This document shows positions 1 to 64,000 of a stretch of DNA of 64,000 nucleotides, piece after piece. The stretch comes from Bradymonadia bacterium. Its GTDB lineage: Bacteria; Myxococcota_A; Bradymonadia; UBA7976; UBA1532. Position 1 is the stretch's first letter, and every line of letters starts with the position of its first letter. The stretch lies in the NCBI GenBank assembly GCA_049318805.1, contig JBMOFP010000004.1:493-64492 (forward strand), read 5' to 3'. A program made the position numbers and the translations under genes. The notes below the pieces were generated by a model, which had not been told where the DNA came from, searched no databases, and saw nothing but the letters and a program-made list of their open reading frames with translations.

Positions 1-1266
1 GTCGACCGTGTCGAGCAACGCGGTCGCGCGGGCGTGGTCCCCCCGCCAGGCGTGGAGATGCGCTTGATAGATGCGCCGATAGGCGTGGGTTCTCGGGCGG
101 CCGTCGAGCACGTCGGCGGTCTCCAGCAGGCGCTCGGCGCTCTCGTGCTCGCCCCGCGTGATCCACGTGCGCGCCAGGGCGAGCGTGACGTCTGCGACGG
201 CGGCCTCGGAGACACCCGCGGCCAGCCGCAGCGCGCGCTCGTACAGCCCGACCACGGCCGCCCGCTCGAGCCGCCCGACGAAGAGCGGCTCCAGCACCAG
301 GGCGGCGCGCATGGCGGTCGACGCGTCCGGGTCGCACGCCAGCGCGAGCAGGTCGCCGCGGAGGCGCTCCAGCGTCGAGCCCGCCTCGACGGGGGCGACC
401 CGGTGGCGCGCGCGGGCGGCCTCGCCTTCTCGCAGGACCGCCGCGGCATGGGCGCGCCGGCTGGCCTGCCGCATCGCTTCGGGCGCGTGTCGCCTCGCGA
501 AGGTCGCGACCGCCGACGGCACACGCACGAGACCGTCGGCGACCTCGAGCACGCCGCTGTCCAACAGCGGGTGCAGAGCGCCCCGAAGCCCCGCGCCCAG
601 CACGGCGTCCAGGTCGGCGGCGCCGAGGGCGGCGTGGGCGCAGGCGAGGGTGGTCCAAGCGACCCGGGCCGAGGCGGGCAGACCCTGCCAGACGCCCAGC
701 AGCACGGCCGCGCACCGGCCCTCGTCCTCCGCGTCCAGGACCTCGGCGAAGCGATGGGCGGCGGCGCTCGCGCCGAGCACGCGGGTCATGCGCACCAGGG
801 CCAGAGCGGCGGCGGGCCAGCCGTCCGCGGCGGCGACGAGCGGGTCGAGCGCCGCGCTCTCTTCTTTTCGGCCCTGGCGTCGTAGGGCCTCGTCGATCAG
901 AGCGCGGGCGTCCTCCGGCCGTAGCCGGTGCAAAGGCACGCGGTGCTCCTCCGCCAGCCCGAGGGGTCGGCGCGCGGCGACCACCACGCGGGCCGCGCTC
1001 CGTGCGACGAAGGCCGCGACCGCCCGGGCGGCGCGCGCGTCGTGCACCTGGTCGAAGAAGACCCACGTCCCCGGCGGGGCGTCCGTCGGGGCGCGGGCGC
1101 GCGACGCCGAGAGGTCCACCCGCAGCACTGGGCCCCGGTCGTCCAGCGCTCGGGCCACCAAAGCCGACGCCCCCGAGCCGCCCAGGCCGTGCACGGTGAC
1201 CACTCTCGCGCCGGCGTCGAGTCTCGCGCGCAGCGCGGCTTCTTCGGAGCGTGGAATCCATCGCAT
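1..1266 (-). CDS. STAND-type (AfsR/predicted-ATPase-like) NTPase-domain protein with helical/TPR-like C-terminal part; 3'-truncated by the window edge
   Basis: Not in the ORF track because it has no stop in the window. My reading from ATG 1266: MRWIPRSEEAALRARLDAGARVVTVHGLGGSGASALV...WVFFDQ...VVVAARRPLGLAEEHRVPLHRL. This parallels the GRE..L...RLVTLTGPGGVGKT / LVLDN / TSREPL...E..V.L pattern of these ATPases. Confidence 0.7.
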   Translation of the reverse strand, partial: MRWIPRSEEAALRARLDAGARVVTVHGLGGSGASALVARALDDRGPVLRVDLSASRARAPTDAPPGTWVFFDQVHDARAARAVAAFVARSAARVVVAARRPLGLAEEHRVPLHRLRPEDARALIDEALRRQGRKEESAALDPLVAAADGWPAAALALVRMTRVLGASAAAHRFAEVLDAEDEGRCAAVLLGVWQGLPASARVAWTTLACAHAALGAADLDAVLGAGLRGALHPLLDSGVLEVADGLVRVPSAVATFARRHAPEAMRQASRRAHAAAVLREGEAARARHRVAPVEAGSTLERLRGDLLALACDPDASTAMRAALVLEPLFVGRLERAAVVGLYERALRLAAGVSEAAVADVTLALARTWITRGEHESAERLLETADVLDGRPRTHAYRRIYQAHLHAWRGDHARATALLDTVD

Positions 1267-1281
1267 CGAAGACAGGCCAGC

Positions 1282-1390
1282 AGGCTGCTGAAAAAGCCGA
1301 ATGATTCCGGGAGCGGAGCCGAATTCACTTCGGCGGAGCGGGGCTGGAAAAGTCCATGGACGGACCTTTTCCAGCGTCCTGCCAGCAGCG
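1282..1390 (+). repeat. Palindromic dispersed repeat / MITE-like element, copy 1
   Basis: 1317-1380 is an exact reverse complement of 28944-29007. It starts AGGCTGCTGAAAAAG. Hairpins: GCCGAA/TTCGGC and GCTGGAAAA-GTCC...GGAC-C-TTTTCCAGC. Confidence 0.8.
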
Positions 1391-1473
1391 CCGCGCGCCT
1401 CGGCGGACCGAACCCAAGCGTTTGAGCGTTCTTTGAGTGGCCCGCCCGACGACCCGTCGGGAGTATCGACCCC

Positions 1474-3075
1474 ATGCGAAACCCCGCGATTCTCTGTCTG
1501 GTCGTCCTGGTGTCGGGCTGCGATCAGGGCTCGGCCCCGGTGTCGTCGAGCCCCGATGCGCTCGCGCCTGATGCCCTTGCGCCCGATGTGGCTCCGCCCG
1601 AGCCCGACGCCGCCCCGCCCGAGCCGGACGCGGCCCCGCCCGCGCCCGACGCCGCCGCGCTGCCGCCGCTGGAGTGGACCGCATGCCCGGACCGCTTCCG
1701 CGGAGAGTGTACGACGCTGCGTGTGCCCCTGAACCACGACGACCCGGACGGCGAGACCATCGAGGTCTTTCTGTCTCATCGGCCGGGGTCCTCGAAGCAG
1801 CTCTGGCTTTTGCAGGGGGGGCCGGGGGCCTCGGCGGAGTCATTCTACAATTTCTATGGCTTCATGGACGCCGTAGACCCAGAGCTGGACATCTACACGC
1901 TGGAGCACCGCGGCGTCGGCGACTCGACCCGCCTGGGCTGCAGCGCCGAGGCCGCGGGCACCCCCGAGGGCTTCCAAATCAGCGCGGGAGAATGGCCGGC
2001 GTGTCTGGACGAGGTGAAGGCCGAGTGGGGCGAGCGCCTGTCCTTCTTCTCCACGACACAGGCGGCCCACGACCTGGCGCTGGCCATCGAAAACACCCGG
2101 CGGCCCGGGCAAGAGACGTTCGTCTATGGCATCTCATATGGCAGCTTCTGGGCGCATCGCTACGCCGTGCTGCACCCGGAACAGTCCACAGGCATCGTGT
2201 TGGACGGGCCGGTGCAGCCCGGCTCGACCCTGGAGGACTACGACACGTGGTTTGAACCCGTCGGTCGCGCGGTCTTCGAAGACCTGTGTCCCACCGTGCC
2301 GCGCTGCTCGACCGCGCTGGGCGACGACCCGTGGGCCTTCTTCGAGCGCACCTACGCCGCGCTCTCCGAGGGCCGTTGCCGCTCCCTGGGCCTGGACCTC
2401 GATACCTGGCGCGTCGTTTTCGCGATCTTCTTGATGGACCACAACCTGCGCGACTGGCTGCCGGCGCTCATCGTGCGGCTCGATCGCTGCGCGGTCACGG
2501 ACCAACAGGCCATCGCCACGCTCTTCGACAACCTCTTCGGCGGAGGCGGCGAAACCTTGCCGCGGACCTCGCGGGTCACGCAGGTCCACGTCCTGCTCTC
2601 GGAGAACTGGCCCCGCACGCCCGTCGACACCGCTCGGGTCGACGCCGCGCGCGAGACCGCCCACTTCTTCCAGGACGCCCTGGTCGGCCCGTTCACGCTC
2701 CAGGACACCTGGCCCCGCTACGACGCCGACCCCCTCGCCGACGCCTACGCGCCGCCCGAGGTGCCCCTGCTCACGATGGCCGGGCGCTTCGACCCCGCCG
2801 CCCCGCCGGCGCGCGTGGCCACCGGCTACCGCGACCGGTTGACGGGCCCCCACCAGACCTACGTCGAGATGCCGTACGGGGCTCACGGCGTGCTCACCGG
2901 CTCGCCCGTGGGCGACGGCCAGCCCCCGTGCCCGTTCCAGCTCTTCCGCGCGTTTCTGGCCGACCCCACGCAGCCGTTGCCGGTCGCCTGCGTCGACCAG
3001 GTGCTGGGCCCGAGCTTCGACGCCACGCCGGAAACGGCGATGCGATACTGGGGGACCGAAGACCTCTACGAGTGA
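1474..3075 (+). CDS. Lipoprotein alpha/beta hydrolase (TAP-like peptidase/esterase family)
   Basis: Lipobox LVSGC, PDA-repeat linker, LQGGPG oxyanion motif, GISYG nucleophile elbow, GRFDP acid and GAHG His. Confidence 0.9.
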   Translation: MRNPAILCLVVLVSGCDQGSAPVSSSPDALAPDALAPDVAPPEPDAAPPEPDAAPPAPDAAALPPLEWTACPDRFRGECTTLRVPLNHDDPDGETIEVFLSHRPGSSKQLWLLQGGPGASAESFYNFYGFMDAVDPELDIYTLEHRGVGDSTRLGCSAEAAGTPEGFQISAGEWPACLDEVKAEWGERLSFFSTTQAAHDLALAIENTRRPGQETFVYGISYGSFWAHRYAVLHPEQSTGIVLDGPVQPGSTLEDYDTWFEPVGRAVFEDLCPTVPRCSTALGDDPWAFFERTYAALSEGRCRSLGLDLDTWRVVFAIFLMDHNLRDWLPALIVRLDRCAVTDQQAIATLFDNLFGGGGETLPRTSRVTQVHVLLSENWPRTPVDTARVDAARETAHFFQDALVGPFTLQDTWPRYDADPLADAYAPPEVPLLTMAGRFDPAAPPARVATGYRDRLTGPHQTYVEMPYGAHGVLTGSPVGDGQPPCPFQLFRAFLADPTQPLPVACVDQVLGPSFDATPETAMRYWGTEDLYE

Positions 3076-3101
3076 GCCTGCCGCTCAGCTCGGCCTCGCA
3101 T

Positions 3102-5780
3102 TCACCCCGCGCCGATCTCCGCGATCCGCACCCGGCTCGCCCGAAGGCGCACGAGCTCGTCGGCCATCTGCGCCTCGCGCTCACGCTCCGTCTCGACGAC
3201 CTCTTCCGGCGCCCGCGCCACAAAGCCCTCGTTGGCGAGCTTGGCGCGTGTGGCGTTGAGGCTCGCCTCGGTCTTGGCGATGGTCTTGTCCAGGCGCACG
3301 AGCTCGGCCTGGGTGTCGATGAGCCCGGCGACGGGCACCAGGACCTCGAGCGGGCCCGCGACCTGGAGCGCCGCGCCCCGCGGACGCTCGCCGCCGACCT
3401 GGACCGTGACCTTCTCGATGCGCGCGAGCTTGGTGATCCGCGTGTGCTGGCCCTCGAGCAAGACCGCGGTCTCCGCGTCGGGCGCGATGACGATGGCCTC
3501 GAGGCTCGACCCGGCGGGGATCGTGAGCTCGCCCCGGATCGTGCGCACGGCGTTGATGGTGTCGAGCAAGAGCCCGACCTCGCGCTCGGCGTCGGCGTCG
3601 CGGGTGAACGCCCCGACCCGCGGGAAGTCGGCGATCATCAGGCTGGGCGCCCGGCCCTCGGGCAAAGGCAGCTTCTGCCAGATCTCCTCGGTGGCGAAGG
3701 GCATGATCGGGTGCAGGAGCCGCAGGGCGGTGTCGAGGCACTGCACGAGTGTCCACTGGGCGGCGTGCTTCTCCTCGGGGCCCGCGTCGCCGTAGAGCAG
3801 GGGCTTCGCGAGCTCGATGTACCAATCGCACAGCTCGTTCCAGAAAAACTCGTAGGCGGCGGTCGCGGCCTTGTCGATCTGGAACGCGTCGAGCGCGGTC
3901 GTCACACCCTCGATGGCGCGGTCCAGGCGCGACAGGATCCACCGGTCGACCACACCGAGGCGCTCGGGCGGGGGGCCGTCGGCGGGGAAGTCGGCGAGGT
4001 TCATCAGCCCGAAACGACTCGCGTTCCAGACCTTGTTGATGAAGTTGCGGCTCGTCTCCACGGCCTTGAGCGAGAGCTTGATGTCGCGCGCCTGGCCGGC
4101 CAGGTTGGCGAGCGTGAAGCGCAGGCTGTCGGCGCCCAGGTCCCGTGAGACCTCGAGCGGGTCGATCACGTTGCCCTTCGTCTTCGACATCTTCGCGCCG
4201 TGCTCGTCGCGCACCATGGCGTGCAGGTAGACGACGGGGAACGGCACCTCGCCCAGGAAGTGCACGCCCATCATCATCATGCGGGCGACCCAGAAGAAGA
4301 GGATGTCGAAGCCGGTCTCCATGACCGCGTTGGGGTAGAAGACCTTCAGGTCCTTCGTCTGATCGGGCCACCCCAGCGTCGAGAAGGGCCAGAGCGCGCT
4401 CGAGAACCAGGTGTCGAGCACATCCTCGTCGCGCTTCAGGCGGGCGCCGCCGCAGCCCCCGCAGGCGCTGGGGTCCTCGCGGCTCACGGTCACGTGCGGG
4501 CAATCGGCGCAGTACCAGGCCGGGATCTGGTGGCCCCACCAGAGCTGGCGCGAGATGCACCAGTCCCGGATGTTGTCCATCCACTGGAACCAGGTCTTCT
4601 CCCAGACCTCGGGCACGATGCGCGTCCGGCCGTCCCGCACGGCGTCGGCCGCGGGCTTGGCCAGCGGCTCGGCGCGCACGTACCACTGCTTCGAGAGCAT
4701 CGGCTCGACGACCACGCCGGAGCGCTGGCAGTGGCCCAGATTCAGCGTGTGCGGCTCGACCTTCACGAGCAGGCCGAGCGCGTCCAGGTCCTCGACGATG
4801 CGCTTGCGCGCCTCGAAGCGGTCGAGCCCGCGGTAGGCCTCGGGCGCGTTGGCGTTGACCTTCGCGTCGAGGTCGAGCACCGACAGTGTCGGCAAGCCGT
4901 GGCGCTTGCCGGTCTCGAAGTCGTTGAAGTCGTGGGCGGGCGTGATCTTCACGGCCCCCGTGCCGAAGGTCATGTCGACGAGCTGGGCGTCCGCGATGAT
5001 GGGGATGCGACGGCCGGTCAGGGGGAGCTCGACCTCGCCGCCGACCAGGTGCCGGTAGCGCGGATCGTCCGGGTGCACGGCCACGGCGGTGTCGCCGAGC
5101 ATGGTCTCGGGGCGGGTGGTGGCCACGACCAGATGGGTTGTCTCGCCGCCGTTCACGACCGGGTACGCCAGGTGCCAGAGCGAGCCCTGCTTCGTCTCGT
5201 GCACCACCTCGAGGTCCGAGATCACGGTCTGGCACCCCGGCGACCAGTTCACGAGCCGGTCGGCGCGGTAGATCAGGCCCTCTTCGTACAAACGCACGAA
5301 GACCTCGCGCACCGCGCGAGAGAGCCCCTCGTCGAGCGTGAAGCGCTCACGCGTCCAGTCGACCGAGCAGCCCAAGGCCTCGATTTGTTTCGTGATTCGG
5401 TCGCGGCAGATGGCCTTCCACGCCCAGACCTTCTCGAGGAAGCCCTCGCGCCCCAGGTCGAAGCGGCTGATGCCCTCCTTCGCGAGCTCGCGCTCGACGA
5501 CCATCTGGGTCGCGATGCCCGCGTGGTCCGTGCCCGGGAGCCACAGCGCGTTGAAGCCCGCCATGCGCTTCCAACGAATCAGCACGTCCTCGATGGTCAC
5601 CGTGAGCGCGTGGCCCATATGGAGCTGGCCGGTCACGTTCGGCGGCGGGATGACGATCGTGTAGGCCGGCTTCGTGGACTCGGCGTCGGCGGTGAAGTAG
5701 CCGCGCTCGCGCCACTCGGCGTACCAGCGCGGCTCGACGTCGCGGTGGTCGTAGGCCTTCGGCAGCTCAGTCTCGCTCAT
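3102..5780 (-). CDS. valS: Valine--tRNA ligase
   Basis: [13 protein letters not shown] (HIGH), [27 protein letters not shown] and C-terminal coiled coil. Start moved to [11 protein letters not shown] (5780). Confidence 0.99.
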
Positions 5781-5867
5781 GGGGGCGCGCTCCGGGGTCA
5801 GCAGTTCGGGTCGCGATTTGTAACGCGACGCGCCATCCGGACCCAAGGGACTCGTCGCGGGCGGCGG

Positions 5868-6650
5868 TCACGCCCAGTCGACGAGGCCGTCCCCCCGCCA
5901 CTCCTCGAGCAGGCTCAGGGCGTCATCCGCAGGCACGTCCTCCTGCGCGAGGCGCTCCAGCACACGCTCGAGCGGCCGACCCGGCCCGAGCCAGACCAAA
6001 AGTGTGGAGAGCGGTGCCTCCAGGCGCTCGAGCCGGCCGGCGTGCGCCCCCCGCCCCACGGCGACCAGGCCCCGTTCGCTCGGCTCGACCACGGGCCACC
6101 GCGCCGGGGTGGCCGCGAGGTCGACGAGCGCCTCGAAGCCGCCTGTCCGTAGGGTCTGCGCAGCCTCGGCGACGAAGTCTTCCGTCCCACGGCCGACCTC
6201 GACGAGGGCGGCGGCGCACACCACGATTCCGGGCCCCGGCTGCGGCGAGTCACCGAGACCGGCCGACTCGACCTGCCACACATCACGCGCCGCCCCCACG
6301 AGAATCCGGAGCGCGAGGGGCGCCGCGAGCCCCGGCAGTGTCCGCTCCCCCCGCACGACCTCGAGCAGGGCCGGGTCCTGGCGCAGCGCATCGACCAGCG
6401 CGGGGAACGGCGTCCTCGCGAGGAGCTGTGCGGCCGTGCCCGGGCACGCCTCCAAGCCCGCCTGAAGCAGTCGAGGCAGGCGGAACGGGTCCGTGGTCCA
6501 CGCGGGCTCGGGCACGGCGGCGAGCGCGGCGACCTCGGCGGGGTTGAGGTCCAACCACCCTCGGACCGTCTCGGCCGGTGCACCCAGGAGCCGCAGCGTG
6601 ACGGCGTCGCGCAGCGGTCGCACCCGCAGCGGGGCAACGCCGCCGACCAC
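5868..6650 (-). CDS. Hypothetical protein, possible C-terminal winged-helix (PqqD/RRE- or DUF2063-C-like)
   Basis: Open frame fills the romR-valS gap with a GTG 9 nt after the romR stop. The C-terminus LLVWLGPGRPLERVLERL...DALSLLEEWRGDGLV looks like a wHTH. Confidence 0.6.
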   Translation of the reverse strand: MVGGVAPLRVRPLRDAVTLRLLGAPAETVRGWLDLNPAEVAALAAVPEPAWTTDPFRLPRLLQAGLEACPGTAAQLLARTPFPALVDALRQDPALLEVVRGERTLPGLAAPLALRILVGAARDVWQVESAGLGDSPQPGPGIVVCAAALVEVGRGTEDFVAEAAQTLRTGGFEALVDLAATPARWPVVEPSERGLVAVGRGAHAGRLERLEAPLSTLLVWLGPGRPLERVLERLAQEDVPADDALSLLEEWRGDGLVDWA

Positions 6651-6658
6651 GGTGTCTC

Positions 6659-7513
6659 TCAGCCTGCGGCCATGCGCTCGCGCACGACCTTGGCGATCTC
6701 CTCTTTCAAGATCGCCTCGGCGAGCGGGGGCACGATCTCCCACAGCAAACGCTCGATGGCCTCTTTGCCCATGCCCTCGAGCGCAGTCTTCACCGTCTGG
6801 GTGTCGAGCGCGGTCGAGGTCGCCTGCGCCACGGCGGCGACCAGCGGGGCGGCGGCGATCGGGGCGGCGACCGGGGCCGGCGGCGTGGGCGCGAGGGCCG
6901 GGGCCTCATCGAGCGCGGGCGCCTTGAAGAACGGGCGCGTCGGCTCGTTCGTCTCGAAGGGGTTCTGCACGCCGCTGAACGGGTTGCTCGCGGCGCCCGC
7001 GGGGGCGGCCGGAGGACGCGGCGGCAGCGCGACGGCCGGCGCCTTCTGCAGCGGGATGGCGGCCGGGGCGGCGGGTTTCGGGGCCTCGGGCTTGCGGGCG
7101 AGCGGGATCGGAGCGCCCTGCTCTCGGAAGAGCTCGGCGCCGGGGGCCGGCCGGCCGGTCGTGGCCAGGTAGACCACATCCAGCAAGTCCTGGGTCTGGA
7201 ACGGCTTCGTCAGGTGGCCGTCCGCCCCGGAGCGCGCAGCGAGGTCGGCATCGAGGACCTGGTGATGCCCGGCCAGCAGGAAGACCTTCACCGCGGGCTG
7301 GCTCGCCTTCACCCGGCGCGCGACCTCATAGCCGTCGACGCCCGCGAGGTGGGTGTCGACCAGCAGGACCGAGGCCCCTGTGTCGCGCACCAACCCAATC
7401 GCGGCCTCGCCCTCGGTGGCGACCTCGAGGGTAAACGGCTGTCGATACAGCGCGATCTCGACCATCTTTCGGACGGTCTTGCTGTCTTCCGCGAGTACGA
7501 CGGTGGCGCTCAT
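6659..7513 (-). CDS. romR: RomR-like response regulator (REC + Pro/Ala linker + conserved C-terminal helix)
   Basis: N-terminal REC (AEDS, LLVD, KPF), Pro/Ala-rich linker, C-terminus IERLLWEIVPPLAEAILKEEIAKVV resembling RomR, and location near valS. Confidence 0.8.
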   Translation of the reverse strand: MSATVVLAEDSKTVRKMVEIALYRQPFTLEVATEGEAAIGLVRDTGASVLLVDTHLAGVDGYEVARRVKASQPAVKVFLLAGHHQVLDADLAARSGADGHLTKPFQTQDLLDVVYLATTGRPAPGAELFREQGAPIPLARKPEAPKPAAPAAIPLQKAPAVALPPRPPAAPAGAASNPFSGVQNPFETNEPTRPFFKAPALDEAPALAPTPPAPVAAPIAAAPLVAAVAQATSTALDTQTVKTALEGMGKEAIERLLWEIVPPLAEAILKEEIAKVVRERMAAG

Positions 7514-7596
7514 GCTCTGCAAACTCCGCGACAGGTCGAGCCGGAGACGAACTAGCACGCGGCCCGGGGTGGGTCAAGGCGGGGCGCGGCGTCCCG

Positions 7597-8772
7597 TCAG
7601 GGCCTCGGCACGAACGGCAGGTGAAAACCCGAGCCGATGTTCGCTCCGCCGGGCAGCGTCGCGTAGACCCCCATCGGGTCGTCGACGCTGAACACACTCC
7701 GATAGGCCCCGTTCCCGCCGCGAATCAGCAGGAACGCGCCCGAGGCGCCGGTGCGACGCGCGCCCACGGCCTGGAAGGCGTCGAGCGTCAGGGCGTCGTC
7801 GAAGAAGCGCAGGCACTGGCCGCCGTCGGGGCAGGTGTGGGCCGTCGAGGCGCCCACCGTGGAGACCTGCGCGCCCGCGCGCGGAACGAGCCGGCCTTCG
7901 TCGTCGCGGTCGAAGACACGCCCGACCAGGAAGCCGTTGCCCTCGAGGAAGGCCGCCGGCTGTCCGAGGATGCCGTTCCACACCGCCTGCTGCGCCTGGG
8001 AGGTCGCGAACGCGAGGGTGGTGTAGACCCGCCCCGCTTCGGCCGCGGTCGAGGTGATGCCCGCCGCCGAGCGTGTCCAGGTGCCCATGCCCGGCGCGGG
8101 GGCCCGGAGCTGGGCTTCGTCGTCGATCACGAGCGCGAGCTGCTGGGCCGCGCCGGTGCCCACCACCGAGAACCCACCGCCCGGCCCGACGCTCGTCTCG
8201 CCTCGGGTGTAGGCCGCGAGCGGCTGCCCCGCGGCCGCGAGGGCCGGGTCGATGAGCAGCATCGGCAGGCCCGACGGGAGCGCACAGCCGGTGGTGAAGT
8301 CCAGGGCGAGACCCACGACGCAGTACGCCTCGCCCGGGGGCAGCGCGCCGCAGTCCGCGGGCGGGACGCCCGGAGTCAGCGCCTCGGGGCAGGCAGGCGG
8401 GGGCGGCTCGGCGTCGGGCACGGGCGGCGCCGCGTCCTCGCCGGGCACGCCGCCGTCGACGTTCGGCCCGAGGTCGGGCATCCCGGTCTCGGGGGGCTCG
8501 ACGACGCCGACGTCGAGCGCGATGCACACGCCGTCGACCTCCACGGTGCCGGGGCCGCAGACGAGCCCGGGGCCCGCGTCGGCGCCGGCGTCGGGCGGGG
8601 TGGCCGTGGAGACGCAGCGGCCGTCGCGGAAGAGCGTGCCCTCACCGCAGGCCACCCGCACGTTCGCGACACACTGGTCGCGCTCGCGGTGCGTCCCCGG
8701 GCCGCACTCCAATGAGTCGCAGGCCCAGAGGCCCAGGCCCATGAACAGCACGGTGATTGCAGTCGGCTTCAT
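7597..8772 (-). CDS. Cys-rich lipoprotein, unknown function
   Basis: MKPTAITVLFMGLGLWAC lipobox, repeated CGPGT motifs, PDAG linkers. Third gene of the TonB-receptor operon. Confidence 0.8.
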   Translation of the reverse strand: MKPTAITVLFMGLGLWACDSLECGPGTHRERDQCVANVRVACGEGTLFRDGRCVSTATPPDAGADAGPGLVCGPGTVEVDGVCIALDVGVVEPPETGMPDLGPNVDGGVPGEDAAPPVPDAEPPPPACPEALTPGVPPADCGALPPGEAYCVVGLALDFTTGCALPSGLPMLLIDPALAAAGQPLAAYTRGETSVGPGGGFSVVGTGAAQQLALVIDDEAQLRAPAPGMGTWTRSAAGITSTAAEAGRVYTTLAFATSQAQQAVWNGILGQPAAFLEGNGFLVGRVFDRDDEGRLVPRAGAQVSTVGASTAHTCPDGGQCLRFFDDALTLDAFQAVGARRTGASGAFLLIRGGNGAYRSVFSVDDPMGVYATLPGGANIGSGFHLPFVPRP

Positions 8773-8791
8773 CGGCGTACTCTCGCGCGTT

Positions 8792-9529
8792 TCAGAACAG
8801 CGTTTCATCTTCGGCCGGCACGACGGCGACCTCACCCAACGGGCGCTCGGCGCAGACCGCCGTGACGGGCTCCGCGATCCACGTGCCCACCCGCACCCCG
8901 CGTCGGTCCGGCGCGCGCAGCCCGAGCCCGTCGCAGGGGTCGGGCGTCGGCCTTTGGGCCTCCGGGGTGGCGTCGCAGTAGGTCTCGAGGCACGCGAGGC
9001 GCTTCGCTTCGTACGGGTCCCGCTCGCGACCGAGGTCGGCGCGTGCCACGACGCCCGAGGGGGTCGGGTCGACGTCGTCGTCGGGTTCGCGGGTGAGGAA
9101 GAGGTTCGTCGCGTCGCTCAGATCGACGTCCACATCCCACCGCACGCCGCCCGCGAGCGTCGCCGAGGGCACGTCCACCTTGTCGACGGTGCCGATGCGC
9201 TCGGCGAAGTCGCAGGTGCGCGCGCGGTCGTAGTCGGCGTCCCAGCGCTGCACGAGCTGGACGTCGGGGGTCGTCAGGGGGTTGCCGGCGCAGGTGTCGG
9301 CGAGGCTCCCCTCGAGCCGATGGTCGACGGCGTCCAGCACCTTGAATTGGGCCAGGGAGACGGCGCCCTCATTCACGGATGCCCAGAGCGTGTAGTGCTC
9401 GCCCTCGACGTTCGACGGCAGCACCGTGAAGTTCGTCTGCACGATGGCGCCGCGGAAGACGTCGACGCACGCCGCCGGGGCGGCCAGCACACACCCGAGG
9501 ACCAGCAAGGCGTAGGAGGGTCGGCGCAT
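8792..9529 (-). CDS. Lipoprotein, unknown function
   Basis: Real start MRRPSYALLVLGCVLAAPAAC at 9529, 2 nt after the receptor stop. The upstream part of the track ORF is a shadow frame. Confidence 0.8.
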   Translation of the reverse strand: MRRPSYALLVLGCVLAAPAACVDVFRGAIVQTNFTVLPSNVEGEHYTLWASVNEGAVSLAQFKVLDAVDHRLEGSLADTCAGNPLTTPDVQLVQRWDADYDRARTCDFAERIGTVDKVDVPSATLAGGVRWDVDVDLSDATNLFLTREPDDDVDPTPSGVVARADLGRERDPYEAKRLACLETYCDATPEAQRPTPDPCDGLGLRAPDRRGVRVGTWIAEPVTAVCAERPLGEVAVVPAEDETLF

Positions 9530-9531
9530 CG

Positions 9532-11973
9532 TCAGAACCTCGCCAGGGCCTGACCGAAGACGCTGTAACCGCCCTTCGGCATGGGGCGGCTCTGGACCCG
9601 GTCTTCGAAGTAGAAGTCGGGGTCCGGGCGCTCGGTGTCGAGCAGGTCGTAGCCGAAGACAGAGAACTCGAGGCGGTCGTGCCACACGTGGGTCACCCGC
9701 AGGCCCGCCCGCAGGAGCAGCGCGGCGTCGATGCGGTCCACGATGAGGTCCGCGGCGTCGACGATGCGCAGGCCGTTGCCCGCGTCCGTGCCCGAGGCCG
9801 GGTCGCGGTTGAGGTCCTCCTGGGGGCCAATCCAGGTGAAGCCGGTCGTCAGCTCGAGATGCCGCGGCACGAGCTGCAGCTTGAAGCCGCCGGTGAACGT
9901 CACGTTCGGGAAGTTGCGCAGCGGGCCGAGCACCGAGTCCTCGGCGCGGTTGAACGCGCCCCCGAGCCAGACCTCGTGCTCGCCCGTGAGGTCCAAGCGC
10001 GCGAGCGTCTCGACCGCGTGGATCCCGCGCTGCCCGGAGTTGCTGAAGCGACCGCTGACGTTGCGGACCAGGTCGCTCAGGACCGTGTACGCGTAGTCTG
10101 CGCGGAGATAGAGGCGCTGGACCGGACCCACGCCCTCGAGCACCACGGCGTTGACCTCGGCCTCGGTGGCCCGGGAGCGCTCGACCCCGAGGTCGGGGTT
10201 GCTCTCGAAGCCCACGTTGCTCACGGCGAGGTCGTTCACCCGGGTGGCTTGGAGCTCGGGCGGGCGGAAGCCCTCGGCGTAGTTGAGCTTGAGGAAGACC
10301 TTGTCGACGACGTTCCAGACGAGCGCGCCGCTCACGAGCCCCACGGGGTCGTAGGAGTCGGAGAACTGGAGGCGAAAGCCCGGCTGCAGGGCCACCACGC
10401 TCGACGGTCGCCACTCATCCGAGACGTAGAGCGCGCCGACCGTGCGCGTCGAGTCGAAGACGAGCGCGTCCACGAAGCGACAGTCGTCGGCGAAGTCGGC
10501 GGTCACGACCTCGCCCCGGATCAGAACCTGCTGCGGGCCCGCAGGCGGGCAGCGCCCCGCGCCGCTCACGGGGCGCGGGTAGATGCCCTGCGCCGCGAAG
10601 GGATCGCTGCTGTCGGGCTCGGCGAGCTCCGGGAAGATGCGCGGGCTGCGCAGTCGATCGCCCCGCTTGGCGCCGGAGAGCGACTCCCGAAAGCCCTCGA
10701 CGCCGAAGATGAGGTGGTTCTCCGCGGGCAGCTCGATGTCGGCGTCGATGTTCGCGCCCACGCGGTACAGCGCGTCCGCGCCGAGCGTGATGACGATGCC
10801 GTTCTCGAGCCCGGGCACCGTCGCCGGCGGGAAAGCCCAGAACGGGTCCTCGTCCAGCGTGAACCGGGCGCCGTACACACGCGTGGCCACGCCGAAGCGG
10901 TCGTCGAGGAAGCGCCGACGCCAGCCGATGCCCGCGGTCTGGAGGGCGTCGTTGCCGAGGGTCTCCTCCTGCACGACCTGCCCGTTTTGCACACCCTCGA
11001 GCAGCGCGCCGCCCGTGGCGAGCTGCCGGTAGTCCTGCTCGAACTCCAGGAGCCAGTCCACCGTGAGCTGGTCGAAGAAGCGCACATTGCCCACGGAGGC
11101 CAGCCACCAGTCGCGGCTGTTGAAGTCCGTGACGCCGTCCTCGAGCGTGAACAACGACTTGCTGTCGGGCTCCGGCGCAGGGAGCGCTCCGAGCACCTTC
11201 TTCGAGTCGGTCTTCAGCAGCGCGCCCTTGTCCGAGTAGTACGAGAGCGCCGTGTAGAGCTTGATGTCGCCCTCGAGGAACTCGGCGCCGTAGGCCACGT
11301 GCCCCTTCGCCGCGGCGCGGGCGCTGTTCCCGTGGCCGCCGCCCACGAGGACCTCGACGCCGTCCAGGTCCGAGGCGTCCTTGAGGATGATGTTCACGAT
11401 GCCGAGCAACGCGTTGCTGCCCCAGAGCACGCCGCCGGGGCCGTTGGTGACCTCGATGCGTTTGATGGTCTGAACGGGGATCCGGTAGTCGAGCGAGAGC
11501 CCGTTGCGCAGGGGCTCCGTGACGTTGACGCCGTTGATGAGCACGAGCAGCGTACGCGGCTGCCCGCGGACCACGGCCTCGTCGAACCAGCCGTTGGAGT
11601 CGACGCGATGCCCCTCGAAGCCGGGCACCATCTGCAGGGCCTCGGACACGGTCCGGTGGCCGCGTTCGGCGATCTCCTCGGCGGTGATGACCGTGATGAT
11701 GCCGGGCGCCTCCTGGATCGTCGTGCGCGTACGGGCCGCGGCCAGCACGACGTTGCGCTCGTCGACCTCGAACTCCTCGAGGATGACCGGCGCGGGCGTG
11801 GCGGCCGCGTTGGCGGGCCGCTCGGCGGGGGCGGGACCGCTGGGGGCGGGCTCACCGGGCGGCGGGAGCGACTCGGGCAGCGGGGCGATCTCTTGCATCT
11901 GCGCTCGGGCCGGGGACGCGACCAGGGCGAACCCGACGAGATGCGCGAGCGCGGTGCGGGCAGCGATGCGCAT
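9532..11973 (-). CDS. TonB-dependent receptor
   Basis: Signal peptide, plug motifs (APGIITVITAEEI, IKRIEVTNGPGGVLWGSNALLGIVNII), barrel motifs (YAEGFRPP, NPDLGVERS) and terminal Phe. Likely start ATG 11973. Confidence 0.95.
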   Translation of the reverse strand: MRIAARTALAHLVGFALVASPARAQMQEIAPLPESLPPPGEPAPSGPAPAERPANAAATPAPVILEEFEVDERNVVLAAARTRTTIQEAPGIITVITAEEIAERGHRTVSEALQMVPGFEGHRVDSNGWFDEAVVRGQPRTLLVLINGVNVTEPLRNGLSLDYRIPVQTIKRIEVTNGPGGVLWGSNALLGIVNIILKDASDLDGVEVLVGGGHGNSARAAAKGHVAYGAEFLEGDIKLYTALSYYSDKGALLKTDSKKVLGALPAPEPDSKSLFTLEDGVTDFNSRDWWLASVGNVRFFDQLTVDWLLEFEQDYRQLATGGALLEGVQNGQVVQEETLGNDALQTAGIGWRRRFLDDRFGVATRVYGARFTLDEDPFWAFPPATVPGLENGIVITLGADALYRVGANIDADIELPAENHLIFGVEGFRESLSGAKRGDRLRSPRIFPELAEPDSSDPFAAQGIYPRPVSGAGRCPPAGPQQVLIRGEVVTADFADDCRFVDALVFDSTRTVGALYVSDEWRPSSVVALQPGFRLQFSDSYDPVGLVSGALVWNVVDKVFLKLNYAEGFRPPELQATRVNDLAVSNVGFESNPDLGVERSRATEAEVNAVVLEGVGPVQRLYLRADYAYTVLSDLVRNVSGRFSNSGQRGIHAVETLARLDLTGEHEVWLGGAFNRAEDSVLGPLRNFPNVTFTGGFKLQLVPRHLELTTGFTWIGPQEDLNRDPASGTDAGNGLRIVDAADLIVDRIDAALLLRAGLRVTHVWHDRLEFSVFGYDLLDTERPDPDFYFEDRVQSRPMPKGGYSVFGQALARF

Positions 11974-11980
11974 GCGAGGC

Positions 11981-11989
11981 ACGCTAGCA
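11981..11989 (-). promoter_or_regulatory. Extended -10 (TGcTAGCGT), likely leaderless start of the TonB receptor
   Basis: On the minus strand, TAGCGT lies 7 nt before ATG 11973, with no Shine-Dalgarno. Confidence 0.5.
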
Positions 11990-12017
11990 CGATCCTGGGT
12001 CTCCGCAAACCCGCCCT

Positions 12018-12073
12018 TCGGGTCGGGCGTCGGGTCGGGCGTCGGGTCGGGCGTCGGGTCGGGCGTCGGGTCG
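12018..12073. repeat. Tandem repeat (TCGGGTCGGGCG)x4.7 in the divergent intergenic region
   Basis: Read directly from the sequence: 12-bp units starting at 12018, 12030, 12042 and 12054, plus 8 bp. Confidence 0.95.
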
Positions 12074-12094
12074 ATCCAGGGGGGCGGGTCGGTG

Positions 12095-12100
12095 TAGGGT
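12095..12100 (+). promoter_or_regulatory. -10 box (TAGGGT), likely leaderless start of the kinase
   Basis: 7 nt before GTG 12108, no Shine-Dalgarno. Confidence 0.4.
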
Positions 12101-12107
12101 CGGGGCC

Positions 12108-13307
<1,200 letters not shown>

Positions 13308-13381
13308 GCCCGGGTCGGTCGGTGTCGTCGCGCCGGGGGGTTTGACGCCGCGCCGCGCCCGTGCGCTGATTCCCGGCGCCC

Positions 13382-16300
13382 GTGAACGATACCCGTCCCG
13401 CTCCCAATCCGGCCCCGCTTCTGCCCGACGAGGCGGCGTGGCGACGCCTGTCCGTTCAGCTTGCCCGGCGGGCGGCCGCGCTCAGCGAGCCCCTGGCCGT
13501 GGCGCGCTTGCACCACCAACGCGGCGAGGTGGAGCGCCTCGAGCTCGACGACGCCACGACGGCGCAGGGGAGCTACGAGCGTGCGCTCGACGAGTCGCCC
13601 GGTTTTGTGCCGGCGGAGCTCGCGCTGCGGGACCTGGCGCTCTCGCGGGACGACCCGGCGGCGGCGAGCACACTCTTCGACCGCGTGGTCGCGCTCCCGC
13701 TCCTCGGCGGTGAGGCGCGCGAGCGCGCCGAGTTCTTCGAGTCCTTCCTGCTCGCGTGGCTCTTCCGGTGGCGCGATCCGCAGAAGGCGGTGGTCTGCCT
13801 TCGGGCCCTGGAGGCCATGGAGCCCGCGCCGCGGCTGGTGCGCGCCCTCGAACCCCTCTTTGTCGAGGCCGAGGTGCGGCGAGATCGGCTCCGCGCGCGT
13901 TTCGAGGAGTCACCCCCCGGCGCCGAGCGTGCGGCCCTCGGTGGGGCGCTGGCGATGCTCCTGCGGGACGAGCTGGACGACGGGGACACCGCGTACGCCG
14001 TTCTCGACGCCTGCGCCGACGAGGACACCATGTCGGCCTGGCTCCTGTGCGAGGCCCACGCCGAGGCCGCGGACGCCGAAGGCCTGGTCGCCGCCCTCGA
14101 GCGCCTCGCCCGCCTTCTGCCCGGCTCCATGGCCGCCGCGCTGCATCACCTGTGCGGCGAGCTGTCGGAGCATCGACTCGGCGATCCGCTCCGGGCCGAC
14201 GTCTTCTACGAGCGGAGTCGCGGGGGCACGTTCCACGCGGCGGTCTCTGTGCGGCGCGTTCTGCAGAGCCTCTCCGGCGGCGCCCGCGCGACGCAGCCGG
14301 GGGTCTCGAGCGCCGACCTCCTCGTGCGCCGATATGCTGAGGAGGCCGAGGCCCTCGACGAGCTCGGGCTCGGTCGTGTCTTCGCGCGCCGCGCCGTCGC
14401 GTTCGCCCACCGCCGCGGCGAGACCGCGTACGCCGAACGCCTGGCCCGCGATGCGCTGACCCGCGCGCCCGACGACGAGTACCTGTGGACCTATCTCGCC
14501 CGCGCCGCGTGGCGTGATCGTCGATGGAGCGCGCTCACCGAGCTCTGGCGCGCGCGCGGGGAGCGAGGCGGCGCACCCACGGACCAGACCGTGGACCGGC
14601 TGGTCCGATCGGCCATCGCCGAGCACGCGCGCTTCGACGCGGCCGCGGCGGTCGAGGCGTTGACGACCCGAGGCGGCGAACATCGGGCCCGGGCCGACCG
14701 CGACCTGACGGCCTTGCGGGCGCTGCAAAGGCTTCGCGCCGTAGGGTCCGCGGGCGAGCGGGTGCGCGCATGGCAGAACGAAGCGGACGCGACCGACCAC
14801 GCCGACCGACGCCTCGACCTCTTCCTGAAGATCGGGCGGACGCTGCTCCGCCACACCCACGAGCACGAGAAGGCGCTCACGTACTTGTTCTGGGTCCTGG
14901 ACGGGGCCGCGGAGAACCTGTCGGCGCTCCGGCTGGTCGAGGGCATCTGTCGCGCGCGCGGCAGCATGCGTCCCCTCGCCGAGACGCTCGCGCGCGAGCT
15001 CCCGCTGCTGGACCTCCCGCAAGACCGCGCGCCCCTCGCCCGTGAGTTGGCGCGGGTCTCCCACGGGCTCGGCGTGGAGCCCGAGCGGGGCGTCGCGCTT
15101 TGGGAGGCGGCCTACGCCGACGATCCTACGGACTCCGAGACCATCGAGGCCCTCGCCCGGGGCTACGGGCGTCTCGGTCGCGACGACGCGCTCCATCGGC
15201 TCTGGCAGACATGCCTCGTCACCGAGACGCGGCCCGAGGTGCGGGCCCAGGCGCACGTGCGGCTCGCGGAGCTGGCGCTGCGCCTTCAGCGCGGGGTCGA
15301 GGATGCCTCGGCCCAGGTCGCGTTCGCCGAGACCGAGGCGCGGCTCGCGGGTGCGCTGCCGGCCATGCGCGACTCCCTGGGGGCGCTGCGGGGTGAGATC
15401 GCGCGCAGGCGCGCCACGCTCGACGCCGAGCTCGCGGAGTTTGCCGAGGGTGTGGTCGACGTCGAGCTCGACCTCGACGACGAGCTCGACACGAGCGGGT
15501 CCCTCCAGGACTTCGAAGGGCCACCGACCCGGCCGGAGATCGTCGCCGCGCCGTTCAGCCGCGACGAGGCCGATCCTTTCGCGCGGTTCGTCGGAGACCA
15601 GGCCGGTGGTCGCCCGCTGCCTCCATTGCCGACCCCGTCCCCCGCGATGCTTCGAGCCTCGAACGCGCCCTCCACCCTCGGCAGCGCCCGCGCCCTGACC
15701 CCGCCCCCCAAGACCCTGCCGCCCGGCAGCCTGCCGCCGCTGCCTTCGGTCTCGGGTCGGGTGACTCCGGTGCCGGCGCCGCCGCCCCTCCCCCTGGGTG
15801 AGGAGACCGAGCGGGCGCGCGAGGACGAGCCGGCCCGCGCGGTCATCGCGCGCAAGCTGCGCCGCGCGCGCGGAGAGCCCGACGCGCCGACGGAGTCGTG
15901 GCCGGACCATGGCTCGCCGATGCTGGTCGCTCTGGTGGAGGCCGTCGTGGACGCCGAGCGGACCGGTGAGGAGGCCTCGGTGCGTGCCGCCCGCGTGGCC
16001 GAGCTCGCACGGGCCTACACGGCCGAGGGCGCCCTCGCGGACGCGGCGCGCGCCTGGAAGGCCGTCCTGGCGTGGCGGTCCGGCGACGCGGAGGCGGAGG
16101 GCTCGCTGGTCGAGGTGATGCGCCGGCTCGCGAGCGCGGGCGACACCACCGCTGCTGCGTCGCTGGCGGAGGTTCTGGTCTGGCAGGCGGAGCGCAGCGT
16201 CGAACCGACCCGCCGCCACGCGCTCCTGCTCGAACTTTCTCGCCTCCGGCGCGTCGTGCTCGCGGACCCGATCGGCTCGGCCGAGGCACTCCGAGCCGCG

Positions 16301-19300
16301 CTGGCCGTCGCCCCGGCGCCGGAGGCGCGCGCCGAGGTCGTCGAGGCCCTCCGCACCGCGGGACTCTTCGACGCGCAGGCGGAGTTGCTCGCGTGGCCGG
16401 CGACCGCGCCCGAGCAGGCTGCGGGCCCCGTGGCCCTCGAGGTCGGTCGTGTCTACCTGGTGCGCGCGGGTGCCGCCGAGAAGGCGCTCCCGTGGCTCGT
16501 GCGCGCCGCCGAGGCCTCCGCCCCCGGCGAAGCGGACCCCGACCTCGCGGTCTGCCTCGCGGCGCTCGGCCGAGTCTCGGAGGCGCTCGCGCGCATCGAC
16601 GCGTCGACGAACGAGTCGGCCCCCACGGCGACCCAGCGCATTCGCCTCGCGCGCCTGCTGGAGGAGCAGGGCGTCGACGTCGAGACCGTGCGCGGGCTCT
16701 ACGTGGCGGCCTTCGAGAGCGGCAGTCGCGACGACGACGTGCTCGACCGTGTGGAGCAGCTCGCGGTCGCCACGCGCAACTGGGCGTTGGTGGCGCGGGT
16801 CGTGCGGGCGCAGCTCGATCGTGTCCAGGCGCGCATCTCGGCCCACACGAGCGCGGGGCTGGGAGGCGCCGCGGCCGCCGCGCCCGCCGAGTGGGACGAC
16901 GAACGCCGCGACCTCGCCGTTCGACTGGGCCACCTGTACTACAAGCGTCTCGACCGCCCGGAGGAGGCCGCCGTCGCTTTTCTCGAGGCCTACCGACTGC
17001 AGCCCGGTGACCTCGGGCTCTTTCGGGTGCTGGAGGGGCTTTTCGCGCGTCATCCTTCCCCGCCCAGACAGATCGAGCTGTGCGCGCTCTTCCTGGATGG
17101 GGCGCGTCCGAACCCGAGGGAGCGGGCGGCCCGCACCCTCGAGCTCGCCACACTGCTGGAGGCCGCGGGCCGCGTGGACGAGGCCCTCGATCGCCTCGAG
17201 TCGGCGCCCCGCACCCCCGAGATCGAGGCCGCGCTCGAGCGACTGTTGCCAGTCGGTGAGCGGTGGGCGACGCTGGTGGAGCTCCTGCGGGGGCGACTGC
17301 GCACCTCCGAGGCCGGCCGCGAGCCCCTGCTTCGGCGCCTCGCGGGCATCCTGGAGACCGGCCTGCGCGACCTCGCCGGCGCCACGGACGTGCTCCGGGA
17401 GCTGGTGGCGCTCGTGCCGCACGACCTGGCCGCCATCAAGGGGCTGTGTCGGCTCTTCGAGGCGCAGAAACGCTGGGAAGAGCTCCTCGATGCGAGCGAA
17501 GCCGAGCTGGCGTTCACCCCCGAGGCCCGTCAGCAGGCGTGGATCCTGTTCCGAATGGGCTCCGTTCAGGAGACTCAGCTCGGCAAACTCGACGCCGCCG
17601 CGCGCAGCTACAAGCGCGCCCTGGAGCTCGATCCGCGCTGTTTTCCGGCGCTGCACGGCCTGCGTGAACTCGCGGTCGCCAGCGGGCACTGGGTCCTCGT
17701 TTTGCAGTATCTGGCGCGCGAGGCCGAGCTCTGGGACGAACCGCGCGAGCGTGCGGCGATCTGCGCGCGGATGGCCGAGGTCCACCTCAAGCACCTCGGC
17801 GACCGCGACCAGGCCCTCGTGGAGTACCGCCGCGCGGTCACCGTCCACCCGGCGTGCCTTCCGGCCCTACAGGCCCTGGCCGACGATGCCGTCGCTCGGG
17901 AGGCCTGGGAGGAGGCGGCGCCGTGGTACCAGGTCCTCACGGCGCAGAACCTGGAGCGATGGCCGAAGGGTCAGCGCGCCCAGGTGCTGTTCGAGCGCGG
18001 GCGTGTGGCCTTCCACCTCGGCCGGTTCATCGAAGCGGCGGAGTGCATGCGGCTCGCGCTCGACTTTGTGCCCGAGCACACCGGCGCCCTCGAGCTGCTG
18101 GTCGAGTCGGCCCCGGGTGTGCCCGGTCCGGTCTTCGACGACGTGCTCGCGCGCATCGACAAAGCGGAGCGAGCCGCCGAGGCCGCGCGAGACGACGAGC
18201 GTCGGGCCGCCTGTGCGGCGCGGCGGGGTCGCGCGTTCGCCCGAACGTTCGATTTGGAGCGGGCCGACCAGGAGCTCCGCCGGGCGGTGCACTTGCAGCC
18301 CAGGTCCATGGCCGCGCTCCGGCCCTGGGTCGGCCACCTCGTGGGCGGACGCCGAATCACGGAGGCCGTCACCGAGCTCCGGCGATTCGCGGAGGCCCTG
18401 ACGACCGGCGCAGCGCGGGCCCTCGATGAGCCGGGCGTCCAGGCCGTCGTAGAGGCCTCGCTGTGGGAGGCGGCCCTCTGGACCGACCACCTCGAGCGTC
18501 CGGACCGTGCGTTGGAGCCTCTGCGTCGTGTGCTGGAGCACCGCGCCGACCACTTCGACGCGCAGTTCCAGATCGCGCTGAGCCAGCGCCTGCTCGGGCG
18601 CGGCCACGAGGCGCGGGACGCGCTGCACGCGTTGCTGGCGCGGGCGGAGCGTGTGGGCGCGCCGCCCGTTCAGCGCGCGCGCTGGCACCACGCCCTCGGG
18701 CGGCTTTTGGCCGACCTCTTCGACGCCCACGAGGCCGCGGTCGCGGAGTACGAGGCGGCGTTGCGTCTGGACCCCACGTGCCCTCCGGCGGTGCTGGCGC
18801 TGCTCCGCGCGTGGGTCTCGCTGGGGCGGGTCGAGGCCGTCGACGCGTGGCTCGAGGCGCACTCGGATGCCCTGGTGCTGCCGCCCAGCCCCGATCCGTC
18901 CTACGGCCTGCTGTGCATCTTCGTCGCGCGCCGACGCCGCGCGCTCGGCGATCGTGCGGGGGCGCGCTCGGTGCTCGTTCGCCTCACCGAGCGCGAAGGG
19001 CCGAACACCCGCGACGCGCGGCTCGCGCTGCTGGCGTTCGCCGAAGAGGACGGGCAGCTCGAGGAGGCGCTCGACCAGCTCGCGCGCCTTCTGGAGCGCG
19101 ATGTGTGCGATGTCGAGGCCCTGCGCCGTCTCTCGGACCTCGCGGGTCGCTCCCGTCGCGAGGACCGGCTCCTCGCCACACTCGACGCCCTCGACCTCTA
19201 CCAGGCCCTCGACCCGGACCGGGCCACGTTGCGCGCCGAGCTGAGACGCCGCGCCGACCGGCCCTACGACCGCACGGCGCGCGCCCCGGCGGACGCGCTC

Positions 19301-20062
19301 GTCGCGCAGACCCTGCACCATCCGGCCTTCGAGAGCCCCATCGTGTCGGTCATGGGGGCCCTCGATCCCGCGCTGGCGCGCCTCTTCGGCGACCGACCGC
19401 TGCCGCCGACGCGTCGACTCGAGCGCCCCGTGCCGGAGTGGCGCTGGGTGCAGGGCCTGGCGGGGCAGCGCGGGCTCGAGCTGGAGCAGGCGGACGACCT
19501 CGTGGAGCCCATCGCGTTGCGGCCCGGAGAGCGACCCGCCGTCGTGCTCGGGCAGGCGTTCTTCGCACCCGAGATCGGCCCCGCCCACCGTCGATTCTGG
19601 CTCGCGCGGGCGGTCTTCCACGTGCGGTCGGGCACGACCCGAGCGCACGAGCTCGAGACGGAGCGCGCCCTGGAGCTGATGCGTGCCATCGAGGGGCTCT
19701 TCACGCCGAGCGCCGACACCCAGGACCGCGCCGCCTCACTGCTCGACGCCTTGCCCCCTCGGGTCGCCGAGACCCTTCGCCCGGAGATCGAGCGACGTCG
19801 ACAGGGCACGCTCCCCGCGCTGTACACCGGGGAGTCGGCGCTCACGGGCATCGTGCGCAGCGCGGACCGCTTCGGGCTGCTCGCGGCCGGCAGCCTGCGC
19901 GTCGCGGTGGAGTGTTCGGCGCGGACCCCCGGGGCGCCCACCGTTCGCGGCGACGACCTGACGTGGGCCGTGCGCGCGAGCCCTCGCCTCCAGGACCTCG
20001 TGCGCTGGGGCATCTCCGAGCCGTGCGCCACCCTCCGACGCGTCGCGGGCCTGGGGTTGTGA
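13382..20062 (+). CDS. Giant TPR-repeat protein (myxobacterial AgmK-like architecture)
   Basis: 2226 aa of TPR-like helical repeats, a central Pro-rich linker and a C-terminal SADRFGLLAAGSL segment. Confidence 0.85.
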   Translation: MNDTRPAPNPAPLLPDEAAWRRLSVQLARRAAALSEPLAVARLHHQRGEVERLELDDATTAQGSYERALDESPGFVPAELALRDLALSRDDPAAASTLFDRVVALPLLGGEARERAEFFESFLLAWLFRWRDPQKAVVCLRALEAMEPAPRLVRALEPLFVEAEVRRDRLRARFEESPPGAERAALGGALAMLLRDELDDGDTAYAVLDACADEDTMSAWLLCEAHAEAADAEGLVAALERLARLLPGSMAAALHHLCGELSEHRLGDPLRADVFYERSRGGTFHAAVSVRRVLQSLSGGARATQPGVSSADLLVRRYAEEAEALDELGLGRVFARRAVAFAHRRGETAYAERLARDALTRAPDDEYLWTYLARAAWRDRRWSALTELWRARGERGGAPTDQTVDRLVRSAIAEHARFDAAAAVEALTTRGGEHRARADRDLTALRALQRLRAVGSAGERVRAWQNEADATDHADRRLDLFLKIGRTLLRHTHEHEKALTYLFWVLDGAAENLSALRLVEGICRARGSMRPLAETLARELPLLDLPQDRAPLARELARVSHGLGVEPERGVALWEAAYADDPTDSETIEALARGYGRLGRDDALHRLWQTCLVTETRPEVRAQAHVRLAELALRLQRGVEDASAQVAFAETEARLAGALPAMRDSLGALRGEIARRRATLDAELAEFAEGVVDVELDLDDELDTSGSLQDFEGPPTRPEIVAAPFSRDEADPFARFVGDQAGGRPLPPLPTPSPAMLRASNAPSTLGSARALTPPPKTLPPGSLPPLPSVSGRVTPVPAPPPLPLGEETERAREDEPARAVIARKLRRARGEPDAPTESWPDHGSPMLVALVEAVVDAERTGEEASVRAARVAELARAYTAEGALADAARAWKAVLAWRSGDAEAEGSLVEVMRRLASAGDTTAAASLAEVLVWQAERSVEPTRRHALLLELSRLRRVVLADPIGSAEALRAALAVAPAPEARAEVVEALRTAGLFDAQAELLAWPATAPEQAAGPVALEVGRVYLVRAGAAEKALPWLVRAAEASAPGEADPDLAVCLAALGRVSEALARIDASTNESAPTATQRIRLARLLEEQGVDVETVRGLYVAAFESGSRDDDVLDRVEQLAVATRNWALVARVVRAQLDRVQARISAHTSAGLGGAAAAAPAEWDDERRDLAVRLGHLYYKRLDRPEEAAVAFLEAYRLQPGDLGLFRVLEGLFARHPSPPRQIELCALFLDGARPNPRERAARTLELATLLEAAGRVDEALDRLESAPRTPEIEAALERLLPVGERWATLVELLRGRLRTSEAGREPLLRRLAGILETGLRDLAGATDVLRELVALVPHDLAAIKGLCRLFEAQKRWEELLDASEAELAFTPEARQQAWILFRMGSVQETQLGKLDAAARSYKRALELDPRCFPALHGLRELAVASGHWVLVLQYLAREAELWDEPRERAAICARMAEVHLKHLGDRDQALVEYRRAVTVHPACLPALQALADDAVAREAWEEAAPWYQVLTAQNLERWPKGQRAQVLFERGRVAFHLGRFIEAAECMRLALDFVPEHTGALELLVESAPGVPGPVFDDVLARIDKAERAAEAARDDERRAACAARRGRAFARTFDLERADQELRRAVHLQPRSMAALRPWVGHLVGGRRITEAVTELRRFAEALTTGAARALDEPGVQAVVEASLWEAALWTDHLERPDRALEPLRRVLEHRADHFDAQFQIALSQRLLGRGHEARDALHALLARAERVGAPPVQRARWHHALGRLLADLFDAHEAAVAEYEAALRLDPTCPPAVLALLRAWVSLGRVEAVDAWLEAHSDALVLPPSPDPSYGLLCIFVARRRRALGDRAGARSVLVRLTEREGPNTRDARLALLAFAEEDGQLEEALDQLARLLERDVCDVEALRRLSDLAGRSRREDRLLATLDALDLYQALDPDRATLRAELRRRADRPYDRTARAPADALVAQTLHHPAFESPIVSVMGALDPALARLFGDRPLPPTRRLERPVPEWRWVQGLAGQRGLELEQADDLVEPIALRPGERPAVVLGQAFFAPEIGPAHRRFWLARAVFHVRSGTTRAHELETERALELMRAIEGLFTPSADTQDRAASLLDALPPRVAETLRPEIERRRQGTLPALYTGESALTGIVRSADRFGLLAAGSLRVAVECSARTPGAPTVRGDDLTWAVRASPRLQDLVRWGISEPCATLRRVAGLGL

Positions 20063-20108
20063 CCTCGACGGGGTGCAAACGTTGCCCGTGCGGCGTGAAC
20101 GGGGAACA

Positions 20109-20963
20109 ATGCCGTCGAGCCAACCGGCCGGCGGGACGATGAGCAAGTTCTTCCTGGGCAGTCAAACCGTCGAAGACGTCACGTTCCTGAAGGTCTCGGG
20201 CACGATCGACGAGGACAACACGCTCGCGTCGAGTCTGAAGAAGATCGACGGGCACACGGTCGTGGTCGACCTCGCCGGGGTCGAGCGCATCAACAGCTGC
20301 GGTGTCCGCGACTGGGTGAACTGGCTCAACGACCTCGAGGGACGCGGCAAGCAGGTCGTGCTGGTGCGCTGCAGCCCCGTGATCGTCAACCAGGTGAACC
20401 TGGTGCACAACTTCGCGGGGCGCGGCCACGTGAAGAGCTTCTTCGCGCCCTACTACTGCGGGCGTTGCGACCGCGAGCAGCTTCGCCTGGTGCAGGCCGA
20501 GGAGCTGGGGCGCGGCGCCGGCCCGAAGGCCCCGAAGGTGCTCGGCGAGGGCTGCAACACGGTGCCCTGCGAGATGGCCTTCGACGACCTCGAGGACGCG
20601 TACTTCTCGTTTTTGCCGCGCGCCGGCGCCGTCTCCGTCGACCAGGGCCTGCAGAAGCTGATCGACGGCTTCTCTCCTTCGTTGAAGGACCGCATCAAGC
20701 GACTCGACGCCGTCGAGAAGGGCAGCGGTGAGGGCGGCGCGCCCAGCACGAGCCAGTATTCTCCGCTCACGGGTGCGGGCTCGGGCCTGAGCTTGAACCT
20801 CGGGGGGACCTCGGGCGGACGCTCGAGCCTCTCGGGGGAAGGCACGCCGGCGACGGCGCCCGCGGCCCGGTCCAGCGTCGGGTTCAAGGCCCTGATCGGC
20901 GCGGCGGCGCTGGTCGCGCTCGCCATCGTCGGCTACGTCGTCTTCTACGTGTTCGGCGCATGA
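20109..20963 (+). CDS. STAS (anti-sigma antagonist-like) protein with Cys cluster and C-terminal TM anchor
   Basis: KVSGTIDED...VVVDLAGVERINSCGVRDW matches the STAS core. It is followed by YCGRC...GCNTVPC and a TM helix. Start is 20109 (RBS GGGGA) or 20139. Confidence 0.85.
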   Translation: MPSSQPAGGTMSKFFLGSQTVEDVTFLKVSGTIDEDNTLASSLKKIDGHTVVVDLAGVERINSCGVRDWVNWLNDLEGRGKQVVLVRCSPVIVNQVNLVHNFAGRGHVKSFFAPYYCGRCDREQLRLVQAEELGRGAGPKAPKVLGEGCNTVPCEMAFDDLEDAYFSFLPRAGAVSVDQGLQKLIDGFSPSLKDRIKRLDAVEKGSGEGGAPSTSQYSPLTGAGSGLSLNLGGTSGGRSSLSGEGTPATAPAARSSVGFKALIGAAALVALAIVGYVVFYVFGA

Positions 20964-21505
20964 CGATGCAGCCTCTCCTCACCCTGCTCGAGCGCATCGG
21001 CGATGCCGTGCCCGACGCGTGGGTCGTGGTCGATCCCCGGGGCCGCGTCGTGGAGATGAATCGCCCGTTTCACACGCTCTTCTCGCGCGCCGTGGCGCGG
21101 AAGCTCCGGGAGAGCGCGTGCTGCGAACACTTGAAGCTGTCGACCTGCGACGGCGGCCAGTGCCTCGCCCGACGCTGTCTCGCCGATGGCCGCGCGCTGC
21201 GTCTGGACGAGATCGAGGCCCGGATCGAGGGCGAGGCGACCCCACGTCGTTTCATCGTGAGCGCGGTCCCGTTGAGTGTCTCCGACGACGCGCCCGCGGA
21301 GGGCGCGCTGATTGTTCTTCGGGACGTCTCGGACCAGGCCGGGGTGCAGCGCAAGTACCAGGAGATGCTCACCGAAGAGACCCAGGAGAAGGAGCGTTTG
21401 CGGGGCGAGCTGCAGCGCAAGACGCGTGAGCTGATGGAGACGCATCAGACGTTGAATCAGGCGCAACAAGCGCTGATGGCCTTCAAGAAAGGGCTCGTCG
21501 GCTAG
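20960..21505 (+). CDS. PAS-domain protein with C-terminal coiled coil
   Basis: DAWVVVDPRGRVVEMNRPF and LIVLRDVS PAS motifs. ATGA overlap with the STAS gene. Confidence 0.85.
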   Translation: MTMQPLLTLLERIGDAVPDAWVVVDPRGRVVEMNRPFHTLFSRAVARKLRESACCEHLKLSTCDGGQCLARRCLADGRALRLDEIEARIEGEATPRRFIVSAVPLSVSDDAPAEGALIVLRDVSDQAGVQRKYQEMLTEETQEKERLRGELQRKTRELMETHQTLNQAQQALMAFKKGLVG

Positions 21506-23142
21506 TGCTGAAGTTCATCGCCCACCTGCCGATCCGCGTGAAGCTGATGGCCACCACCCTGGCGCTGGTGGTCTTCACGGTCGGTCTGTACGGGCTCATG
21601 AACCTGCGCGACCTGCGCCGTGTGCACGACGAGTCGCGGGACGCTCAGCAGGACATGGTCCTGGAGAACGTCACGGCCGACGCGCAGAACGTGATGCTCG
21701 CGCTGCGCTCGACGGCGGCCATCTTCCTGTCGAGCTCGGCCTACGGTGACCTGGAGGCGCTCGTCGGCCAGATGCGACGCCAAGACGCGCGCCTCGTCTT
21801 TGTGCGGGTCGTGGACGTCGACGGCCGCGCCGTCGTGACCTCGGGCGAGGTCGAAGGGTCGAGGGCCGGCACGACCGTGCTGCCGGCCCCCCAGCAGGCG
21901 AAGGGGGCGGTGAAGGTCGAGCTCCTCGGACGCGAGGGTGTGCCGCGCCTCTTGGTGGCCGAGGCGCCCATCGAGTCCGCGAGCGGGGGCATCGCCGGGC
22001 GCGTCGAGGCCGGCTGGTCCATCGCGCACCTCGCCGACCGCAACGCCGCCATCGCCGCCCGGGTCGAGGAACGCAAGGACCGCAGCGCCGTGAACGCGCT
22101 GGTCCTCGGCGCGCTGCTCACGGTGCTGGCGGCGATCCTCACGGTGCTCCAGAGCCTGCGCATCACCCGACCGATTCGGGACCTGACGGACAGCGTCGAG
22201 CGCATCGCCCACGGCGAGCTCAAAGAGCGCGTGCGCATCGACACGAGCGACGAGCTCGGGGTGCTCGCCCGCAACTTCAACTACATGGCGGAGCGCATCG
22301 GCGTCCTGCTCAAGGACACCAAAGAGAAGGCCACCCTCGAGAAGGAGCTCGAGGTCGCGCGGGTCATCCAGGAGTCGCTGCTGCCCCCCTCGACGCTGAT
22401 CGACGTGGGCTTCATCCAGTTCCAGGGCTTCTTCCGGAGCGCGAGCATCTGCGGGGGCGACTGGTGGAGCTATGCGAAGCTGCCGGGGGGCAAGGTGCTC
22501 ATCCTGATCGGCGACGTCACCGGCCACGGTGTGAGCAGCGCGATGATCACCGCCGCGGCCAAGTCGTGCTGCGACACGTTGCGGCACGTCACCGAGGGCG
22601 AGCTCACCGTCACGTTCCTGCTCGAGGAGCTGAACAAGACCATCTACGAGGCCGCGAACCGCAAGTTCGTCATGACCTTCTTCGCGACCATCCTCGATCC
22701 GGCGAAGCGCACCATCACGTTCAGCAACGCCGGTCACAACTTCCCACTCCTCTTTCGCGCGCAGCCGCGACCCGACGAGCCGAACGTCGTGCCCCTCGTC
22801 ACGCGCGGCAACCGCCTGGGGGACGTCATGGAGAGCCGCTTCGTGGAGCGGACCGTCGGCTACGAGGCCGGTGACGTGCTCGTCTGGTACACGGACGGCC
22901 TCACGGAGGGCGAGAACGCCGCGCGCGAAGCCTACGGCGAGAAGCGCTTGCGGCGCAGCGTCCAGGCGACGGTGGAGCGTGGCCCGGACGCGATCCTCGA
23001 ACGGATCCTGAAGGACGCCGAGAGCTACTTCTCGAACTTCGCGCGCCCGGAGGACGACATCACGCTCGTCGTGGCGAAGTTCAAGGCGGGGGGCGCACCG
23101 GCCCTGCCGCCGCCGGTGCCAAGGCCACCACCCGGTCCGTGA
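21505..23142 (+). CDS. Membrane HAMP + SpoIIE/PP2C (RsbU-like) phosphatase
   Basis: Two TM helices, HAMP (ITRPIRDL...DELGVLARNFN), ELEVARVIQESLLP, GGDWW, IGDVTGHG, YTDGLTE, EDDITLV. Confidence 0.97.
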   Translation: MLKFIAHLPIRVKLMATTLALVVFTVGLYGLMNLRDLRRVHDESRDAQQDMVLENVTADAQNVMLALRSTAAIFLSSSAYGDLEALVGQMRRQDARLVFVRVVDVDGRAVVTSGEVEGSRAGTTVLPAPQQAKGAVKVELLGREGVPRLLVAEAPIESASGGIAGRVEAGWSIAHLADRNAAIAARVEERKDRSAVNALVLGALLTVLAAILTVLQSLRITRPIRDLTDSVERIAHGELKERVRIDTSDELGVLARNFNYMAERIGVLLKDTKEKATLEKELEVARVIQESLLPPSTLIDVGFIQFQGFFRSASICGGDWWSYAKLPGGKVLILIGDVTGHGVSSAMITAAAKSCCDTLRHVTEGELTVTFLLEELNKTIYEAANRKFVMTFFATILDPAKRTITFSNAGHNFPLLFRAQPRPDEPNVVPLVTRGNRLGDVMESRFVERTVGYEAGDVLVWYTDGLTEGENAAREAYGEKRLRRSVQATVERGPDAILERILKDAESYFSNFARPEDDITLVVAKFKAGGAPALPPPVPRPPPGP

Positions 23143-23782
23143 GCCGGGTCACGCCGGCGGCCACAAAGCCGGGGTTCGCGGAGAGCACGTCGGCGCTGTG
23201 GAGCAGGCTGAGCCCGAAACGTGCGCCGAAGAGGGCGTAGACCTCGTCGGCTTCGACGGAAAACGGCGGACCGACACGCTCTGCCTGGGGGTACTCGAGC
23301 GTGATCAAGAGGCCGCGGACGCTGGGCGGGAGCGCCGCACACATCACCTCGGCGTAGGCGGCGCGCTGCGTGGGCGCGAGCGCGATGAGGGCCGCGCGGT
23401 CGTAGAACGCGACGACATCGGACACATCGAGCGCGGGCAGGTCGAAGACGTCCCCGACGGCGACCTCGAGCCCGCCCCCGGACAACACCGTGAACGGCCC
23501 CTCGGTCCGAACGCTCGGTGAGAGGCCCTGCTGGTCGAAGAGCTGCTCTGCGGCCTGAAGACTACAGTCGAGCCCGAGGACCGGGTGCCCCTGCGCCACG
23601 AGCCACGGGAGGTCGAGGCTCTTGCCGCACAAGGGCACGAAGACGCGTCCGCCCGGCGCGACGGCGAGCGCCGACCAGAAGCGCACGAGGTGCGGGTTGA
23701 CCTCGTTCAGGTGCCACCCGGTCTCCCCACGCGCCCAACGGGACTGCCAATACTGCGGATCGGGGACCGTCAAAGTGCTCAT
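23081..23782 (-). CDS. tpm: Thiopurine S-methyltransferase (TPMT/Se-Te methylase family)
   Basis: YWQSRWARGETGWH, RVFVPLCGKSLDL, FYDRAALIAL, GPPFSV. Confidence 0.95.
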   Translation of the reverse strand: MSTLTVPDPQYWQSRWARGETGWHLNEVNPHLVRFWSALAVAPGGRVFVPLCGKSLDLPWLVAQGHPVLGLDCSLQAAEQLFDQQGLSPSVRTEGPFTVLSGGGLEVAVGDVFDLPALDVSDVVAFYDRAALIALAPTQRAAYAEVMCAALPPSVRGLLITLEYPQAERVGPPFSVEADEVYALFGARFGLSLLHSADVLSANPGFVAAGVTRLTDRVVALAPAAAGPVRPPP

Positions 23783-23861
23783 GGCGGGGACCTCGGGTTC
23801 ATCGGTCTGGGAACTCGCCCGTGGAGTTGCGAGGGAATCAGGGCGAGCGTAGCTTCGCTCT

Positions 23862-26324
23862 GTGACGATGCCGCGCGCGATTCTTCTTTCGCTCGGGCTC
23901 GCCGGCGCGGCGACCGGGCTCCTCACGTTCGAGGCCCGCGCCCAGGGACGCTACCAGCCGCAGGCGGCGGCGTCCCGGCACTACGAGCAAGGTGAGGCGC
24001 AGCTGCGCGCCGCCGACGCTGCACGCGCGGAGGGCAAGGCCGCCGACGCCACGGAGCGCTACGTCGAGGCCGCCGCCGCGTTCCAGCGCGCCTTCGAGGG
24101 CGACGCGGCCTTCGTCGACGCCTACGTGAAGTACGGCCGCGCGCTCTACTCGGCCGGGCGGTCGGCGGACGCCGTGCAGCGCCTCGAGGCGGGTCTCGCC
24201 GCGCACCCCGACAGCCTCGAGCTGTCCTTCTGGTTGGGCAACGTGCTCGTGGCCGCGGGCCGCGCGGATGAGGGCGTCGGTCGCCTCGAGCGTGTGGTCC
24301 GCGCCAGCGAGGCCTTCCCCGAGGCGAGCCTCGTGCTCGGGAACCACGCCTACAAACAGAACGACTTCGCGCGCGCCGCGGGGCACCTCGCGACGTACGT
24401 CAAGGCCCGGCCCGACGACGTGAACGCGCGCGGCACCCTGGGGAACGCCTACTTCCGGCTCGAACGCTACGGGGACGCGCGCGGGGAGTTCGAGGCGGTC
24501 GAGCGACAGTCGCCCGGGAACATCCAGGTGCTCGTGAACCTGGGGAATTGCCACGCGCAGCTCGGTGAGTACGCCCGCGCCGTCGAGGTGCTCCAGAAGG
24601 CACTCCAAAAGGACCCGAGCCGCGAGAGCATTACGTTCAACCTGGGCCAGGCGTACTTCCAGTGGGGCAAGTGGGCCGAGGCCGCGCGGTGGTTCTCGGA
24701 CTATGCGAAGCGTCAGCCCGAGGCCTTCAACGGGCACTACTTCCTCGGCAGCGCGCTCTTCGAGCAAGGGCGAGACGACGAGGCCCTCGCCGCCCTCACG
24801 GCGGCGAAGCAGCGCAAGCCCGACGTGGCGATCGTGCACTACAAGGTCGGTCAGGTGAACCTGCGCAAGGGCGCGCTGGAGGCCGCGGATACAGCGCTCG
24901 CCGAGGCCGGGCGCCTTGCCCCGAACGACGCCTGGGTCCTCTCGGCCCAGGGTACCCTGGCCCGCCGACGCGGTCAGTTCGAGCAGGCCGTGACGCTGCA
25001 TCAGCGCGCCGTTGAACGCGCAGCGGACAAGGCACGCCTGCACGCGAACCTGGCGCTCAGCCGCGCGGCCGCAGGCCGCCTGGACGAGGCCGAGACCACG
25101 TTGGACAAGGCCATCGCGCTCGATGCCCAGGACACCTTCGTCCGGTCCAGCGCGGCCCACATCTGGACCCGGCGCGCGCAGGCCCTGCTGCTCGCGGCCG
25201 ACCCCGTGGGCGCCGAGCAGCGTTTGCGCAGGGTCCTGGGCCTCGCGCCTACGGACACCGCGGCCCGCGCGAACCTGGTGGTCGCGCTCGTGGCGCTCGG
25301 ACGCCCGGCGGTCGCGCTGACGGAGGTCGACACCGCCCTCGCCGCTGCCCCGGACGCGGCCGCGTTGCTCGAGGCCCGGGGACGCGCGCTCATGGCGCTC
25401 GGTCGTGTCCGCGACGCCATCGAGCCCCTGGCCGCGGCGCAGGCACGCGCGCCGGGCCCGACCCACGCCGCCTCGCTCGCGGCGGCCCTTTTGGCCGACG
25501 GCCAGGTCGAGCGCGCTTTCGCGACGCTCGCGCCCTTCGAGAAGACCAAAGCGGGGGAGTCGATCGCCCCCGGCGTCGCCCGAGCCCTGGGCAGCGCGCA
25601 TCTGCTCCGCGCGGCCGTGGAACTCAAGGCGAACGCTCAGCGCGGGCCGACGGACGCCGCGGTCGAGTCGCTGCGTTTCGCCCGCAAGAATGAGTCGGCT
25701 CTCGACGCCGGCGGGCGCGCACGCCTGGAGTATCTGGAGCTCATCGTCGCGCTGCGCAAGCAGGACGCGGGGGACGCCGCGGCGCGGCTCGGACGCATCG
25801 CCGGCCTCGACCCCGCCGCGTTGGACGTCAAGGAGGTCCCGCCGGGCCACCTCGAGACGCTGCAGGCCACGGCGCACCTTCTCGGGCGGCGGGAGGACAA
25901 GGCCGTCGCCGTGCTCGAAAAGACCCGGGGGGCGAAGCAGAAGGGCAGCGTCGAGGCTCGACTCTTGCGCCGAGCCTACGAGCGCCAGGCCGAGCGCGCC
26001 TTCGTCAACGGTGGGCTCGCCGAGGCCGGCAAGTGGCTCAAGGCCGCGAACGGCCTCGGGCGCGACGCCCTCGTCGACCACAACCTCTCCGCGCTGGAGC
26101 TCAAGACGGCCAAGGTCCGCGGCAAGCTCGAGGGGCGCTTCCGGGCGCTGACGAATCAGGTGCCCGAGGCGTGGTTCAACCTCGCGCTCGCGCTGGACGC
26201 GCAGGGCAAGCCCGAGGAGGCGTACCGGGCGTGGACACGCTACGCGCAGACGGGCGGACCGCACGCCGCGCGCGCCCGTGAACTCGCCGAGGCGCGGCGC
26301 CGTGTGTTGGGGATCGAACCATGA
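23862..26324 (+). CDS. Secreted TPR-repeat protein
   Basis: Signal peptide (ARAQ) and many canonical TPRs. TAGCTT lies 6 nt before GTG 23862. Confidence 0.9.
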   Translation: MTMPRAILLSLGLAGAATGLLTFEARAQGRYQPQAAASRHYEQGEAQLRAADAARAEGKAADATERYVEAAAAFQRAFEGDAAFVDAYVKYGRALYSAGRSADAVQRLEAGLAAHPDSLELSFWLGNVLVAAGRADEGVGRLERVVRASEAFPEASLVLGNHAYKQNDFARAAGHLATYVKARPDDVNARGTLGNAYFRLERYGDARGEFEAVERQSPGNIQVLVNLGNCHAQLGEYARAVEVLQKALQKDPSRESITFNLGQAYFQWGKWAEAARWFSDYAKRQPEAFNGHYFLGSALFEQGRDDEALAALTAAKQRKPDVAIVHYKVGQVNLRKGALEAADTALAEAGRLAPNDAWVLSAQGTLARRRGQFEQAVTLHQRAVERAADKARLHANLALSRAAAGRLDEAETTLDKAIALDAQDTFVRSSAAHIWTRRAQALLLAADPVGAEQRLRRVLGLAPTDTAARANLVVALVALGRPAVALTEVDTALAAAPDAAALLEARGRALMALGRVRDAIEPLAAAQARAPGPTHAASLAAALLADGQVERAFATLAPFEKTKAGESIAPGVARALGSAHLLRAAVELKANAQRGPTDAAVESLRFARKNESALDAGGRARLEYLELIVALRKQDAGDAAARLGRIAGLDPAALDVKEVPPGHLETLQATAHLLGRREDKAVAVLEKTRGAKQKGSVEARLLRRAYERQAERAFVNGGLAEAGKWLKAANGLGRDALVDHNLSALELKTAKVRGKLEGRFRALTNQVPEAWFNLALALDAQGKPEEAYRAWTRYAQTGGPHAARARELAEARRRVLGIEP

Positions 26325-27289
26325 AGGTCGCACAGGTGTGGGGGGTGATGGTCCTCGCCCTGGGCCTCGCGCTGCCGGGCCTGGGCCGCGCGCAGGCGCC
26401 CGCGTCGGCCCCTGCGGAGTCTCCAGCGGTCGTCGTCGGGGTCTACGTGCCGTCGGTCGCCTTCGGGGACTCCATGGCCCGCGCGCGCTTCGCCGAGGCC
26501 CTCGCCGCGAACCTGTCGCAGGCCATCGGCCGACCGGTGCGGGGCAAGGCCTTCGCCGGGGCCGGGGAGTTCTTCACGCAGGTCCAGGCCAACGAGGTCG
26601 ACTTCGCCGTCGTCGACGCCGCCGTGGCGCTGGAGCGGGGCGGCTTCACGCCGCTCGCCCAGGCGCAATCCGGCGGCAACCCCGCCCGCGCGCTCGTGCT
26701 GGTCGCCCAGAGTCCCGGCACCGTCGCGTCCTTCGCCGGCAAGTCCGTCGTCTTGCCCGAAGGTGTCGGTCGTGAGGACCGGTTTCTCGCGAACTTCGTG
26801 CTGCAGGGCCAGCTCGGCGCCGAGCACTTCGTACGTCAGAAGACCGTGCGCGATGCGCAGGCCGCCTTGAGCCTCGTCAAGCTCGGCAAGGCCGATCTCA
26901 CCGTCACCTGGGACGCCCAGGCCTCGGGCCTCGCCGTCGTGCTCTCGAGCCGACCGGCGCCGCTGCCCGTCTTCGTGCGGGCCCGCGCGGGCGTGCCGGC
27001 GGACGTGCAGGCCGCCGTCGCCAAGGCCGCGCCCGGGCTCAGCGTGGGCGCGGGCCCCTTCGAGGGCTTCGGGCCCTGGAACCCGAACGGCTCGGCCCTC
27101 TCGGCGCTGCGGTCCGCGCTCGGCGCCGCCCCCGGGGCCGCGCGGGTCGAGCCCGTCTTTGCGCCCTCGACCGGCGCGTTGCCCACACCCGAGGTGTTCC
27201 TCGGCGCGAGCCTCTCGCCCGGCGCAGCGCCGCTGCCCCCCGCCGCGGACCTCATCCTCGTGCCGGCCCCGCCGTCGGATCCGCTGTGA
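26321..27289 (+). CDS. Periplasmic substrate-binding protein (PhnD/SsuA-like fold)
   Basis: Signal peptide, then ALAANLSQAIGRPV, VDFAVVD, AALSLVKLGKAD, typical of type II PBPs. ATGA overlap. Confidence 0.75.
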   Translation: MKVAQVWGVMVLALGLALPGLGRAQAPASAPAESPAVVVGVYVPSVAFGDSMARARFAEALAANLSQAIGRPVRGKAFAGAGEFFTQVQANEVDFAVVDAAVALERGGFTPLAQAQSGGNPARALVLVAQSPGTVASFAGKSVVLPEGVGREDRFLANFVLQGQLGAEHFVRQKTVRDAQAALSLVKLGKADLTVTWDAQASGLAVVLSSRPAPLPVFVRARAGVPADVQAAVAKAAPGLSVGAGPFEGFGPWNPNGSALSALRSALGAAPGAARVEPVFAPSTGALPTPEVFLGASLSPGAAPLPPAADLILVPAPPSDPL

Positions 27290-28248
27290 CGTACACCGCG
27301 CTCCTGATCGGGGAGCCGTTGCGCGTCCGCGCCGCTCAACGCGTGGTCGTGTGCACGGGCGGCGAGCCCACGGTCGAACCGGACCCGGCGGCGGCCCTCG
27401 AGCGGCTCCGCACCCACGCCTTCAACCATGTCCTGGTCGATCTGAGCGCGCTCGGCGACGCGCCGTTGCCGACGCTCCGCGCGCTCGTCGCTCTGCGCCC
27501 GGGTGAGCCGCTGCTCCTGCTCGCGGCGCCGTCGCCGCCGCCGCCCGCCGTGCTCGTGGCGCTGCTCGCTGAACCGTGGTTCACCCACCTCGCGGCGATG
27601 GAGAGCCCGTGGTTCATGGAGGAGCTCGCGGCGACCCTGCGGAAGCTCGAGGGCGCGCCGCCCTTCGGTCCCGCGTGTGTCCTGCCCTGGGGGGCGGTGG
27701 TGCACTCCGTCCCGGTGGTGCGCAGCGAGGACAAAGCGACGGCGCTGCACGCGATCGCCCAGTTCCTCTCGCGACTCGGCATCGGCGGCCGAGTGCTCCA
27801 TCGTGTCCAGGACATCGCCGACGAGATGTTGATGAACGCCATCTACGACGCCCCCGTCGGCCCCGACGGCAAACCGCGCCACGCCGCCGCGAGCCGCACC
27901 ACCCCGGTGGCCTACGCGCCCGGGGAGGAGGCCGTGTTCAGCTTCGGCAGCGACGGCCGTTCGCTCGCGCTCTCGATCCAGGACCCCTTCGGCGCGCTCA
28001 CCCTCGACACCGTGCGGCGCTACCTCGCGCGCGGCCTGCATCGGGGGGACGACCAGATCGAAAAGAAGGCCGGGGGCGCCGGGCTCGGTCTGTATCTGGA
28101 GTGGGAGAGCCTCGGCAGCTTCACCGTGCACGTCGAGCCTGGCCGGCGGACCGAGATGCTCGGCTTACTCGACATCCGCGGGAGTTTTCGCGAGCTGGCG
28201 GCCGCACCCAAGAGCCTGTTCCTGTGGAGTCCGCGTTCGGCGGGCTAG
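27286..28248 (+). CDS. REC-like domain + HATPase (RsbW-like Ser kinase) protein
   Basis: N-terminal AFNHVLVDL REC-like part. C-terminal DEMLMNA (N box), IQDPFG (G1), GGAGLGLYL (G2), GRRTEM. No HisKA His. Confidence 0.7.
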   Translation: MTYTALLIGEPLRVRAAQRVVVCTGGEPTVEPDPAAALERLRTHAFNHVLVDLSALGDAPLPTLRALVALRPGEPLLLLAAPSPPPPAVLVALLAEPWFTHLAAMESPWFMEELAATLRKLEGAPPFGPACVLPWGAVVHSVPVVRSEDKATALHAIAQFLSRLGIGGRVLHRVQDIADEMLMNAIYDAPVGPDGKPRHAAASRTTPVAYAPGEEAVFSFGSDGRSLALSIQDPFGALTLDTVRRYLARGLHRGDDQIEKKAGGAGLGLYLEWESLGSFTVHVEPGRRTEMLGLLDIRGSFRELAAAPKSLFLWSPRSAG

Positions 28249-28259
28249 GCGCGTTGGAC

Positions 28260-28284
28260 TCGAAGCTCGAAGCTCGAAGCTCGA
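28260..28284. repeat. Short tandem repeat (TCGAAGC)x3.6
   Basis: Read directly, immediately upstream of the RBS of the 28298 gene. Confidence 0.85.
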
Positions 28285-28297
28285 GGAGAAGAGGAAC

Positions 28298-28945
28298 GTG
28301 TCGATGCGAGTCAGGTTCGAAAGCGCCGAGACGGGCGTCGTTCCGGGTCGACGCCGCTGCACCTGGCCGGGGCTGGCCCTCTTTGTCCTCACCTTGGGGT
28401 TGGGTGTTTTCCCAGCGCACGCGGAGACCCCCGAGATGTCGGAGAACGAGGAGAACCGGCAGGGCAAGGGCTGGCTGGTGGCGGGTGGCGTGAATTTTTA
28501 CGGGTTCGCGGGCCTGGTCGAGCGTTACGTCAGGCCGTGGTTGCTGGTCGGCCTGCACCCGCGCTTCGACGTCGACGAGGTGCCCTTCACCTCGACGCAA
28601 ACCGCCGGTTCGCTCGGCGTGCAGCTGCGCGCGATCCCCGAGGACCGATTCTACGCGTCCGTCGGCCTTCGCTACCGGGACGTGTCGCTTTTCCCCAGTT
28701 GCGACGACTCGGAGTGAGAAGACGAAGACACGGCGTACTACCAGACGCGCGACGTCGGGGCTGAGGTCTCCATCGGCCTTCAGTGGCAGTGGACCCACGT
28801 CACGATGGCCGTGGAGCTCTTCGCCTTGTATCTCCGCGGCCTGAGGCTGTCTGAGACGGGGACGCCCGAGACGGGCGACCGGAGCTCGACCGGCACCGAC
28901 TTACGCATCCTCCCGACCTCGTACCTTGGGTCGTCGTTCTCATAG
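28298..28945 (+). pseudogene. Outer-membrane beta-barrel-like gene interrupted by an in-frame TGA (28715-28717): pseudogene or recoded
   Basis: Signal peptide (AHA) and amphipathic strands. After the TGA the same frame stays open: EDEDTAYYQTRDVGAEVSIGLQWQWTHVTMAVELF...TSYLGSSFS to TAG 28943-28945. Confidence 0.65.
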
Positions 28946-29072
28946 GACGCTGGAAAAGGTCCGTCCATGGACTTTTCCAGCCCCGCTCCGCCGAAGTGAA
29001 TTCGGCTTTTCCAAAGCCTCGATGATTCCGCCGGGCCGTCCTGGCCGGCGCAGGCTGCCTTTTCAGCAGCCT
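28944..29072 (-). repeat. Palindromic dispersed repeat / MITE-like element, copy 2
   Basis: 64-bp exact inverted match to 1317-1380. It ends in TTTTCAGCAGCCT, the reverse complement of AGGCTGCTGAAAA. Confidence 0.8.
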
Positions 29073-29149
29073 TCTGGCACCTCGCGCAACCGTGCGGCCG
29101 ATGGTCACCACCGCTTGACCCGGCGCGCGGGCCGGCTCCAGATGCACCC

Positions 29150-31588
29150 ATGCAGATCTCGCACCCAAACAGCACACTCGCCGCGCTCGCGGCCTCTCTC
29201 CTCTTCCTGGTCGGCGCCTGTGACGGCGACGGCGGGGGCGGCGTCGCCCCCGCCGACGATGCGCGTGTCTCGCCCGACGCAGCCGACGCGCCCGACGCGG
29301 ACGACGCGCCCGACGCAGCCGACGCGCCCGATGCGGGCGACGCGCCGGACGCCGAGCCGCGCGATGCCGAAGTCACCGCAGACGGCGAGCCGCCGCCCTC
29401 CGGGCCGTTCCGCGTGCGCGGCACCCTCGAGCAGGTCTACGTCTGGCTGGCCCCGCCCGAGACCGCGCTCGAGCTCGTCTCGGCTGAGGGTGAGGTCGTG
29501 GCGGAGGCGCCGACGGACGCCCAGGGCAGCCTCGTCTTTCGCGGCGTGCCGCCGGGCGCGGGCTATACGGTGCGGCAGCGCGAGGCCCCGGAAGAGGCGG
29601 TCGCGGACGTCACGGTGCGGGCCCCCGACGACTTCGTCGCGGAACCCAGCCTGTATGAACAACGACTGGCGCCGGGCTACGGGTACCTGACGACCCGCGA
29701 CGGCACGAAGCTCTCCGTCTTCGTCACCTTGCCTGGACCGCCGGAGGCCGGCCCCTACCCGACGGTCGTGACGTACTCGGGCTACAGCCCGTCCCAGCCG
29801 GGTCGGTTGCTCAGCGAGCAGGCGCTCGCTTTCTGCGAGGACTACCCCATCCTGTGCGATGCGCCGAGTGACCCAAATACACTCATCGCCGGGGTCCTGG
29901 GCTACGCCACCGTGGGTGTGAACATGCGGGGCACCGGTTGCTCCGGCGGCGCCTACGACTACTTCGAGCCGCTCCAGCTCACGGACGGCCACGACATCGT
30001 GGAGATCGTGGCGCACCAGCCCTGGGTCGAGCACGGCAAGGTCGGCCTCGTGGGCCTGTCCTACCCCGGCATCTCGCAGCTCTTCGTCGCGCAGACGCAG
30101 CCGCCGTCCCTGGCGGCCATCACGCCCATGTCCGTCCTCGCCGACAGTGGGTCGTCGACGCTGCTCCCCGGCGGCATCTACAACACCGGCTTCGCGCTCG
30201 ACTGGATCGAGAACGTGCTGGCCCGGGCGCAGCCCTACGGTCATGGCTGGATTCAGGAGCTGGTGGACGCGGGCGACACGGTCTGCGAGGAGCATCAGCG
30301 CCTGCACAGCCAGAACCTCGACGTCGTCGCGAAGGCGCTCGCGAACCCGTTCTACAGCGACGACATCGCCAAACCCGTGGACCCCAGCGCCTTCGTGGAC
30401 CGCATCCAGGTGCCGGTCTTCCTCACCGGGCAGTGGCAGGACGAGCAAACCGGGCCACACTTCGCCACGCTGCTCGACAAGTTCACGGGCGCCCCGGTGA
30501 AGCGCTTCTTCGTGACGAACGGTGTGCACGTCGACGGGCTCGCGCCCCAGAGCCTGAACGAGTGGATCCTCTTCCTCGAGCTCTACGTGGCGAAGCGTGT
30601 CCCGGCGATCGACCCGCAGACCACGGCGCTCTTGCCGGTCTTCTTCAACCAGGTCTTCGGGGCGTTCATCCCCTGGCCCGAGAACCGCTTCGCGGACTTC
30701 GACGACTACGATGCGGCGCTCGCGGCCTACGAGGCGGAGCCGTCCCTGCGGGTGATGTTCGAGTCCGGCACCGCCCAGGGCCTCGACGCGGGCGCCCCGC
30801 AGGCGGCCTTCTCCCACGGCTTCTCGGCTTGGCCGGTGCCCGAGACCGTGCCGACGCGGTGGTACCTCCAGCCCGAGGGCACGTTGGCCCCCGACCTGCC
30901 CGTCGCCGCCGAGGACGATCCCGGCCACAGCTTCCTGCACGAGGCGGCGGCCGGGGATCGCACCACGTTGCCCGAAGGGAGCGTGGACGCCTTGCAGCCC
31001 GCCTACGTCTACCGCCCGCTGAACGACAGCCACGCCGTCGCGTGGATTGGGGACGCACTCGCCGAAGACACGGTCATGGTCGGGAGCGGCAGCGTCGACC
31101 TGTGGTTGAAGACGACCGAGACCGACGCCGACCTCGAGGTGAACCTGAGCGAGGTCCGCCCGGATGGCCAGGAACTCCTGGTGCAGAGCGGGTGGCTGCG
31201 CGCGAGCCACCGCAAGCTGCGCGCGGACGCCACCGAGCTGCGCCCCGTGAAGTCCCACTACCTGGCGGATCTCGAGCCCGTCGTGCCGGGCGAGTGGACC
31301 GAGGTGCGCGTCGAGCTCATGCCGTTCGCCCACGCCTTCCGCGCCGGCTCTCGTGTGCGACTCTCCATCGACACCCCGGGAGACAGCCGGGCGAGCTGGC
31401 GTTTCTTGCTCTTGGAGCACGCCGACACCGTCGCCCACACCATCGGGCACGACGTCGCGCATCCGTCCAGCGTGGTGCTGCCCGTGGTCCCCGGCGTGCC
31501 CGTGCCCACGTCGCTGCCGCCGTGCCTGGCGTTGCGCGGCCACGTCTGTCGGCCCTACGCGCCGCTGGCGATGGAGCCGCCGCTTTAG
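29150..31588 (+). CDS. Lipoprotein CocE/NonD family hydrolase (peptidase S15-like)
   Basis: Lipobox LVGAC, LTTRDGTKLS, GPYPTVVTYSGY, NMRGTGCSGG, GLSYPG and a CocE C-terminal domain (AHAFRAGSRVRLSI). Confidence 0.93.
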   Translation: MQISHPNSTLAALAASLLFLVGACDGDGGGGVAPADDARVSPDAADAPDADDAPDAADAPDAGDAPDAEPRDAEVTADGEPPPSGPFRVRGTLEQVYVWLAPPETALELVSAEGEVVAEAPTDAQGSLVFRGVPPGAGYTVRQREAPEEAVADVTVRAPDDFVAEPSLYEQRLAPGYGYLTTRDGTKLSVFVTLPGPPEAGPYPTVVTYSGYSPSQPGRLLSEQALAFCEDYPILCDAPSDPNTLIAGVLGYATVGVNMRGTGCSGGAYDYFEPLQLTDGHDIVEIVAHQPWVEHGKVGLVGLSYPGISQLFVAQTQPPSLAAITPMSVLADSGSSTLLPGGIYNTGFALDWIENVLARAQPYGHGWIQELVDAGDTVCEEHQRLHSQNLDVVAKALANPFYSDDIAKPVDPSAFVDRIQVPVFLTGQWQDEQTGPHFATLLDKFTGAPVKRFFVTNGVHVDGLAPQSLNEWILFLELYVAKRVPAIDPQTTALLPVFFNQVFGAFIPWPENRFADFDDYDAALAAYEAEPSLRVMFESGTAQGLDAGAPQAAFSHGFSAWPVPETVPTRWYLQPEGTLAPDLPVAAEDDPGHSFLHEAAAGDRTTLPEGSVDALQPAYVYRPLNDSHAVAWIGDALAEDTVMVGSGSVDLWLKTTETDADLEVNLSEVRPDGQELLVQSGWLRASHRKLRADATELRPVKSHYLADLEPVVPGEWTEVRVELMPFAHAFRAGSRVRLSIDTPGDSRASWRFLLLEHADTVAHTIGHDVAHPSSVVLPVVPGVPVPTSLPPCLALRGHVCRPYAPLAMEPPL
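29273..29353 (+). repeat. 18-bp coding tandem repeat x4.5 (PDAxDA)
   Basis: CCCGACGCAGCCGACGCG-like units starting at 29273, 29291, 29309 and 29327. Confidence 0.85.
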
Positions 31589-31592
31589 TCGC

Positions 31593-32510
31593 TCAGAGCC
31601 CCAGGGCGCGCGCCGCGTGGGGTCGGGGATCGCGTCCGGCGGCGCGCTCGGCCAGCGCTCGCAGCGCGGCGACCCGCGGATCCGCCTGGTCGAGCACCGA
31701 CAGCGACTGCGCGGCTTCGTCGGCGCGACCCACACGATAGAGCGCGACGGCGACGATGAAACGCAGGCGCGGATCGCTCCCCGCGTGGTCTACGAGGAGG
31801 TTCAGCGCCGCGGCGTCGCGGCCCTCACGCACAGCCGCCAGGCCCTGCCCCATCGCCGCGGCGCGCTGCGCCCCCGGGGTCGCCAGGCCCAGCGCCGGTT
31901 CATCCAGCGCGGCCTTCGCGGTCGACGCCAGGGCCATCAGGCGTGTCGGGTCACTGGTGCGCGCCGGATCGTCGAAGGCCGCGAGTGAGGCCTCGACGTC
32001 CCGCTCCAGGGCCGCGAGCAGCGTGCCCCGGGCGTCCGCGAGGCCGGGTCCGATGTAGCCCAGGCTGAGCGCGTGTTTCAGCAGGGCGATGGCCCCCGCG
32101 ACGTCGCCCGCCCCCGCGCGCTCGAGCGCCATGTTCAGGGTCGCCGCCGGCACCGCGGGCGGGCCCTCGGGCGGGTTCTCCTGGGCCTTGCGCAGCGCCA
32201 GCCCGAGCTCCGCTTCCACCTTCGGCCGGTCCTCTGCGTTGGTGGCCAGGGACAAATACAGCCGATACGCCACCACCGCGCCGGTCGAGTCGCGGGTCCA
32301 CGCCCGCGCCCGCGCGAGGTCGCGGTAGAGCCCCGCGTTTTTCGGATCGGCCTGCACCGCGCGCAGAAAGAGCGCGGCCGCGTCGTCGTAACGGGCGGCG
32401 TTGTAGGCCTCGCGCGCCGCCGTCAGCGGATCGGCGGGGGCGGCCGGCTGCGCGTGGCACACCGACGCGGCGACCAGCATCCAAGCGCACGTCAGCAGTC
32501 GGTACTTCAC
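31593..32510 (-). CDS. Secreted TPR protein
   Basis: GTG 32510 overlaps the upstream TGA (GTGA). Signal peptide MKYRLLTCAWMLVAASVCHA followed by TPR helices. Confidence 0.8.
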   Translation of the reverse strand: MKYRLLTCAWMLVAASVCHAQPAAPADPLTAAREAYNAARYDDAAALFLRAVQADPKNAGLYRDLARARAWTRDSTGAVVAYRLYLSLATNAEDRPKVEAELGLALRKAQENPPEGPPAVPAATLNMALERAGAGDVAGAIALLKHALSLGYIGPGLADARGTLLAALERDVEASLAAFDDPARTSDPTRLMALASTAKAALDEPALGLATPGAQRAAAMGQGLAAVREGRDAAALNLLVDHAGSDPRLRFIVAVALYRVGRADEAAQSLSVLDQADPRVAALRALAERAAGRDPRPHAARALGL

Positions 32511-33961
32511 TTTGCCCCTCCGCCGCCGAGCAGGTCGAACGTCCACCCGAGGCCGAGCTGAAAAGACGCCTGCGAGCGTGTCTCGGACCACCCCTCGTAG
32601 CTCCCCGAGAGCTGGACGAAAAGGTCGCGGTCGAGCTGCGCGCGACAGCCCGCTTCGACGCCGAACAACCACAGGGTGAGGTCGTGGTCCTTCTTCGCGC
32701 GGTTCCCGGCGGGGTCGAGCACACCCCGCGCCGTGAACGACTCGAGCACCATCGAGACCCCGGCCCGCACGAAGGGATCGATGCGCCACCGCGGCCAGCG
32801 TACGCCCACCCACAGCGGTCGAATCACCCAACGCTCCAGGTCGGTCAGCAGGCCGACGCGGTCCTGGGGCAGCACCGCGGTGTGCGGATCGGCGCCGCCC
32901 AGCCACGCCAGGCCGAGCGCCTCGACCTCGAAGAGCTCGCCGCGCCACCCGACGCCCACGTCGAGGCCGCCGAGCTGGGCCGACTCACTCGTCTTCTCGA
33001 CCCGCAGGATCCCCGAGCCGAGCTCCACCGGGCCGTCGAAGACCCGCGTGGTGCGCAACGCCGCGCGCCCGTAGAAGGCGCGTGCGGTCGTGTCCGGGTG
33101 GGGGTGGGCGTAGCGTGCGCCCAGGTCGGCCTTCGGCTTGAGGTCGTAGGTCACCTCCAGGGTGTCGCCCGCGGCCACCTCGATGGTGCGCTCGTAGGAC
33201 TCGAAGCCCGGCGCTTCGACACGCAGCAGGTGTTTGCCCGGCGCGAGGGCCACGGTGCCGGGTCGGTCGGCGAAGGGCAGGTGGTCGAGGGTCACCTTCG
33301 CGTTCTCCGGATTGAACCGGAGCGCGACGCGGGCCGAAACCGCCGGCAGGCTGAAGGTCAGTGTCGCGGCGTCTCCCGCGGCGACCTCGAGGCGCACCGT
33401 GGCGGGCGCGTGCCCGTCGGCCTCGGCGCGCACGTCGGTCGTGCCCGGCGGGACGAGGTAGCTGCCGGGTCCCGTGCCCAGGAGCAGCGCCCCGGCGTAG
33501 AGCCGCGCCGTCGGGGGCTCGACGGTGACCCGGAGCGTCGCCAGCCCGATGAGCTCCGAGACCACGTTCTCCGCCGCCTCGTTCAGCGTGTCGCCCAGGC
33601 CCACGAGTGTGCGCGGCGCCACGTGGGCCGCGGTCGACACGACCTCGAGGCGCACCTCCCAGCCCGCGCCCTGGCGTCGCGCCCGAGCGTCGATGCGACC
33701 GCCGAGGCCGAGCGCCTCGAGCACGGCGCGGTCGAGGTCCGTGCAAACGCCCGTGTCGGTGAAACACCCCGGCAGCGGCCCCGGGGCGGCGGGGGCCGCG
33801 AGCCATGCATCCCGGGTGGCGGCGGTGGGCAGGTGGTCGGGCAGCCGAGGCGCGAGGGGGGCGACCGCGGCCTCGAGCGCGGCCGGCTCGGCCTCACCGT
33901 CGGTCGGATACCGCCAGAGCACCGGAGGCGCAGCCAGGAGCAGGGTGAGGAGCATCGACAT
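32507..33961 (-). CDS. PEGA-domain protein with C-terminal beta-barrel-like region
   Basis: Two PEGA repeats (LRVTVEPPTARLY...PGTTDVRAEADGH; LRFNPENAKVTLD...PGKHLLRVEAPGF) and a C-terminal FQLGLGWTF strand. Start reassigned to 33961. Confidence 0.85.
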   Translation of the reverse strand: MSMLLTLLLAAPPVLWRYPTDGEAEPAALEAAVAPLAPRLPDHLPTAATRDAWLAAPAAPGPLPGCFTDTGVCTDLDRAVLEALGLGGRIDARARRQGAGWEVRLEVVSTAAHVAPRTLVGLGDTLNEAAENVVSELIGLATLRVTVEPPTARLYAGALLLGTGPGSYLVPPGTTDVRAEADGHAPATVRLEVAAGDAATLTFSLPAVSARVALRFNPENAKVTLDHLPFADRPGTVALAPGKHLLRVEAPGFESYERTIEVAAGDTLEVTYDLKPKADLGARYAHPHPDTTARAFYGRAALRTTRVFDGPVELGSGILRVEKTSESAQLGGLDVGVGWRGELFEVEALGLAWLGGADPHTAVLPQDRVGLLTDLERWVIRPLWVGVRWPRWRIDPFVRAGVSMVLESFTARGVLDPAGNRAKKDHDLTLWLFGVEAGCRAQLDRDLFVQLSGSYEGWSETRSQASFQLGLGWTFDLLGGGGAK

Positions 33962-34079
33962 GGCCGGGCAGGGTAGGGGTCGCACGCGCCCCCCGCAACC
34001 ACGGCGCGGGCGGATCGTTGCGGTCCCCGTGGGCGCTCCCCTACACTCGGCGCGTCCTCGTCCAAGGGAGTGCCCGCCG

Positions 34080-34505
34080 ATGAACGTTCGCTCGAGCTGT
34101 CTGGCCGTCCTGGCGCTGTCGACCGCCGTCGCCTGCAAGGAGGAGTCGGACCCGCCGAACCTGCCCACGCTCCAGGGCCTCACGGCCACCTGTGAGTTCG
34201 TCGAGCGCACCTGGCTGCTCACGCAGGTCGAGTTCGTCGCCCAGGATGCGGACGGCGTCGCCGACCTGGAGCCGCCCAACGTCATCGTCGAGGACGTCGT
34301 CTCCCTCGACGCGGCCGACTTCGACATCTCGCCCGCGGACGACGGCCAGAGCGCGACCTACCGCTGGTCCTACCGGCCAGACGGCGACGCGTTCTACTGC
34401 GGGGCCGAGGGTGACAGCCCCGGCACGCTCCTCAAGCTCTTTGTGTCCATCGAGGACAAGGCCGGCTTCATCGCGCAGCTCAAGGTCCGCTCGAAGCCGC
34501 TCTGA
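34080..34505 (+). CDS. Small lipoprotein, unknown function
   Basis: MNVRSSCLAVLALSTAVAC lipobox, RBS AAGGGAG, TACACT -10 box at 34042. Confidence 0.8.
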   Translation: MNVRSSCLAVLALSTAVACKEESDPPNLPTLQGLTATCEFVERTWLLTQVEFVAQDADGVADLEPPNVIVEDVVSLDAADFDISPADDGQSATYRWSYRPDGDAFYCGAEGDSPGTLLKLFVSIEDKAGFIAQLKVRSKPL

Positions 34506-34528
34506 GGCCGCGCCGACCCGGGCGGGGG

Positions 34529-36343
34529 CTATTGCAGCCGCGGCCCCGCGAAGTCACCGTTGAACGGCGGGCCCTGGTCCTGCTGGGTGCGGATCGTGCC
34601 CGTCCAGATACCCTCCGTGAGGCTGTCCACGGCGAGGTCGCTCGTCTCTTCGACAAACGTCATCGAGCCCGAGAGCGTGAGGCGGGTGTCGATGCGCAGG
34701 TTGCCGACGATGGCCTCGGCGGCGTCCCCGGCAATGCCGATGACCCCGGTACACCACCCCTCGATGGTGTCGCGGCTCACGATGTCGATGCCGGCGATGG
34801 AGAGTTCGTCGTCTCCGCCCGTGATGCCGTTGGCGAAGGCGGGGCAGTTGGCCAGGTTCAGCAGGGCCTCACGCAGGCTGCGCGCCCCGTCCGCGATGGC
34901 GGGCAGCACGAGGTTGTTGAGCACGAACAGGATGAGCCGGCCGTACTGGAGATCGAGCGTGTGGGGGTCGATCTCGCCCTTGTTGTAGGTGTGGATGCGG
35001 CCGGTGAACTGACCGAAGACCAGGTTGATGCCCTCCAGGCCCATGGCGACCTGGTCCATCGTGAAGGCGAACCGGCCGCACATGGGGTCCGGATTGCCGT
35101 CGCAACCCAGGCGCCAGTAGAAGGCGAGGCCGATCCAGCTCTGCGAGCCATCGTAGGTGCCGTCGGTCCGCGGTTTGGTGATCTGGATGTGGCTGATGAC
35201 CTCGAGGTTCGAGACGATGCTGATGAGGTCGGAGCCGATCTGGAAAAACGACCGGACCCAGGCCGGCCCGTCGTTGTCGATGTAGTTGTTGATGATGTCG
35301 TTGAGGTCGTCCTCGACGAAGCCGCGGATCAGGTCGACGACGAAGCCGCCGATGGCCCCTGCGGCCTCTCGAATCAGACCCTCGACGACGTCGAAGATGA
35401 CGCTGGCGATCTGCCGTTCGTTGTTCTGGTCGCCAAAGAACCGAACCAGCGCCCGAACCACGTCGCCCAGCGTGCCCGGGATGGCGTTGCTGAAGTTGAA
35501 GTGGTTGATCGTGTCGTAGGTGCCCGCGGGATTCAGCGGCAGCAGGAAGAGCGGGACGGTGATGCTCGTGTCGTCGCCCTCGGGGATGCGCAGGTCGCCG
35601 AAACATCCGCCCGCGGCGAGCGTGCCGTTGGCGGCGAGGCGCGCCCGCACGAGCACCGCGGCGGTGCGGCCCGAAAGCGTGGGGCCCAGGTAGGCCTCCT
35701 CGGCGATGGTCTGCACGTTCGCGCTGTGGAGTACGCCTTCGGGCGGCGCGAGGAAGCTCGGCTGATCGCAGAAGTCGGCGTCGTCGATGAGATAGACCTC
35801 GGCGTTGCCGAGACGGACGGGTCCGTTGTAGTCGAAGTCGACGCGCACGCCCCCCATGGGCAGCGCGACGACGTGCACGCGGATCTCCACCACGCGGCTG
35901 GCGGCATGCCAGGCCTTGACGAGGAGCTCCCGCGGCTCGGACGACGCGGTGAGGGACAGGGTCGCACCGCCGTTCTCGTCCGTGACCGAGGCCTGGGCGG
36001 CCAAGGCCGCGTCCAGCGTGTCCGGATCGCCCTCGAGCGCCCAGTTCACACGCTCGCCTTCCACCGGATCACCGCGGCCATCCAGCAGGAGCACCGAGAG
36101 CGGCACCTCGGACGCGACGTTCACCGTCTCTTCGTCTTCCCCGTCGATGACGAGGATGAAGGTCGGGTCCTCGGGGGTCTCGACCGGCGGGACCGGCCGC
36201 CCCGCGTCGTCGAAGACGATCGTTCGGCCCGGCTCCTCGGGCACGTAGACGACCTTCTCCGGCGGCCGCGTCTCGTCGGAGCAGGCGCCGAAGAGCAGCG
36301 CGAGGGCCGCGAACCAGAGTGGCGCGAATCGAAGCGGTGCCAT
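34529..36343 (-). CDS. Lipoprotein with N-terminal Ig-like (Big_1-like) domain
   Basis: Lipobox LFGAC, LDGRGDPVEGERVNW...SVTDENGGATL Ig-like motif, RBS AAGGGGG, extended -10 TGcTATCGT at 36378-36386. Confidence 0.85.
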   Translation of the reverse strand: MAPLRFAPLWFAALALLFGACSDETRPPEKVVYVPEEPGRTIVFDDAGRPVPPVETPEDPTFILVIDGEDEETVNVASEVPLSVLLLDGRGDPVEGERVNWALEGDPDTLDAALAAQASVTDENGGATLSLTASSEPRELLVKAWHAASRVVEIRVHVVALPMGGVRVDFDYNGPVRLGNAEVYLIDDADFCDQPSFLAPPEGVLHSANVQTIAEEAYLGPTLSGRTAAVLVRARLAANGTLAAGGCFGDLRIPEGDDTSITVPLFLLPLNPAGTYDTINHFNFSNAIPGTLGDVVRALVRFFGDQNNERQIASVIFDVVEGLIREAAGAIGGFVVDLIRGFVEDDLNDIINNYIDNDGPAWVRSFFQIGSDLISIVSNLEVISHIQITKPRTDGTYDGSQSWIGLAFYWRLGCDGNPDPMCGRFAFTMDQVAMGLEGINLVFGQFTGRIHTYNKGEIDPHTLDLQYGRLILFVLNNLVLPAIADGARSLREALLNLANCPAFANGITGGDDELSIAGIDIVSRDTIEGWCTGVIGIAGDAAEAIVGNLRIDTRLTLSGSMTFVEETSDLAVDSLTEGIWTGTIRTQQDQGPPFNGDFAGPRLQ

Positions 36344-36424
36344 CACGTGACCCCCTTGTGGTGGCGCGAAGGACGGCACGATAGCACGGCCGGCCGCGGT
36401 CCTGTCACGCGGAGGTCACGGGGC

Positions 36425-36919
36425 TCAACACTCCGCTGCGAACAGCTCCTCGAGCTCCTGGGCGACCTCGGTCTCGTCGCGGCGGCTGGCGAGAGAGAGC
36501 TCCTTCACGAGGAGATTGCGCGCCTGGTCGAGCATCTTGCGCTCGCCGTAGCTCAGGTCCTTGTCGCCCTTCAGTCGGTACAGGTCACGCAGGACACGCG
36601 CGATCTCGTGCACGGAGCCGGTCTTGAGCTTGTCCATGTAGGCGCGGTAGCGGCGATTCCAGGTCTTGTCCTCGGGCTTGCGCCCCGCCTCCTTGAGGAT
36701 CTCGTAGACCCCCGGAATCTCGACCGGATCGATGAGCTCCCGGAGTCCGACGCTGTTGGCCTTCGAGATGGGGATCCGAATCGTCGTCCCGTTCTCGACC
36801 AGTCGGAGCGTGTAGACGTCGACGGTCGACGGGCCGACTTGCATCTGCCCGATGCCCGTTATCTGGCCAATGCCCTGGCCCTGATAGACCGCCATATCCC
36901 CCACCGAAAACTGCACCAT
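36425..36919 (-). CDS. cdnL: CarD/CdnL family RNA-polymerase-binding transcription factor
   Basis: FSVGDMAVYQGQGIG, VGLRELI, KTWNRRYR (conserved Trp), LSYGERKML. 164 aa with no HMGA tail, so CdnL rather than CarD. Confidence 0.93.
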   Translation of the reverse strand: MVQFSVGDMAVYQGQGIGQITGIGQMQVGPSTVDVYTLRLVENGTTIRIPISKANSVGLRELIDPVEIPGVYEILKEAGRKPEDKTWNRRYRAYMDKLKTGSVHEIARVLRDLYRLKGDKDLSYGERKMLDQARNLLVKELSLASRRDETEVAQELEELFAAEC

Positions 36920-37053
36920 CCGAATCTCCCTCCAGAGACGTTCTCCCGGACCTCGCGGCATCGACGGCGACCCACCGTCGCGCGGGGTCGAGATGACAGG
37001 CGCCGAGATGAAACCACGTCGGCCGGTTGCCGACAACGGCTTGACACGCTTCC

Positions 37054-37062
37054 TGATAGTGT
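37054..37062 (+). promoter_or_regulatory. Extended -10 (TGaTAGTGT), likely leaderless start of the helicase
   Basis: 7 nt before ATG 37070. Confidence 0.5.
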
Positions 37063-37069
37063 TCGGCGA

Positions 37070-39181
37070 ATGTCGGAGCGAGCACGCAGAGCCGCCGTGA
37101 GCGGGCCGGAATCGCAGGCGTCGGATCTACCGGGCGCCGCCGTGCCCGGGGGCATCGACGGTGTGCTCGGCGCCGGCGGCTTGATGGCGCGGGTGACGCC
37201 CGGCTTCGAGCCCCGCGCGGGTCAGCTCGACCTCGCCCGTCGAGTCGCCGCGGTCTTCCAGGACGGCGGGGTTCTCCTCGCCGAGGCCGGGACGGGCACC
37301 GGCAAGACGCTGGCGTACCTCGCGGCGGCGTGTGTCACCGGTCGAACCGTGGTCGTGTCCACGGCGACTCGGAACCTGCAGGACCAGATCGTGCGGAAGG
37401 ACGTGCCGAGCCTGGAGCGCGCCCTCGGGCGTCCCATCGAGGCGGCGGTGCTGAAGGGCCGTCAGAACTACCTGTGCCTGTGGCGGCTCGAGCAAATGCG
37501 TGCCCCCGTAGGCTGGGGCGTGTCGTCCGACGTCGTCGACGCTGAGCTCGAGCGGGTCTTGGACTGGTCGTCGTGGACCCAGACCGGCGACCGCGCCGAG
37601 GTCTCGGGCTTGCCCGAGGAGCACCCGCTGTGGGACCGCCTCACGACCACCGCCGAGACCTGCCTCGGCGCGCAGTGTGCGTTCGTGTCGCAGTGTCATG
37701 TGACGCGTGCGCGCGCCGCCGCCGAGAAGGCGAAGCTGCTCATCGTGAACCATGCGCTCTACTTCGGGGACCTGGCCGTGCGCGCCGCGGGGGGCGCGCT
37801 GCTGCCGGAGCACGACGCGGTCGTTTTCGACGAGGCCCACGCCGTCGCCGAGACCGCCGCGCAGTTCTTCGGGGCCCAGGTCTCGAGTCATCGGCTGCTT
37901 CAGGTCCTGGACGACGTGCGGACGGGTGTTCGGTCCGTCTCGGACCTGGAGGGGGCGACGGTGCGCGCCGACGCCGCCCGCGCGCGCCTCGCCGGCGAGG
38001 CGCTGTTCACCGCCCTCCGGGCCGCTGGAGGCGTCTCGAACGCCCCCGAGGCTTTCCAGATGAGCGCGAGCGTGAACCTGAGCAGCGGACCGGACGCCGG
38101 GCGGGTCGGCTGGGGCCCCGCGGACGTGACCCCCGCGCTCGAGACCCTGCATCTCGACCTCGACTCGTCGCTCGAGTTGCTCGGGCAGGCCCTCGCGGCC
38201 ACCCAGGCGGCCGTGGAGGACCGCGGCGGGACGCCGGAGCAGTGGCCTTTGCTCCGGCGTCGGGTTCAGAGCCTGCGCGACGACCTGGCCCGCTTGCTCG
38301 ACCCGCGCGCCCCCGACTGGGTCTACTTCCGGGAGTCTCGCGGCACCGACGTCCGCCTCAGCGGTCAGCCCATCGAGGCCGGACTTCGGTTCGCTCAGGA
38401 GGTGCTCGAGCGTGTCCCCGCCGTCGTGCTCACCTCGGCGACGCTGGCCGTCGGGGGGTCGTTCGAGTACGTCCGTGGGCGCCTCGGCCTGGACGAGCCG
38501 GCCCACGGGGAGCGGGTCGAGGAGGCGACCGTAGAGAGCCCCTTCGACTACGGCGAGCAGGCGCGCCTGTACTTACCCTCCGGCCTGCCCGCCCCGGACG
38601 CCGCCGACTTCATCGAGGCCGTGGTCGCCCACGTCGGTCGGCTCACCGCGTTGACGGCCGGGCGGGCGTTCGTTTTGTTCACCAGTCATCGGAATCTGGA
38701 GGCCGCCCACAGGCGCCTGACGCGGCCCGCGGAGGCCTTCGGGTGGCCCCTGTTGAGACAGGGCGACGCGCCGCGCGCCGCGCTCGTCGAACGGTTCCGG
38801 GCCACCCCGGGTGCGGTGTTGCTGGGGACCGGCAGCTTCTGGGAGGGGGTGGACGTGCCGGGAGACGCGCTCTCGCTCGTGGTCATCGACAAGCTCCCCT
38901 TCGAGCCCCCCAACGATCCCGTGCTCCAGGCCCGTGCGGCGCGCTTCGCCGAGCGCGGGGGGCAGCCGTTCATGCAAATGCAGGTGCCCGCCGCGGCGCT
39001 CGCGCTCAAGCAGGGCTTCGGCCGCTTGATCCGCGTTCGGGGCGATCGCGGCATCGTGGCCGTGCTGGACAGCCGCCTGACCACGAAAGGCTACGGGAAA
39101 CGCATCCTCGCCGCCCTGCCGCCGGCCCCCGTCGTTCGCACCTTCGAAGAGCTCCAGGCGTGGTGGCGCGCGCCGAATTGA
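37070..39181 (+). CDS. DinG/YoaA family Fe-S ATP-dependent DNA helicase
   Basis: RAGQ, EAGTGTGKT, KGRQNYLC, ETCLGAQCAFVSQC (Fe-S Cys), FDEAH, TSATL, FWEGVD, KQGFGRLIR. The track ORF from 34532 is a fused shadow frame. Confidence 0.96.
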   Translation: MSERARRAAVSGPESQASDLPGAAVPGGIDGVLGAGGLMARVTPGFEPRAGQLDLARRVAAVFQDGGVLLAEAGTGTGKTLAYLAAACVTGRTVVVSTATRNLQDQIVRKDVPSLERALGRPIEAAVLKGRQNYLCLWRLEQMRAPVGWGVSSDVVDAELERVLDWSSWTQTGDRAEVSGLPEEHPLWDRLTTTAETCLGAQCAFVSQCHVTRARAAAEKAKLLIVNHALYFGDLAVRAAGGALLPEHDAVVFDEAHAVAETAAQFFGAQVSSHRLLQVLDDVRTGVRSVSDLEGATVRADAARARLAGEALFTALRAAGGVSNAPEAFQMSASVNLSSGPDAGRVGWGPADVTPALETLHLDLDSSLELLGQALAATQAAVEDRGGTPEQWPLLRRRVQSLRDDLARLLDPRAPDWVYFRESRGTDVRLSGQPIEAGLRFAQEVLERVPAVVLTSATLAVGGSFEYVRGRLGLDEPAHGERVEEATVESPFDYGEQARLYLPSGLPAPDAADFIEAVVAHVGRLTALTAGRAFVLFTSHRNLEAAHRRLTRPAEAFGWPLLRQGDAPRAALVERFRATPGAVLLGTGSFWEGVDVPGDALSLVVIDKLPFEPPNDPVLQARAARFAERGGQPFMQMQVPAAALALKQGFGRLIRVRGDRGIVAVLDSRLTTKGYGKRILAALPPAPVVRTFEELQAWWRAPN

Positions 39182-39214
39182 CCGACCTTTCAGCCGCGGC
39201 CTAGGATGCTCCCG

Positions 39215-42200
39215 ATGCTCTCGCCCCGGGACCTCGGTCCGTTGCTGGAGGCCGTGGCGGTGCCGCCGCAGCTGGACGGCCTCGTACGGGCTGCGGCCGC
39301 GGCGATCGAAGGGGGTCGAGCGGACGAAGCCATTCGGCCCCTCGAGTCCTTGTCCGGGAGCGACGCCGTCGTCGTCCCGTGGTTGCTCGGGGCGGCGCAC
39401 CTCAGTCGCTCGGACTACGCCCGGGCCGCACCTTTGTTGGAACGGGCGCTTCAGCTCCAGCCGGCCCTGCCGGGCGCGCAGATCGCCTACGCCCAGGTGC
39501 TCGAGGTCTTCGATGAGCTCGAGAGCGCCGCCGAGTATCTGAGGGCCTGTTTGCAGCAGCGTCCCGACCACGTCGGCGCGATCGCGGGGCTGGCGCGGGT
39601 CTACAATCGCTCTGGTCGTCTCGATCGCGCCGAGGCGCTGGCTCGCCGCGGCCTGGAGCTCGTCCCGGAACACCCCGCCTTGCTGCGGGCCCTCGCGGAC
39701 GCGCTGCGCCGGCAGGACCGGCACGAGGACGCGGTTCGGGTGCTCGAGGTCGCCGTCCGAGCGACCCCGAACGACGAGACGGCGGCGGTGGCGCTCGGTC
39801 GTTCACTCCTGAAGCTCGGTCGAAGCCTCGAAGCGGCGCCGGTCTTCGAGCGTGTCCTGCGCCGCAACGCCGAGAGCACGGGCGCACTCGCGGGCATCGC
39901 CGAGTCGCTCGAACTCTCGGGACGCCACGCCGAGGCGCAGGGCTATCTCTTGCGGGCGATGGCGGCGGCGCCGGAGCAGTCCTGGCTCCATCTGTTGCAC
40001 GGTCGACTCGCGGCGAACACCGGCAATCTGCTCGGCGCCGAGCAGGCCGCGGCCCAGGCGGCCGCCCTGCCGGGACCCGAGCACACACGCATCGACGCGC
40101 TCCGGCTGGCCGTCCGTGTGTCCCGTGGTCGGGGTGACCTCGACGGGTCCGACGACTACGCGCGCCGGCTCTTGGAGTGGTCTCCCGACGATCCGGAGGG
40201 CCGAGTCGCCCGGGCGCTGATGCGTGTGCTCGACGGCGCGGCCGAGGAGGTCCGAGGAGACCTGACGGCGCGGTCGAGTGGCGCCCGCCCGCAGCACGAA
40301 GCCCTCGTCGCTCTAGGCTGTGCGCTCTACGTGACCGGAGACGATCGCGGCGCCGCGGATCGAGCGATCGCCGCCCTGAAGGCCTCGCCGGACGACCTGC
40401 TCGCTCAACGGCTCCTGACGCTGGTCTACGAACCCACCCACACGCCCGCCGAGGAGCGCGCGTCGCGGCTGCGGGCGCGGCTGACGGCGCCGTCGGTGCC
40501 CGCGAACGACTCGACGACCGCGTCCAGGGTGGGTGAGGTGCCGGGCGGCGGGCTTCACCCGTCGGGACGCATCGGGCACCGCGTCACCGGACCGATTCCG
40601 CTCGTCGAGATGGCGGTCCATCAGCTCCTCACGCCCGACCGAGCCCCGGCGACCCCCGCGCGGGGCATGCCGGCCGTGGGCGCGAGCCCGCGCGCACGCC
40701 CGTCCGGCGCCCTGGAGCTGACCGCGATGCCGACCCGGGCGGCCTCCGGCTCGATGCCCGCCATCACGGTGATGAGCCCGGAGGAGGCGGCGGCCCACGC
40801 CGAGGACAGCGTCGAGGAGACCGCGGAGCGGGTCGCGCCCGACGACGGGGCGCTCGCGGGCGAGACCGAACTGGCGGCGCTCCGGGGGCTCCTGGAGCGT
40901 GCGCGCCGCGTATTGACGGGCGACGGGGAGCTGGCGCCCGACCGGTCGGTCGTCGAGCGACTCGCCGACACCCTCGACGACCCGATCACCCTCGCCGTGG
41001 TCGGGCCGAGGGGCGCCGGCAAGACGACCTTCGTCAACGCGCTGATCGGCGAAGACCTGCTGCCGACCTCGTCCGTCGTGCCCCACCTTCTGCGCTACGG
41101 GCGCAAGGCCGCCAGCCGCATCGTGCATCACGACGGCGCGGTCGAAACGGTGCCCATCGAGACGCTCCGAGAGGTGCTCGAGCGGCGCGCCGTGGAGCTC
41201 AAGGACACGCACGTACGCCACGTCGAGCTCGTCTACCCGATCGGCGAGCTGACGCGCGCCAACGTGCTCGAGGTGCCGGATTTGCGGATGGATGGCCCGG
41301 GCTCGCCCGAGGAGCTCTCCGCAAGCGAGGCCCTCGTGCAGAGCGCCGACGCGCTGGTCTGGCTCGCGGGCATCGACCAGGGCATCGAGCCGTGGCGCCT
41401 GGCCGCGCGCTTTCTCGAGGCGCACGCCCGCCCGGCCCTGGCCGTCGTGACCCGTATCGAGGGCCACGACGCCGCCCAGGTCGACATGGCCGTCAGCCGT
41501 GCCCTCGTCACGCTGGGACGTCGGGTCGAGGACGTGGTCGCCGTGAGCGCCCGGGTCGCGCTGAGCGGTCTGCGGTCGCGCAACCTCGAGGACCTACGGC
41601 GAAGCGGCATCGCGAAGCTCCACCGTCTGTTGCGCGCCCGCTTTTTCGGGCGCTCCGCCCTCATCAAGGCGAGCTCCACCCGCAAGCGCTTGCTCGAAGC
41701 GCTGCGCGGCGCGCTTCGCCAGGTGGACGCGCGCGCGGAGCGCCTCGCCGCGCGCCACGCGACGGTGGCCGCGCTGGGCGCGCAGCTCGGGCTGGACCGT
41801 GTTCGCCTGGCGCGCGAGGTGCGCGAGGACGTGCCCCCGCGTGTGCGTGCCGCGGTCGAGCGGGCGGTGCGCGAGACCGCGCCGGAGCTGGTCGAGATCG
41901 CTCGCGAACACCGAGGCGGCCAGGCACGGGTCCACGCCCTGCGCGCGCTGCGCCGGAGCCTGAGGGTCCGCGTCGGCGAGGCGGTCGCGACCATCGGAGA
42001 CGAGCTCGACGAGCGCATCGACCGGTCTTTCCACGGCTACTTCGAGCGCCTCGAGGTGGTCTTCGGGGGCGAGGTCTCGACCCAGGCGCAGCGTGTCCCG
42101 GCGCTCCGCGGCCTGCTCGAGGGTCATCGGATGCTGCGCCTCGAGCAACGATTCGGGCGCTACCAGGCCTACCTCGAGGGCTGGATTGACCAGGCGCCGC

Positions 42201-42487
42201 TCGGCCCGCTCCTCGACGATCCGCTCGTCTCGCGGGGGGTCGAGGCGGTCGCCGCGGGCTTGCGCAACCACGGCCTCGCGCTGGACCTTTTGCCCCCCCT
42301 CGACCTGGCGGAGGTCGCGGAGTCTCTCTTCGATGGTTTCGCCGAGTTCGCGGGCGAGACCAAGGCCGAGGTGCGTGTGAGTCAGATCGAGCTGGGCACG
42401 CGCCTGGGGGAGCCGCTGCGACGTCTCATCCACGAGGTCGAGACGCTGCCGGTCGGCGTTTCGGAGCCCAAGGGGGAGCGCTCGTGA
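39215..42487 (+). CDS. TPR + dynamin-like GTPase-domain fusion protein
   Basis: N-terminal TPRs, Pro/Ala linker, AVVGPRGAGKTTFVNALIGEDLLP...LLRYG, SADALVWL, helical tail. TAGGAT (39202-39207) lies 7 nt before ATG 39215; alternative start 39206. Confidence 0.85.
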   Translation: MLSPRDLGPLLEAVAVPPQLDGLVRAAAAAIEGGRADEAIRPLESLSGSDAVVVPWLLGAAHLSRSDYARAAPLLERALQLQPALPGAQIAYAQVLEVFDELESAAEYLRACLQQRPDHVGAIAGLARVYNRSGRLDRAEALARRGLELVPEHPALLRALADALRRQDRHEDAVRVLEVAVRATPNDETAAVALGRSLLKLGRSLEAAPVFERVLRRNAESTGALAGIAESLELSGRHAEAQGYLLRAMAAAPEQSWLHLLHGRLAANTGNLLGAEQAAAQAAALPGPEHTRIDALRLAVRVSRGRGDLDGSDDYARRLLEWSPDDPEGRVARALMRVLDGAAEEVRGDLTARSSGARPQHEALVALGCALYVTGDDRGAADRAIAALKASPDDLLAQRLLTLVYEPTHTPAEERASRLRARLTAPSVPANDSTTASRVGEVPGGGLHPSGRIGHRVTGPIPLVEMAVHQLLTPDRAPATPARGMPAVGASPRARPSGALELTAMPTRAASGSMPAITVMSPEEAAAHAEDSVEETAERVAPDDGALAGETELAALRGLLERARRVLTGDGELAPDRSVVERLADTLDDPITLAVVGPRGAGKTTFVNALIGEDLLPTSSVVPHLLRYGRKAASRIVHHDGAVETVPIETLREVLERRAVELKDTHVRHVELVYPIGELTRANVLEVPDLRMDGPGSPEELSASEALVQSADALVWLAGIDQGIEPWRLAARFLEAHARPALAVVTRIEGHDAAQVDMAVSRALVTLGRRVEDVVAVSARVALSGLRSRNLEDLRRSGIAKLHRLLRARFFGRSALIKASSTRKRLLEALRGALRQVDARAERLAARHATVAALGAQLGLDRVRLAREVREDVPPRVRAAVERAVRETAPELVEIAREHRGGQARVHALRALRRSLRVRVGEAVATIGDELDERIDRSFHGYFERLEVVFGGEVSTQAQRVPALRGLLEGHRMLRLEQRFGRYQAYLEGWIDQAPLGPLLDDPLVSRGVEAVAAGLRNHGLALDLLPPLDLAEVAESLFDGFAEFAGETKAEVRVSQIELGTRLGEPLRRLIHEVETLPVGVSEPKGERS

Positions 42488-44007
42488 GCGCGCCGCGGCC
42501 GACCCTTCGGGTGTGGCTCGCGACACTGACCCTCTGGGCGTGCGCGGGCGGGGAGCTCGCGGAGTCGGCCGACGGGGCGTTCTCTCCCGTGCCTCGGCCC
42601 CGCCTCGACGGGAGCGTGGCGCTGGGCGAGGCCGGCGTGCCCGTGGGGCCGTCGGCGGACGCGGCGGTCGGGGGCGCCCCGGGGGACGCCACGGTCGGCC
42701 CGAGCGGTGGAACACCCGCTGCGGGCGGCACCGCCCCGCCCGGCCAGGACGCGGCGCCCGTGGACCCTGGCCCCCCCACGGACCCGAACGACCAGGACGG
42801 AGACGGGGTCCCGGTCGCCGACGATTGCGACGACCTCGACCCGGACCGCGCGCCGAACCTGCCCGAGACCCCAGGCGACGGCGTCGACAGCGACTGTGAC
42901 ACCCAGGACGACCTGGCGTGTTTCGCCGCCGCCGATTGCCCGCCCGCCTGGTCCTGCCGCGCGGACTACACCTGCCAGCCCGGATGCCGCCCGGACGACT
43001 GTCGCCCCGGCTTGCGGTGCAACTCCATCGAGCGTGTGTGCCTGCCCGATCCCTCTCTTTCAGGGTGCGGGCGCGACGTGGACTGTCCCGCGGACCAGGC
43101 GTGTGTGCCCTACCGTGTCGTCCGCACGGGCAGTCTGGGCCTTACTTGCCAGCCTCGAGAGGGCGAAGCGGGCCCGGGCGCCGCGTGTGCCGACGACGCC
43201 GAGTGCCGGAGCGGCGTGTGTCTGCGGGGCACGGGCTGCTTCGGCCCGTGTCGCGACGACGCGGACTGCGGGGCCGGAGCGGCGTGCGCGTGGACGCGGC
43301 TCCAGTCCGGAGAGACGCAGAATCGGTTCCGCGTGTGTGTACGCCAGATCCGAGCCTGCACGAGAGACGCGGACTGTGCGGGAGGCGGCGTGTGCGCGGC
43401 CATCGCACGACCGGACGCGCCGCGCGGGGTGGTGCTCGCCTGCGTCGCCCCGTCGCCGGACGCCGGCCCCGGGGGCCCGGGGGCCGCATGCGCCCAGGAC
43501 GCGGACTGCCGCACCGGCGCGTGCCTCGCCGAGGACGGGCTGTGCATCGGGGCCTGCGCCGACGCGGCTGACTGCGCCCCGGGTCAGCGCTGCTATGCCG
43601 CGGGGGTCTTCTACACCGACGATGGGGGGACCGCCGGCCCGGCGGACGACGTCGAGACGGGCCTCCCTCAGTGCCTGCCGGACTTCGGGTCCGACGCGGC
43701 GTGTGACGCGCTCCGCTTCTGCCCGGAAAACGAGGTGTGTTTCCCTCGACGTGCGGCGGACGGCCGCACGTACGAGACCCGGTGTCGGCGCGCGGCCGGA
43801 CCCGGTGTGGCCGGCGCGATGTGTGACGCCGACGGGGACTGCGCCACGGGCGCCTGTGTCGACGGCGGGTGCGTCGGCGTCTGCCATGGACCCGAGGACT
43901 GCGCCCCCGGGAGCTTCTGCGTCGAGCGCCGATGGATCTTCGACGATCGGGGCACGGACGACGTGTACGACGACCACACGCTCGAGGTGGGCCTCTGCGT
44001 CCGGTGA
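42484..44007 (+). CDS. Cys-rich surface lipoprotein (MopE-related metal-binding motif + CxxDxDC repeats)
   Basis: Lipobox LWAC, DCDDLDPDRAPNLPETPGDGVDSDCD and about 9 C..D.DC/EC repeats. Confidence 0.88.
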   Translation: MSAPRPTLRVWLATLTLWACAGGELAESADGAFSPVPRPRLDGSVALGEAGVPVGPSADAAVGGAPGDATVGPSGGTPAAGGTAPPGQDAAPVDPGPPTDPNDQDGDGVPVADDCDDLDPDRAPNLPETPGDGVDSDCDTQDDLACFAAADCPPAWSCRADYTCQPGCRPDDCRPGLRCNSIERVCLPDPSLSGCGRDVDCPADQACVPYRVVRTGSLGLTCQPREGEAGPGAACADDAECRSGVCLRGTGCFGPCRDDADCGAGAACAWTRLQSGETQNRFRVCVRQIRACTRDADCAGGGVCAAIARPDAPRGVVLACVAPSPDAGPGGPGAACAQDADCRTGACLAEDGLCIGACADAADCAPGQRCYAAGVFYTDDGGTAGPADDVETGLPQCLPDFGSDAACDALRFCPENEVCFPRRAADGRTYETRCRRAAGPGVAGAMCDADGDCATGACVDGGCVGVCHGPEDCAPGSFCVERRWIFDDRGTDDVYDDHTLEVGLCVR

Positions 44008-44135
44008 ACGGGGCGCCTTGACGTCCCACGGCGCGTGGTTATTGCTCTGGGTGTGGGTCGATGAGTCAGGCGCCCGGTGCGAGACCGGGAGCGCCGGCGG
44101 CCCTTGCGCTCAACTCAACGCGTGGAGAAGTCCCC

Positions 44136-44597
44136 ATGTGGTATCGCACCCGTCCGTTCCTCGCTGCCCAAACCCCTGAAAACCTGCTGCCCTGGGCCTC
44201 TCTCGAGGAGATCCGGCGGCGCATGGACCGGGTCCTCGACGACGTGTCGCGCAGCGACACCGAGGCCGTCGACCGTTCCGCCGCCCACGTCTTCGAAGAC
44301 ACCGGCACCTCGCTCGTGCTGCGGGCCGACCTGCCCGGAGTGACCGAGAAGGACCTGACCGTGACCTTGCAGCGCAACGTGCTCGGGCTGACGGTCCGGC
44401 GCACGCTGGAGCGTCCCGAGGGCTTTCGCCCGCACCGCCAGGAGCGTTCGAGCTTCGAGCGCACCTGGACGCTGCCGCTTCCGGCCCGCGTCGATCCCGA
44501 GAAGGTCAAGGCGACGCTCGCCGACGGCGAGCTGACGGTCACGCTCGCGAAGGCCATCGAGGACCAGCCGCGCACCGTCGCCGTTCAGGTTGCCTGA
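44136..44597 (+). CDS. Hsp20/alpha-crystallin small heat-shock protein
   Basis: RADLPGV, FERTWTLPLPARVDPEKVKATLADGELTVTL. RBS GGAGA before ATG 44136. Confidence 0.93.
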   Translation: MWYRTRPFLAAQTPENLLPWASLEEIRRRMDRVLDDVSRSDTEAVDRSAAHVFEDTGTSLVLRADLPGVTEKDLTVTLQRNVLGLTVRRTLERPEGFRPHRQERSSFERTWTLPLPARVDPEKVKATLADGELTVTLAKAIEDQPRTVAVQVA

Positions 44598-44637
44598 GCA
44601 TCCCACCCCTCTCTTCACCTCAAAGGACACCCATCCC

Positions 44638-45003
44638 ATGAATCCCCGTTCACGAGAGACCGCGGCTTCGCATCGAAACACCCCCGAGCAGACCCGTACC
44701 GAGCGCGCCGTGACCCCCGCCGTCGACATCTGGGAGAGCGAGACCGCGCTCCGGATCGTCGCGGACCTGCCCGGCGTGAAGCGCGACGACCTGCGCCTTC
44801 ACCTCGAGGCGGAGCGGTTGAGCCTGGAGGCGCGCCGCGCCCAGAGCGGAGAGCCGCCCGTCGTCTACCGTCGACAGTTCGCGCTGGCGCCGCTCTTCGA
44901 CGCCGACCAGGTGACGGCCGCGCTGGATCGAGGGGTGTTGACGATCACCCTGCCGAAGTCGAAGTCCACGCAGCCGCGGCAGATCCCCGTCACGGTGGGC
45001 TGA
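44638..45003 (+). CDS. Hsp20/alpha-crystallin small heat-shock protein
   Basis: PAVDIWES, ADLPGV, YRRQFAL, DRGVLTITLPK. RBS AAAGGA. Confidence 0.93.
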   Translation: MNPRSRETAASHRNTPEQTRTERAVTPAVDIWESETALRIVADLPGVKRDDLRLHLEAERLSLEARRAQSGEPPVVYRRQFALAPLFDADQVTAALDRGVLTITLPKSKSTQPRQIPVTVG

Positions 45004-46537
45004 CGCCCGGCGGCGGGGCGCAGGTGGCCCGTGCGCTCACGAGCTCCGGGTCGTCCGCGCCCAGGACCTCGAGCGCGTCGCCCAGCGCACACGCGCGCAG
45101 CAGCATGCGGCCCACGGGCGCGCGCCAGCGAGTGCGGGGCTGGCAGCGCCACGCCGCGCGCGCGTCCTCGGCGGCTTCGGCGATCCGCCCGGCGCGCGCC
45201 TGCAGCGTCGCGCGGTTGAAGTAGGCCGGGCACAGGTCGGGGCGCACCGCGATCGCCACGGTGAAGTGCGCGAAGGCGTCGGCGTCTCGGCCCTGCTCCG
45301 CGCGAATCGAGCCCAGATTCGCGTGGGCGCGCCCGACCTCGGGGGCGACCTCGAGGGTCGAGGTCCAGAGCGTCTCTTCGCTATGCCAATCCTCGACCCG
45401 AGTCCAGGTCCGCAAGAGCATCAGCGTCAGCAGCGGCGCCATGAGCGCGGCCAGCCGCGTGGGCCGCAACGCGCCGCTCTGCAGGCGCGGGTGACACAAG
45501 GCCGCCGCACCGAGCCCGCACAGACCCCACAGCGCGATGTAGGTGCGGTGCTCGGCGAGGAGCTCGTGATGCGGCTTGAGCTGACTCGAAGGGAGAAGAA
45601 ACAGGAACCACCACGCGAGTCCCAGCGTGATCCCGGGCGCCTTCCGTGCCGCGAGGACCGCCGCGACGACCGACCCGCCGATGAGCACGAGGCCCGCCAT
45701 CGGTCCGACCTCGAGAAGGCCCGTCGCGATGGGGAAACCGTTGGGGGAGTAGTCTGCCTGCAGGTCCGCCGGCCACAGCGCGAGACCGAAGTAGTGCAGG
45801 TGCCCGTGCAGCACCGTGCCCACGTGCGCCGCGAGCCCACCCCCCCAAAGCCCGGCCCGTTGAGAGTGGTCGTGCGCCCCGAACTTCCAGAGCGCGAAGG
45901 TCGCGATCCACCCCCACCAGACGGCCAACATCCGCCAACGACGCAGGTCCGGTCGAAGCAGGTGGAGCACCCCGAGGACCAGGCCCGTGGCGGCCGCGGA
46001 CTCGTGGGAGAGGAGACCGAGCGTCAGTACGGCGAGGCCTTGCAGGTCGCGTCGGGAGAGCCACGCGTGCACGGCGAGCAGCGAAAAGAGGCAGGCCATG
46101 ACATCTCGCCGGCCGGCGATGTTGGCCACGGCCTCGACGCCGAGGGGGTGGACGGCGAAGAGCAGCGCCGTCGCGAGGGCGAGGGCGGCGTGCCCGAAGA
46201 GCCGACGCACGAGCAGGCCGCCCGTGAAGACCACGAGGGCGTGCAGGACCACGTTCGTCAGGTGATAGCCCCAGGGCTGCAGCCCGTAGACCTCGTACTC
46301 GAGCGCGTGTGTGGTCGATCGGAGCGGACGAAGCGTGCAGATCGAGCCCGAGTCGAAGTCGAACATCGCGGGGATGCGCTCGACGCCGTGGTGGCAATCC
46401 GTGGCCACGAGGAGCGGCACGTCGTCGAAGACGAAGCCGCCGGCGAGCGCGCCGCCGTAGGCCAGGAACGCGACGCCGAGCGCCGCGAGCAACAGCGCGG
46501 CGAGCCTCGCGGGGGAGTCTGTCGGGTGTACGCCCAC
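44990..46537 (-). CDS. TMTC-like GT-C membrane glycosyltransferase with C-terminal TPR
   Basis: GGFVFDD, LRPL, YHLTNVVLHA, LFAVHPLGVEAVANIAGR, LWPADLQADY, AEHRTY, WHSEETLW, then TPR. Confidence 0.85.
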   Translation of the reverse strand: MGVHPTDSPARLAALLLAALGVAFLAYGGALAGGFVFDDVPLLVATDCHHGVERIPAMFDFDSGSICTLRPLRSTTHALEYEVYGLQPWGYHLTNVVLHALVVFTGGLLVRRLFGHAALALATALLFAVHPLGVEAVANIAGRRDVMACLFSLLAVHAWLSRRDLQGLAVLTLGLLSHESAAATGLVLGVLHLLRPDLRRWRMLAVWWGWIATFALWKFGAHDHSQRAGLWGGGLAAHVGTVLHGHLHYFGLALWPADLQADYSPNGFPIATGLLEVGPMAGLVLIGGSVVAAVLAARKAPGITLGLAWWFLFLLPSSQLKPHHELLAEHRTYIALWGLCGLGAAALCHPRLQSGALRPTRLAALMAPLLTLMLLRTWTRVEDWHSEETLWTSTLEVAPEVGRAHANLGSIRAEQGRDADAFAHFTVAIAVRPDLCPAYFNRATLQARAGRIAEAAEDARAAWRCQPRTRWRAPVGRMLLRACALGDALEVLGADDPELVSARATCAPPPGVSPP

Positions 46538-46616
46538 GCCGCGACGATGGCACGACCCGCGCCGAGACGCATCCCGACGCTTGCTGCAACGCCGCGGGTC
46601 CGTCAACGTGCCCGGC

Positions 46617-48200
46617 ATGAACGCACCCACGCCGACGCCCTGGTCCGAGGCGCGGACCGCCCTCGACGCCTGGCGCGAGGACACACGCACGAACTACTAC
46701 GAAGCGGATCCGCTGCTGGACCGCGTTCTGCGCCGGCACCTCGAGCCCGCGGCCTACGCGGCGGCACGGCCCGGGCTCGTGGACTTCGGCGCCCTGAGCG
46801 CGCAGGTGCTCGATCCGCTGATTCGCGAGAACAACCGGGACGAGAATCTGCCTCGGCTGCGGCGCTTCGACGACTTCGGCCACCGCATCGACGCCGTCGA
46901 TTTTCACCCGAACTACGGGGAGATCGGACGCCACGTCTACCGAACGCCCGTGATTCGAGGCTACGCGGAGCCTGGCCAGGAGCGCGTGCAGCTCGCCTAC
47001 GCTTACCTGCTCGCGCACCACGGAGAGGGCGGGCACCTCTGCCCGTTGGCGTGCACCGCGGGCCTGGTCAAGCTGCTCCAACATCGGGGCGACGATGGGC
47101 TCAAGGCGCGGCTTCTCCCCGGGCTCCTGCACGACGACCGCCTCGCGCCCGAACACCTGCACGGTGCGCAGTTCCTGACCGAGATCCAGGGCGGGTCCGA
47201 CGTCGGCGCGAACGCGCTCCGGGCCACACGCGACGGGTCGGACTGGCGCCTCGACGGGGAGAAGTGGTTCTGCTCGGTGATCGACGCGGACCTCTACCTC
47301 GTCACCGCGCGCCCCGACGGGGCCGCCCCCGGCACCGCCGGCCTCGGCGCGTTCGTGGTGCCGCGCCTTCGACCGGACGGCAGCCTGAACGGCGTGCACG
47401 TGCGGCGCCTGAAGTACAAGCTCGGCACGCGCAGCATGGCCAGCGGTGAGGCGGACTTCGTGGACTGCTTCGCCTGGGCGCTCGGTCCCACCGAGGGCGC
47501 GTTCAAGGCCGTGGTCGAGGTCGTGCTGAACACGAGCCGCGTCTACAACGCCGTGGCCGCCTGCGGCGTGATGCGTCGGGCCGAGCTCGAGGCCACGGCC
47601 TATGCGCGGCACCGCACGGCGTTCGGCCGACCCATCGACCAGTTCGTCGACGTCCGGCGAACGCTCGACGGCCTCCGGGCGCGCCGCTCCCTGGCCGTGG
47701 CCGGGACCTTCGCGCTGATCGCGCTCCAGGACCGCATCGCGCTCGGCGCCGCCACGGCCGGGGAGCGAGACGTCTTCCGCCTGGTGGTGAACATGAACAA
47801 GTACGCCACCGCCTGCGCGTCGACGGACCAGGTGCGCGCGGCCATCGAGGTCCTGGGGGGCAACGGCGCCATCGAGGAGTTCTCGGTGCTGCCGCGCCTC
47901 CTGCGGGACAGCATCGTCGTCGAGGCGTGGGAGGGGACCCACAACGTCTTGTGCGCCCAGGTGCTCCGCGACCTGCACAAGTTCGGGCTCCACCGGCCGT
48001 TCTTCGCGGGCCTCAGGACCGCATCGGCGGCCCTCTCGAGCGCGCCGACCTCGGGCGAGATCGAGGCGCTTTCGAGAGAAACGGAGGCCCTCCTCGCGTC
48101 GGATCCCGACACGCAGACGCTCGGCATGCGCGCGCTCGTCGATCGGCTCGTCGACCTGTGGCAGCGTGTTGCTCTGGCGGAAGTCGAGGGGGGCCGATGA
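46617..48200 (+). CDS. Acyl-CoA dehydrogenase, AidB-like
   Basis: GHLCPLACT, AQFLTEIQGGSDVG, LDGEKWFCS, RRLKYKLGTRSMASGE, LGGNG, EAWEGTHNV. Confidence 0.92.
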   Translation: MNAPTPTPWSEARTALDAWREDTRTNYYEADPLLDRVLRRHLEPAAYAAARPGLVDFGALSAQVLDPLIRENNRDENLPRLRRFDDFGHRIDAVDFHPNYGEIGRHVYRTPVIRGYAEPGQERVQLAYAYLLAHHGEGGHLCPLACTAGLVKLLQHRGDDGLKARLLPGLLHDDRLAPEHLHGAQFLTEIQGGSDVGANALRATRDGSDWRLDGEKWFCSVIDADLYLVTARPDGAAPGTAGLGAFVVPRLRPDGSLNGVHVRRLKYKLGTRSMASGEADFVDCFAWALGPTEGAFKAVVEVVLNTSRVYNAVAACGVMRRAELEATAYARHRTAFGRPIDQFVDVRRTLDGLRARRSLAVAGTFALIALQDRIALGAATAGERDVFRLVVNMNKYATACASTDQVRAAIEVLGGNGAIEEFSVLPRLLRDSIVVEAWEGTHNVLCAQVLRDLHKFGLHRPFFAGLRTASAALSSAPTSGEIEALSRETEALLASDPDTQTLGMRALVDRLVDLWQRVALAEVEGGR

Positions 48201-48589
48201 GCGCTGAACTTCAGGTCCTCGCACTCGTGAGCCTGTGGGGCATCGTCGTCCTGTACATCGCATCCGCCGGGCGCCTCCGGGTCGGCGGCGTCGGGTGGGG
48301 CCTCGGCAACCGTGAGAACGACCCGGTCTTTCCCGCGTGGGTCGGTCGCGCCGAGCGCGCCTACCGCAACCACGCCGAGAACTGGCCCCTGTACGTCGGC
48401 GCGGCTCTGGCCCTGCACCTGAGCGGGCGCGCGACCGAGACGACGGCGCTCGCGGCGTGGGTTTTCCTCGGTGCGCGCATCGCCCACACGGGTCTCTACG
48501 TCGCGGGCGTCACCGTCGCACGCACCGCCGCGTACTATGTGAGTCTCGGTGCCCTCGGGCTGATGTACCTGCGCGCCCTCAGCGGCTGA
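48197..48589 (+). CDS. MAPEG family membrane protein
   Basis: RAERAYRNHAENWPLY...FLGARIAH. ATGA overlap with the ACAD gene. Confidence 0.92.
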   Translation: MSAELQVLALVSLWGIVVLYIASAGRLRVGGVGWGLGNRENDPVFPAWVGRAERAYRNHAENWPLYVGAALALHLSGRATETTALAAWVFLGARIAHTGLYVAGVTVARTAAYYVSLGALGLMYLRALSG

Positions 48590-48714
48590 CCCCGGCGACG
48601 GCCTCCTCGGGCTTGCCGCGCACGTGGCAGGTCGGGCACAGTCCCGCAACTTTCCCGCACCCGTGTCCCCGGAAACCCAGGTCCGAGGCCGGGGGTGCTC
48701 ACCTCGGAGGTCTC

Positions 48715-51201
48715 ATGCGCATTCGCAGGTCCGCCCTGCTTGCCCTGCTCACGATGAGCGTCGTCGCTTGCGAAGACGGCCCGGAGCAGGTCTTCACCCC
48801 GAACGAGGGCGATCCCGCCGTACAAAACGGCTTCGACGACACCCCGCGTTTCACCCAGCCAGGCCAGCAGGGGTACGACGTCGACGAGGAGAACCGGGAC
48901 GATACCGGTCGCGCGCGTTTCTGCTCCATCGCGGAGAACGAAGCGCTGATCCAGCGCATGGTCCGCGAGCCCATCGTGCCGAACGACTCCATCGGCGGCG
49001 TGCCGATGTGGAACGGCAACGAGCCGATGCAGGCCGACCTCCTCATCCAGGACGGCGCCTGGTGTGACCCGGTCGAGTACGCGAACGCGTTCGTCTGGGG
49101 CCCGGAGAACGAGGTCATCTACCTCTTCAACCAGGACACCCGCATCGTCGAGGCCGTGATCGCGCTCCAGAAGTACCGGGGCACACTCGAGGGCAACTTC
49201 ACCGGCACACGCGAGGACGGCAGCATCGGGCCCATCCCGGTGAAGATGAGCCTCCGGGACCGCATCACCATCGACGGCGTGCCGCTCGACCAGGCGTCGA
49301 CGGGGCGCGAGGACGCCGCCGACAAAGAGCGCGCCTGGCTCAACGCCGGCAACGTCAACAAGATGTACCGGATGGTCCGCGAGACCCACTTCGGCGACGA
49401 GCCCTACGCGCCGGAGTACGACTGCTTCGAGCAGCAGACCTGTGAGCTGATCTTCGCCAACCCCGAGTGGTTGATCTTCTTCCGCAGCTCCGGCGTGGCG
49501 CTCGTGGTCTCGCCCGAGGGGCAGCTCACGGAGGTCGACCTCTTCCCGGTCCGCGTGGCGCCGTTCGAAGAGGGCGCGTCGATGCGGATCGGCCAGGGCC
49601 CCGACGAGGTCGCGCCGGTCTTCGAGAGCGGTCGCCGCGAGACGTGCTCCATCGCGCTCTCGGACGGGCTCGCGTGGAGCCAGTTCGTGGACCTGTGCGT
49701 CGGCGAGGGCGAGGGCGGCGAGAAGACCCTCAGCCGCGCGAGCTTCAACGTCTACGGGCAGCGCGACGCCGTGGATGTCGAGTTCAACGGCGCCACGTTC
49801 AGCTTCCAGCGGGACGTGACCCAGGCCGCCGTTCTCAAGGACGGTGAGCGCCCCGCGGCCGACGACAAGCTCTTCGGCATCAGCTGGACACGCACCCTGG
49901 CCGCACCGGCGGCCGAGTTCAAGCAGCGCACGATCGCGCAGCTCTTCAAGCAGAAGCTCGAGCAGCGCGTGCGCGAGGCTGTACAGCAGCCCGCCGTCGG
50001 TGGCGGCGAGCCGGCCGATGCGGGTGTGCCCGAGACCGACGCCGCGGTCCAGAGCGCCGATGCCGGCGTCGGCGTGCCGGCCGACGTCGATGCGTCGTCG
50101 CCGCTCGTGCCGCCCGTCGAGCAGCCGACCCACCCGCTGCTCGCCTGGACCCTCGAGATCCCGCCCGAGCTGTTGACCGACGAGGCCGACGAGCCCGGCC
50201 CGATCAACCAGCTCACCTACCAGCGCGACGGCGCGGGTGATCCCCGCGACTGGATCGGCGACGTCATCGCCGACCTGCGCGCGGTCTACGCGCGTCTGAG
50301 CCCGGCCGACCGCGCCGTGGTCGACCCTCGCCTCGCCGAGGCCACGTGGATCGTCGAGCCGTTCACGGACGCCATCGTCGAGGTCTTCTCGCACGGTCGC
50401 GCCAACACGGCGAACGCCGAGAAGCTCTTCTACAATACCGACGACCGGAAGTGGTCCATCGGCTTCGCGTACTTCACCTACGAGGGTGAGCAGTACCGGC
50501 TGACCGTGCAGTTCAGCCTGAACTTCGACTCTCTGTCGGCCGTGTCCATCGAGCGCGGTCGCTCGAAGCTCGACGACGTTTACGCCGGGTGGAATCAGCG
50601 CGCACGGCCCCGACCCGGGCTCGGGCAGGAGAAGTCCCCCTACTACGGCGCGGACCTCGCGCGCGGCGACCTCGAGACCAACCCGCTGGCGCTCGGCGGC
50701 CCCGGCATCCAGGTCCTGGGCTTCGATCGACGCCTGGGCACCCTCGACATCGAGCTCGAGGCCCCGCGTGAGGGCGGCGGCAGCGAGAAGCTCGAGCTCA
50801 CCGTCAGCGGCGACCCCCTCGAGGACCGGAACGGCTACCTGCGCCAGATCCGCGGGCGTCGGTACGAGTTCGTGCCGGCGAACGTGGTTCAGCTCCAGGG
50901 CCGCGAGACCTCGATGATCTTCTGGGTCGAGGCCGACGGTCTCATCGGCCGGGTCGCCGAGGGTCGCTTCAAGCACCCGGTCAACCTGTGCCCGGGCCTC
51001 GCGATCTCCTACGGCGACGACGTGCGCGCGAAGGTGGCGGCGTTCGCCGAGGCCCGAGGCGACCAGGCGTTCCGGGACTGCGAGATCACCTACAACTACT
51101 CCGCCAACGGCAATGTGCTCGACGAGGTCGTCTCGCTGACCAACCGGGTCAGCTTCACGATCAGCGCCGACCGTGCCGTCCAGGTCAACCTGTGGCGCTG
51201 A
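48715..51201 (+). CDS. Large lipoprotein, unknown function
   Basis: GGAGG RBS, MRIRRSALLALLTMSVVAC lipobox, strong coding bias, central DAG linker. Confidence 0.9.
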   Translation: MRIRRSALLALLTMSVVACEDGPEQVFTPNEGDPAVQNGFDDTPRFTQPGQQGYDVDEENRDDTGRARFCSIAENEALIQRMVREPIVPNDSIGGVPMWNGNEPMQADLLIQDGAWCDPVEYANAFVWGPENEVIYLFNQDTRIVEAVIALQKYRGTLEGNFTGTREDGSIGPIPVKMSLRDRITIDGVPLDQASTGREDAADKERAWLNAGNVNKMYRMVRETHFGDEPYAPEYDCFEQQTCELIFANPEWLIFFRSSGVALVVSPEGQLTEVDLFPVRVAPFEEGASMRIGQGPDEVAPVFESGRRETCSIALSDGLAWSQFVDLCVGEGEGGEKTLSRASFNVYGQRDAVDVEFNGATFSFQRDVTQAAVLKDGERPAADDKLFGISWTRTLAAPAAEFKQRTIAQLFKQKLEQRVREAVQQPAVGGGEPADAGVPETDAAVQSADAGVGVPADVDASSPLVPPVEQPTHPLLAWTLEIPPELLTDEADEPGPINQLTYQRDGAGDPRDWIGDVIADLRAVYARLSPADRAVVDPRLAEATWIVEPFTDAIVEVFSHGRANTANAEKLFYNTDDRKWSIGFAYFTYEGEQYRLTVQFSLNFDSLSAVSIERGRSKLDDVYAGWNQRARPRPGLGQEKSPYYGADLARGDLETNPLALGGPGIQVLGFDRRLGTLDIELEAPREGGGSEKLELTVSGDPLEDRNGYLRQIRGRRYEFVPANVVQLQGRETSMIFWVEADGLIGRVAEGRFKHPVNLCPGLAISYGDDVRAKVAAFAEARGDQAFRDCEITYNYSANGNVLDEVVSLTNRVSFTISADRAVQVNLWR

Positions 51202-51212
51202 GGAGAGCACCC

Positions 51213-54200
51213 ATGAACCCCCGCAAACTCACTCTCCTCGTGCCGGCGATGGGCCTCGTGGCCTCGGCCTGTGTCGAACACCGGCCCGTGCGCAACGGGC
51301 TGTCCAACGAGTCCATCTACCTGGACAAGGCCGCGCTCTCGCAGCCCGACACCCAGTTCACCGAGACGACCGACGACAACTGGATCTACCGGGTCACCGT
51401 CGTCGGCGCGAGCTCGCCGAACGTGGTCGGGGACTACGCGTTCCCGGGCCTCGAGGGCAACCCCACGCTGGTCAAGGTCCGGTTCCGGGACGATGCGCTC
51501 CAGCTCGTGGAGACCCGTCGACTCCAGGCCGACCTGCCCGACGACCCCAACGACAACCTGTCGAGCACCGAGGACAACGTGCTCCTCGAGTTCGCCGGGC
51601 AACACGTGGACGTGAAGCTCCAGGAGAGCCTCGACGGCGAGCGCACGAACCTGCTCTCCGAGAACACCGAGGAGCCGTGGCAGAAGCGCCAGAAGTTCAA
51701 GGTCGACTTCGCGTCGACCTCGCTCGACCCCATCACGAACGCGGCCTGGTTCTACGGGGAGTTCATGGCGATGTGCGCGAGCACCGTCGCCGTGCACTAC
51801 ACGCCCGACTCGTTCCAGTGGCAGAAGGCCTGCACCGACGAGGAGATCCAGGCCGAGTACGGCGCGCTCGCCGAGAAGTGGGCCGCGGCCTCCCCGACCG
51901 AGCGCGACGCGCTCCGGCAGGAAGAGGGCAAGTGCTCGCTGACCGGGGGCGAGGCCCTCGGCTTCGAGGTCGAGGTCACCTACCTGCTGACCATCGGCGG
52001 CGGCTGCTACAACATGACCTCGCTGGCCAGCGGCACGGGCACCAGCACGATCAAGTATCGGTTCTCGCTCTACCGTCCCAAGACCGGCACCTACGTCGAG
52101 GGCGAGGACGGCGAGTCCGTCTTCCAGCCGCAGTACACCCCGGTCGAGATCGGTGAGAAGGACATCACCAACAAGCAGTACGGGGTCTTCCAGATCCTGA
52201 ACCTGTTCACCGACCACGACGCGGGCGAGCTCTCCGCGGTCTCGCTGATGCAGCGGTGGAACCCGGACCGAACGGACACCGTCGCCTTCTACTACCAGCC
52301 GGGCTTCCCCGAGCGCTTCAAGCCGTTCTTCGCCGACGTGGAGAGCGCCACGAACGACGTTCTCGAGGCGGCCGGCGCCAAGCTGCGCTTCGCCTTCCGG
52401 GAGTACGACGACGGCGGCATCGTGCGGCACCCCGGGGACCAGCGCTTCAGCTTCGTGAACTGGCACCACGACATCGACACGACCCGAGGCCTGCTCGGGT
52501 ATGGCCCGTCGACCGCGGACCCGCGCACCGGCGAGGTCTACAGCGCGACGTTGAACCTCTACAACGTCGGCATGGACTACTACCGCTTCCTGGTCGAGAA
52601 CTTCCTCGAGGCCAAGGGCGCGCAGACCCAGCCCGAGGACGACCCCTCGACCGAGGCCGACGAGTCCAAGACCCCCTGGGACGAGATCGAGTGCGCCGAG
52701 GGCTCCACCGTCGCGCCCAAGAACGCGACCCGGTGCGAGTACGACAGCCGCCAGGCGGGCCTGCGCCGCCAGGCCGACTGCGAGGCCGCCAAGACCGCCG
52801 ACCCGGCCCTGAACGGCGAGCGGGACTGCGAGGCCGAGGCCACCGAGGCGACCACCACCTCCAAGGACACCTGCCTCGCCTCGCCACGCCTCACGACGGC
52901 GATCTTCGGCGAGATGCGGCGTGTCATGGACGTGCCCGAAGACCAGGTCACCGGCGAGAAGACCGACTTCGTGCCCACGCCGACCCGCGAGGACTTCACG
53001 CGGAACTACATGCGGATGCTGCCGGAGCTGCGGTTCTCGGAGCCCGTGTACAACGCCTTCGTGTACCGCGGTACCGACGGCCAGAGCCTGCTCGCGGACC
53101 TGCCGGCGCGCCGCGAGGAGCATGACGCCTTCCTCGGGCGCCTCATGGACGTGCAGAACAACCAGAACCCGTTCGGCCCCCACGCGCTCCACACCCGCGA
53201 GGGCATCGACGCCCAGAACGACTTCCTCGACGGCTTCCGGAGCTGGAAGGACGTGCACGAGCGCCTGGCGATGGACGAGGAGCAGGTCTTCGCGCTCCGC
53301 AACGTCGAGCTCTTCGACGCCACGGACGCCGTCAACGCCGTGAGCCTCGCCGCGCGTAAGTGTGTGGCGCGCGACGGCGACAAGTTCACCTTCGAGTCGG
53401 ACGCCGAGTTCTCCCGGCGCATCGTGGACAACGTCGTCTTCAAGACCGCGATCCACGAGTTCGGCCACAACCTGGGCCTGCGCCACAACTTCTACGGCTC
53501 CGTGGACGCGGCGTATCAGCGCGAGAACGAGATCTCGGCCTCGGTCATGGACTACGTCTCGCCCATCGAAGAGGCCGAGGCCGAGCGCCAGTGGGGCCGC
53601 TACGACGAGCTCGCGCTCCAGTGGATCTACGGCAACGCCGAGAAGCGGGCCGCGGCCCTCGAGGAGAAGCCGCTCTACTGCACCGACGAGCACCGCCTGC
53701 GCAGCCCGATGTGTCGCGCCTTCGACCTCGGCATCACGCCGGCCCAGGTCGTGCTCAACGCCATCGAGCGCTACGACTGGCTCTACGAGCTGCGAAACAA
53801 GCGCGCGTGGCGCAAGTTCTGGGACACCTCGAGCTACGCCGGCAGCATCTACGACTCCGTCTTCTCGATTCAGCGCATGTGGCACATGGCGCTGTTCGAC
53901 TGGGGCGGCGGCGGCGTGCAGTCGTTGCTCAAGCGCCTCGACCAGGTGGAGCGCCCCGACGACGTGCTCACCGACCAGGAGTACGACGAGATCTCCGTCG
54001 ACTTCTACAACGACATCTCCGCGGCCGTGGGCATGACGATGGCGTTCTACGACGCAATCATCAATCAATCCGCGAGCTTCCGGAACTACCAGACGGAGTT
54101 CGACCCGTTCTACGGCGACACGCTCCGCATCGGCATCATCATCGACAAGCTCTTCGCGACCTTCGCCTTCATGGACCTGCAGGATGTGTCGGGCTACAAC

Positions 54201-54707
54201 CCCAACGTCGCGACCTACGTCTCGATGTACGACGCGCCCTTCGGGTCCCGGAACCTGGCGCTGTCGCAGCGGGTGCTCGACAACATGCTCGGCGCCAACT
54301 ACGACACCTTCCCGTGGTTCAAGTACTACGCGCTGAACATCTTCGCGTCGGTCACGAACTCGAACCTCATCGGCAACGTCGAGCTGCGCGACCGCATCGC
54401 CATCAAGCGATACAACCGCGCCGAGGACCTCGCGGCGGAGTTCGGCGATGAGGCTCTGGTCACCGCCACGAGCCCCGACAACCTCTCCGGGCTCTTCGAG
54501 TTCGAAGGGGAAGAGTACGTCTACACGTACATCGAGGACCGCGCCTGGCACCTGGTGGCGAGCCGTTCGAAGAGCCCGGTGAGCTACCAGTTCATCCGGG
54601 AGTACAACGAGGCGCTGCGCGCAAACGCCGATCCCGACAACGACAACTACGGTCTGAAGATCCTGCTGGCGTACTACGAGTACTACAACAACTTCGTCGG
54701 GTACTGA
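51213..54707 (+). CDS. Lipoprotein zinc-dependent metalloprotease (metzincin; DUF4953/EcxA-like)
   Basis: Lipobox VASAC, GYGPSTADPRTGEV, HEFGHNLGLRHNF (HExxHxxGxxH), Met-turn SVMDY, YDELALQWIY. Confidence 0.93.
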   Translation: MNPRKLTLLVPAMGLVASACVEHRPVRNGLSNESIYLDKAALSQPDTQFTETTDDNWIYRVTVVGASSPNVVGDYAFPGLEGNPTLVKVRFRDDALQLVETRRLQADLPDDPNDNLSSTEDNVLLEFAGQHVDVKLQESLDGERTNLLSENTEEPWQKRQKFKVDFASTSLDPITNAAWFYGEFMAMCASTVAVHYTPDSFQWQKACTDEEIQAEYGALAEKWAAASPTERDALRQEEGKCSLTGGEALGFEVEVTYLLTIGGGCYNMTSLASGTGTSTIKYRFSLYRPKTGTYVEGEDGESVFQPQYTPVEIGEKDITNKQYGVFQILNLFTDHDAGELSAVSLMQRWNPDRTDTVAFYYQPGFPERFKPFFADVESATNDVLEAAGAKLRFAFREYDDGGIVRHPGDQRFSFVNWHHDIDTTRGLLGYGPSTADPRTGEVYSATLNLYNVGMDYYRFLVENFLEAKGAQTQPEDDPSTEADESKTPWDEIECAEGSTVAPKNATRCEYDSRQAGLRRQADCEAAKTADPALNGERDCEAEATEATTTSKDTCLASPRLTTAIFGEMRRVMDVPEDQVTGEKTDFVPTPTREDFTRNYMRMLPELRFSEPVYNAFVYRGTDGQSLLADLPARREEHDAFLGRLMDVQNNQNPFGPHALHTREGIDAQNDFLDGFRSWKDVHERLAMDEEQVFALRNVELFDATDAVNAVSLAARKCVARDGDKFTFESDAEFSRRIVDNVVFKTAIHEFGHNLGLRHNFYGSVDAAYQRENEISASVMDYVSPIEEAEAERQWGRYDELALQWIYGNAEKRAAALEEKPLYCTDEHRLRSPMCRAFDLGITPAQVVLNAIERYDWLYELRNKRAWRKFWDTSSYAGSIYDSVFSIQRMWHMALFDWGGGGVQSLLKRLDQVERPDDVLTDQEYDEISVDFYNDISAAVGMTMAFYDAIINQSASFRNYQTEFDPFYGDTLRIGIIIDKLFATFAFMDLQDVSGYNPNVATYVSMYDAPFGSRNLALSQRVLDNMLGANYDTFPWFKYYALNIFASVTNSNLIGNVELRDRIAIKRYNRAEDLAAEFGDEALVTATSPDNLSGLFEFEGEEYVYTYIEDRAWHLVASRSKSPVSYQFIREYNEALRANADPDNDNYGLKILLAYYEYYNNFVGY

Positions 54708-54710
54708 GTC

Positions 54711-55604
54711 ATGCGTCACGCGATCTTTGCGCTGCTCTGCGGGCTCCCGGGCCTCGCCCACGCGCAGCTCAGCGCGGCGGGCTCCGCCACGGGCACGCTG
54801 GCGGACGCGGTCGTGCCCGAGAAGAAGCTGTGGACCGTCAGCGCCTCGATCCAGTACCGGCAGCAGGCCGTGGTCGACGAAGACCCCGAGAACGAGCGCC
54901 TGATGCTCTACAGGCTCGGGGGGTCCGCGCGTGTCTTCGACGGCGGTCGCGCCTTCATTCGGCTGGGCATGAGTGAGCGCTTCGTCGCCCAGCCCGAGGA
55001 GTCCGGCTTCCGGCTCCAGGACTCGCAGGTCGGCCTGAACTACGTCCACGCCGTCGAGCTCGGCGCGAAGCAGCTCGACTTTGCCCACGACCTCGCGCTC
55101 TTTCTGCCGACGTCGCGCCCGAGCCTCACCCAGCACCTGTACGTGGCGCCGCAGTACCTTCTCACGGCGTCCATGGAGGTCCTGCCCGACCTCATCATCG
55201 CGTTCGTGCCGAACTTTCGGTACCGGTTCCATCGGTACGCTGAACGCTCCGGCTTCGGGGCCGGCATGAACACGCAGTGGGAGCTCGGTCTCCACGGCGG
55301 AATCGACTGGATCTTCCTCAAGTCGAGCGCGGTCGGTGACTTCGGGGTCGGCGCCTCGGCCGGGAGCATCTGGAATCGGAAGTTCGACTCACGGGACGAC
55401 TACGACGCGTCCACGAGCGACCAGGGCTACGTGCAGCAGATCTACGACTGGGAGGGCCACGCGACGTGGCAATTCCTGCCGCAGCTCGGGCTCACCGTGG
55501 CGGTCGAGCACGGCGGCCCGGTCCTGCGGGACGGCATCGTGAACACCTTCTTTGTGCAGCGGGACGAGACGGAGCTGTCGTTCACGCTGGCCGGGGCCTA
55601 CTGA
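54711..55604 (+). CDS. Secreted/outer-membrane beta-barrel-like protein
   Basis: Signal peptide (AHA), alternating hydrophobic strands, terminal LSFTLAGAY. Starts 3 nt after the protease stop. Confidence 0.75.
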   Translation: MRHAIFALLCGLPGLAHAQLSAAGSATGTLADAVVPEKKLWTVSASIQYRQQAVVDEDPENERLMLYRLGGSARVFDGGRAFIRLGMSERFVAQPEESGFRLQDSQVGLNYVHAVELGAKQLDFAHDLALFLPTSRPSLTQHLYVAPQYLLTASMEVLPDLIIAFVPNFRYRFHRYAERSGFGAGMNTQWELGLHGGIDWIFLKSSAVGDFGVGASAGSIWNRKFDSRDDYDASTSDQGYVQQIYDWEGHATWQFLPQLGLTVAVEHGGPVLRDGIVNTFFVQRDETELSFTLAGAY

Positions 55605-55605
55605 G

Positions 55606-56343
55606 GTGCTGCGGCGCCTCGGCAAGTGGCTGCTGGGGCTGTTCCTCGTCATCGCGCTCGGGCTCTTCGTCGTAGGCCTTGCGCTGCATCGACCGCTGCC
55701 CGAGGGCGTACCCGGGCCCGAGGCCGACGCCCTCGCCCAGCGCATGATGTCCTCGGTGAACGCCGAGGCCTGGGCGCGGGTCGGCGCGATTCGCTTCGAC
55801 TTCGCGCAGTACGATGCGTGGCTGTGGGACCGCAAAGGCCAGCGAGCGCGGCTCAAGACGGGCGATCTCGAGGTTCAGTTTCACACCGACACCCGGGACG
55901 GTCTCGCCTTCAAGGCCGGGCGACGCCTGGAGGGTGAGGACCTGGACGACGCGCTCGCGAGCGCCTGGGCACGCTTCTGCAACGACACGTTCTGGCTGAA
56001 CCCGGTCGTGAAGGCCTTCGACATGGGCACGGAGCGGATGCGCGTCGAGCTCGACGGCGGCCGCGTCGGGCTGCTCGTCCGATACGCGGGCGGCGGCGTG
56101 ACCCCCGGCGACAGCTACCTGTGGATGCTCGATGAGGCGGCCCGACCGACCGCGTGGCGCATGTGGGTGAAGGTCTTGCCCGTCGGCGGGCTCGAGGTGC
56201 CCTGGGCGGGCTGGACGCAGCTCCCGGGCGGCGCCTGGATCAGCACGGAGCACCCCTTCTTCGGCCCCGTGAGCCTGAAGATGACGAACATCGCCGTGGC
56301 CGACGACGTGGAGCAGCTCGAGCCCGGCGCGTTCGCCGACTGA
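55606..56343 (+). CDS. Conserved hypothetical membrane-anchored protein
   Basis: N-terminal TM helix, FCNDTFWL and TPGDSYLW motifs. GTG 1 nt after the upstream stop. Confidence 0.8.
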   Translation: MLRRLGKWLLGLFLVIALGLFVVGLALHRPLPEGVPGPEADALAQRMMSSVNAEAWARVGAIRFDFAQYDAWLWDRKGQRARLKTGDLEVQFHTDTRDGLAFKAGRRLEGEDLDDALASAWARFCNDTFWLNPVVKAFDMGTERMRVELDGGRVGLLVRYAGGGVTPGDSYLWMLDEAARPTAWRMWVKVLPVGGLEVPWAGWTQLPGGAWISTEHPFFGPVSLKMTNIAVADDVEQLEPGAFAD

Positions 56344-56399
56344 GCGACCGACGCGGGGGCGATTCCCCCACACCGTCGCCCGTGGTAGATCCGCGCGCC

Positions 56400-57416
56400 A
56401 TGAGCAGCACGCCCGTCCTCGAATTCATCCTCCGCAACTACAAGAACTTCAACGCCCGCGCGACCCGCGACGCGACGCTGTCGTACTGGCGCCATATCGA
56501 AGGCGGGGGGCGCATGTTCTGGGCCGTCGCCGGCGCGATGTCGTCGGCGCAGCTCGGGATCACGCTCGCGCCGGCCATCCGCGAGGGCCTGGTGCACGGC
56601 CTGTCCGTCACGGGCGCCAACCTCGAGGAGTCGCTGTTCCGGCTCGTGGCGCACCACAGCTACAAGGACTTCCCCGACTACCGGTACTTCACCAAGGAAG
56701 ACGACACCCGCATCCTCGAGCAGCGGATGCGTCGTGTCACCGACACGAGCATCCCCGAGGACGAGGCCTTCCGGGTCGTCGAGAAGACGGTCGTGCCCAT
56801 GTGGGAGAACGCGACGAAGTCCGGTACGCGCCGGTTCTGGCACGAGTACTTCTATGAGCTCGTCCAGGGTGTGCCCGCTGAACTCCACGAGGGGGACCCG
56901 CAGGATTGCTGGCTCCTCGCCGCGGCCCGCGCGAACCTGCCGATCGTCGTGCCCGGGGCCGAGGACTCGACGTTCGGGAACATCTTCGCGTCCCACGTGC
57001 GCCTGGGGGAGTGCTCGGCCAGCATCGTCAAGTCGGGCATCGAGTACATGGCCGCCTTCTACGACCAGTACCGCACGCTCTCGGAGGGGGCCGGTGTGGG
57101 CTTCTTCCAGATCGGCGGCGGGATCGCCGGGGACTTCCCGATCTGCGTGGTGCCGTCCATCAAGTACGACCTCGGGGAGACCGCGAAGCCCTGGGCCTAC
57201 TTCTGCCAGATCTCCGACAGCACCACCTCGTACGGCTCTTACTCGGGCGCCACGCCCAACGAGAAGATCACCTGGGACAAGCTGACGAAGGACACACCGA
57301 TGTTCGTCATCGAGTCCGACGCGACCCTGGTGGTGCCCCTGATCCTGAGCGCGCTGCTGGAGTGCAAGCGCAACCCCGAGGCGGCAAACGCGCTGATTGC
57401 GCGGTACGTCGGCTGA
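56400..57416 (+). CDS. Deoxyhypusine synthase family protein (probable homospermidine synthase)
   Basis: AGAMSS, TGANLEE, PGAEDSTFG, IGGGIAGDF, SYGSYSGATPNEKITWDK. Confidence 0.92.
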   Translation: MSSTPVLEFILRNYKNFNARATRDATLSYWRHIEGGGRMFWAVAGAMSSAQLGITLAPAIREGLVHGLSVTGANLEESLFRLVAHHSYKDFPDYRYFTKEDDTRILEQRMRRVTDTSIPEDEAFRVVEKTVVPMWENATKSGTRRFWHEYFYELVQGVPAELHEGDPQDCWLLAAARANLPIVVPGAEDSTFGNIFASHVRLGECSASIVKSGIEYMAAFYDQYRTLSEGAGVGFFQIGGGIAGDFPICVVPSIKYDLGETAKPWAYFCQISDSTTSYGSYSGATPNEKITWDKLTKDTPMFVIESDATLVVPLILSALLECKRNPEAANALIARYVG

Positions 57417-57449
57417 CCTGAAGGTCGCGGTTCTGGTAAACACCGCGGC

Positions 57450-60035
57450 ATGTGCAGGACTCCACTGTTCGTGTTCATCGCGGCGCTGCAGCTCGCTTGC
57501 ACCGCCTCGACTCCCGGGAGCTCCACGGACGACGGAGGTGCCCCCTCGGGGGGTGAGCAGCCGCCCGCGGGCGGGGCCCCTCAAGGCGGAGGCGTCGGGG
57601 GCGGGACTCCGGATCCCGGCGGCGCGACCGGAGGGTCCGGGCCCACGGCGGGGAACGGCGGGGGCAGCCTCGGCGGCGAAGCACCGCCCAGCGGCGGGAC
57701 AGGCGGGACGCCACCGCCCGTGCCGGACATGGGCACGCCTCCGGGACCTCCCGGTGACCGGGACGACGACGGCGTCGGCGACGCGGAGGACAACTGTCCG
57801 ACCCTCGCGAACAACAACCAGGCCGATGGCGACGCCGACGGCACCGGCAACGTCTGCGACAACTGCCCGGAGGCGGCCAACGCCGACCAGGCGGACGTGG
57901 ACGCCGACGGCTTCGGCGACGTGTGTGATCCGAACGACGACGACGTCGACGGCCTGCCCGCCGCGGTCGACAACTGCCCCGAGGTCTTCAATCCGCAGCA
58001 GGCGGACGCGGACAACGACGGCCGGGGCGATGTCTGTGACAACTGTGTCGCCGAGCCGAACTTCAGCCAAATGGACACGGACGGTGACGGTCGCGGGGAC
58101 GCCTGTGAGGTCGCCGGAGACGACGACGCCGACGGTTTCCCCGACGAGACCGACAACTGCGTGAACCTCGCGCAGGACGACCAGGCCGACCTCGACCGGG
58201 ACGGCCGCGGCGATGTCTGCGACAACTGCCCGCGGGACGCGAACTTCAGCCAGCGCGATACGGACGGCGACGGCCGCGGCGACGCATGCGACCTCGTGGA
58301 GGACGCCGACATGGGCGTAGAGCCGCCCATGGGCTGCCCCGCGGAGGGCCAGACGCGGTGCGGGGCCGACGACGTTCAAGCGCTCGACACCTGCCGCGCG
58401 GGCGTCTGGGTGACGACGACCTGCGAGGGCAACGACGTCTGTGAAGCCGGCCGCTGCGTCGCCCTGGACTGTGAGAGCGCGTCCTCGCTCGGCGCCGAGG
58501 TCGGCTGCGACTTCACGGTGATGGACGTTCAGTCTCTGGCGTGGCTGCCCCCGGAGGGCAACGACAGTGTGCCCTGGGGTGTGCTCATCACGAACGTGAG
58601 CGACGTGCCCGTCGCCCTCACCCTGACGGACGCGACGGGCGCGGCACCCGCCCTGATCGCGGACGTCGAGGTCCAGCCGCTGCAGGGCCTGTTCGCGCCC
58701 GAGCTCTTCCGCGTCAGCTCCGCGATCTACGACGCCGCGGGTCGACGTGTCTTCGGGCCGTTGCAGCGACTCGGCGTCGACCAGGCCGTGCCGCCCGGAG
58801 GGTGGGCCCGGGTGATTCTGCCGCACTCCGCGTGGCGCCAGCCCTTCGTCAGCGCCGTGCGCGAAGAGGGCTTCCGCATCGTCTCCAACGCGCCCGTCAC
58901 AGTCACCCAGCTCCAGCCCCTGTGCTGCGCCTACAACTATTCGGGTGATGGCAGCCTCGTGCCGCCGCGCCACGCGTGGGGGCGGGACTACCGGTTGCTC
59001 GGCCTCCCGGGGTGGTACTTCCTGGACCAGGGGGGCTCGAACTACCCGGTCTCCGTCGTGGTGCCGACACAGACCGCGAATACACGCGTGACCTTCGAAC
59101 GTCGACCCAACCAGCTCGCGCCCTCGCCGAACGCCCAGCCCGAGCGCATCGAGGTCGGTCCGGCGCGTCTCGCCGCGACCTTGCGACCGGGTGAGATGCT
59201 CGAGGTCCAGGGCGCGACCCCGCCTGCGGACGGCCTCGGCGCCGACCTGAGTGGCGCGCGCATCACCGCCAATCAAGACGTAGCGGCGCTCTTCAGCGCG
59301 TCCTGCACGCGGGTACCCTGGGGGCGCGCCGCGTGTGACCACCTGCAGGAGTTCCTGCCGCCGGTCGGCACCTGGGGCACCGCCTTGACCCTCCCCGCGG
59401 CCCCGGCCCGTGCCGAGCCGCGCAGCCTCGAAGAGCGCACCTACTGGCGCCTGACGGCCAACGGGCGGGCCACGGTGCAGCTCTCCGAGACCTTCGACGC
59501 GCTGGACGTGCGGGCCGAGCGACGCACGCACCCTGGGGCGACTCTTTGCGCCGACCTGGCCGTGGGCGCAGACGCCTTCGAGCTCGCCGACGGCGAGACG
59601 TGCGAGCTGGCGACGCAGGTCGACTTCTCGCTCCAGTCCGATACGCCCGTGCTGGTGCTCGGCCTGCTGTCGGGTCAGGAGGCGGTCGATCCCGGCGGCG
59701 GCATGCGTCAGACCGGCGATCCTTCGGCGTGGTACGCCCTCCCGGAGCACCAGTGGCGTCGGCGCGCCGACGTGGTCGTGCCCGAAGGCTTCGGTCAGGT
59801 GCAGGCGCAGGTCATCGTCGAGGCCGGCGCGACCCTCACGCTCGACGACGCGCTCGTCGACCTGCGCGACGCCGCCGGTGTGCCGGGCACGGTGAATGTC
59901 GTCGTCTCGGTCCCGCTTCCGGGGCCACGCCACACCTTCCGCTCGAACGTGCCCTTCTCGGCGGTGCTCTTCGCGTGGGACGTCGGCGCGTCGCTCGCGT
60001 ACCCGCTCGCGTCCGGGTTCCGCGAGCCGCGGTGA
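57450..60035 (+). CDS. Lipoprotein with thrombospondin type 3 repeats and IgGFc-binding domain
   Basis: Lipobox LQLAC, Gly/Pro linker, nine DxDxDGxGDxCDNCP-type repeats, YSGDGSLVPP..AWGRDY, ACDHLQE. Confidence 0.92.
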   Translation: MCRTPLFVFIAALQLACTASTPGSSTDDGGAPSGGEQPPAGGAPQGGGVGGGTPDPGGATGGSGPTAGNGGGSLGGEAPPSGGTGGTPPPVPDMGTPPGPPGDRDDDGVGDAEDNCPTLANNNQADGDADGTGNVCDNCPEAANADQADVDADGFGDVCDPNDDDVDGLPAAVDNCPEVFNPQQADADNDGRGDVCDNCVAEPNFSQMDTDGDGRGDACEVAGDDDADGFPDETDNCVNLAQDDQADLDRDGRGDVCDNCPRDANFSQRDTDGDGRGDACDLVEDADMGVEPPMGCPAEGQTRCGADDVQALDTCRAGVWVTTTCEGNDVCEAGRCVALDCESASSLGAEVGCDFTVMDVQSLAWLPPEGNDSVPWGVLITNVSDVPVALTLTDATGAAPALIADVEVQPLQGLFAPELFRVSSAIYDAAGRRVFGPLQRLGVDQAVPPGGWARVILPHSAWRQPFVSAVREEGFRIVSNAPVTVTQLQPLCCAYNYSGDGSLVPPRHAWGRDYRLLGLPGWYFLDQGGSNYPVSVVVPTQTANTRVTFERRPNQLAPSPNAQPERIEVGPARLAATLRPGEMLEVQGATPPADGLGADLSGARITANQDVAALFSASCTRVPWGRAACDHLQEFLPPVGTWGTALTLPAAPARAEPRSLEERTYWRLTANGRATVQLSETFDALDVRAERRTHPGATLCADLAVGADAFELADGETCELATQVDFSLQSDTPVLVLGLLSGQEAVDPGGGMRQTGDPSAWYALPEHQWRRRADVVVPEGFGQVQAQVIVEAGATLTLDDALVDLRDAAGVPGTVNVVVSVPLPGPRHTFRSNVPFSAVLFAWDVGASLAYPLASGFREPR

Positions 60036-60109
60036 CGCTCGAGGCGGTCCCGACGCAGCGTCGTAACCTGCTCCTGCCGCAGGTGGAGCGGTGGCCCCTG
60101 GGCGAGGCG

Positions 60110-61675
60110 GTGATCGAGCTCGTCGACGTCACCAAACGGTTCGGTACCAAGGTCGTGCTCGAGGGCCTGAACCTCACCGTGCCCTCGGGCAAGACCACCG
60201 TGATCGTGGGTGAGTCGGGCAGCGGCAAGAGTGTGCTGCTTCGGCTCATGAACGGACTCACGCTCCCGGACTCCGGCGTGGTGCGCCTCTTCGGCGTCGA
60301 CCTCGCGAAGGCGGGCGAGCGCGAGCGCACCGAGCTGCGTAAGCGGTGCACGATGGTCTTTCAGAGCTACGCGCTCATCGACTCGATGACCGTGGCCGAA
60401 AACGTCGCGTTCCCCCTGCGCGAGAACACCCGGATGAAGCACGCGCAGATCGACACACTCGTCGTCGAGCTGCTCACGCTCCTGGGCCTGAAAGACGCCT
60501 ACGCCCAGCTCCCGGCGTCCTTGAGCGGCGGCATGAAGAAGCGTGTCGCGCTGGCGCGGGCCGTGGTCACGAACCCCGAGGTCGTGCTCTTCGACGAGCC
60601 GACCACCGGCCTCGACCCGCTGATGATCGAGCTGGTCGACGAGATGATCGTGAAGACCCGCGAGTCCTACGGCATCACGAGTGTGATCATCTCCCACGAC
60701 ATGGCGAGCAATCGTCGCCTCGCCGACCGTTTGGCGATGCTCGCGGGCGGCCGCATCGTGGCCGAGGGCGACTTCGAGGCCGTGCGCGACGACCCGTCGC
60801 CGGTGGTGCACGCGTTCATGAAGAACGCCGTCGTGGAGCGGATGTCCCGCGGCGCCGAAGGCGACCCCCGCGTCGAGGTCGGGGAGACCCCCGCGCCCGA
60901 AGCCGCTCAGCGCAACGCCGTGGAGATTCGGGGGCTCGAGAAGTCCTTCGGCGCGCACCAGGTCTTGAAGGGCATCGACCTGGACATCCCCGAGCGGAAG
61001 ATCACGGTCGTCATCGGCGGCTCCGGCTCCGGCAAGTCGGTCCTCATCAAACACATCACGGGTTTGTTGCGGCCCGACAAGGGCACGGTGAAGGTCTTCG
61101 GCGAGGACCTGTGGAGCCTCGACGCCGACGCGCTGCTCACGATGCGCGCACGCATCGGCATGTTGTTCCAGGGCGCGGCGCTCTTCGACTCCCTCACCGT
61201 GCGAGAGAACATCGCCTTCCCGCTCGTCGAGCGCCGTCGTCTCGCCCGACCCGACATCGACAAGGCCGTGGCCGAGGTCGCCGAGCGCCTGAAGGTGCCG
61301 CACGCGCTCGACAGGTTCCCGGCGGAGATCTCCAACGGTGAGCGCAAGCGTGTGGGGCTCGCGCGGGCCATCGTCACGAACCCCGAGATCATGATCTACG
61401 ACGAGCCGACCACAGGCCAGGACCCGATCATGATGCGGCGTGTGGACGACATGATCGTCGAGGCCCAGGAGGCCTTCCCGATCACCTCGGTCGTGATCAG
61501 CCACGACATGCTGTCGACCTTTCGCATCGCGGACCAGGTGGCGATGGTCTTCGAGGGGCGACTGCTCGCCGTCGGCACACCCGACGTGTTGCGCGCCCAC
61601 CCCGACGAGCGTGTCCAGAAGTTCATCTTTGCCGGCACGGGTGACGTGCACCCCGACAGGAGCGAGCGCGAATGA
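60110..61675 (+). CDS. Tandem ABC ATPase with two fused MlaF/Ttg2A-like domains
   Basis: GESGSGKS/LSGGM/DEPTTGLDP/SHD, then GGSGSGKS/ISNGE/DEPTTGQDP/SHD. Alternative start GTG 60032. Confidence 0.93.
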   Translation: MIELVDVTKRFGTKVVLEGLNLTVPSGKTTVIVGESGSGKSVLLRLMNGLTLPDSGVVRLFGVDLAKAGERERTELRKRCTMVFQSYALIDSMTVAENVAFPLRENTRMKHAQIDTLVVELLTLLGLKDAYAQLPASLSGGMKKRVALARAVVTNPEVVLFDEPTTGLDPLMIELVDEMIVKTRESYGITSVIISHDMASNRRLADRLAMLAGGRIVAEGDFEAVRDDPSPVVHAFMKNAVVERMSRGAEGDPRVEVGETPAPEAAQRNAVEIRGLEKSFGAHQVLKGIDLDIPERKITVVIGGSGSGKSVLIKHITGLLRPDKGTVKVFGEDLWSLDADALLTMRARIGMLFQGAALFDSLTVRENIAFPLVERRRLARPDIDKAVAEVAERLKVPHALDRFPAEISNGERKRVGLARAIVTNPEIMIYDEPTTGQDPIMMRRVDDMIVEAQEAFPITSVVISHDMLSTFRIADQVAMVFEGRLLAVGTPDVLRAHPDERVQKFIFAGTGDVHPDRSERE

Positions 61676-63171
61676 CTGCCTACGACCACCTTTGCGACCG
61701 ATTCCGGAGACTCTCGGCGCTCCAGGACGCCCGCGGAATCTTGAACTGGGACATGCTGACGATGATGCCGCGGGGCGCGTCCGAGTCCCGGGGCGAGCAG
61801 CTCGCGACCCTGGAGGCGGTCTCCCACGACGCGCTCACGGACCCGCGGGTCGAGGCGTGGCTCGAGGCGGCCGAAGACACGCCGCCCGAAGACGCCGGGC
61901 AACGCGCCAACCTGGCGGAGATGCGTCGACTGTGGGTCCACGCGAGCGCCGTCGAGCCGCGCCTGGTCGAGGCGCTCTCACGCGCAGGGACACGCTGCTA
62001 CCAGGTCTGGGTCGACGCCCGGCCGGGTGGGGTCTTCGAGGCGATGCGTCCGGCGCTGGAGACCGTGCTGGGGCTGGTGCGTGAGGTCGCCGCGGCCAAG
62101 GCGGCGGCGCTGGGCACCACACCCTACGACGCGCTGATCGACCAGTTCGAGCCCGGCCTGCGGGCCGAACGTGTGGCCGAGCTCTTCGCACCGCTCCGGT
62201 CGACGCTCCCTGGGCTGGTGGAGCGGGTGCTGGAGCGACAGGCGCACCATCCGGCACCGCCGGTGCCCGCGGCGCTCGGACCCTACGGCGTCGAGGCGCA
62301 GCGGCGACTGGGGCTCGACGTGATGACCCTGCTCGGCTTCGACTTCGAGCGCGGACGCCTCGACGTGAGCGCACACCCGTTCTGCGGCGGCGCCACAGGG
62401 GATGTGCGCATCACGACACGGTACCGCGAGGACGACTTCGCGTCGGCCATGATGGGCGTGGCCCACGAGACCGGCCATGCGCTCTACGAGCTGAACCGGC
62501 CCGAGGCGTGGCGCGGCTTACCCGCCGGCGCCGCCCGCGGCATGGCGGTGCACGAGTCGCAGTCGCTCTTCGTCGAGATGCAGCTTTTCCGGTCGCGGCC
62601 GCTGCTCGGCCACGTGGCCGCGCTGGTGCAGAAGCACCTCGGCGCGAACAGCGAGCGCCCGTGGACGGGCGACGACCTCTTCACCCACTTCACGCGCGTC
62701 CGGCGGAGCCTGATTCGGGTCGACGCGGACGAGGTCACCTACCCGCTGCATGTCATCCTCCGCTTCGAGCTGGAGCAGTCGTTGCTGGGCGGCACGCTCG
62801 CGCTCGTCGACCTGCCCGATGCGTGGAACGACGGCATGCAACGCCTGGTCGGCGTTCGACCCCCCACTGATCGCGACGGCTGCATGCAGGACGTGCACTG
62901 GACCGACGGCTCTTTCGGCTACTTCCCCAGCTACACGCTCGGCGCGATGATCGCGGCCCAGCTCGCCGCCGCTTTGCGCCGCGCGCTGCCCGAGTTCGAC
63001 ACGCTCCTGGGCCGCGGAGAGCTCGGCCCGATTCAGGAGGGGTTGCGCGCCCGCATCCACGAGCGCGGCTCGCTGCTCCCGACCGACGCGCTGGTGGAGT
63101 CCGCCACGGGCGCGCCGCTCGGCGCCGACGCGCTCCTGGCCCACCTGGAGCGCAGGTACCTGGGCGAGTAG
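61672..63171 (+). CDS. Carboxypeptidase, M32 (Taq) family
   Basis: AHPF, DVRITTRY, HETGH, HESQS, IRVDADE, GCMQDVHW, GYFPSY. Confidence 0.97.
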   Translation: MTAYDHLCDRFRRLSALQDARGILNWDMLTMMPRGASESRGEQLATLEAVSHDALTDPRVEAWLEAAEDTPPEDAGQRANLAEMRRLWVHASAVEPRLVEALSRAGTRCYQVWVDARPGGVFEAMRPALETVLGLVREVAAAKAAALGTTPYDALIDQFEPGLRAERVAELFAPLRSTLPGLVERVLERQAHHPAPPVPAALGPYGVEAQRRLGLDVMTLLGFDFERGRLDVSAHPFCGGATGDVRITTRYREDDFASAMMGVAHETGHALYELNRPEAWRGLPAGAARGMAVHESQSLFVEMQLFRSRPLLGHVAALVQKHLGANSERPWTGDDLFTHFTRVRRSLIRVDADEVTYPLHVILRFELEQSLLGGTLALVDLPDAWNDGMQRLVGVRPPTDRDGCMQDVHWTDGSFGYFPSYTLGAMIAAQLAAALRRALPEFDTLLGRGELGPIQEGLRARIHERGSLLPTDALVESATGAPLGADALLAHLERRYLGE

Positions 63172-63183
63172 GTCGCGAGCGCG

Positions 63184-64000
63184 TCAGGTGCCTGGCGGGC
63201 TCATCGCGCGCAGGTGCTCGCCACGTTCGAAAAACACGGACACCGTCGGCAAGAGCCGCCGCAGGGCCGCCGGATCGCTCCGAAAGAGGGAAAAGCTCTC
63301 GGCGAACGACTCGGCCAGGGAGACCGTGCCGTATCGGGTCGGCGCCGAGCCTCCGCCGAGCGCGCGCGCGTAGGCTTCGAGCACCGGGCCGCGCTCGACG
63401 AGCGCCAGGGCGCGCCGGGCGTCCGCCTCGAGCGCTTTGCCCGCCCGCTCGACGGCCTCGACCTCGGCGCCCAGCGCCTTCGCCTCGCTTTGAGCCTCGG
63501 GACCGCGACGGGCCGACTCCGGGCGTGCGTTGAAGCGTTGACCTCTGCGGTTGAGCTCGGTCACTCGCTGCGCCAGTTCGTTCTGGGCGCGATCGATCGT
63601 GCACCACGCCTCGCGGCCGGGGTGGTTGTGCAGCGCGTGTCCGAACTCGTGGAGAAAGGTGCGCGCGGAGCTCTGCAGCGGGGCCTCCGGCTCACCGACG
63701 AACTGGTCCGCGTCCGCGTGGAGTGCGGAGTCGAAGACGAGCACCTGGGCGGCGCAGGTGTTCTGGACGTACAGGGCGCCCATATCGGCTTGCTCACCCC
63801 GTGGGCGGCGAATGAAGGGCACGCCCGCCAGCACCGTACGCTCCGCGGGGCTCAGGCGCGCCAGGGCGAGATCGGCCACCTCGAGCGCTCGGGGGCTCCA
63901 GGCCGCGCCGTCCGACTTCAACGGACCGATGCCCCACCGCGCCGGCAGGGCGTCGGCGTTGCCCCGCGGGAAAGGCACCTTGCCCGCCGCTGGGCGCACG
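63184..64000 (-). CDS. Zincin-like protein (HEFGH + distal ExxAE), probably 5'-truncated by the window edge
   Basis: FLHEFGHALH, a coiled-coil insert and SLAESFAESF. The frame is open to the window end. Confidence 0.7.
   Translation of the reverse strand, partial: VRPAAGKVPFPRGNADALPARWGIGPLKSDGAAWSPRALEVADLALARLSPAERTVLAGVPFIRRPRGEQADMGALYVQNTCAAQVLVFDSALHADADQFVGEPEAPLQSSARTFLHEFGHALHNHPGREAWCTIDRAQNELAQRVTELNRRGQRFNARPESARRGPEAQSEAKALGAEVEAVERAGKALEADARRALALVERGPVLEAYARALGGGSAPTRYGTVSLAESFAESFSLFRSDPAALRRLLPTVSVFFERGEHLRAMSPPGT

Follow-up and report, generated by a model that had tools for sequence, protein, structure and literature searches.

Features of the Locus

The window, i.e., the whole stretch of 64,000 nucleotides that was analyzed, is located on contig C4 of a metagenome-assembled genome (MAG) of 6.5 Mb in 391 contigs, which is 92.7% complete. 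It carries a disrupted gene for a small outer-membrane β-barrel protein, which is preceded by an operon and followed by a copy of a dispersed intergenic repeat and by a hydrolase gene (Table 1). Translation of the plus strand from position 28298 to 28945 yields 139 codons, the in-frame TGA, 75 further open codons and a TAG stop codon at 28943–28945, and agrees with the original prediction, in which 215 codons in total had been counted. The start codon is either the GTG at 28298 or the ATG at 28304, and the latter is called in other assemblies. The TGA is found in the context FPSCDDSE*EDEDTAYYQ (the asterisk marking the TGA) and the 3′ part ends with YLGSSFS. The Cys five residues upstream of the TGA and the weak 4-bp hairpin GACG/CGTC at 28744–28756, both pointed out before, are indeed present.

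The chance that 75 codons stay open is approximately 17% at the local base composition and the openness of the frame alone is little evidence for coding. The GC3 in this frame amounts to 0.86 before and 0.88 after the TGA, next to 0.91–0.93 in the neighboring genes and approximately 0.5–0.63 in the other two frames. Because of this in-frame GC3 of 0.88 and because the most conserved motif of the family, IGLQWQW at 28772–28792, is encoded downstream of the TGA, the 3′ part is real coding sequence, i.e., the frame is coding both before and after the TGA. The G+C content of the barrel gene region (28250–29000) is 64–67% compared to 70–80% in the neighbors. The signal peptide, which was read from the sequence by eye and not with a dedicated predictor, has the hydrophobic core LALFVLTLGLGVF followed by AHA and then E. 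Just upstream, a perfect tandem repeat of the heptamer CTCGAAG is placed between the stop codon of the upstream operon and the ribosome-binding site of the barrel gene; its copy number is constant in 16 contigs and it shows one SNP among strains (28282).

Table 1. Features of the barrel gene locus, with positions in the window, and alleles of the gene with their carriers.
Feature or allele	Positions	Strand	Evidence or carriers
Heptamer tandem repeat CTCGAAG, perfect, 3.7 copies, in the 5′ leader	28259–28284	+	Just upstream of the ribosome-binding site
Disrupted gene, small outer-membrane β-barrel protein	28298–28945	+	215 sense positions and one internal TGA; translation, GC3, model, distant homologues
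Signal peptide (MRVRFESAETGVVPGRRRCTWPGLALFVLTLGLGVFPAHA, then ETPE), presumably cleaved after AHA	28304–28423	+	Read from the sequence
Nonsense codon TGA; TGT (Cys) in intact alleles	28715–28717	+	Base 28717 is either A or T in the 19 sequences
Cut-off 3′ part: strands 6–8 and C-terminal assembly signal	28718–28942	+	Invariant G160, W163, T169; GC3 0.88; model strands
Dispersed intergenic repeat copy	28944–29072		blastn copies and their left ends; depth
Allele: intact, TGT (Cys)			L023 (P0012, 213 codons); P0011 (212 aa, protein record from a 66-kb contig)
Allele: TGT, with TAC TAC CAG changed to TAA TAA CGG seven codons downstream			L020, L021, L022
Allele: TGA			Window and 14 contigs; sole lesion in window, L024, L025
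Allele: TGA and ACG to ATG at 28731			L027, L030, L034 and the six contigs with the 1-bp deletion
Allele: TGA, ATG and 1-bp deletion in the T run at 28407 (signal peptide)			L026, L028, L029, L031, L032, L033
Allele: TGA and net 2-bp deletion five bases 3′ of the TGA	28722–28724		L035, L036, L037

At its 3′ end, the gene abuts the dispersed repeat, of which blastn detects about 60 copies in the MAG. The AG of the TAG stop codon is part of the conserved left end of the repeat (consensus cTAGC|AGGACGCTGAAAAAGTCC..., also read as cTAGC|AGGACGCTGAAAAAGTCCGTCCATGGACTTTTTCAGCCCCG), so that the stop codon straddles the repeat boundary, and the repeat may have displaced the original stop codon of the barrel gene. 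The suggestion that the end of the gene is eroded holds in part: the window gene and the intact allele of L023 end with F-S while six distant relatives end with an aromatic residue (five Phe, one Trp), but the other intact allele, P0011, ends with Phe. The repeat is approximately 129 bp long and is composed of two modules (approximately 64 and 73 bp) with hairpins in each; another copy is found on the other strand at 1317–1380. In the lake metagenomes, the sequencing depth is 1000–3500 at the repeat versus about 10 in the flanks (about 100–300-fold). The repeat probably breaks the assembly, as many of its copies are located at contig ends. One of the related contigs, L035, carries a 22-bp insertion within its repeat copy, at 28999.

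The downstream gene (29150–31588) encodes an 812-residue hydrolase of the S15 (X-Pro dipeptidyl-peptidase/CocE) family with a lipoprotein-type signal (LVGAC) and a linker rich in PDA/ADA repeats. Among strains it shows 30 synonymous and 7 nonsynonymous changes, which indicates strong purifying selection.

The Encoded Protein Is Modeled as an Eight-Stranded Barrel

An AlphaFold2 model of the read-through protein, based on an alignment of only 7 sequences, has a mean pLDDT of 71 with values of 83–93 in most strand blocks, and consists of eight antiparallel transmembrane strands, of which the first and the last are each in two pieces (strand residues 59–65, 70–79, 82–90, 100–112, 118–132, 148–164, 168–188, and 200–214). 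The signal-peptide stretch is disordered in the model (pLDDT of about 30 for residues 1–45). Residue 140, the position of the TGA, is located in a loop of low confidence (residues 133–147) that connects strands 5 and 6, and corresponds to the Cys at the end of a C-D-D-S-E-C loop motif. A Foldseek search against the PDB returned small outer-membrane barrels as top matches, namely OprF-N (4rlc), CarO (4rl9), OmpA (9fzd), NspA (1p4t), and OmpX (1qj9), as well as Ail, with a probability of 1.0 and TM-scores of 0.4–0.6. The barrel-like character that had been assigned from the translation alone is in line with both model and structural matches, and the intact protein is predicted to be a signal-peptide-bearing eight-stranded β-barrel of the OmpA/OmpX/OprF-N type.

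On the level of primary sequence, the read-through protein, each of its halves and the profile of the family were searched against Pfam, NCBIfam and the PDB and gave no meaningful match. When 1.84 billion representative sequences were searched exhaustively with HMMER, five credible distant relatives emerged, P0018–P0022, of 197–264 residues and with 25–34% identity; a sixth match, P0017, is a repetitive 657-residue protein and was taken as spurious. Among 60 related genomes, a search with the single protein gave a chance-level match only, and the profile search recovered one relative each in the genomes G007 (5e-19) and G023 (1e-6). In a collection of 5.8 billion sequences, the profile matched four protein clusters, none of which is informatively named. 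P0018–P0022 have signal peptides and end with Phe, the homologue in G007 ends with Trp, and all six share the motif (I/L)G(N/H)(Q/R)W(Q/N)(W/F)..(F/A)T(L/F)G. P0020 matches the Pfam Autotransporter β-domain with 27.5 bits, just past the cut-off, and OMP_b-brl weakly with 21.3 bits. The analysis hence also defined, as a by-product, a sparse and unnamed family of eight-stranded outer-membrane barrels with a G-N-Q-W-Q-W motif. The single other genome of the genus, which is 67% complete, lacks the gene, as do almost all genomes of the taxonomic family; due to this patchy distribution the gene may have been acquired horizontally.

Intact and Broken Alleles in Lake Metagenomes

The sequence was found in runs from lake and freshwater metagenomes and in no metatranscriptome run. 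In the protein collection it is represented by a cluster of 14 near-identical proteins, and 18 lake and freshwater metagenome contigs, taken from JGI, ENA, and Logan assemblies, were compared, which are 96.7–99.5% identical to positions 28250–29160 and have the same gene neighbors as the window. All of these metagenome contigs are consensus sequences and are possibly chimeric. The comparison revealed a series of alleles with four kinds of disabling lesions (Table 1). In the two intact alleles the codon in question is TGT and the protein reads DDSECEDED across the site. The codon is thereby one base away from a Cys codon as proposed in the original prediction, although this Cys codon is TGT and not the TGC assumed there.

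The TGA is no assembly error, since it is present in 14 contigs that stem from other samples and assemblers and since only A is seen at 28717 in the Logan runs X1 and X4, which have the TGA as their only lesion. In Logan contigs of 12 further runs, including these two, all alleles are broken: the TGA together with the 1-bp deletion was found in X6, X7, X8, X11, and X15, the TGT with the TAA TAA in X10, and the TGA with the ATG change in X14, while the TGA and the TAA alleles occur together in a single sample in X2, X3, and X12. X2 additionally contains a TAA TAC intermediate. The intact allele is rare, as it accounts for two of the approximately 20 assembled alleles and for none in the 12 Logan runs. 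An exact-pattern scan around the TGA in JGI metagenome contigs, which may omit records very close to the genome of the window, returned no match, though such contigs exist in the protein-linked collection.

Several further changes accompany these alleles. The haplotype combining TGT with TAA TAA has three changes inside 6 nt (TACTACCAG to TAATAACGG), and it carries about 10 changes within the 160 bp from 28692 to 28852 (about 6%) compared to about 1% in the flanks. This suggests either that a diverged segment was recombined in or that changes accumulated in a burst once the gene was inactive. The ACG-to-ATG change, present in nine TGA contigs, creates a new ATG 14 nt 3′ of the stop codon. From this ATG, gene callers predict a spurious 71-residue protein (P0003), which is now found in the NCBI, JGI, ENA, and Logan protein sets; a 46-residue ORF at 28805–28945 (P0016) is a similar artefact.

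The Barrel Gene as a Segregating Pseudogene

In the 12 sequences compared, the barrel gene polymorphisms comprise 6 synonymous and 13 nonsynonymous changes, four of the latter being nonsense changes, versus 65 synonymous and 27 nonsynonymous changes in the four flanking genes (Fisher’s exact test, p = 0.003; p = 0.036 without the nonsense changes). This indicates that the barrel gene is under relaxed constraint. Intact alleles exist within the same species and the TGA removes strands 6–8 together with the family motif. Based on these data, the gene is very probably a recently inactivated gene for an eight-stranded outer-membrane barrel, in which a single T-to-A change turned a Cys codon (TGT) into TGA and of which a species-wide loss is ongoing. 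The original prediction had considered a nonsense mutation at least as likely as recoding, and this judgment was borne out, with the TGT in the intact gene of 212–213 codons and with the additional frameshifts in the TGA carriers.

The flanks diverge by approximately 0.5–1.2% between strains, and the upstream flank of L021 is identical to that of the haplotype with the 1-bp deletion. These are signs of recombination or chimeric assembly, and for this reason the order of events was deduced from the lesions and not from a tree. The nesting of the frameshifts inside the TGA lineage shows that, after the TGA had arisen, the frame was no longer guarded by selection either before or behind it. Recoding predicts the opposite.

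The inactivation can be envisaged as follows. The T-to-A exchange at the third base, observed directly in the alleles, puts a stop codon in place of the second Cys in the CxxxxC pair of a surface loop. Translation is expected to terminate there via release factor 2, for which a gene is present in the genome. The product would then comprise 137–139 residues; the translation up to the TGA lacks three of the eight strands, the GxQWQW motif and the C-terminus with its putative aromatic signal for insertion by the BAM machinery. In outer-membrane protein biogenesis, a five-strand fragment without a C-terminal β-signal is not insertable by BAM and is degraded. On this basis, the truncated fragment would form no barrel and would presumably be degraded in the periplasm. 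The loss extends across the species: another primary stop is found in other strains, frameshifts were later added on both sides within the TGA lineage, and an intact allele persists at low frequency. No signal peptide precedes the 3′ piece, and a barrel assembled from two separately translated pieces was therefore rejected.

TGA Opposite Cysteine Is Explained Without Selenocysteine

The alternation of a Cys codon (TGT) and TGA among homologues at precisely this codon formally equals the pattern that is used for the discovery of selenoproteins, and the frame 3′ of the TGA is open and coding-like. In the selenocysteine (Sec) reading, the TGA would encode Sec in a Cys-x4-Sec redox loop of an outer-membrane protein and the Cys alleles would represent the usual Cys homologues. 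Bacterial selenoproteins are made by recoding of UGA, which depends on SelA, SelB, SelC, and SelD and on a SECIS hairpin. None of the corresponding genes, for which the original prediction had proposed a search, was found in the 92.7%-complete MAG. For selA, the model TIGR00474 had no match at E ≤ 0.001. The best score with the selB model TIGR00475 was 98 bits versus a cut-off of 242, with matches confined to the GTPase region in other translation factors, and the best score with the selD model TIGR00476 was 56 bits versus a cut-off of 125, stemming from distant relatives only. The matches to the tRNA-Sec model RF01852 did not reach the gathering score and were identified as tRNA-Ser and tRNA-Leu by ARAGORN, which furthermore detected no tRNA with a UCA anticodon and no suppressor tRNA genome-wide, in a MAG tRNA set that is incomplete (44 found). 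The incompleteness of the MAG speaks in favor of selenocysteine insofar as a single missing gene is no proof; that all four are missing is strong evidence against it.

The same picture emerged from the mRNA and from the homologues. The 66 nt from 28715 to 28780 fold with −19.8 kcal/mol, against a mean of −18.95 kcal/mol for shuffled sequences (z = −0.32), which leaves no SECIS-like fold at this place, and Rfam has no match downstream of the TGA. Homologues with Cys or TGA at this column do exist, yet both occur only among near-identical strains: no Cys was found at the TGA column in the distant homologues, which have W, F, or L instead. Because of these residues in the distant relatives, the CDDSEC loop is regarded as private to the species. 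Moreover, 9 of the 14 other TGA carriers are frameshifted before or just behind the TGA, i.e., six by the 1-bp deletion upstream and three by the net 2-bp deletion just 3′ of it, so that the downstream frame is without selective protection. Sec insertion is a cytoplasmic process, and outer-membrane barrels are not known to contain Sec. The selenoprotein reading failed at all six points at which it could be tested and is refuted; we assign it practically no probability, and the selenocysteine part of the original prediction is to be given up. An alternative genetic code with TGA read as Trp or Gly was rejected as well: the gene for release factor 2 (prfB) is found with 496 bits, above the cut-off, the tRNA-Trp has the anticodon CCA according to ARAGORN, and TGA is the stop codon of 2872 of the 3454 long high-GC3 frames in the genome (83%). 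When the whole genome was scanned for open high-GC3 frames behind a TGA, neighboring genes in the same frame dominated the result, and only this stop-codon tally was used.

UGA is the leakiest stop codon in bacteria. Low-level readthrough, with near-cognate decoding of UGA by tRNA-Trp or tRNA-Cys, would yield some full-length barrel and make the TGA a knock-down rather than a null allele. This would fit the alleles in which the TGA is the sole lesion, i.e., the window and two of the contigs. However, no readthrough signal is evident in the fold test, release factor 2 is present, and the sister lineages with TGA are frameshifted, which means that the downstream frame is not maintained. Readthrough as an explanation of the locus is accordingly regarded as very improbable, although from the window allele, of which the TGA is the one lesion, traces of full-length protein could arise by rare near-cognate readthrough.

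The result is a clean negative, in which a textbook selenoprotein signature, TGA opposite Cys, is fully explained by a nonsense mutation. The locus should be neither annotated nor counted as a selenoprotein or as a recoding event.

Neutral Decay or Possible Adaptive Loss

The inactivation of the barrel gene makes gene loss visible in a natural lake population, in which the nested lesions order the events. This loss might be adaptive: null alleles would be selected repeatedly because the surface barrel is a liability, e.g., as a receptor for phages or bacteriocins, and the intact allele would be kept by fluctuating selection. At least two independent primary stops (TGA and TAA TAA) arose on different haplotypes with flanks only about 1% apart, different null alleles occur together in single lake samples, and the substitutions are concentrated in and around the surface loop (28692–28743), all of which would fit such selection. 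However, neutral decay after a loss of function results in the same pattern, the numbers are small, and intact alleles are rare. The data permit adaptive loss and do not separate it from neutral decay; overall, we consider the adaptive reading unlikely. If true, it would mean that recurrent adaptive gene loss was caught in progress in a surface barrel of a putative freshwater myxobacterium.

Comparison to Known Systems

The transmembrane domain of OmpA, the N-terminal domain of OprF, OmpX/Ail, NspA, and CarO (Pfam clan MBB) resemble the intact barrel protein in having a signal peptide, a mature part of approximately 170 residues and eight strands. Unlike these proteins, the window protein has no match to a curated sequence model and belongs to a sparse family with a motif of its own (G-N/H-Q-W-Q-W-x-x-F-T-L-G-x-D/E-W-I/F-G), and in the window gene Phe is the penultimate and not the last residue.

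With bacterial selenoproteins such as formate dehydrogenase H, the locus shares the in-frame UGA versus Cys in close homologues and the open coding frame downstream. It differs from them in that the four machinery genes are missing and the SECIS is absent, in that sister strains have a broken frame 3′ of the TGA, and in that the Cys is unconserved in the wider family.

The locus also resembles segregating pseudogenes in bacterial populations, which show a premature stop codon against an intact allele in the same species, several independent lesions, secondary lesions that are nested in the lineage of the first lesion, and a raised share of nonsynonymous changes. Nothing essential sets the barrel gene apart from these, except that its host is an uncultured lake bacterium, for which many metagenomes rather than isolates were compared. 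The barrel gene is best classified as such a segregating pseudogene, which is an ordinary phenomenon.

Follow-up and report, generated by a model that had tools for sequence, protein, structure and literature searches.

A TPR-fused dynamin-like protein with family-wide altered G motifs: a candidate pseudo-dynamin in an uncultured freshwater myxobacterium

What does a dynamin fold do without the dynamin cycle? The accepted picture has paired GTPases, with assembly triggering their hydrolysis. The question is raised by one gene of an uncultured freshwater myxobacterium, located within the 64,000-nucleotide stretch of DNA analysed here (the window; contig JBMOFP010000004.1). The gene lies at positions 39215 to 42487 on the forward strand, as do all features given below, and its product (TPR-DLP) has 1090 amino acids, or 1093 if translated from an alternative ATG at 39206. 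The ATG at 39215 is favoured as the start because each of two 99%-identical homologues (P0004 and P0005) has 1090 residues and because an AGGA sequence is present 8 nt upstream; residue numbers in this paper count from the ATG at 39206. The cytoplasmic protein consists of three parts: about 12 TPRs, a disordered linker of about 120 residues, and a dynamin module of the mitofusin/BDLP type. The GC content is uniform.

A TPR solenoid, a disordered linker and a dynamin module

The TPR solenoid (39266 to 40483, residues 21-426) comprises 24 helices forming about 12 repeats. Several Pfam TPR families scored above their cutoffs in this N-terminal part, which has the tandem 34-residue helix-turn-helix repeats of a solenoid, and the full-length AF2 model gave pLDDT values above 90 across residues 21-426, bearing out the preliminary description of this gene, which had placed about 400 residues of TPRs before the dynamin module. 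The linker (40484 to 40843, residues 427-546) is rich in Pro, Ala and Ser, with pLDDT below 50 over residues 433-545 in the AF2 model. Within it, at 40580 to 40633, is a conserved motif of 18 residues, HRVTGPIPLVEMAVHQLL, with the clade consensus RRxTGPIxPhVExAVNxLL. The motif was found in all 17 rows of the clade to which the window protein belongs (clade A) and in none of the 13 canonical rows of alignment A1; it is thus clade-specific, and the canonical parent group (clade B, see below) lacks it. A low-confidence helix was modelled at residues 467-475 within the motif. With a pTM of 0.50 and a disordered linker, the full-length model does not allow contacts between the TPR and DLP parts to be read.

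The DLP module begins with two predicted neck helices (40844 to 40972, residues 547-589), followed by a dynamin-type G domain with altered motifs (40973 to 41605, residues 590-800) and a helical neck/trunk, or stalk (41606 to 42445, residues 801-1080), with helices at residues 814-901, 905-953, 959-996 and 1037-1080. Both Foldseek and VIA matched the G domain to the structures of Mfn1, Fzo1, IniA, BDLP and Cj-DLP. Model residues 1-532 aligned in VIA with the minimal GTPase domain construct of Mfn1, and model residues 1-537 with BDLP and SynDLP. Judging by the predicted structure, the protein is a real dynamin-like protein, and the fold, on which the preliminary description had made its reading depend, came out dynamin-like. 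The Dynamin_N profile (PF00350) scored 26.6 bits against a gathering score of 27 and matched over profile positions 1-80 of 168 only, whereas clade B proteins have full-length matches (94 bits). A six-frame search of the genome gave 30.8 bits for TPR-DLP, and a precomputed PF00350 match exists for only some clade members. No hydrophobic paddle or transmembrane segment was found, as hydropathy over 15-residue Kyte-Doolittle windows nowhere exceeded 1.5 (maximum 1.5). The protein may carry an amphipathic membrane-binding element.

Altered G motifs and their descent from canonical relatives

The preliminary description had located all the motifs correctly. G1 (Walker A) reads GPRGAGKT (41003 to 41026), with Lys606 and Thr607 kept. 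The P-loop had been called intact, which holds for Walker A but not for P-loop position 4, where the window protein has Gly and its canonical relatives (GEF[NS]xGKS) have Ser or Asn. The G2 segment, described as shortened, reads LPTSSVVP (41060 to 41083) and has indeed lost four residues relative to canonical relatives; its conserved Thr has become Ser, and across the clade the site equivalent to the second Thr in PTT is kept as Thr or Ser. At the G3 position, the canonical DTPG is replaced by EVPD (41270 to 41281), as had been noted, the clade consensus being D-x-P-[DE]. G3 is followed by a species-specific switch II insertion of 6-8 residues, LRMDGPGS (41282 to 41305), with pLDDT below 50 at model residues 144-146. 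The DGPG within this insertion was considered as a displaced G3 (DxxG) and rejected, since it is species-specific, has low pLDDT and is positioned beyond the end of the strand that should carry G3. At the G4 position, TRIE (41450 to 41461) stands for the canonical NKxD, with [TSA][RHQ]x[DE] in the clade. The G5-like SAR (41546 to 41554) is conserved in both clades. The window protein thus retains G1 of the canonical G1-G4 set and is altered in switch I, G3 and G4. Known G4 variants include TKxD in dynamin, TLRD in GBP1 and THLD in LRRK2 (10.1101/2019.12.24.888222). Because T-R-x-D-type motifs fall within this range, only the Asp-to-Glu change of the window's G4 is odd, and to call G4 eroded, accurate as the reading TRIE was, overstates the case for the clade.

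Close homologues are few: a library of 1.84 billion representatives yielded only 15 clusters at E<=1e-30, and the clade is confined to the window's own family. The switch I deletion is present in all 15 representatives, and none of them has Ser or Asn at P-loop position 4. G3 is D-x-P-[DEGT] and lacks Gly in 13 of the 15; the N-K of G4 occurs in none, and in one clade member G4 is reduced to NS-KG. The Walker A Lys is replaced by Arg in three members (L022/G341, P0045 and P0046), of which L022 and P0046 may represent the same lineage; by this alignment, the lysine appears not to be essential in every clade member. The degenerate G motifs are therefore conserved across orthologues (15/15), as expected of a pseudoGTPase. 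From these comparisons, the non-canonical motifs appear to be clade-wide rather than the private decay of one species, and canonical motifs are found only in a distant sister group. The window protein itself departs further from the canon than its clade does (Thr to Ser, Asp to Glu twice, plus the insertion) and for this reason may act unlike the clade consensus.

A tree rooted on partner DLPs recovered the clade as monophyletic (SH-aLRT 100, stem 1.32) and placed it within the canonical TPR-DLPs of other Myxococcota, with a long terminal branch (0.77) leading to the window protein. Its phylogenetic parent group is clade B (e.g., L125:6785-9604 and L123:7103-10033), whose members have the same TPR / linker / DLP architecture, are 850-1100 residues long and share 24-33% identity with the window protein across the DLP part. 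They carry GEF[NS]xGKS, PxGxxPTTA and DTPG, and nearly all of them have N[KQ]xD at G4. All of the more distant TPR-DLPs examined are canonical in G1-G3 and have N[KQ]xD at G4, with two exceptions (NMID and NRMD).

At two annotated loci, clade B genes belong to FHA / M48 peptidase / DLP / TPR-DLP operons with an adjoining partner DLP of about 590 residues, and several other clade B genomes carry a second DLP a few kb away. A locus common to clades A and B was considered and rejected, as neither CarD nor YoaA adjoins the DLP at any of about 70 more distant loci. L051, listed among those distant loci, is a clade A fragment. A literature search returned no described TPR-dynamin fusion in myxobacteria and no relevant survey of BDLP architectures; in the same search, clade B TPR-DLPs were found to be uncharacterised and the FHA / M48 peptidase / DLP / TPR-DLP operon undescribed.

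Bacterial DLPs usually occur as operon pairs (PMC6104087). This pairing, usual but not obligatory, is absent from the window's own genome (92.7% complete), where searches with PF00350, clade B and partner-DLP queries recovered no second DLP. The other Dynamin_N matches are Era, Der and HflX, and a hidden partner was rejected at this sensitivity; the gene is solitary, as had been proposed.

Gene neighbourhood and selection

As first described, the gene is placed after a DinG/YoaA-family DNA repair helicase gene (37070 to 39181; NCBIfam YoaA 663.5 bits against a cutoff of 680). The 1549-residue ORF at 34532-39181 was rejected as a high-GC artefact, of which just the final 703 codons belong to the YoaA gene. 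A putative sigma-70-like promoter, TTGACC-N18-TAGGAT (39178 to 39207), is located in the 24-33-nt gap after yoaA, with its candidate -10 hexamer ending 8 nt before the ATG at 39215. One such site was found against 0.1 expected in shuffles, and TTGACC-N18-TAnnnT is also present upstream of the orthologue in L049, L139, L140, L142 and L136 (6 genomes in all). The YoaA gene is probably transcribed separately from TPR-DLP. Downstream, a gene for a Cys-rich putative lipoprotein (42484 to 44007) starts with a GTG that overlaps the TPR-DLP stop codon (GTGA); it is found at this place in 6 of 14 clade loci. The order CarD / YoaA / TPR-DLP is kept in about 9 of the 14 loci, YoaA is missing between CarD and TPR-DLP in 3, and both are missing in 2.

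In E. coli, the dynamin-like protein CrfC is linked to the replisome clamp. By analogy, the recurring CarD / YoaA / TPR-DLP order, together with a weak NCBIfam CrfC match (E 0.0038), might suggest that TPR-DLP acts with YoaA and the CarD/CdnL-like factor in repairing DNA or handling the chromosome. We consider this improbable. The CrfC match is confined to the P-loop region and is far from family membership (NF007368, 15.6 bits against a cutoff of 1146), YoaA is absent from 5 of the 14 clade loci, and the promoter-like element separates the two genes in 6 genomes. Within the family, synteny extends over the whole PEGA / Big / CarD / YoaA block, as vertical inheritance would lead one to expect, and the adjacency of YoaA is best read as family synteny. 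The functional link to the helicase, which the preliminary description had hinted at, is therefore weak. A role in anti-phage defence of the dynamin (LeoA/LeoBC) kind, also raised there, fares worse and is very unlikely. PADLOC gave a LeoA match (E 2e-6), but this is weak and restricted to the stalk (residues 777-936), as expected for any DLP of the Cj-DLP2/LeoA type. The LeoA-plus-LeoBC locus is lacking, as neither a LeoBC match nor a second DLP was found in the genome, and the neighbours are not defence genes but housekeeping-like ones (CdnL, YoaA and HSP20) in a family-syntenic setting of uniform GC content rather than a variable island.

Could the gene instead be a relic that is decaying into a pseudogene now that its partner is lost? 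The loss of canonical motifs and of the partner, and the long terminal branch, would fit such decay. However, every clade member found has an intact ORF of about 1000-1140 residues, clade-wide invariant residues are present, and the promoter-like element is conserved. Among close orthologues, dN/dS was 0.007-0.12 for the TPR solenoid and 0.23-0.93 for the linker, the fastest-evolving part; for the G domain it was 0.039 (L016 versus L017) and 0.12-0.16 for the next pairs, lower than for the stalk and far below the linker; and in the closest pair it was 0.007-0.08 for TPR, G domain and stalk, all these values being approximate because dS (0.6-1.0) is partly saturated. The degenerate G domain is under strong purifying selection, and the selection data already refute decay for the clade; in the window gene itself it is very improbable. 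Purifying selection means that a function is retained, without saying which.

Proposed function and comparison with known systems

The two readings offered at the outset, a solitary pseudo-GTPase scaffold or an NTPase with altered specificity, are still the right pair, because close homologues share the non-canonical motifs, the fold is dynamin-like and the gene is solitary; sequence alone cannot choose between them. We lean slightly towards a DLP with nucleotide binding probably retained, catalysis impaired and a scaffold role, i.e., a candidate natural "pseudo-dynamin". The ancestor was a canonical TPR-DLP of Myxococcota. On the clade stem, the protein moved to a different locus without its partner and lost the P-loop Ser/Asn, four switch I residues, the Gly of G3 and the G4 residues N-K, while retaining the Walker A Lys-Thr, the switch I Thr/Ser, the acidic residues of G3 and G4, and the SA of G5. 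We infer that nucleotide, probably guanine, is still bound, and that dimerisation-stimulated GTPase work has been lost. The result would be a slow or locked "pseudo-dynamin", self-assembling via its stalk and acting as a static scaffold whose TPR platform is open to client proteins.

A still-active enzyme with unusual motifs would account just as well for the residues that were kept, namely Lys/Thr, the Thr/Ser of switch I, the Asp of G3, the Asp/Glu of G4 and the SA of G5. In that case, the protein would be an NTPase with merely non-canonical motifs, remodelling membranes like other BDLPs as a homo-oligomer, with either another catalytic arrangement (e.g., one using the acidic residue that stands where G3 normally has Gly) or an altered base specificity tied to the T-R-x-E of G4. 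Against this reading, four separate elements with catalytic or switch roles changed together along the stem of the clade, three members tolerate Arg in place of the Walker A Lys, and one member has only NS-KG at G4; we regard it as unlikely, though to be taken seriously. A broader and more tentative proposal builds on the pseudo-dynamin reading: that the clade is the first bacterial "pseudo-dynamin", a family-wide lineage that dropped partner-dependent stimulated hydrolysis, kept the fold and a nucleotide pocket under strong selection, and became a nucleotide-locked or nucleotide-sensing TPR scaffold, the linker motif being a peptide for docking or autoinhibition that acts on the protein's own TPR groove or on a client. 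A lineage stripped of catalytic/switch elements and of the partner, with the domain held at a dN/dS of about 0.04, amounts to a natural separation-of-function experiment, for which the canonical sister proteins are matched controls. Two things limit its impact: the organism has not been cultured, and there is as yet no pointer to the cellular process involved.

Among known systems, Cj-DLP2 of Campylobacter jejuni (5OWV chain C) gave the best whole-chain superposition (TMq 0.56) and the best PDB sequence match (3.4e-7 with the single sequence, 5.7e-28 with the family profile). In the Cj-DLP2/LeoA subtype (5OWV chain C; LeoA of ETEC, 4AUR), as in TPR-DLP, neck helices flank the G domain and a continuous helical neck/trunk follows, and the LeoA profile matches the TPR-DLP stalk weakly. 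GTP turnover by Cj-DLP is stimulated by assembly, which its authors attribute to G-dimerisation, and Cj-DLP2, which has canonical G1-G4, is encoded beside DLP1, the partner that it requires for activity (PMC6104087). In contrast, the window protein has altered G1-G4, no partner that could be found, no recognisable hydrophobic lipid-binding motif at the trunk tip, and a 550-residue TPR-plus-linker extension. The minimal GTPase domain of Mfn1/Fzo1, Nostoc BDLP and mycobacterial IniA are GTPases with a DxxG G3 and a full-length switch I; unlike TPR-DLP, Mfn1/Fzo1, BDLP and IniA have membrane anchors or paddles and no TPRs.

For the altered motifs themselves, the RGK GTPases offer a precedent, as their G3 is DxWE (10.1101/2019.12.24.888222). 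Like TPR-DLP, Rad and Rem2 have an acidic residue in place of the G3 Gly beside a normal P-loop. They are unrelated small Ras-family proteins, so that this is an analogy for how the motif might behave, with homology only at the level of the G-domain fold. For function, a precedent is Mmc1, a DRP-like pseudoenzyme scaffold in fungi, which kept the dynamin-superfamily fold, lost the catalytic motifs and was proposed to be a self-associating static scaffold (10.1101/2023.10.03.560745), the role that we propose for TPR-DLP. Mmc1 lacks all GTP-binding motifs and is mitochondrial and anchored by transmembrane segments, whereas the window protein keeps Walker A and several nucleotide-contact residues and is bacterial, soluble and TPR-fused. 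If our reading is true, the clade would extend the pseudo-GTPase idea from this fungal protein to bacterial dynamins.

The TPR-DLP gene and its predicted fold

The gene encoding a TPR platform, a linker and a dynamin-like protein (DLP) module (TPR-DLP) lies on the forward strand of the window, whose G+C content is 66-75%, and extends from 39206 or 39215 to 42487. The ATG at 39215 is the likelier start because database proteins with 99% identity are 1090 aa long and an AGGA is located 8 nt upstream; residue numbers used here count from 39206. Homologous records are named Myxococcales, Nannocystaceae and lake 'Loclat' MAGs. The motifs listed in the preliminary description were found exactly where it had placed them on the forward strand: G1, GPRGAGKT (41003-41026); switch I/G2, LPTSSVVP (41060-41083); G3, EVPD (41270-41281); and G4, TRIE (41450-41461). 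In Pfam, many TPR families matched residues ~30-330, and Dynamin_N matched with 26.6 bits (gathering score, 27) over the first half of its profile only.

The proposed dynamin-like fold was upheld. Residues 555-1093, folded with an alignment of 35 homologues, gave a model with a mean pLDDT of 91.4 and a pTM of 0.80, and its top PDB matches by Foldseek all belonged to the dynamin superfamily: IniA (6e-15), Nostoc BDLP and Cj-DLP2 (TMq 0.56), then Drp1, MxB, SynDLP, mitofusins and LeoA. In sequence searches, Cj-DLP2 (5owv_C) was matched by the window protein alone at 3.4e-7 and by the family profile at 5.7e-28, the profile also matching BDLP at 9.6e-21, and the ESM Atlas neighbours are Dynamin_N clusters. 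As modelled, the fold is dynamin-like.

In the full-length AF2 model (pLDDT 86), a TPR solenoid (24 helices, residues 21-426) is joined by a disordered linker (residues 433-545, pLDDT <50) to the DLP module, which consists of neck helices (residues 547-589), the G domain (residues ~590-800) and stalk helices (residues 814-901, 905-953, 959-996 and 1037-1080). Neither a TM segment nor a hydrophobic paddle was apparent in the protein. Amid the otherwise fast-evolving linker, an 18-aa motif, RRxTGPIxP[LIM]VExAV[NH]xLL (residues 459-476, nt 40580-40633), is kept in all proteins of clade A, i.e., the window protein and its relatives with altered motifs, and is absent from clade B, the canonical TPR-DLPs of other Myxococcota. 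A short helix is predicted there with low confidence (AF2), and the motif may act as a docking peptide, bound either by the TPR groove of the same protein or by a partner.

Altered G motifs as a clade-defining state

For clade A, an exhaustive search of 1.84 billion representatives yielded only 15 clusters at E<=1e-30, and strong matches among 401 sampled Myxococcota genomes were confined to one family, that of the window, where 11 of 17 genomes had a single copy. All 15 representatives carry G1 as G-[PA]-x-G-A-G-[KR]-T, a 4-residue deletion in switch I with T/S retained at the second Thr of 'PTT', and G4 as [TSA][RHQ]x[DE]; G3 reads D-x-P-[DEGT], with Gly in only two of them, and G5 is SA. 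By contrast, clade B (~50 representatives plus 18 genome loci) is canonical in G1-G3 (GEF[NS]xGKS, P-x-G-x-x-PTTA and DTPG), with N[KQ]xD as G4 in nearly all (two exceptions, NMID and NRMD). As canonical motifs are absent from the close homologues, the altered motifs are, by alignment, a conserved state defining the clade rather than the lineage-specific decay that the preliminary description had kept in view.

Two features go beyond the preliminary description. In the alignment, clade A has also lost the S/N found at P-loop position 4 of canonical relatives and Cj-DLP2. This position is presumably the counterpart of dynamin Ser41, a residue with a role in coordinating the catalytic cation. 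Three further changes, all conservative, set the window protein apart from the rest of its clade (switch I Thr to Ser, G3 Asp to Glu and G4 Asp to Glu), as does a 6-8-residue insertion after G3, disordered in the model. The term eroded does not suit a T-R-x-D G4, since TKxD (dynamin), TLRD (GBP1) and THLD (LRRK2) serve bona fide GTP-binding proteins. A G3 ending in Glu (DxWE) is known in Rad and Rem2 (10.1101/2019.12.24.888222).

Degeneration has gone further in some members. The Walker A Lys is replaced by Arg (GPPGVGRT, GPAGAGRT) in three of them, locus L022 of genome G341 (G341:C34) and database proteins P0045 and P0046. L022 and P0046, further-degenerated forms that may be the same lineage, also have G3 as DPPT and G4 as ARAD and have lost the G5 SA. 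In one clade A member, G4 is reduced to 'NS-KG'.

A maximum-likelihood tree of the G domains was rooted on two partner DLPs of ~590 aa, which are encoded beside canonical TPR-DLPs. Clade A formed a monophyletic group (SH-aLRT 100) whose stem is long, at 1.32 changes per site, and which nested among canonical TPR-DLPs; by this topology, the motif changes have a single origin in a canonical ancestor. Between the close orthologues L016 and L017, pairwise dN/dS (Nei-Gojobori) was 0.007 for the TPRs, 0.039 for the G domain, 0.078 for the stalk and 0.23 for the linker; in the next ortholog pairs, the G-domain value was 0.12-0.16. By these estimates, constraint on the degenerate G domain is no weaker than that on the stalk, and a decaying relic is therefore ruled out.

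Genomic neighbourhood and partner DLP

The clade A locus, which differs from that of canonical TPR-DLPs, is a syntenic block of PEGA, Big-like, CarD/CdnL-like (-), YoaA (+), TPR-DLP, Cys-rich lipoprotein and two HSP20 genes. In the window, a Big_1-like protein (34529-36379, -) and a CarD/CdnL-like protein (36425-37036, -) precede YoaA (37070-39181, +); a 1549-aa open frame (34532-39181, +) was rejected as a high-GC artefact. The gene of this putative lipoprotein (42484-44007, +; weak MopE and Dickkopf-like matches, LWAC as a possible lipobox) starts at a GTG that overlaps the TPR-DLP stop (GTGA), and such a gene follows TPR-DLP in 6 of 14 clade A loci. Two tandem HSP20/alpha-crystallin genes (44061-44597 and 44590-45003, +; 8-nt overlap) come next, a pair also found downstream in the closest relatives, L049 and L140. 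A 960-aa ORF (45381-48263, -), without Pfam or NCBIfam match, is conserved in the same two loci (46-47% identity).

The TPR-DLP gene was correctly placed just after a DinG/YoaA helicase gene. YoaA lies upstream in ~9/14 clade A loci; in three, CarD directly adjoins TPR-DLP, and in two, both are missing. In addition, a sigma-70-like element, TTGACC-N18-TAnnnT (39178-39207), lies between yoaA and TPR-DLP (one found, 0.1 expected). As it is also present directly upstream of TPR-DLP in five relatives (L049, L139, L140, L142 and L136; six genomes with the window), TPR-DLP is probably transcribed from a promoter of its own. In the window, only 8 nt separate the end of the -10 hexamer from the ATG at 39215, suggesting that the mRNA is leaderless or has a very short leader. 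We conclude that the position next to the helicase gene reflects synteny that was inherited and does not count as evidence that the two function together.

Canonical TPR-DLPs have company. Two other Myxococcota genomes carry the canonical gene at the end of an apparent operon encoding an FHA-domain protein, an M48 peptidase, a ~590-aa DLP and TPR-DLP (L123:567-10033 and L125:2095-9604), where Dynamin_N scores were 99-111 bits for the ~590-aa DLP and 94 bits for TPR-DLP; literature searches found no published description of this operon. Four more sampled genomes have a second DLP match ~3-4.7 kb from TPR-DLP. This pairing is in line with the operon pairs in which bacterial DLPs usually occur, at least Cj-DLP1/2 being inactive alone (PMC6104087). 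The window protein, by contrast, is indeed solitary: in its 92.7%-complete genome, the other Dynamin_N matches were Era, Der and HflX, and clade B and partner-DLP queries retrieved only the window gene. The nearest genera likewise have no further DLP. Unrelated DLPs with a canonical DxPG G3 occur elsewhere in some family genomes (G410:C757, G346:C588, G116:C24 and G341:C1; loci L129, L130, L133 and L134), so the family as a whole still has active dynamins.

Scaffold or active enzyme

The preliminary description offered either a pseudo-GTPase scaffold or an NTPase of altered specificity, and the dynamin-like fold and the non-canonical close homologues leave both standing. We lean slightly towards a slow or locked 'pseudo-dynamin', in which nucleotide would still be bound, stimulation by dimerisation would be gone and the protein would serve as a scaffold. 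This reading is favoured because changes in four catalytic or switch elements coincide on the clade A stem, the partner DLP is absent from the window genome, some members tolerate the Walker A Lys to Arg change and constraint on the G domain is still strong. An enzyme that is active despite its unusual motifs is less probable, although a serious rival; the Arg substitution in three members and the 'NS-KG' G4 in one argue that catalysis is dispensable for whatever function is under selection. The suggested role in defence was not borne out, as PADLOC gave only a weak LeoA match on the stalk and nothing else points that way.

No published bacterial counterpart of the altered TPR-DLP came up in literature searches, and the nearest conceptual precedent for such a pseudo-dynamin is Mmc1, a fungal DRP-like pseudoenzyme.
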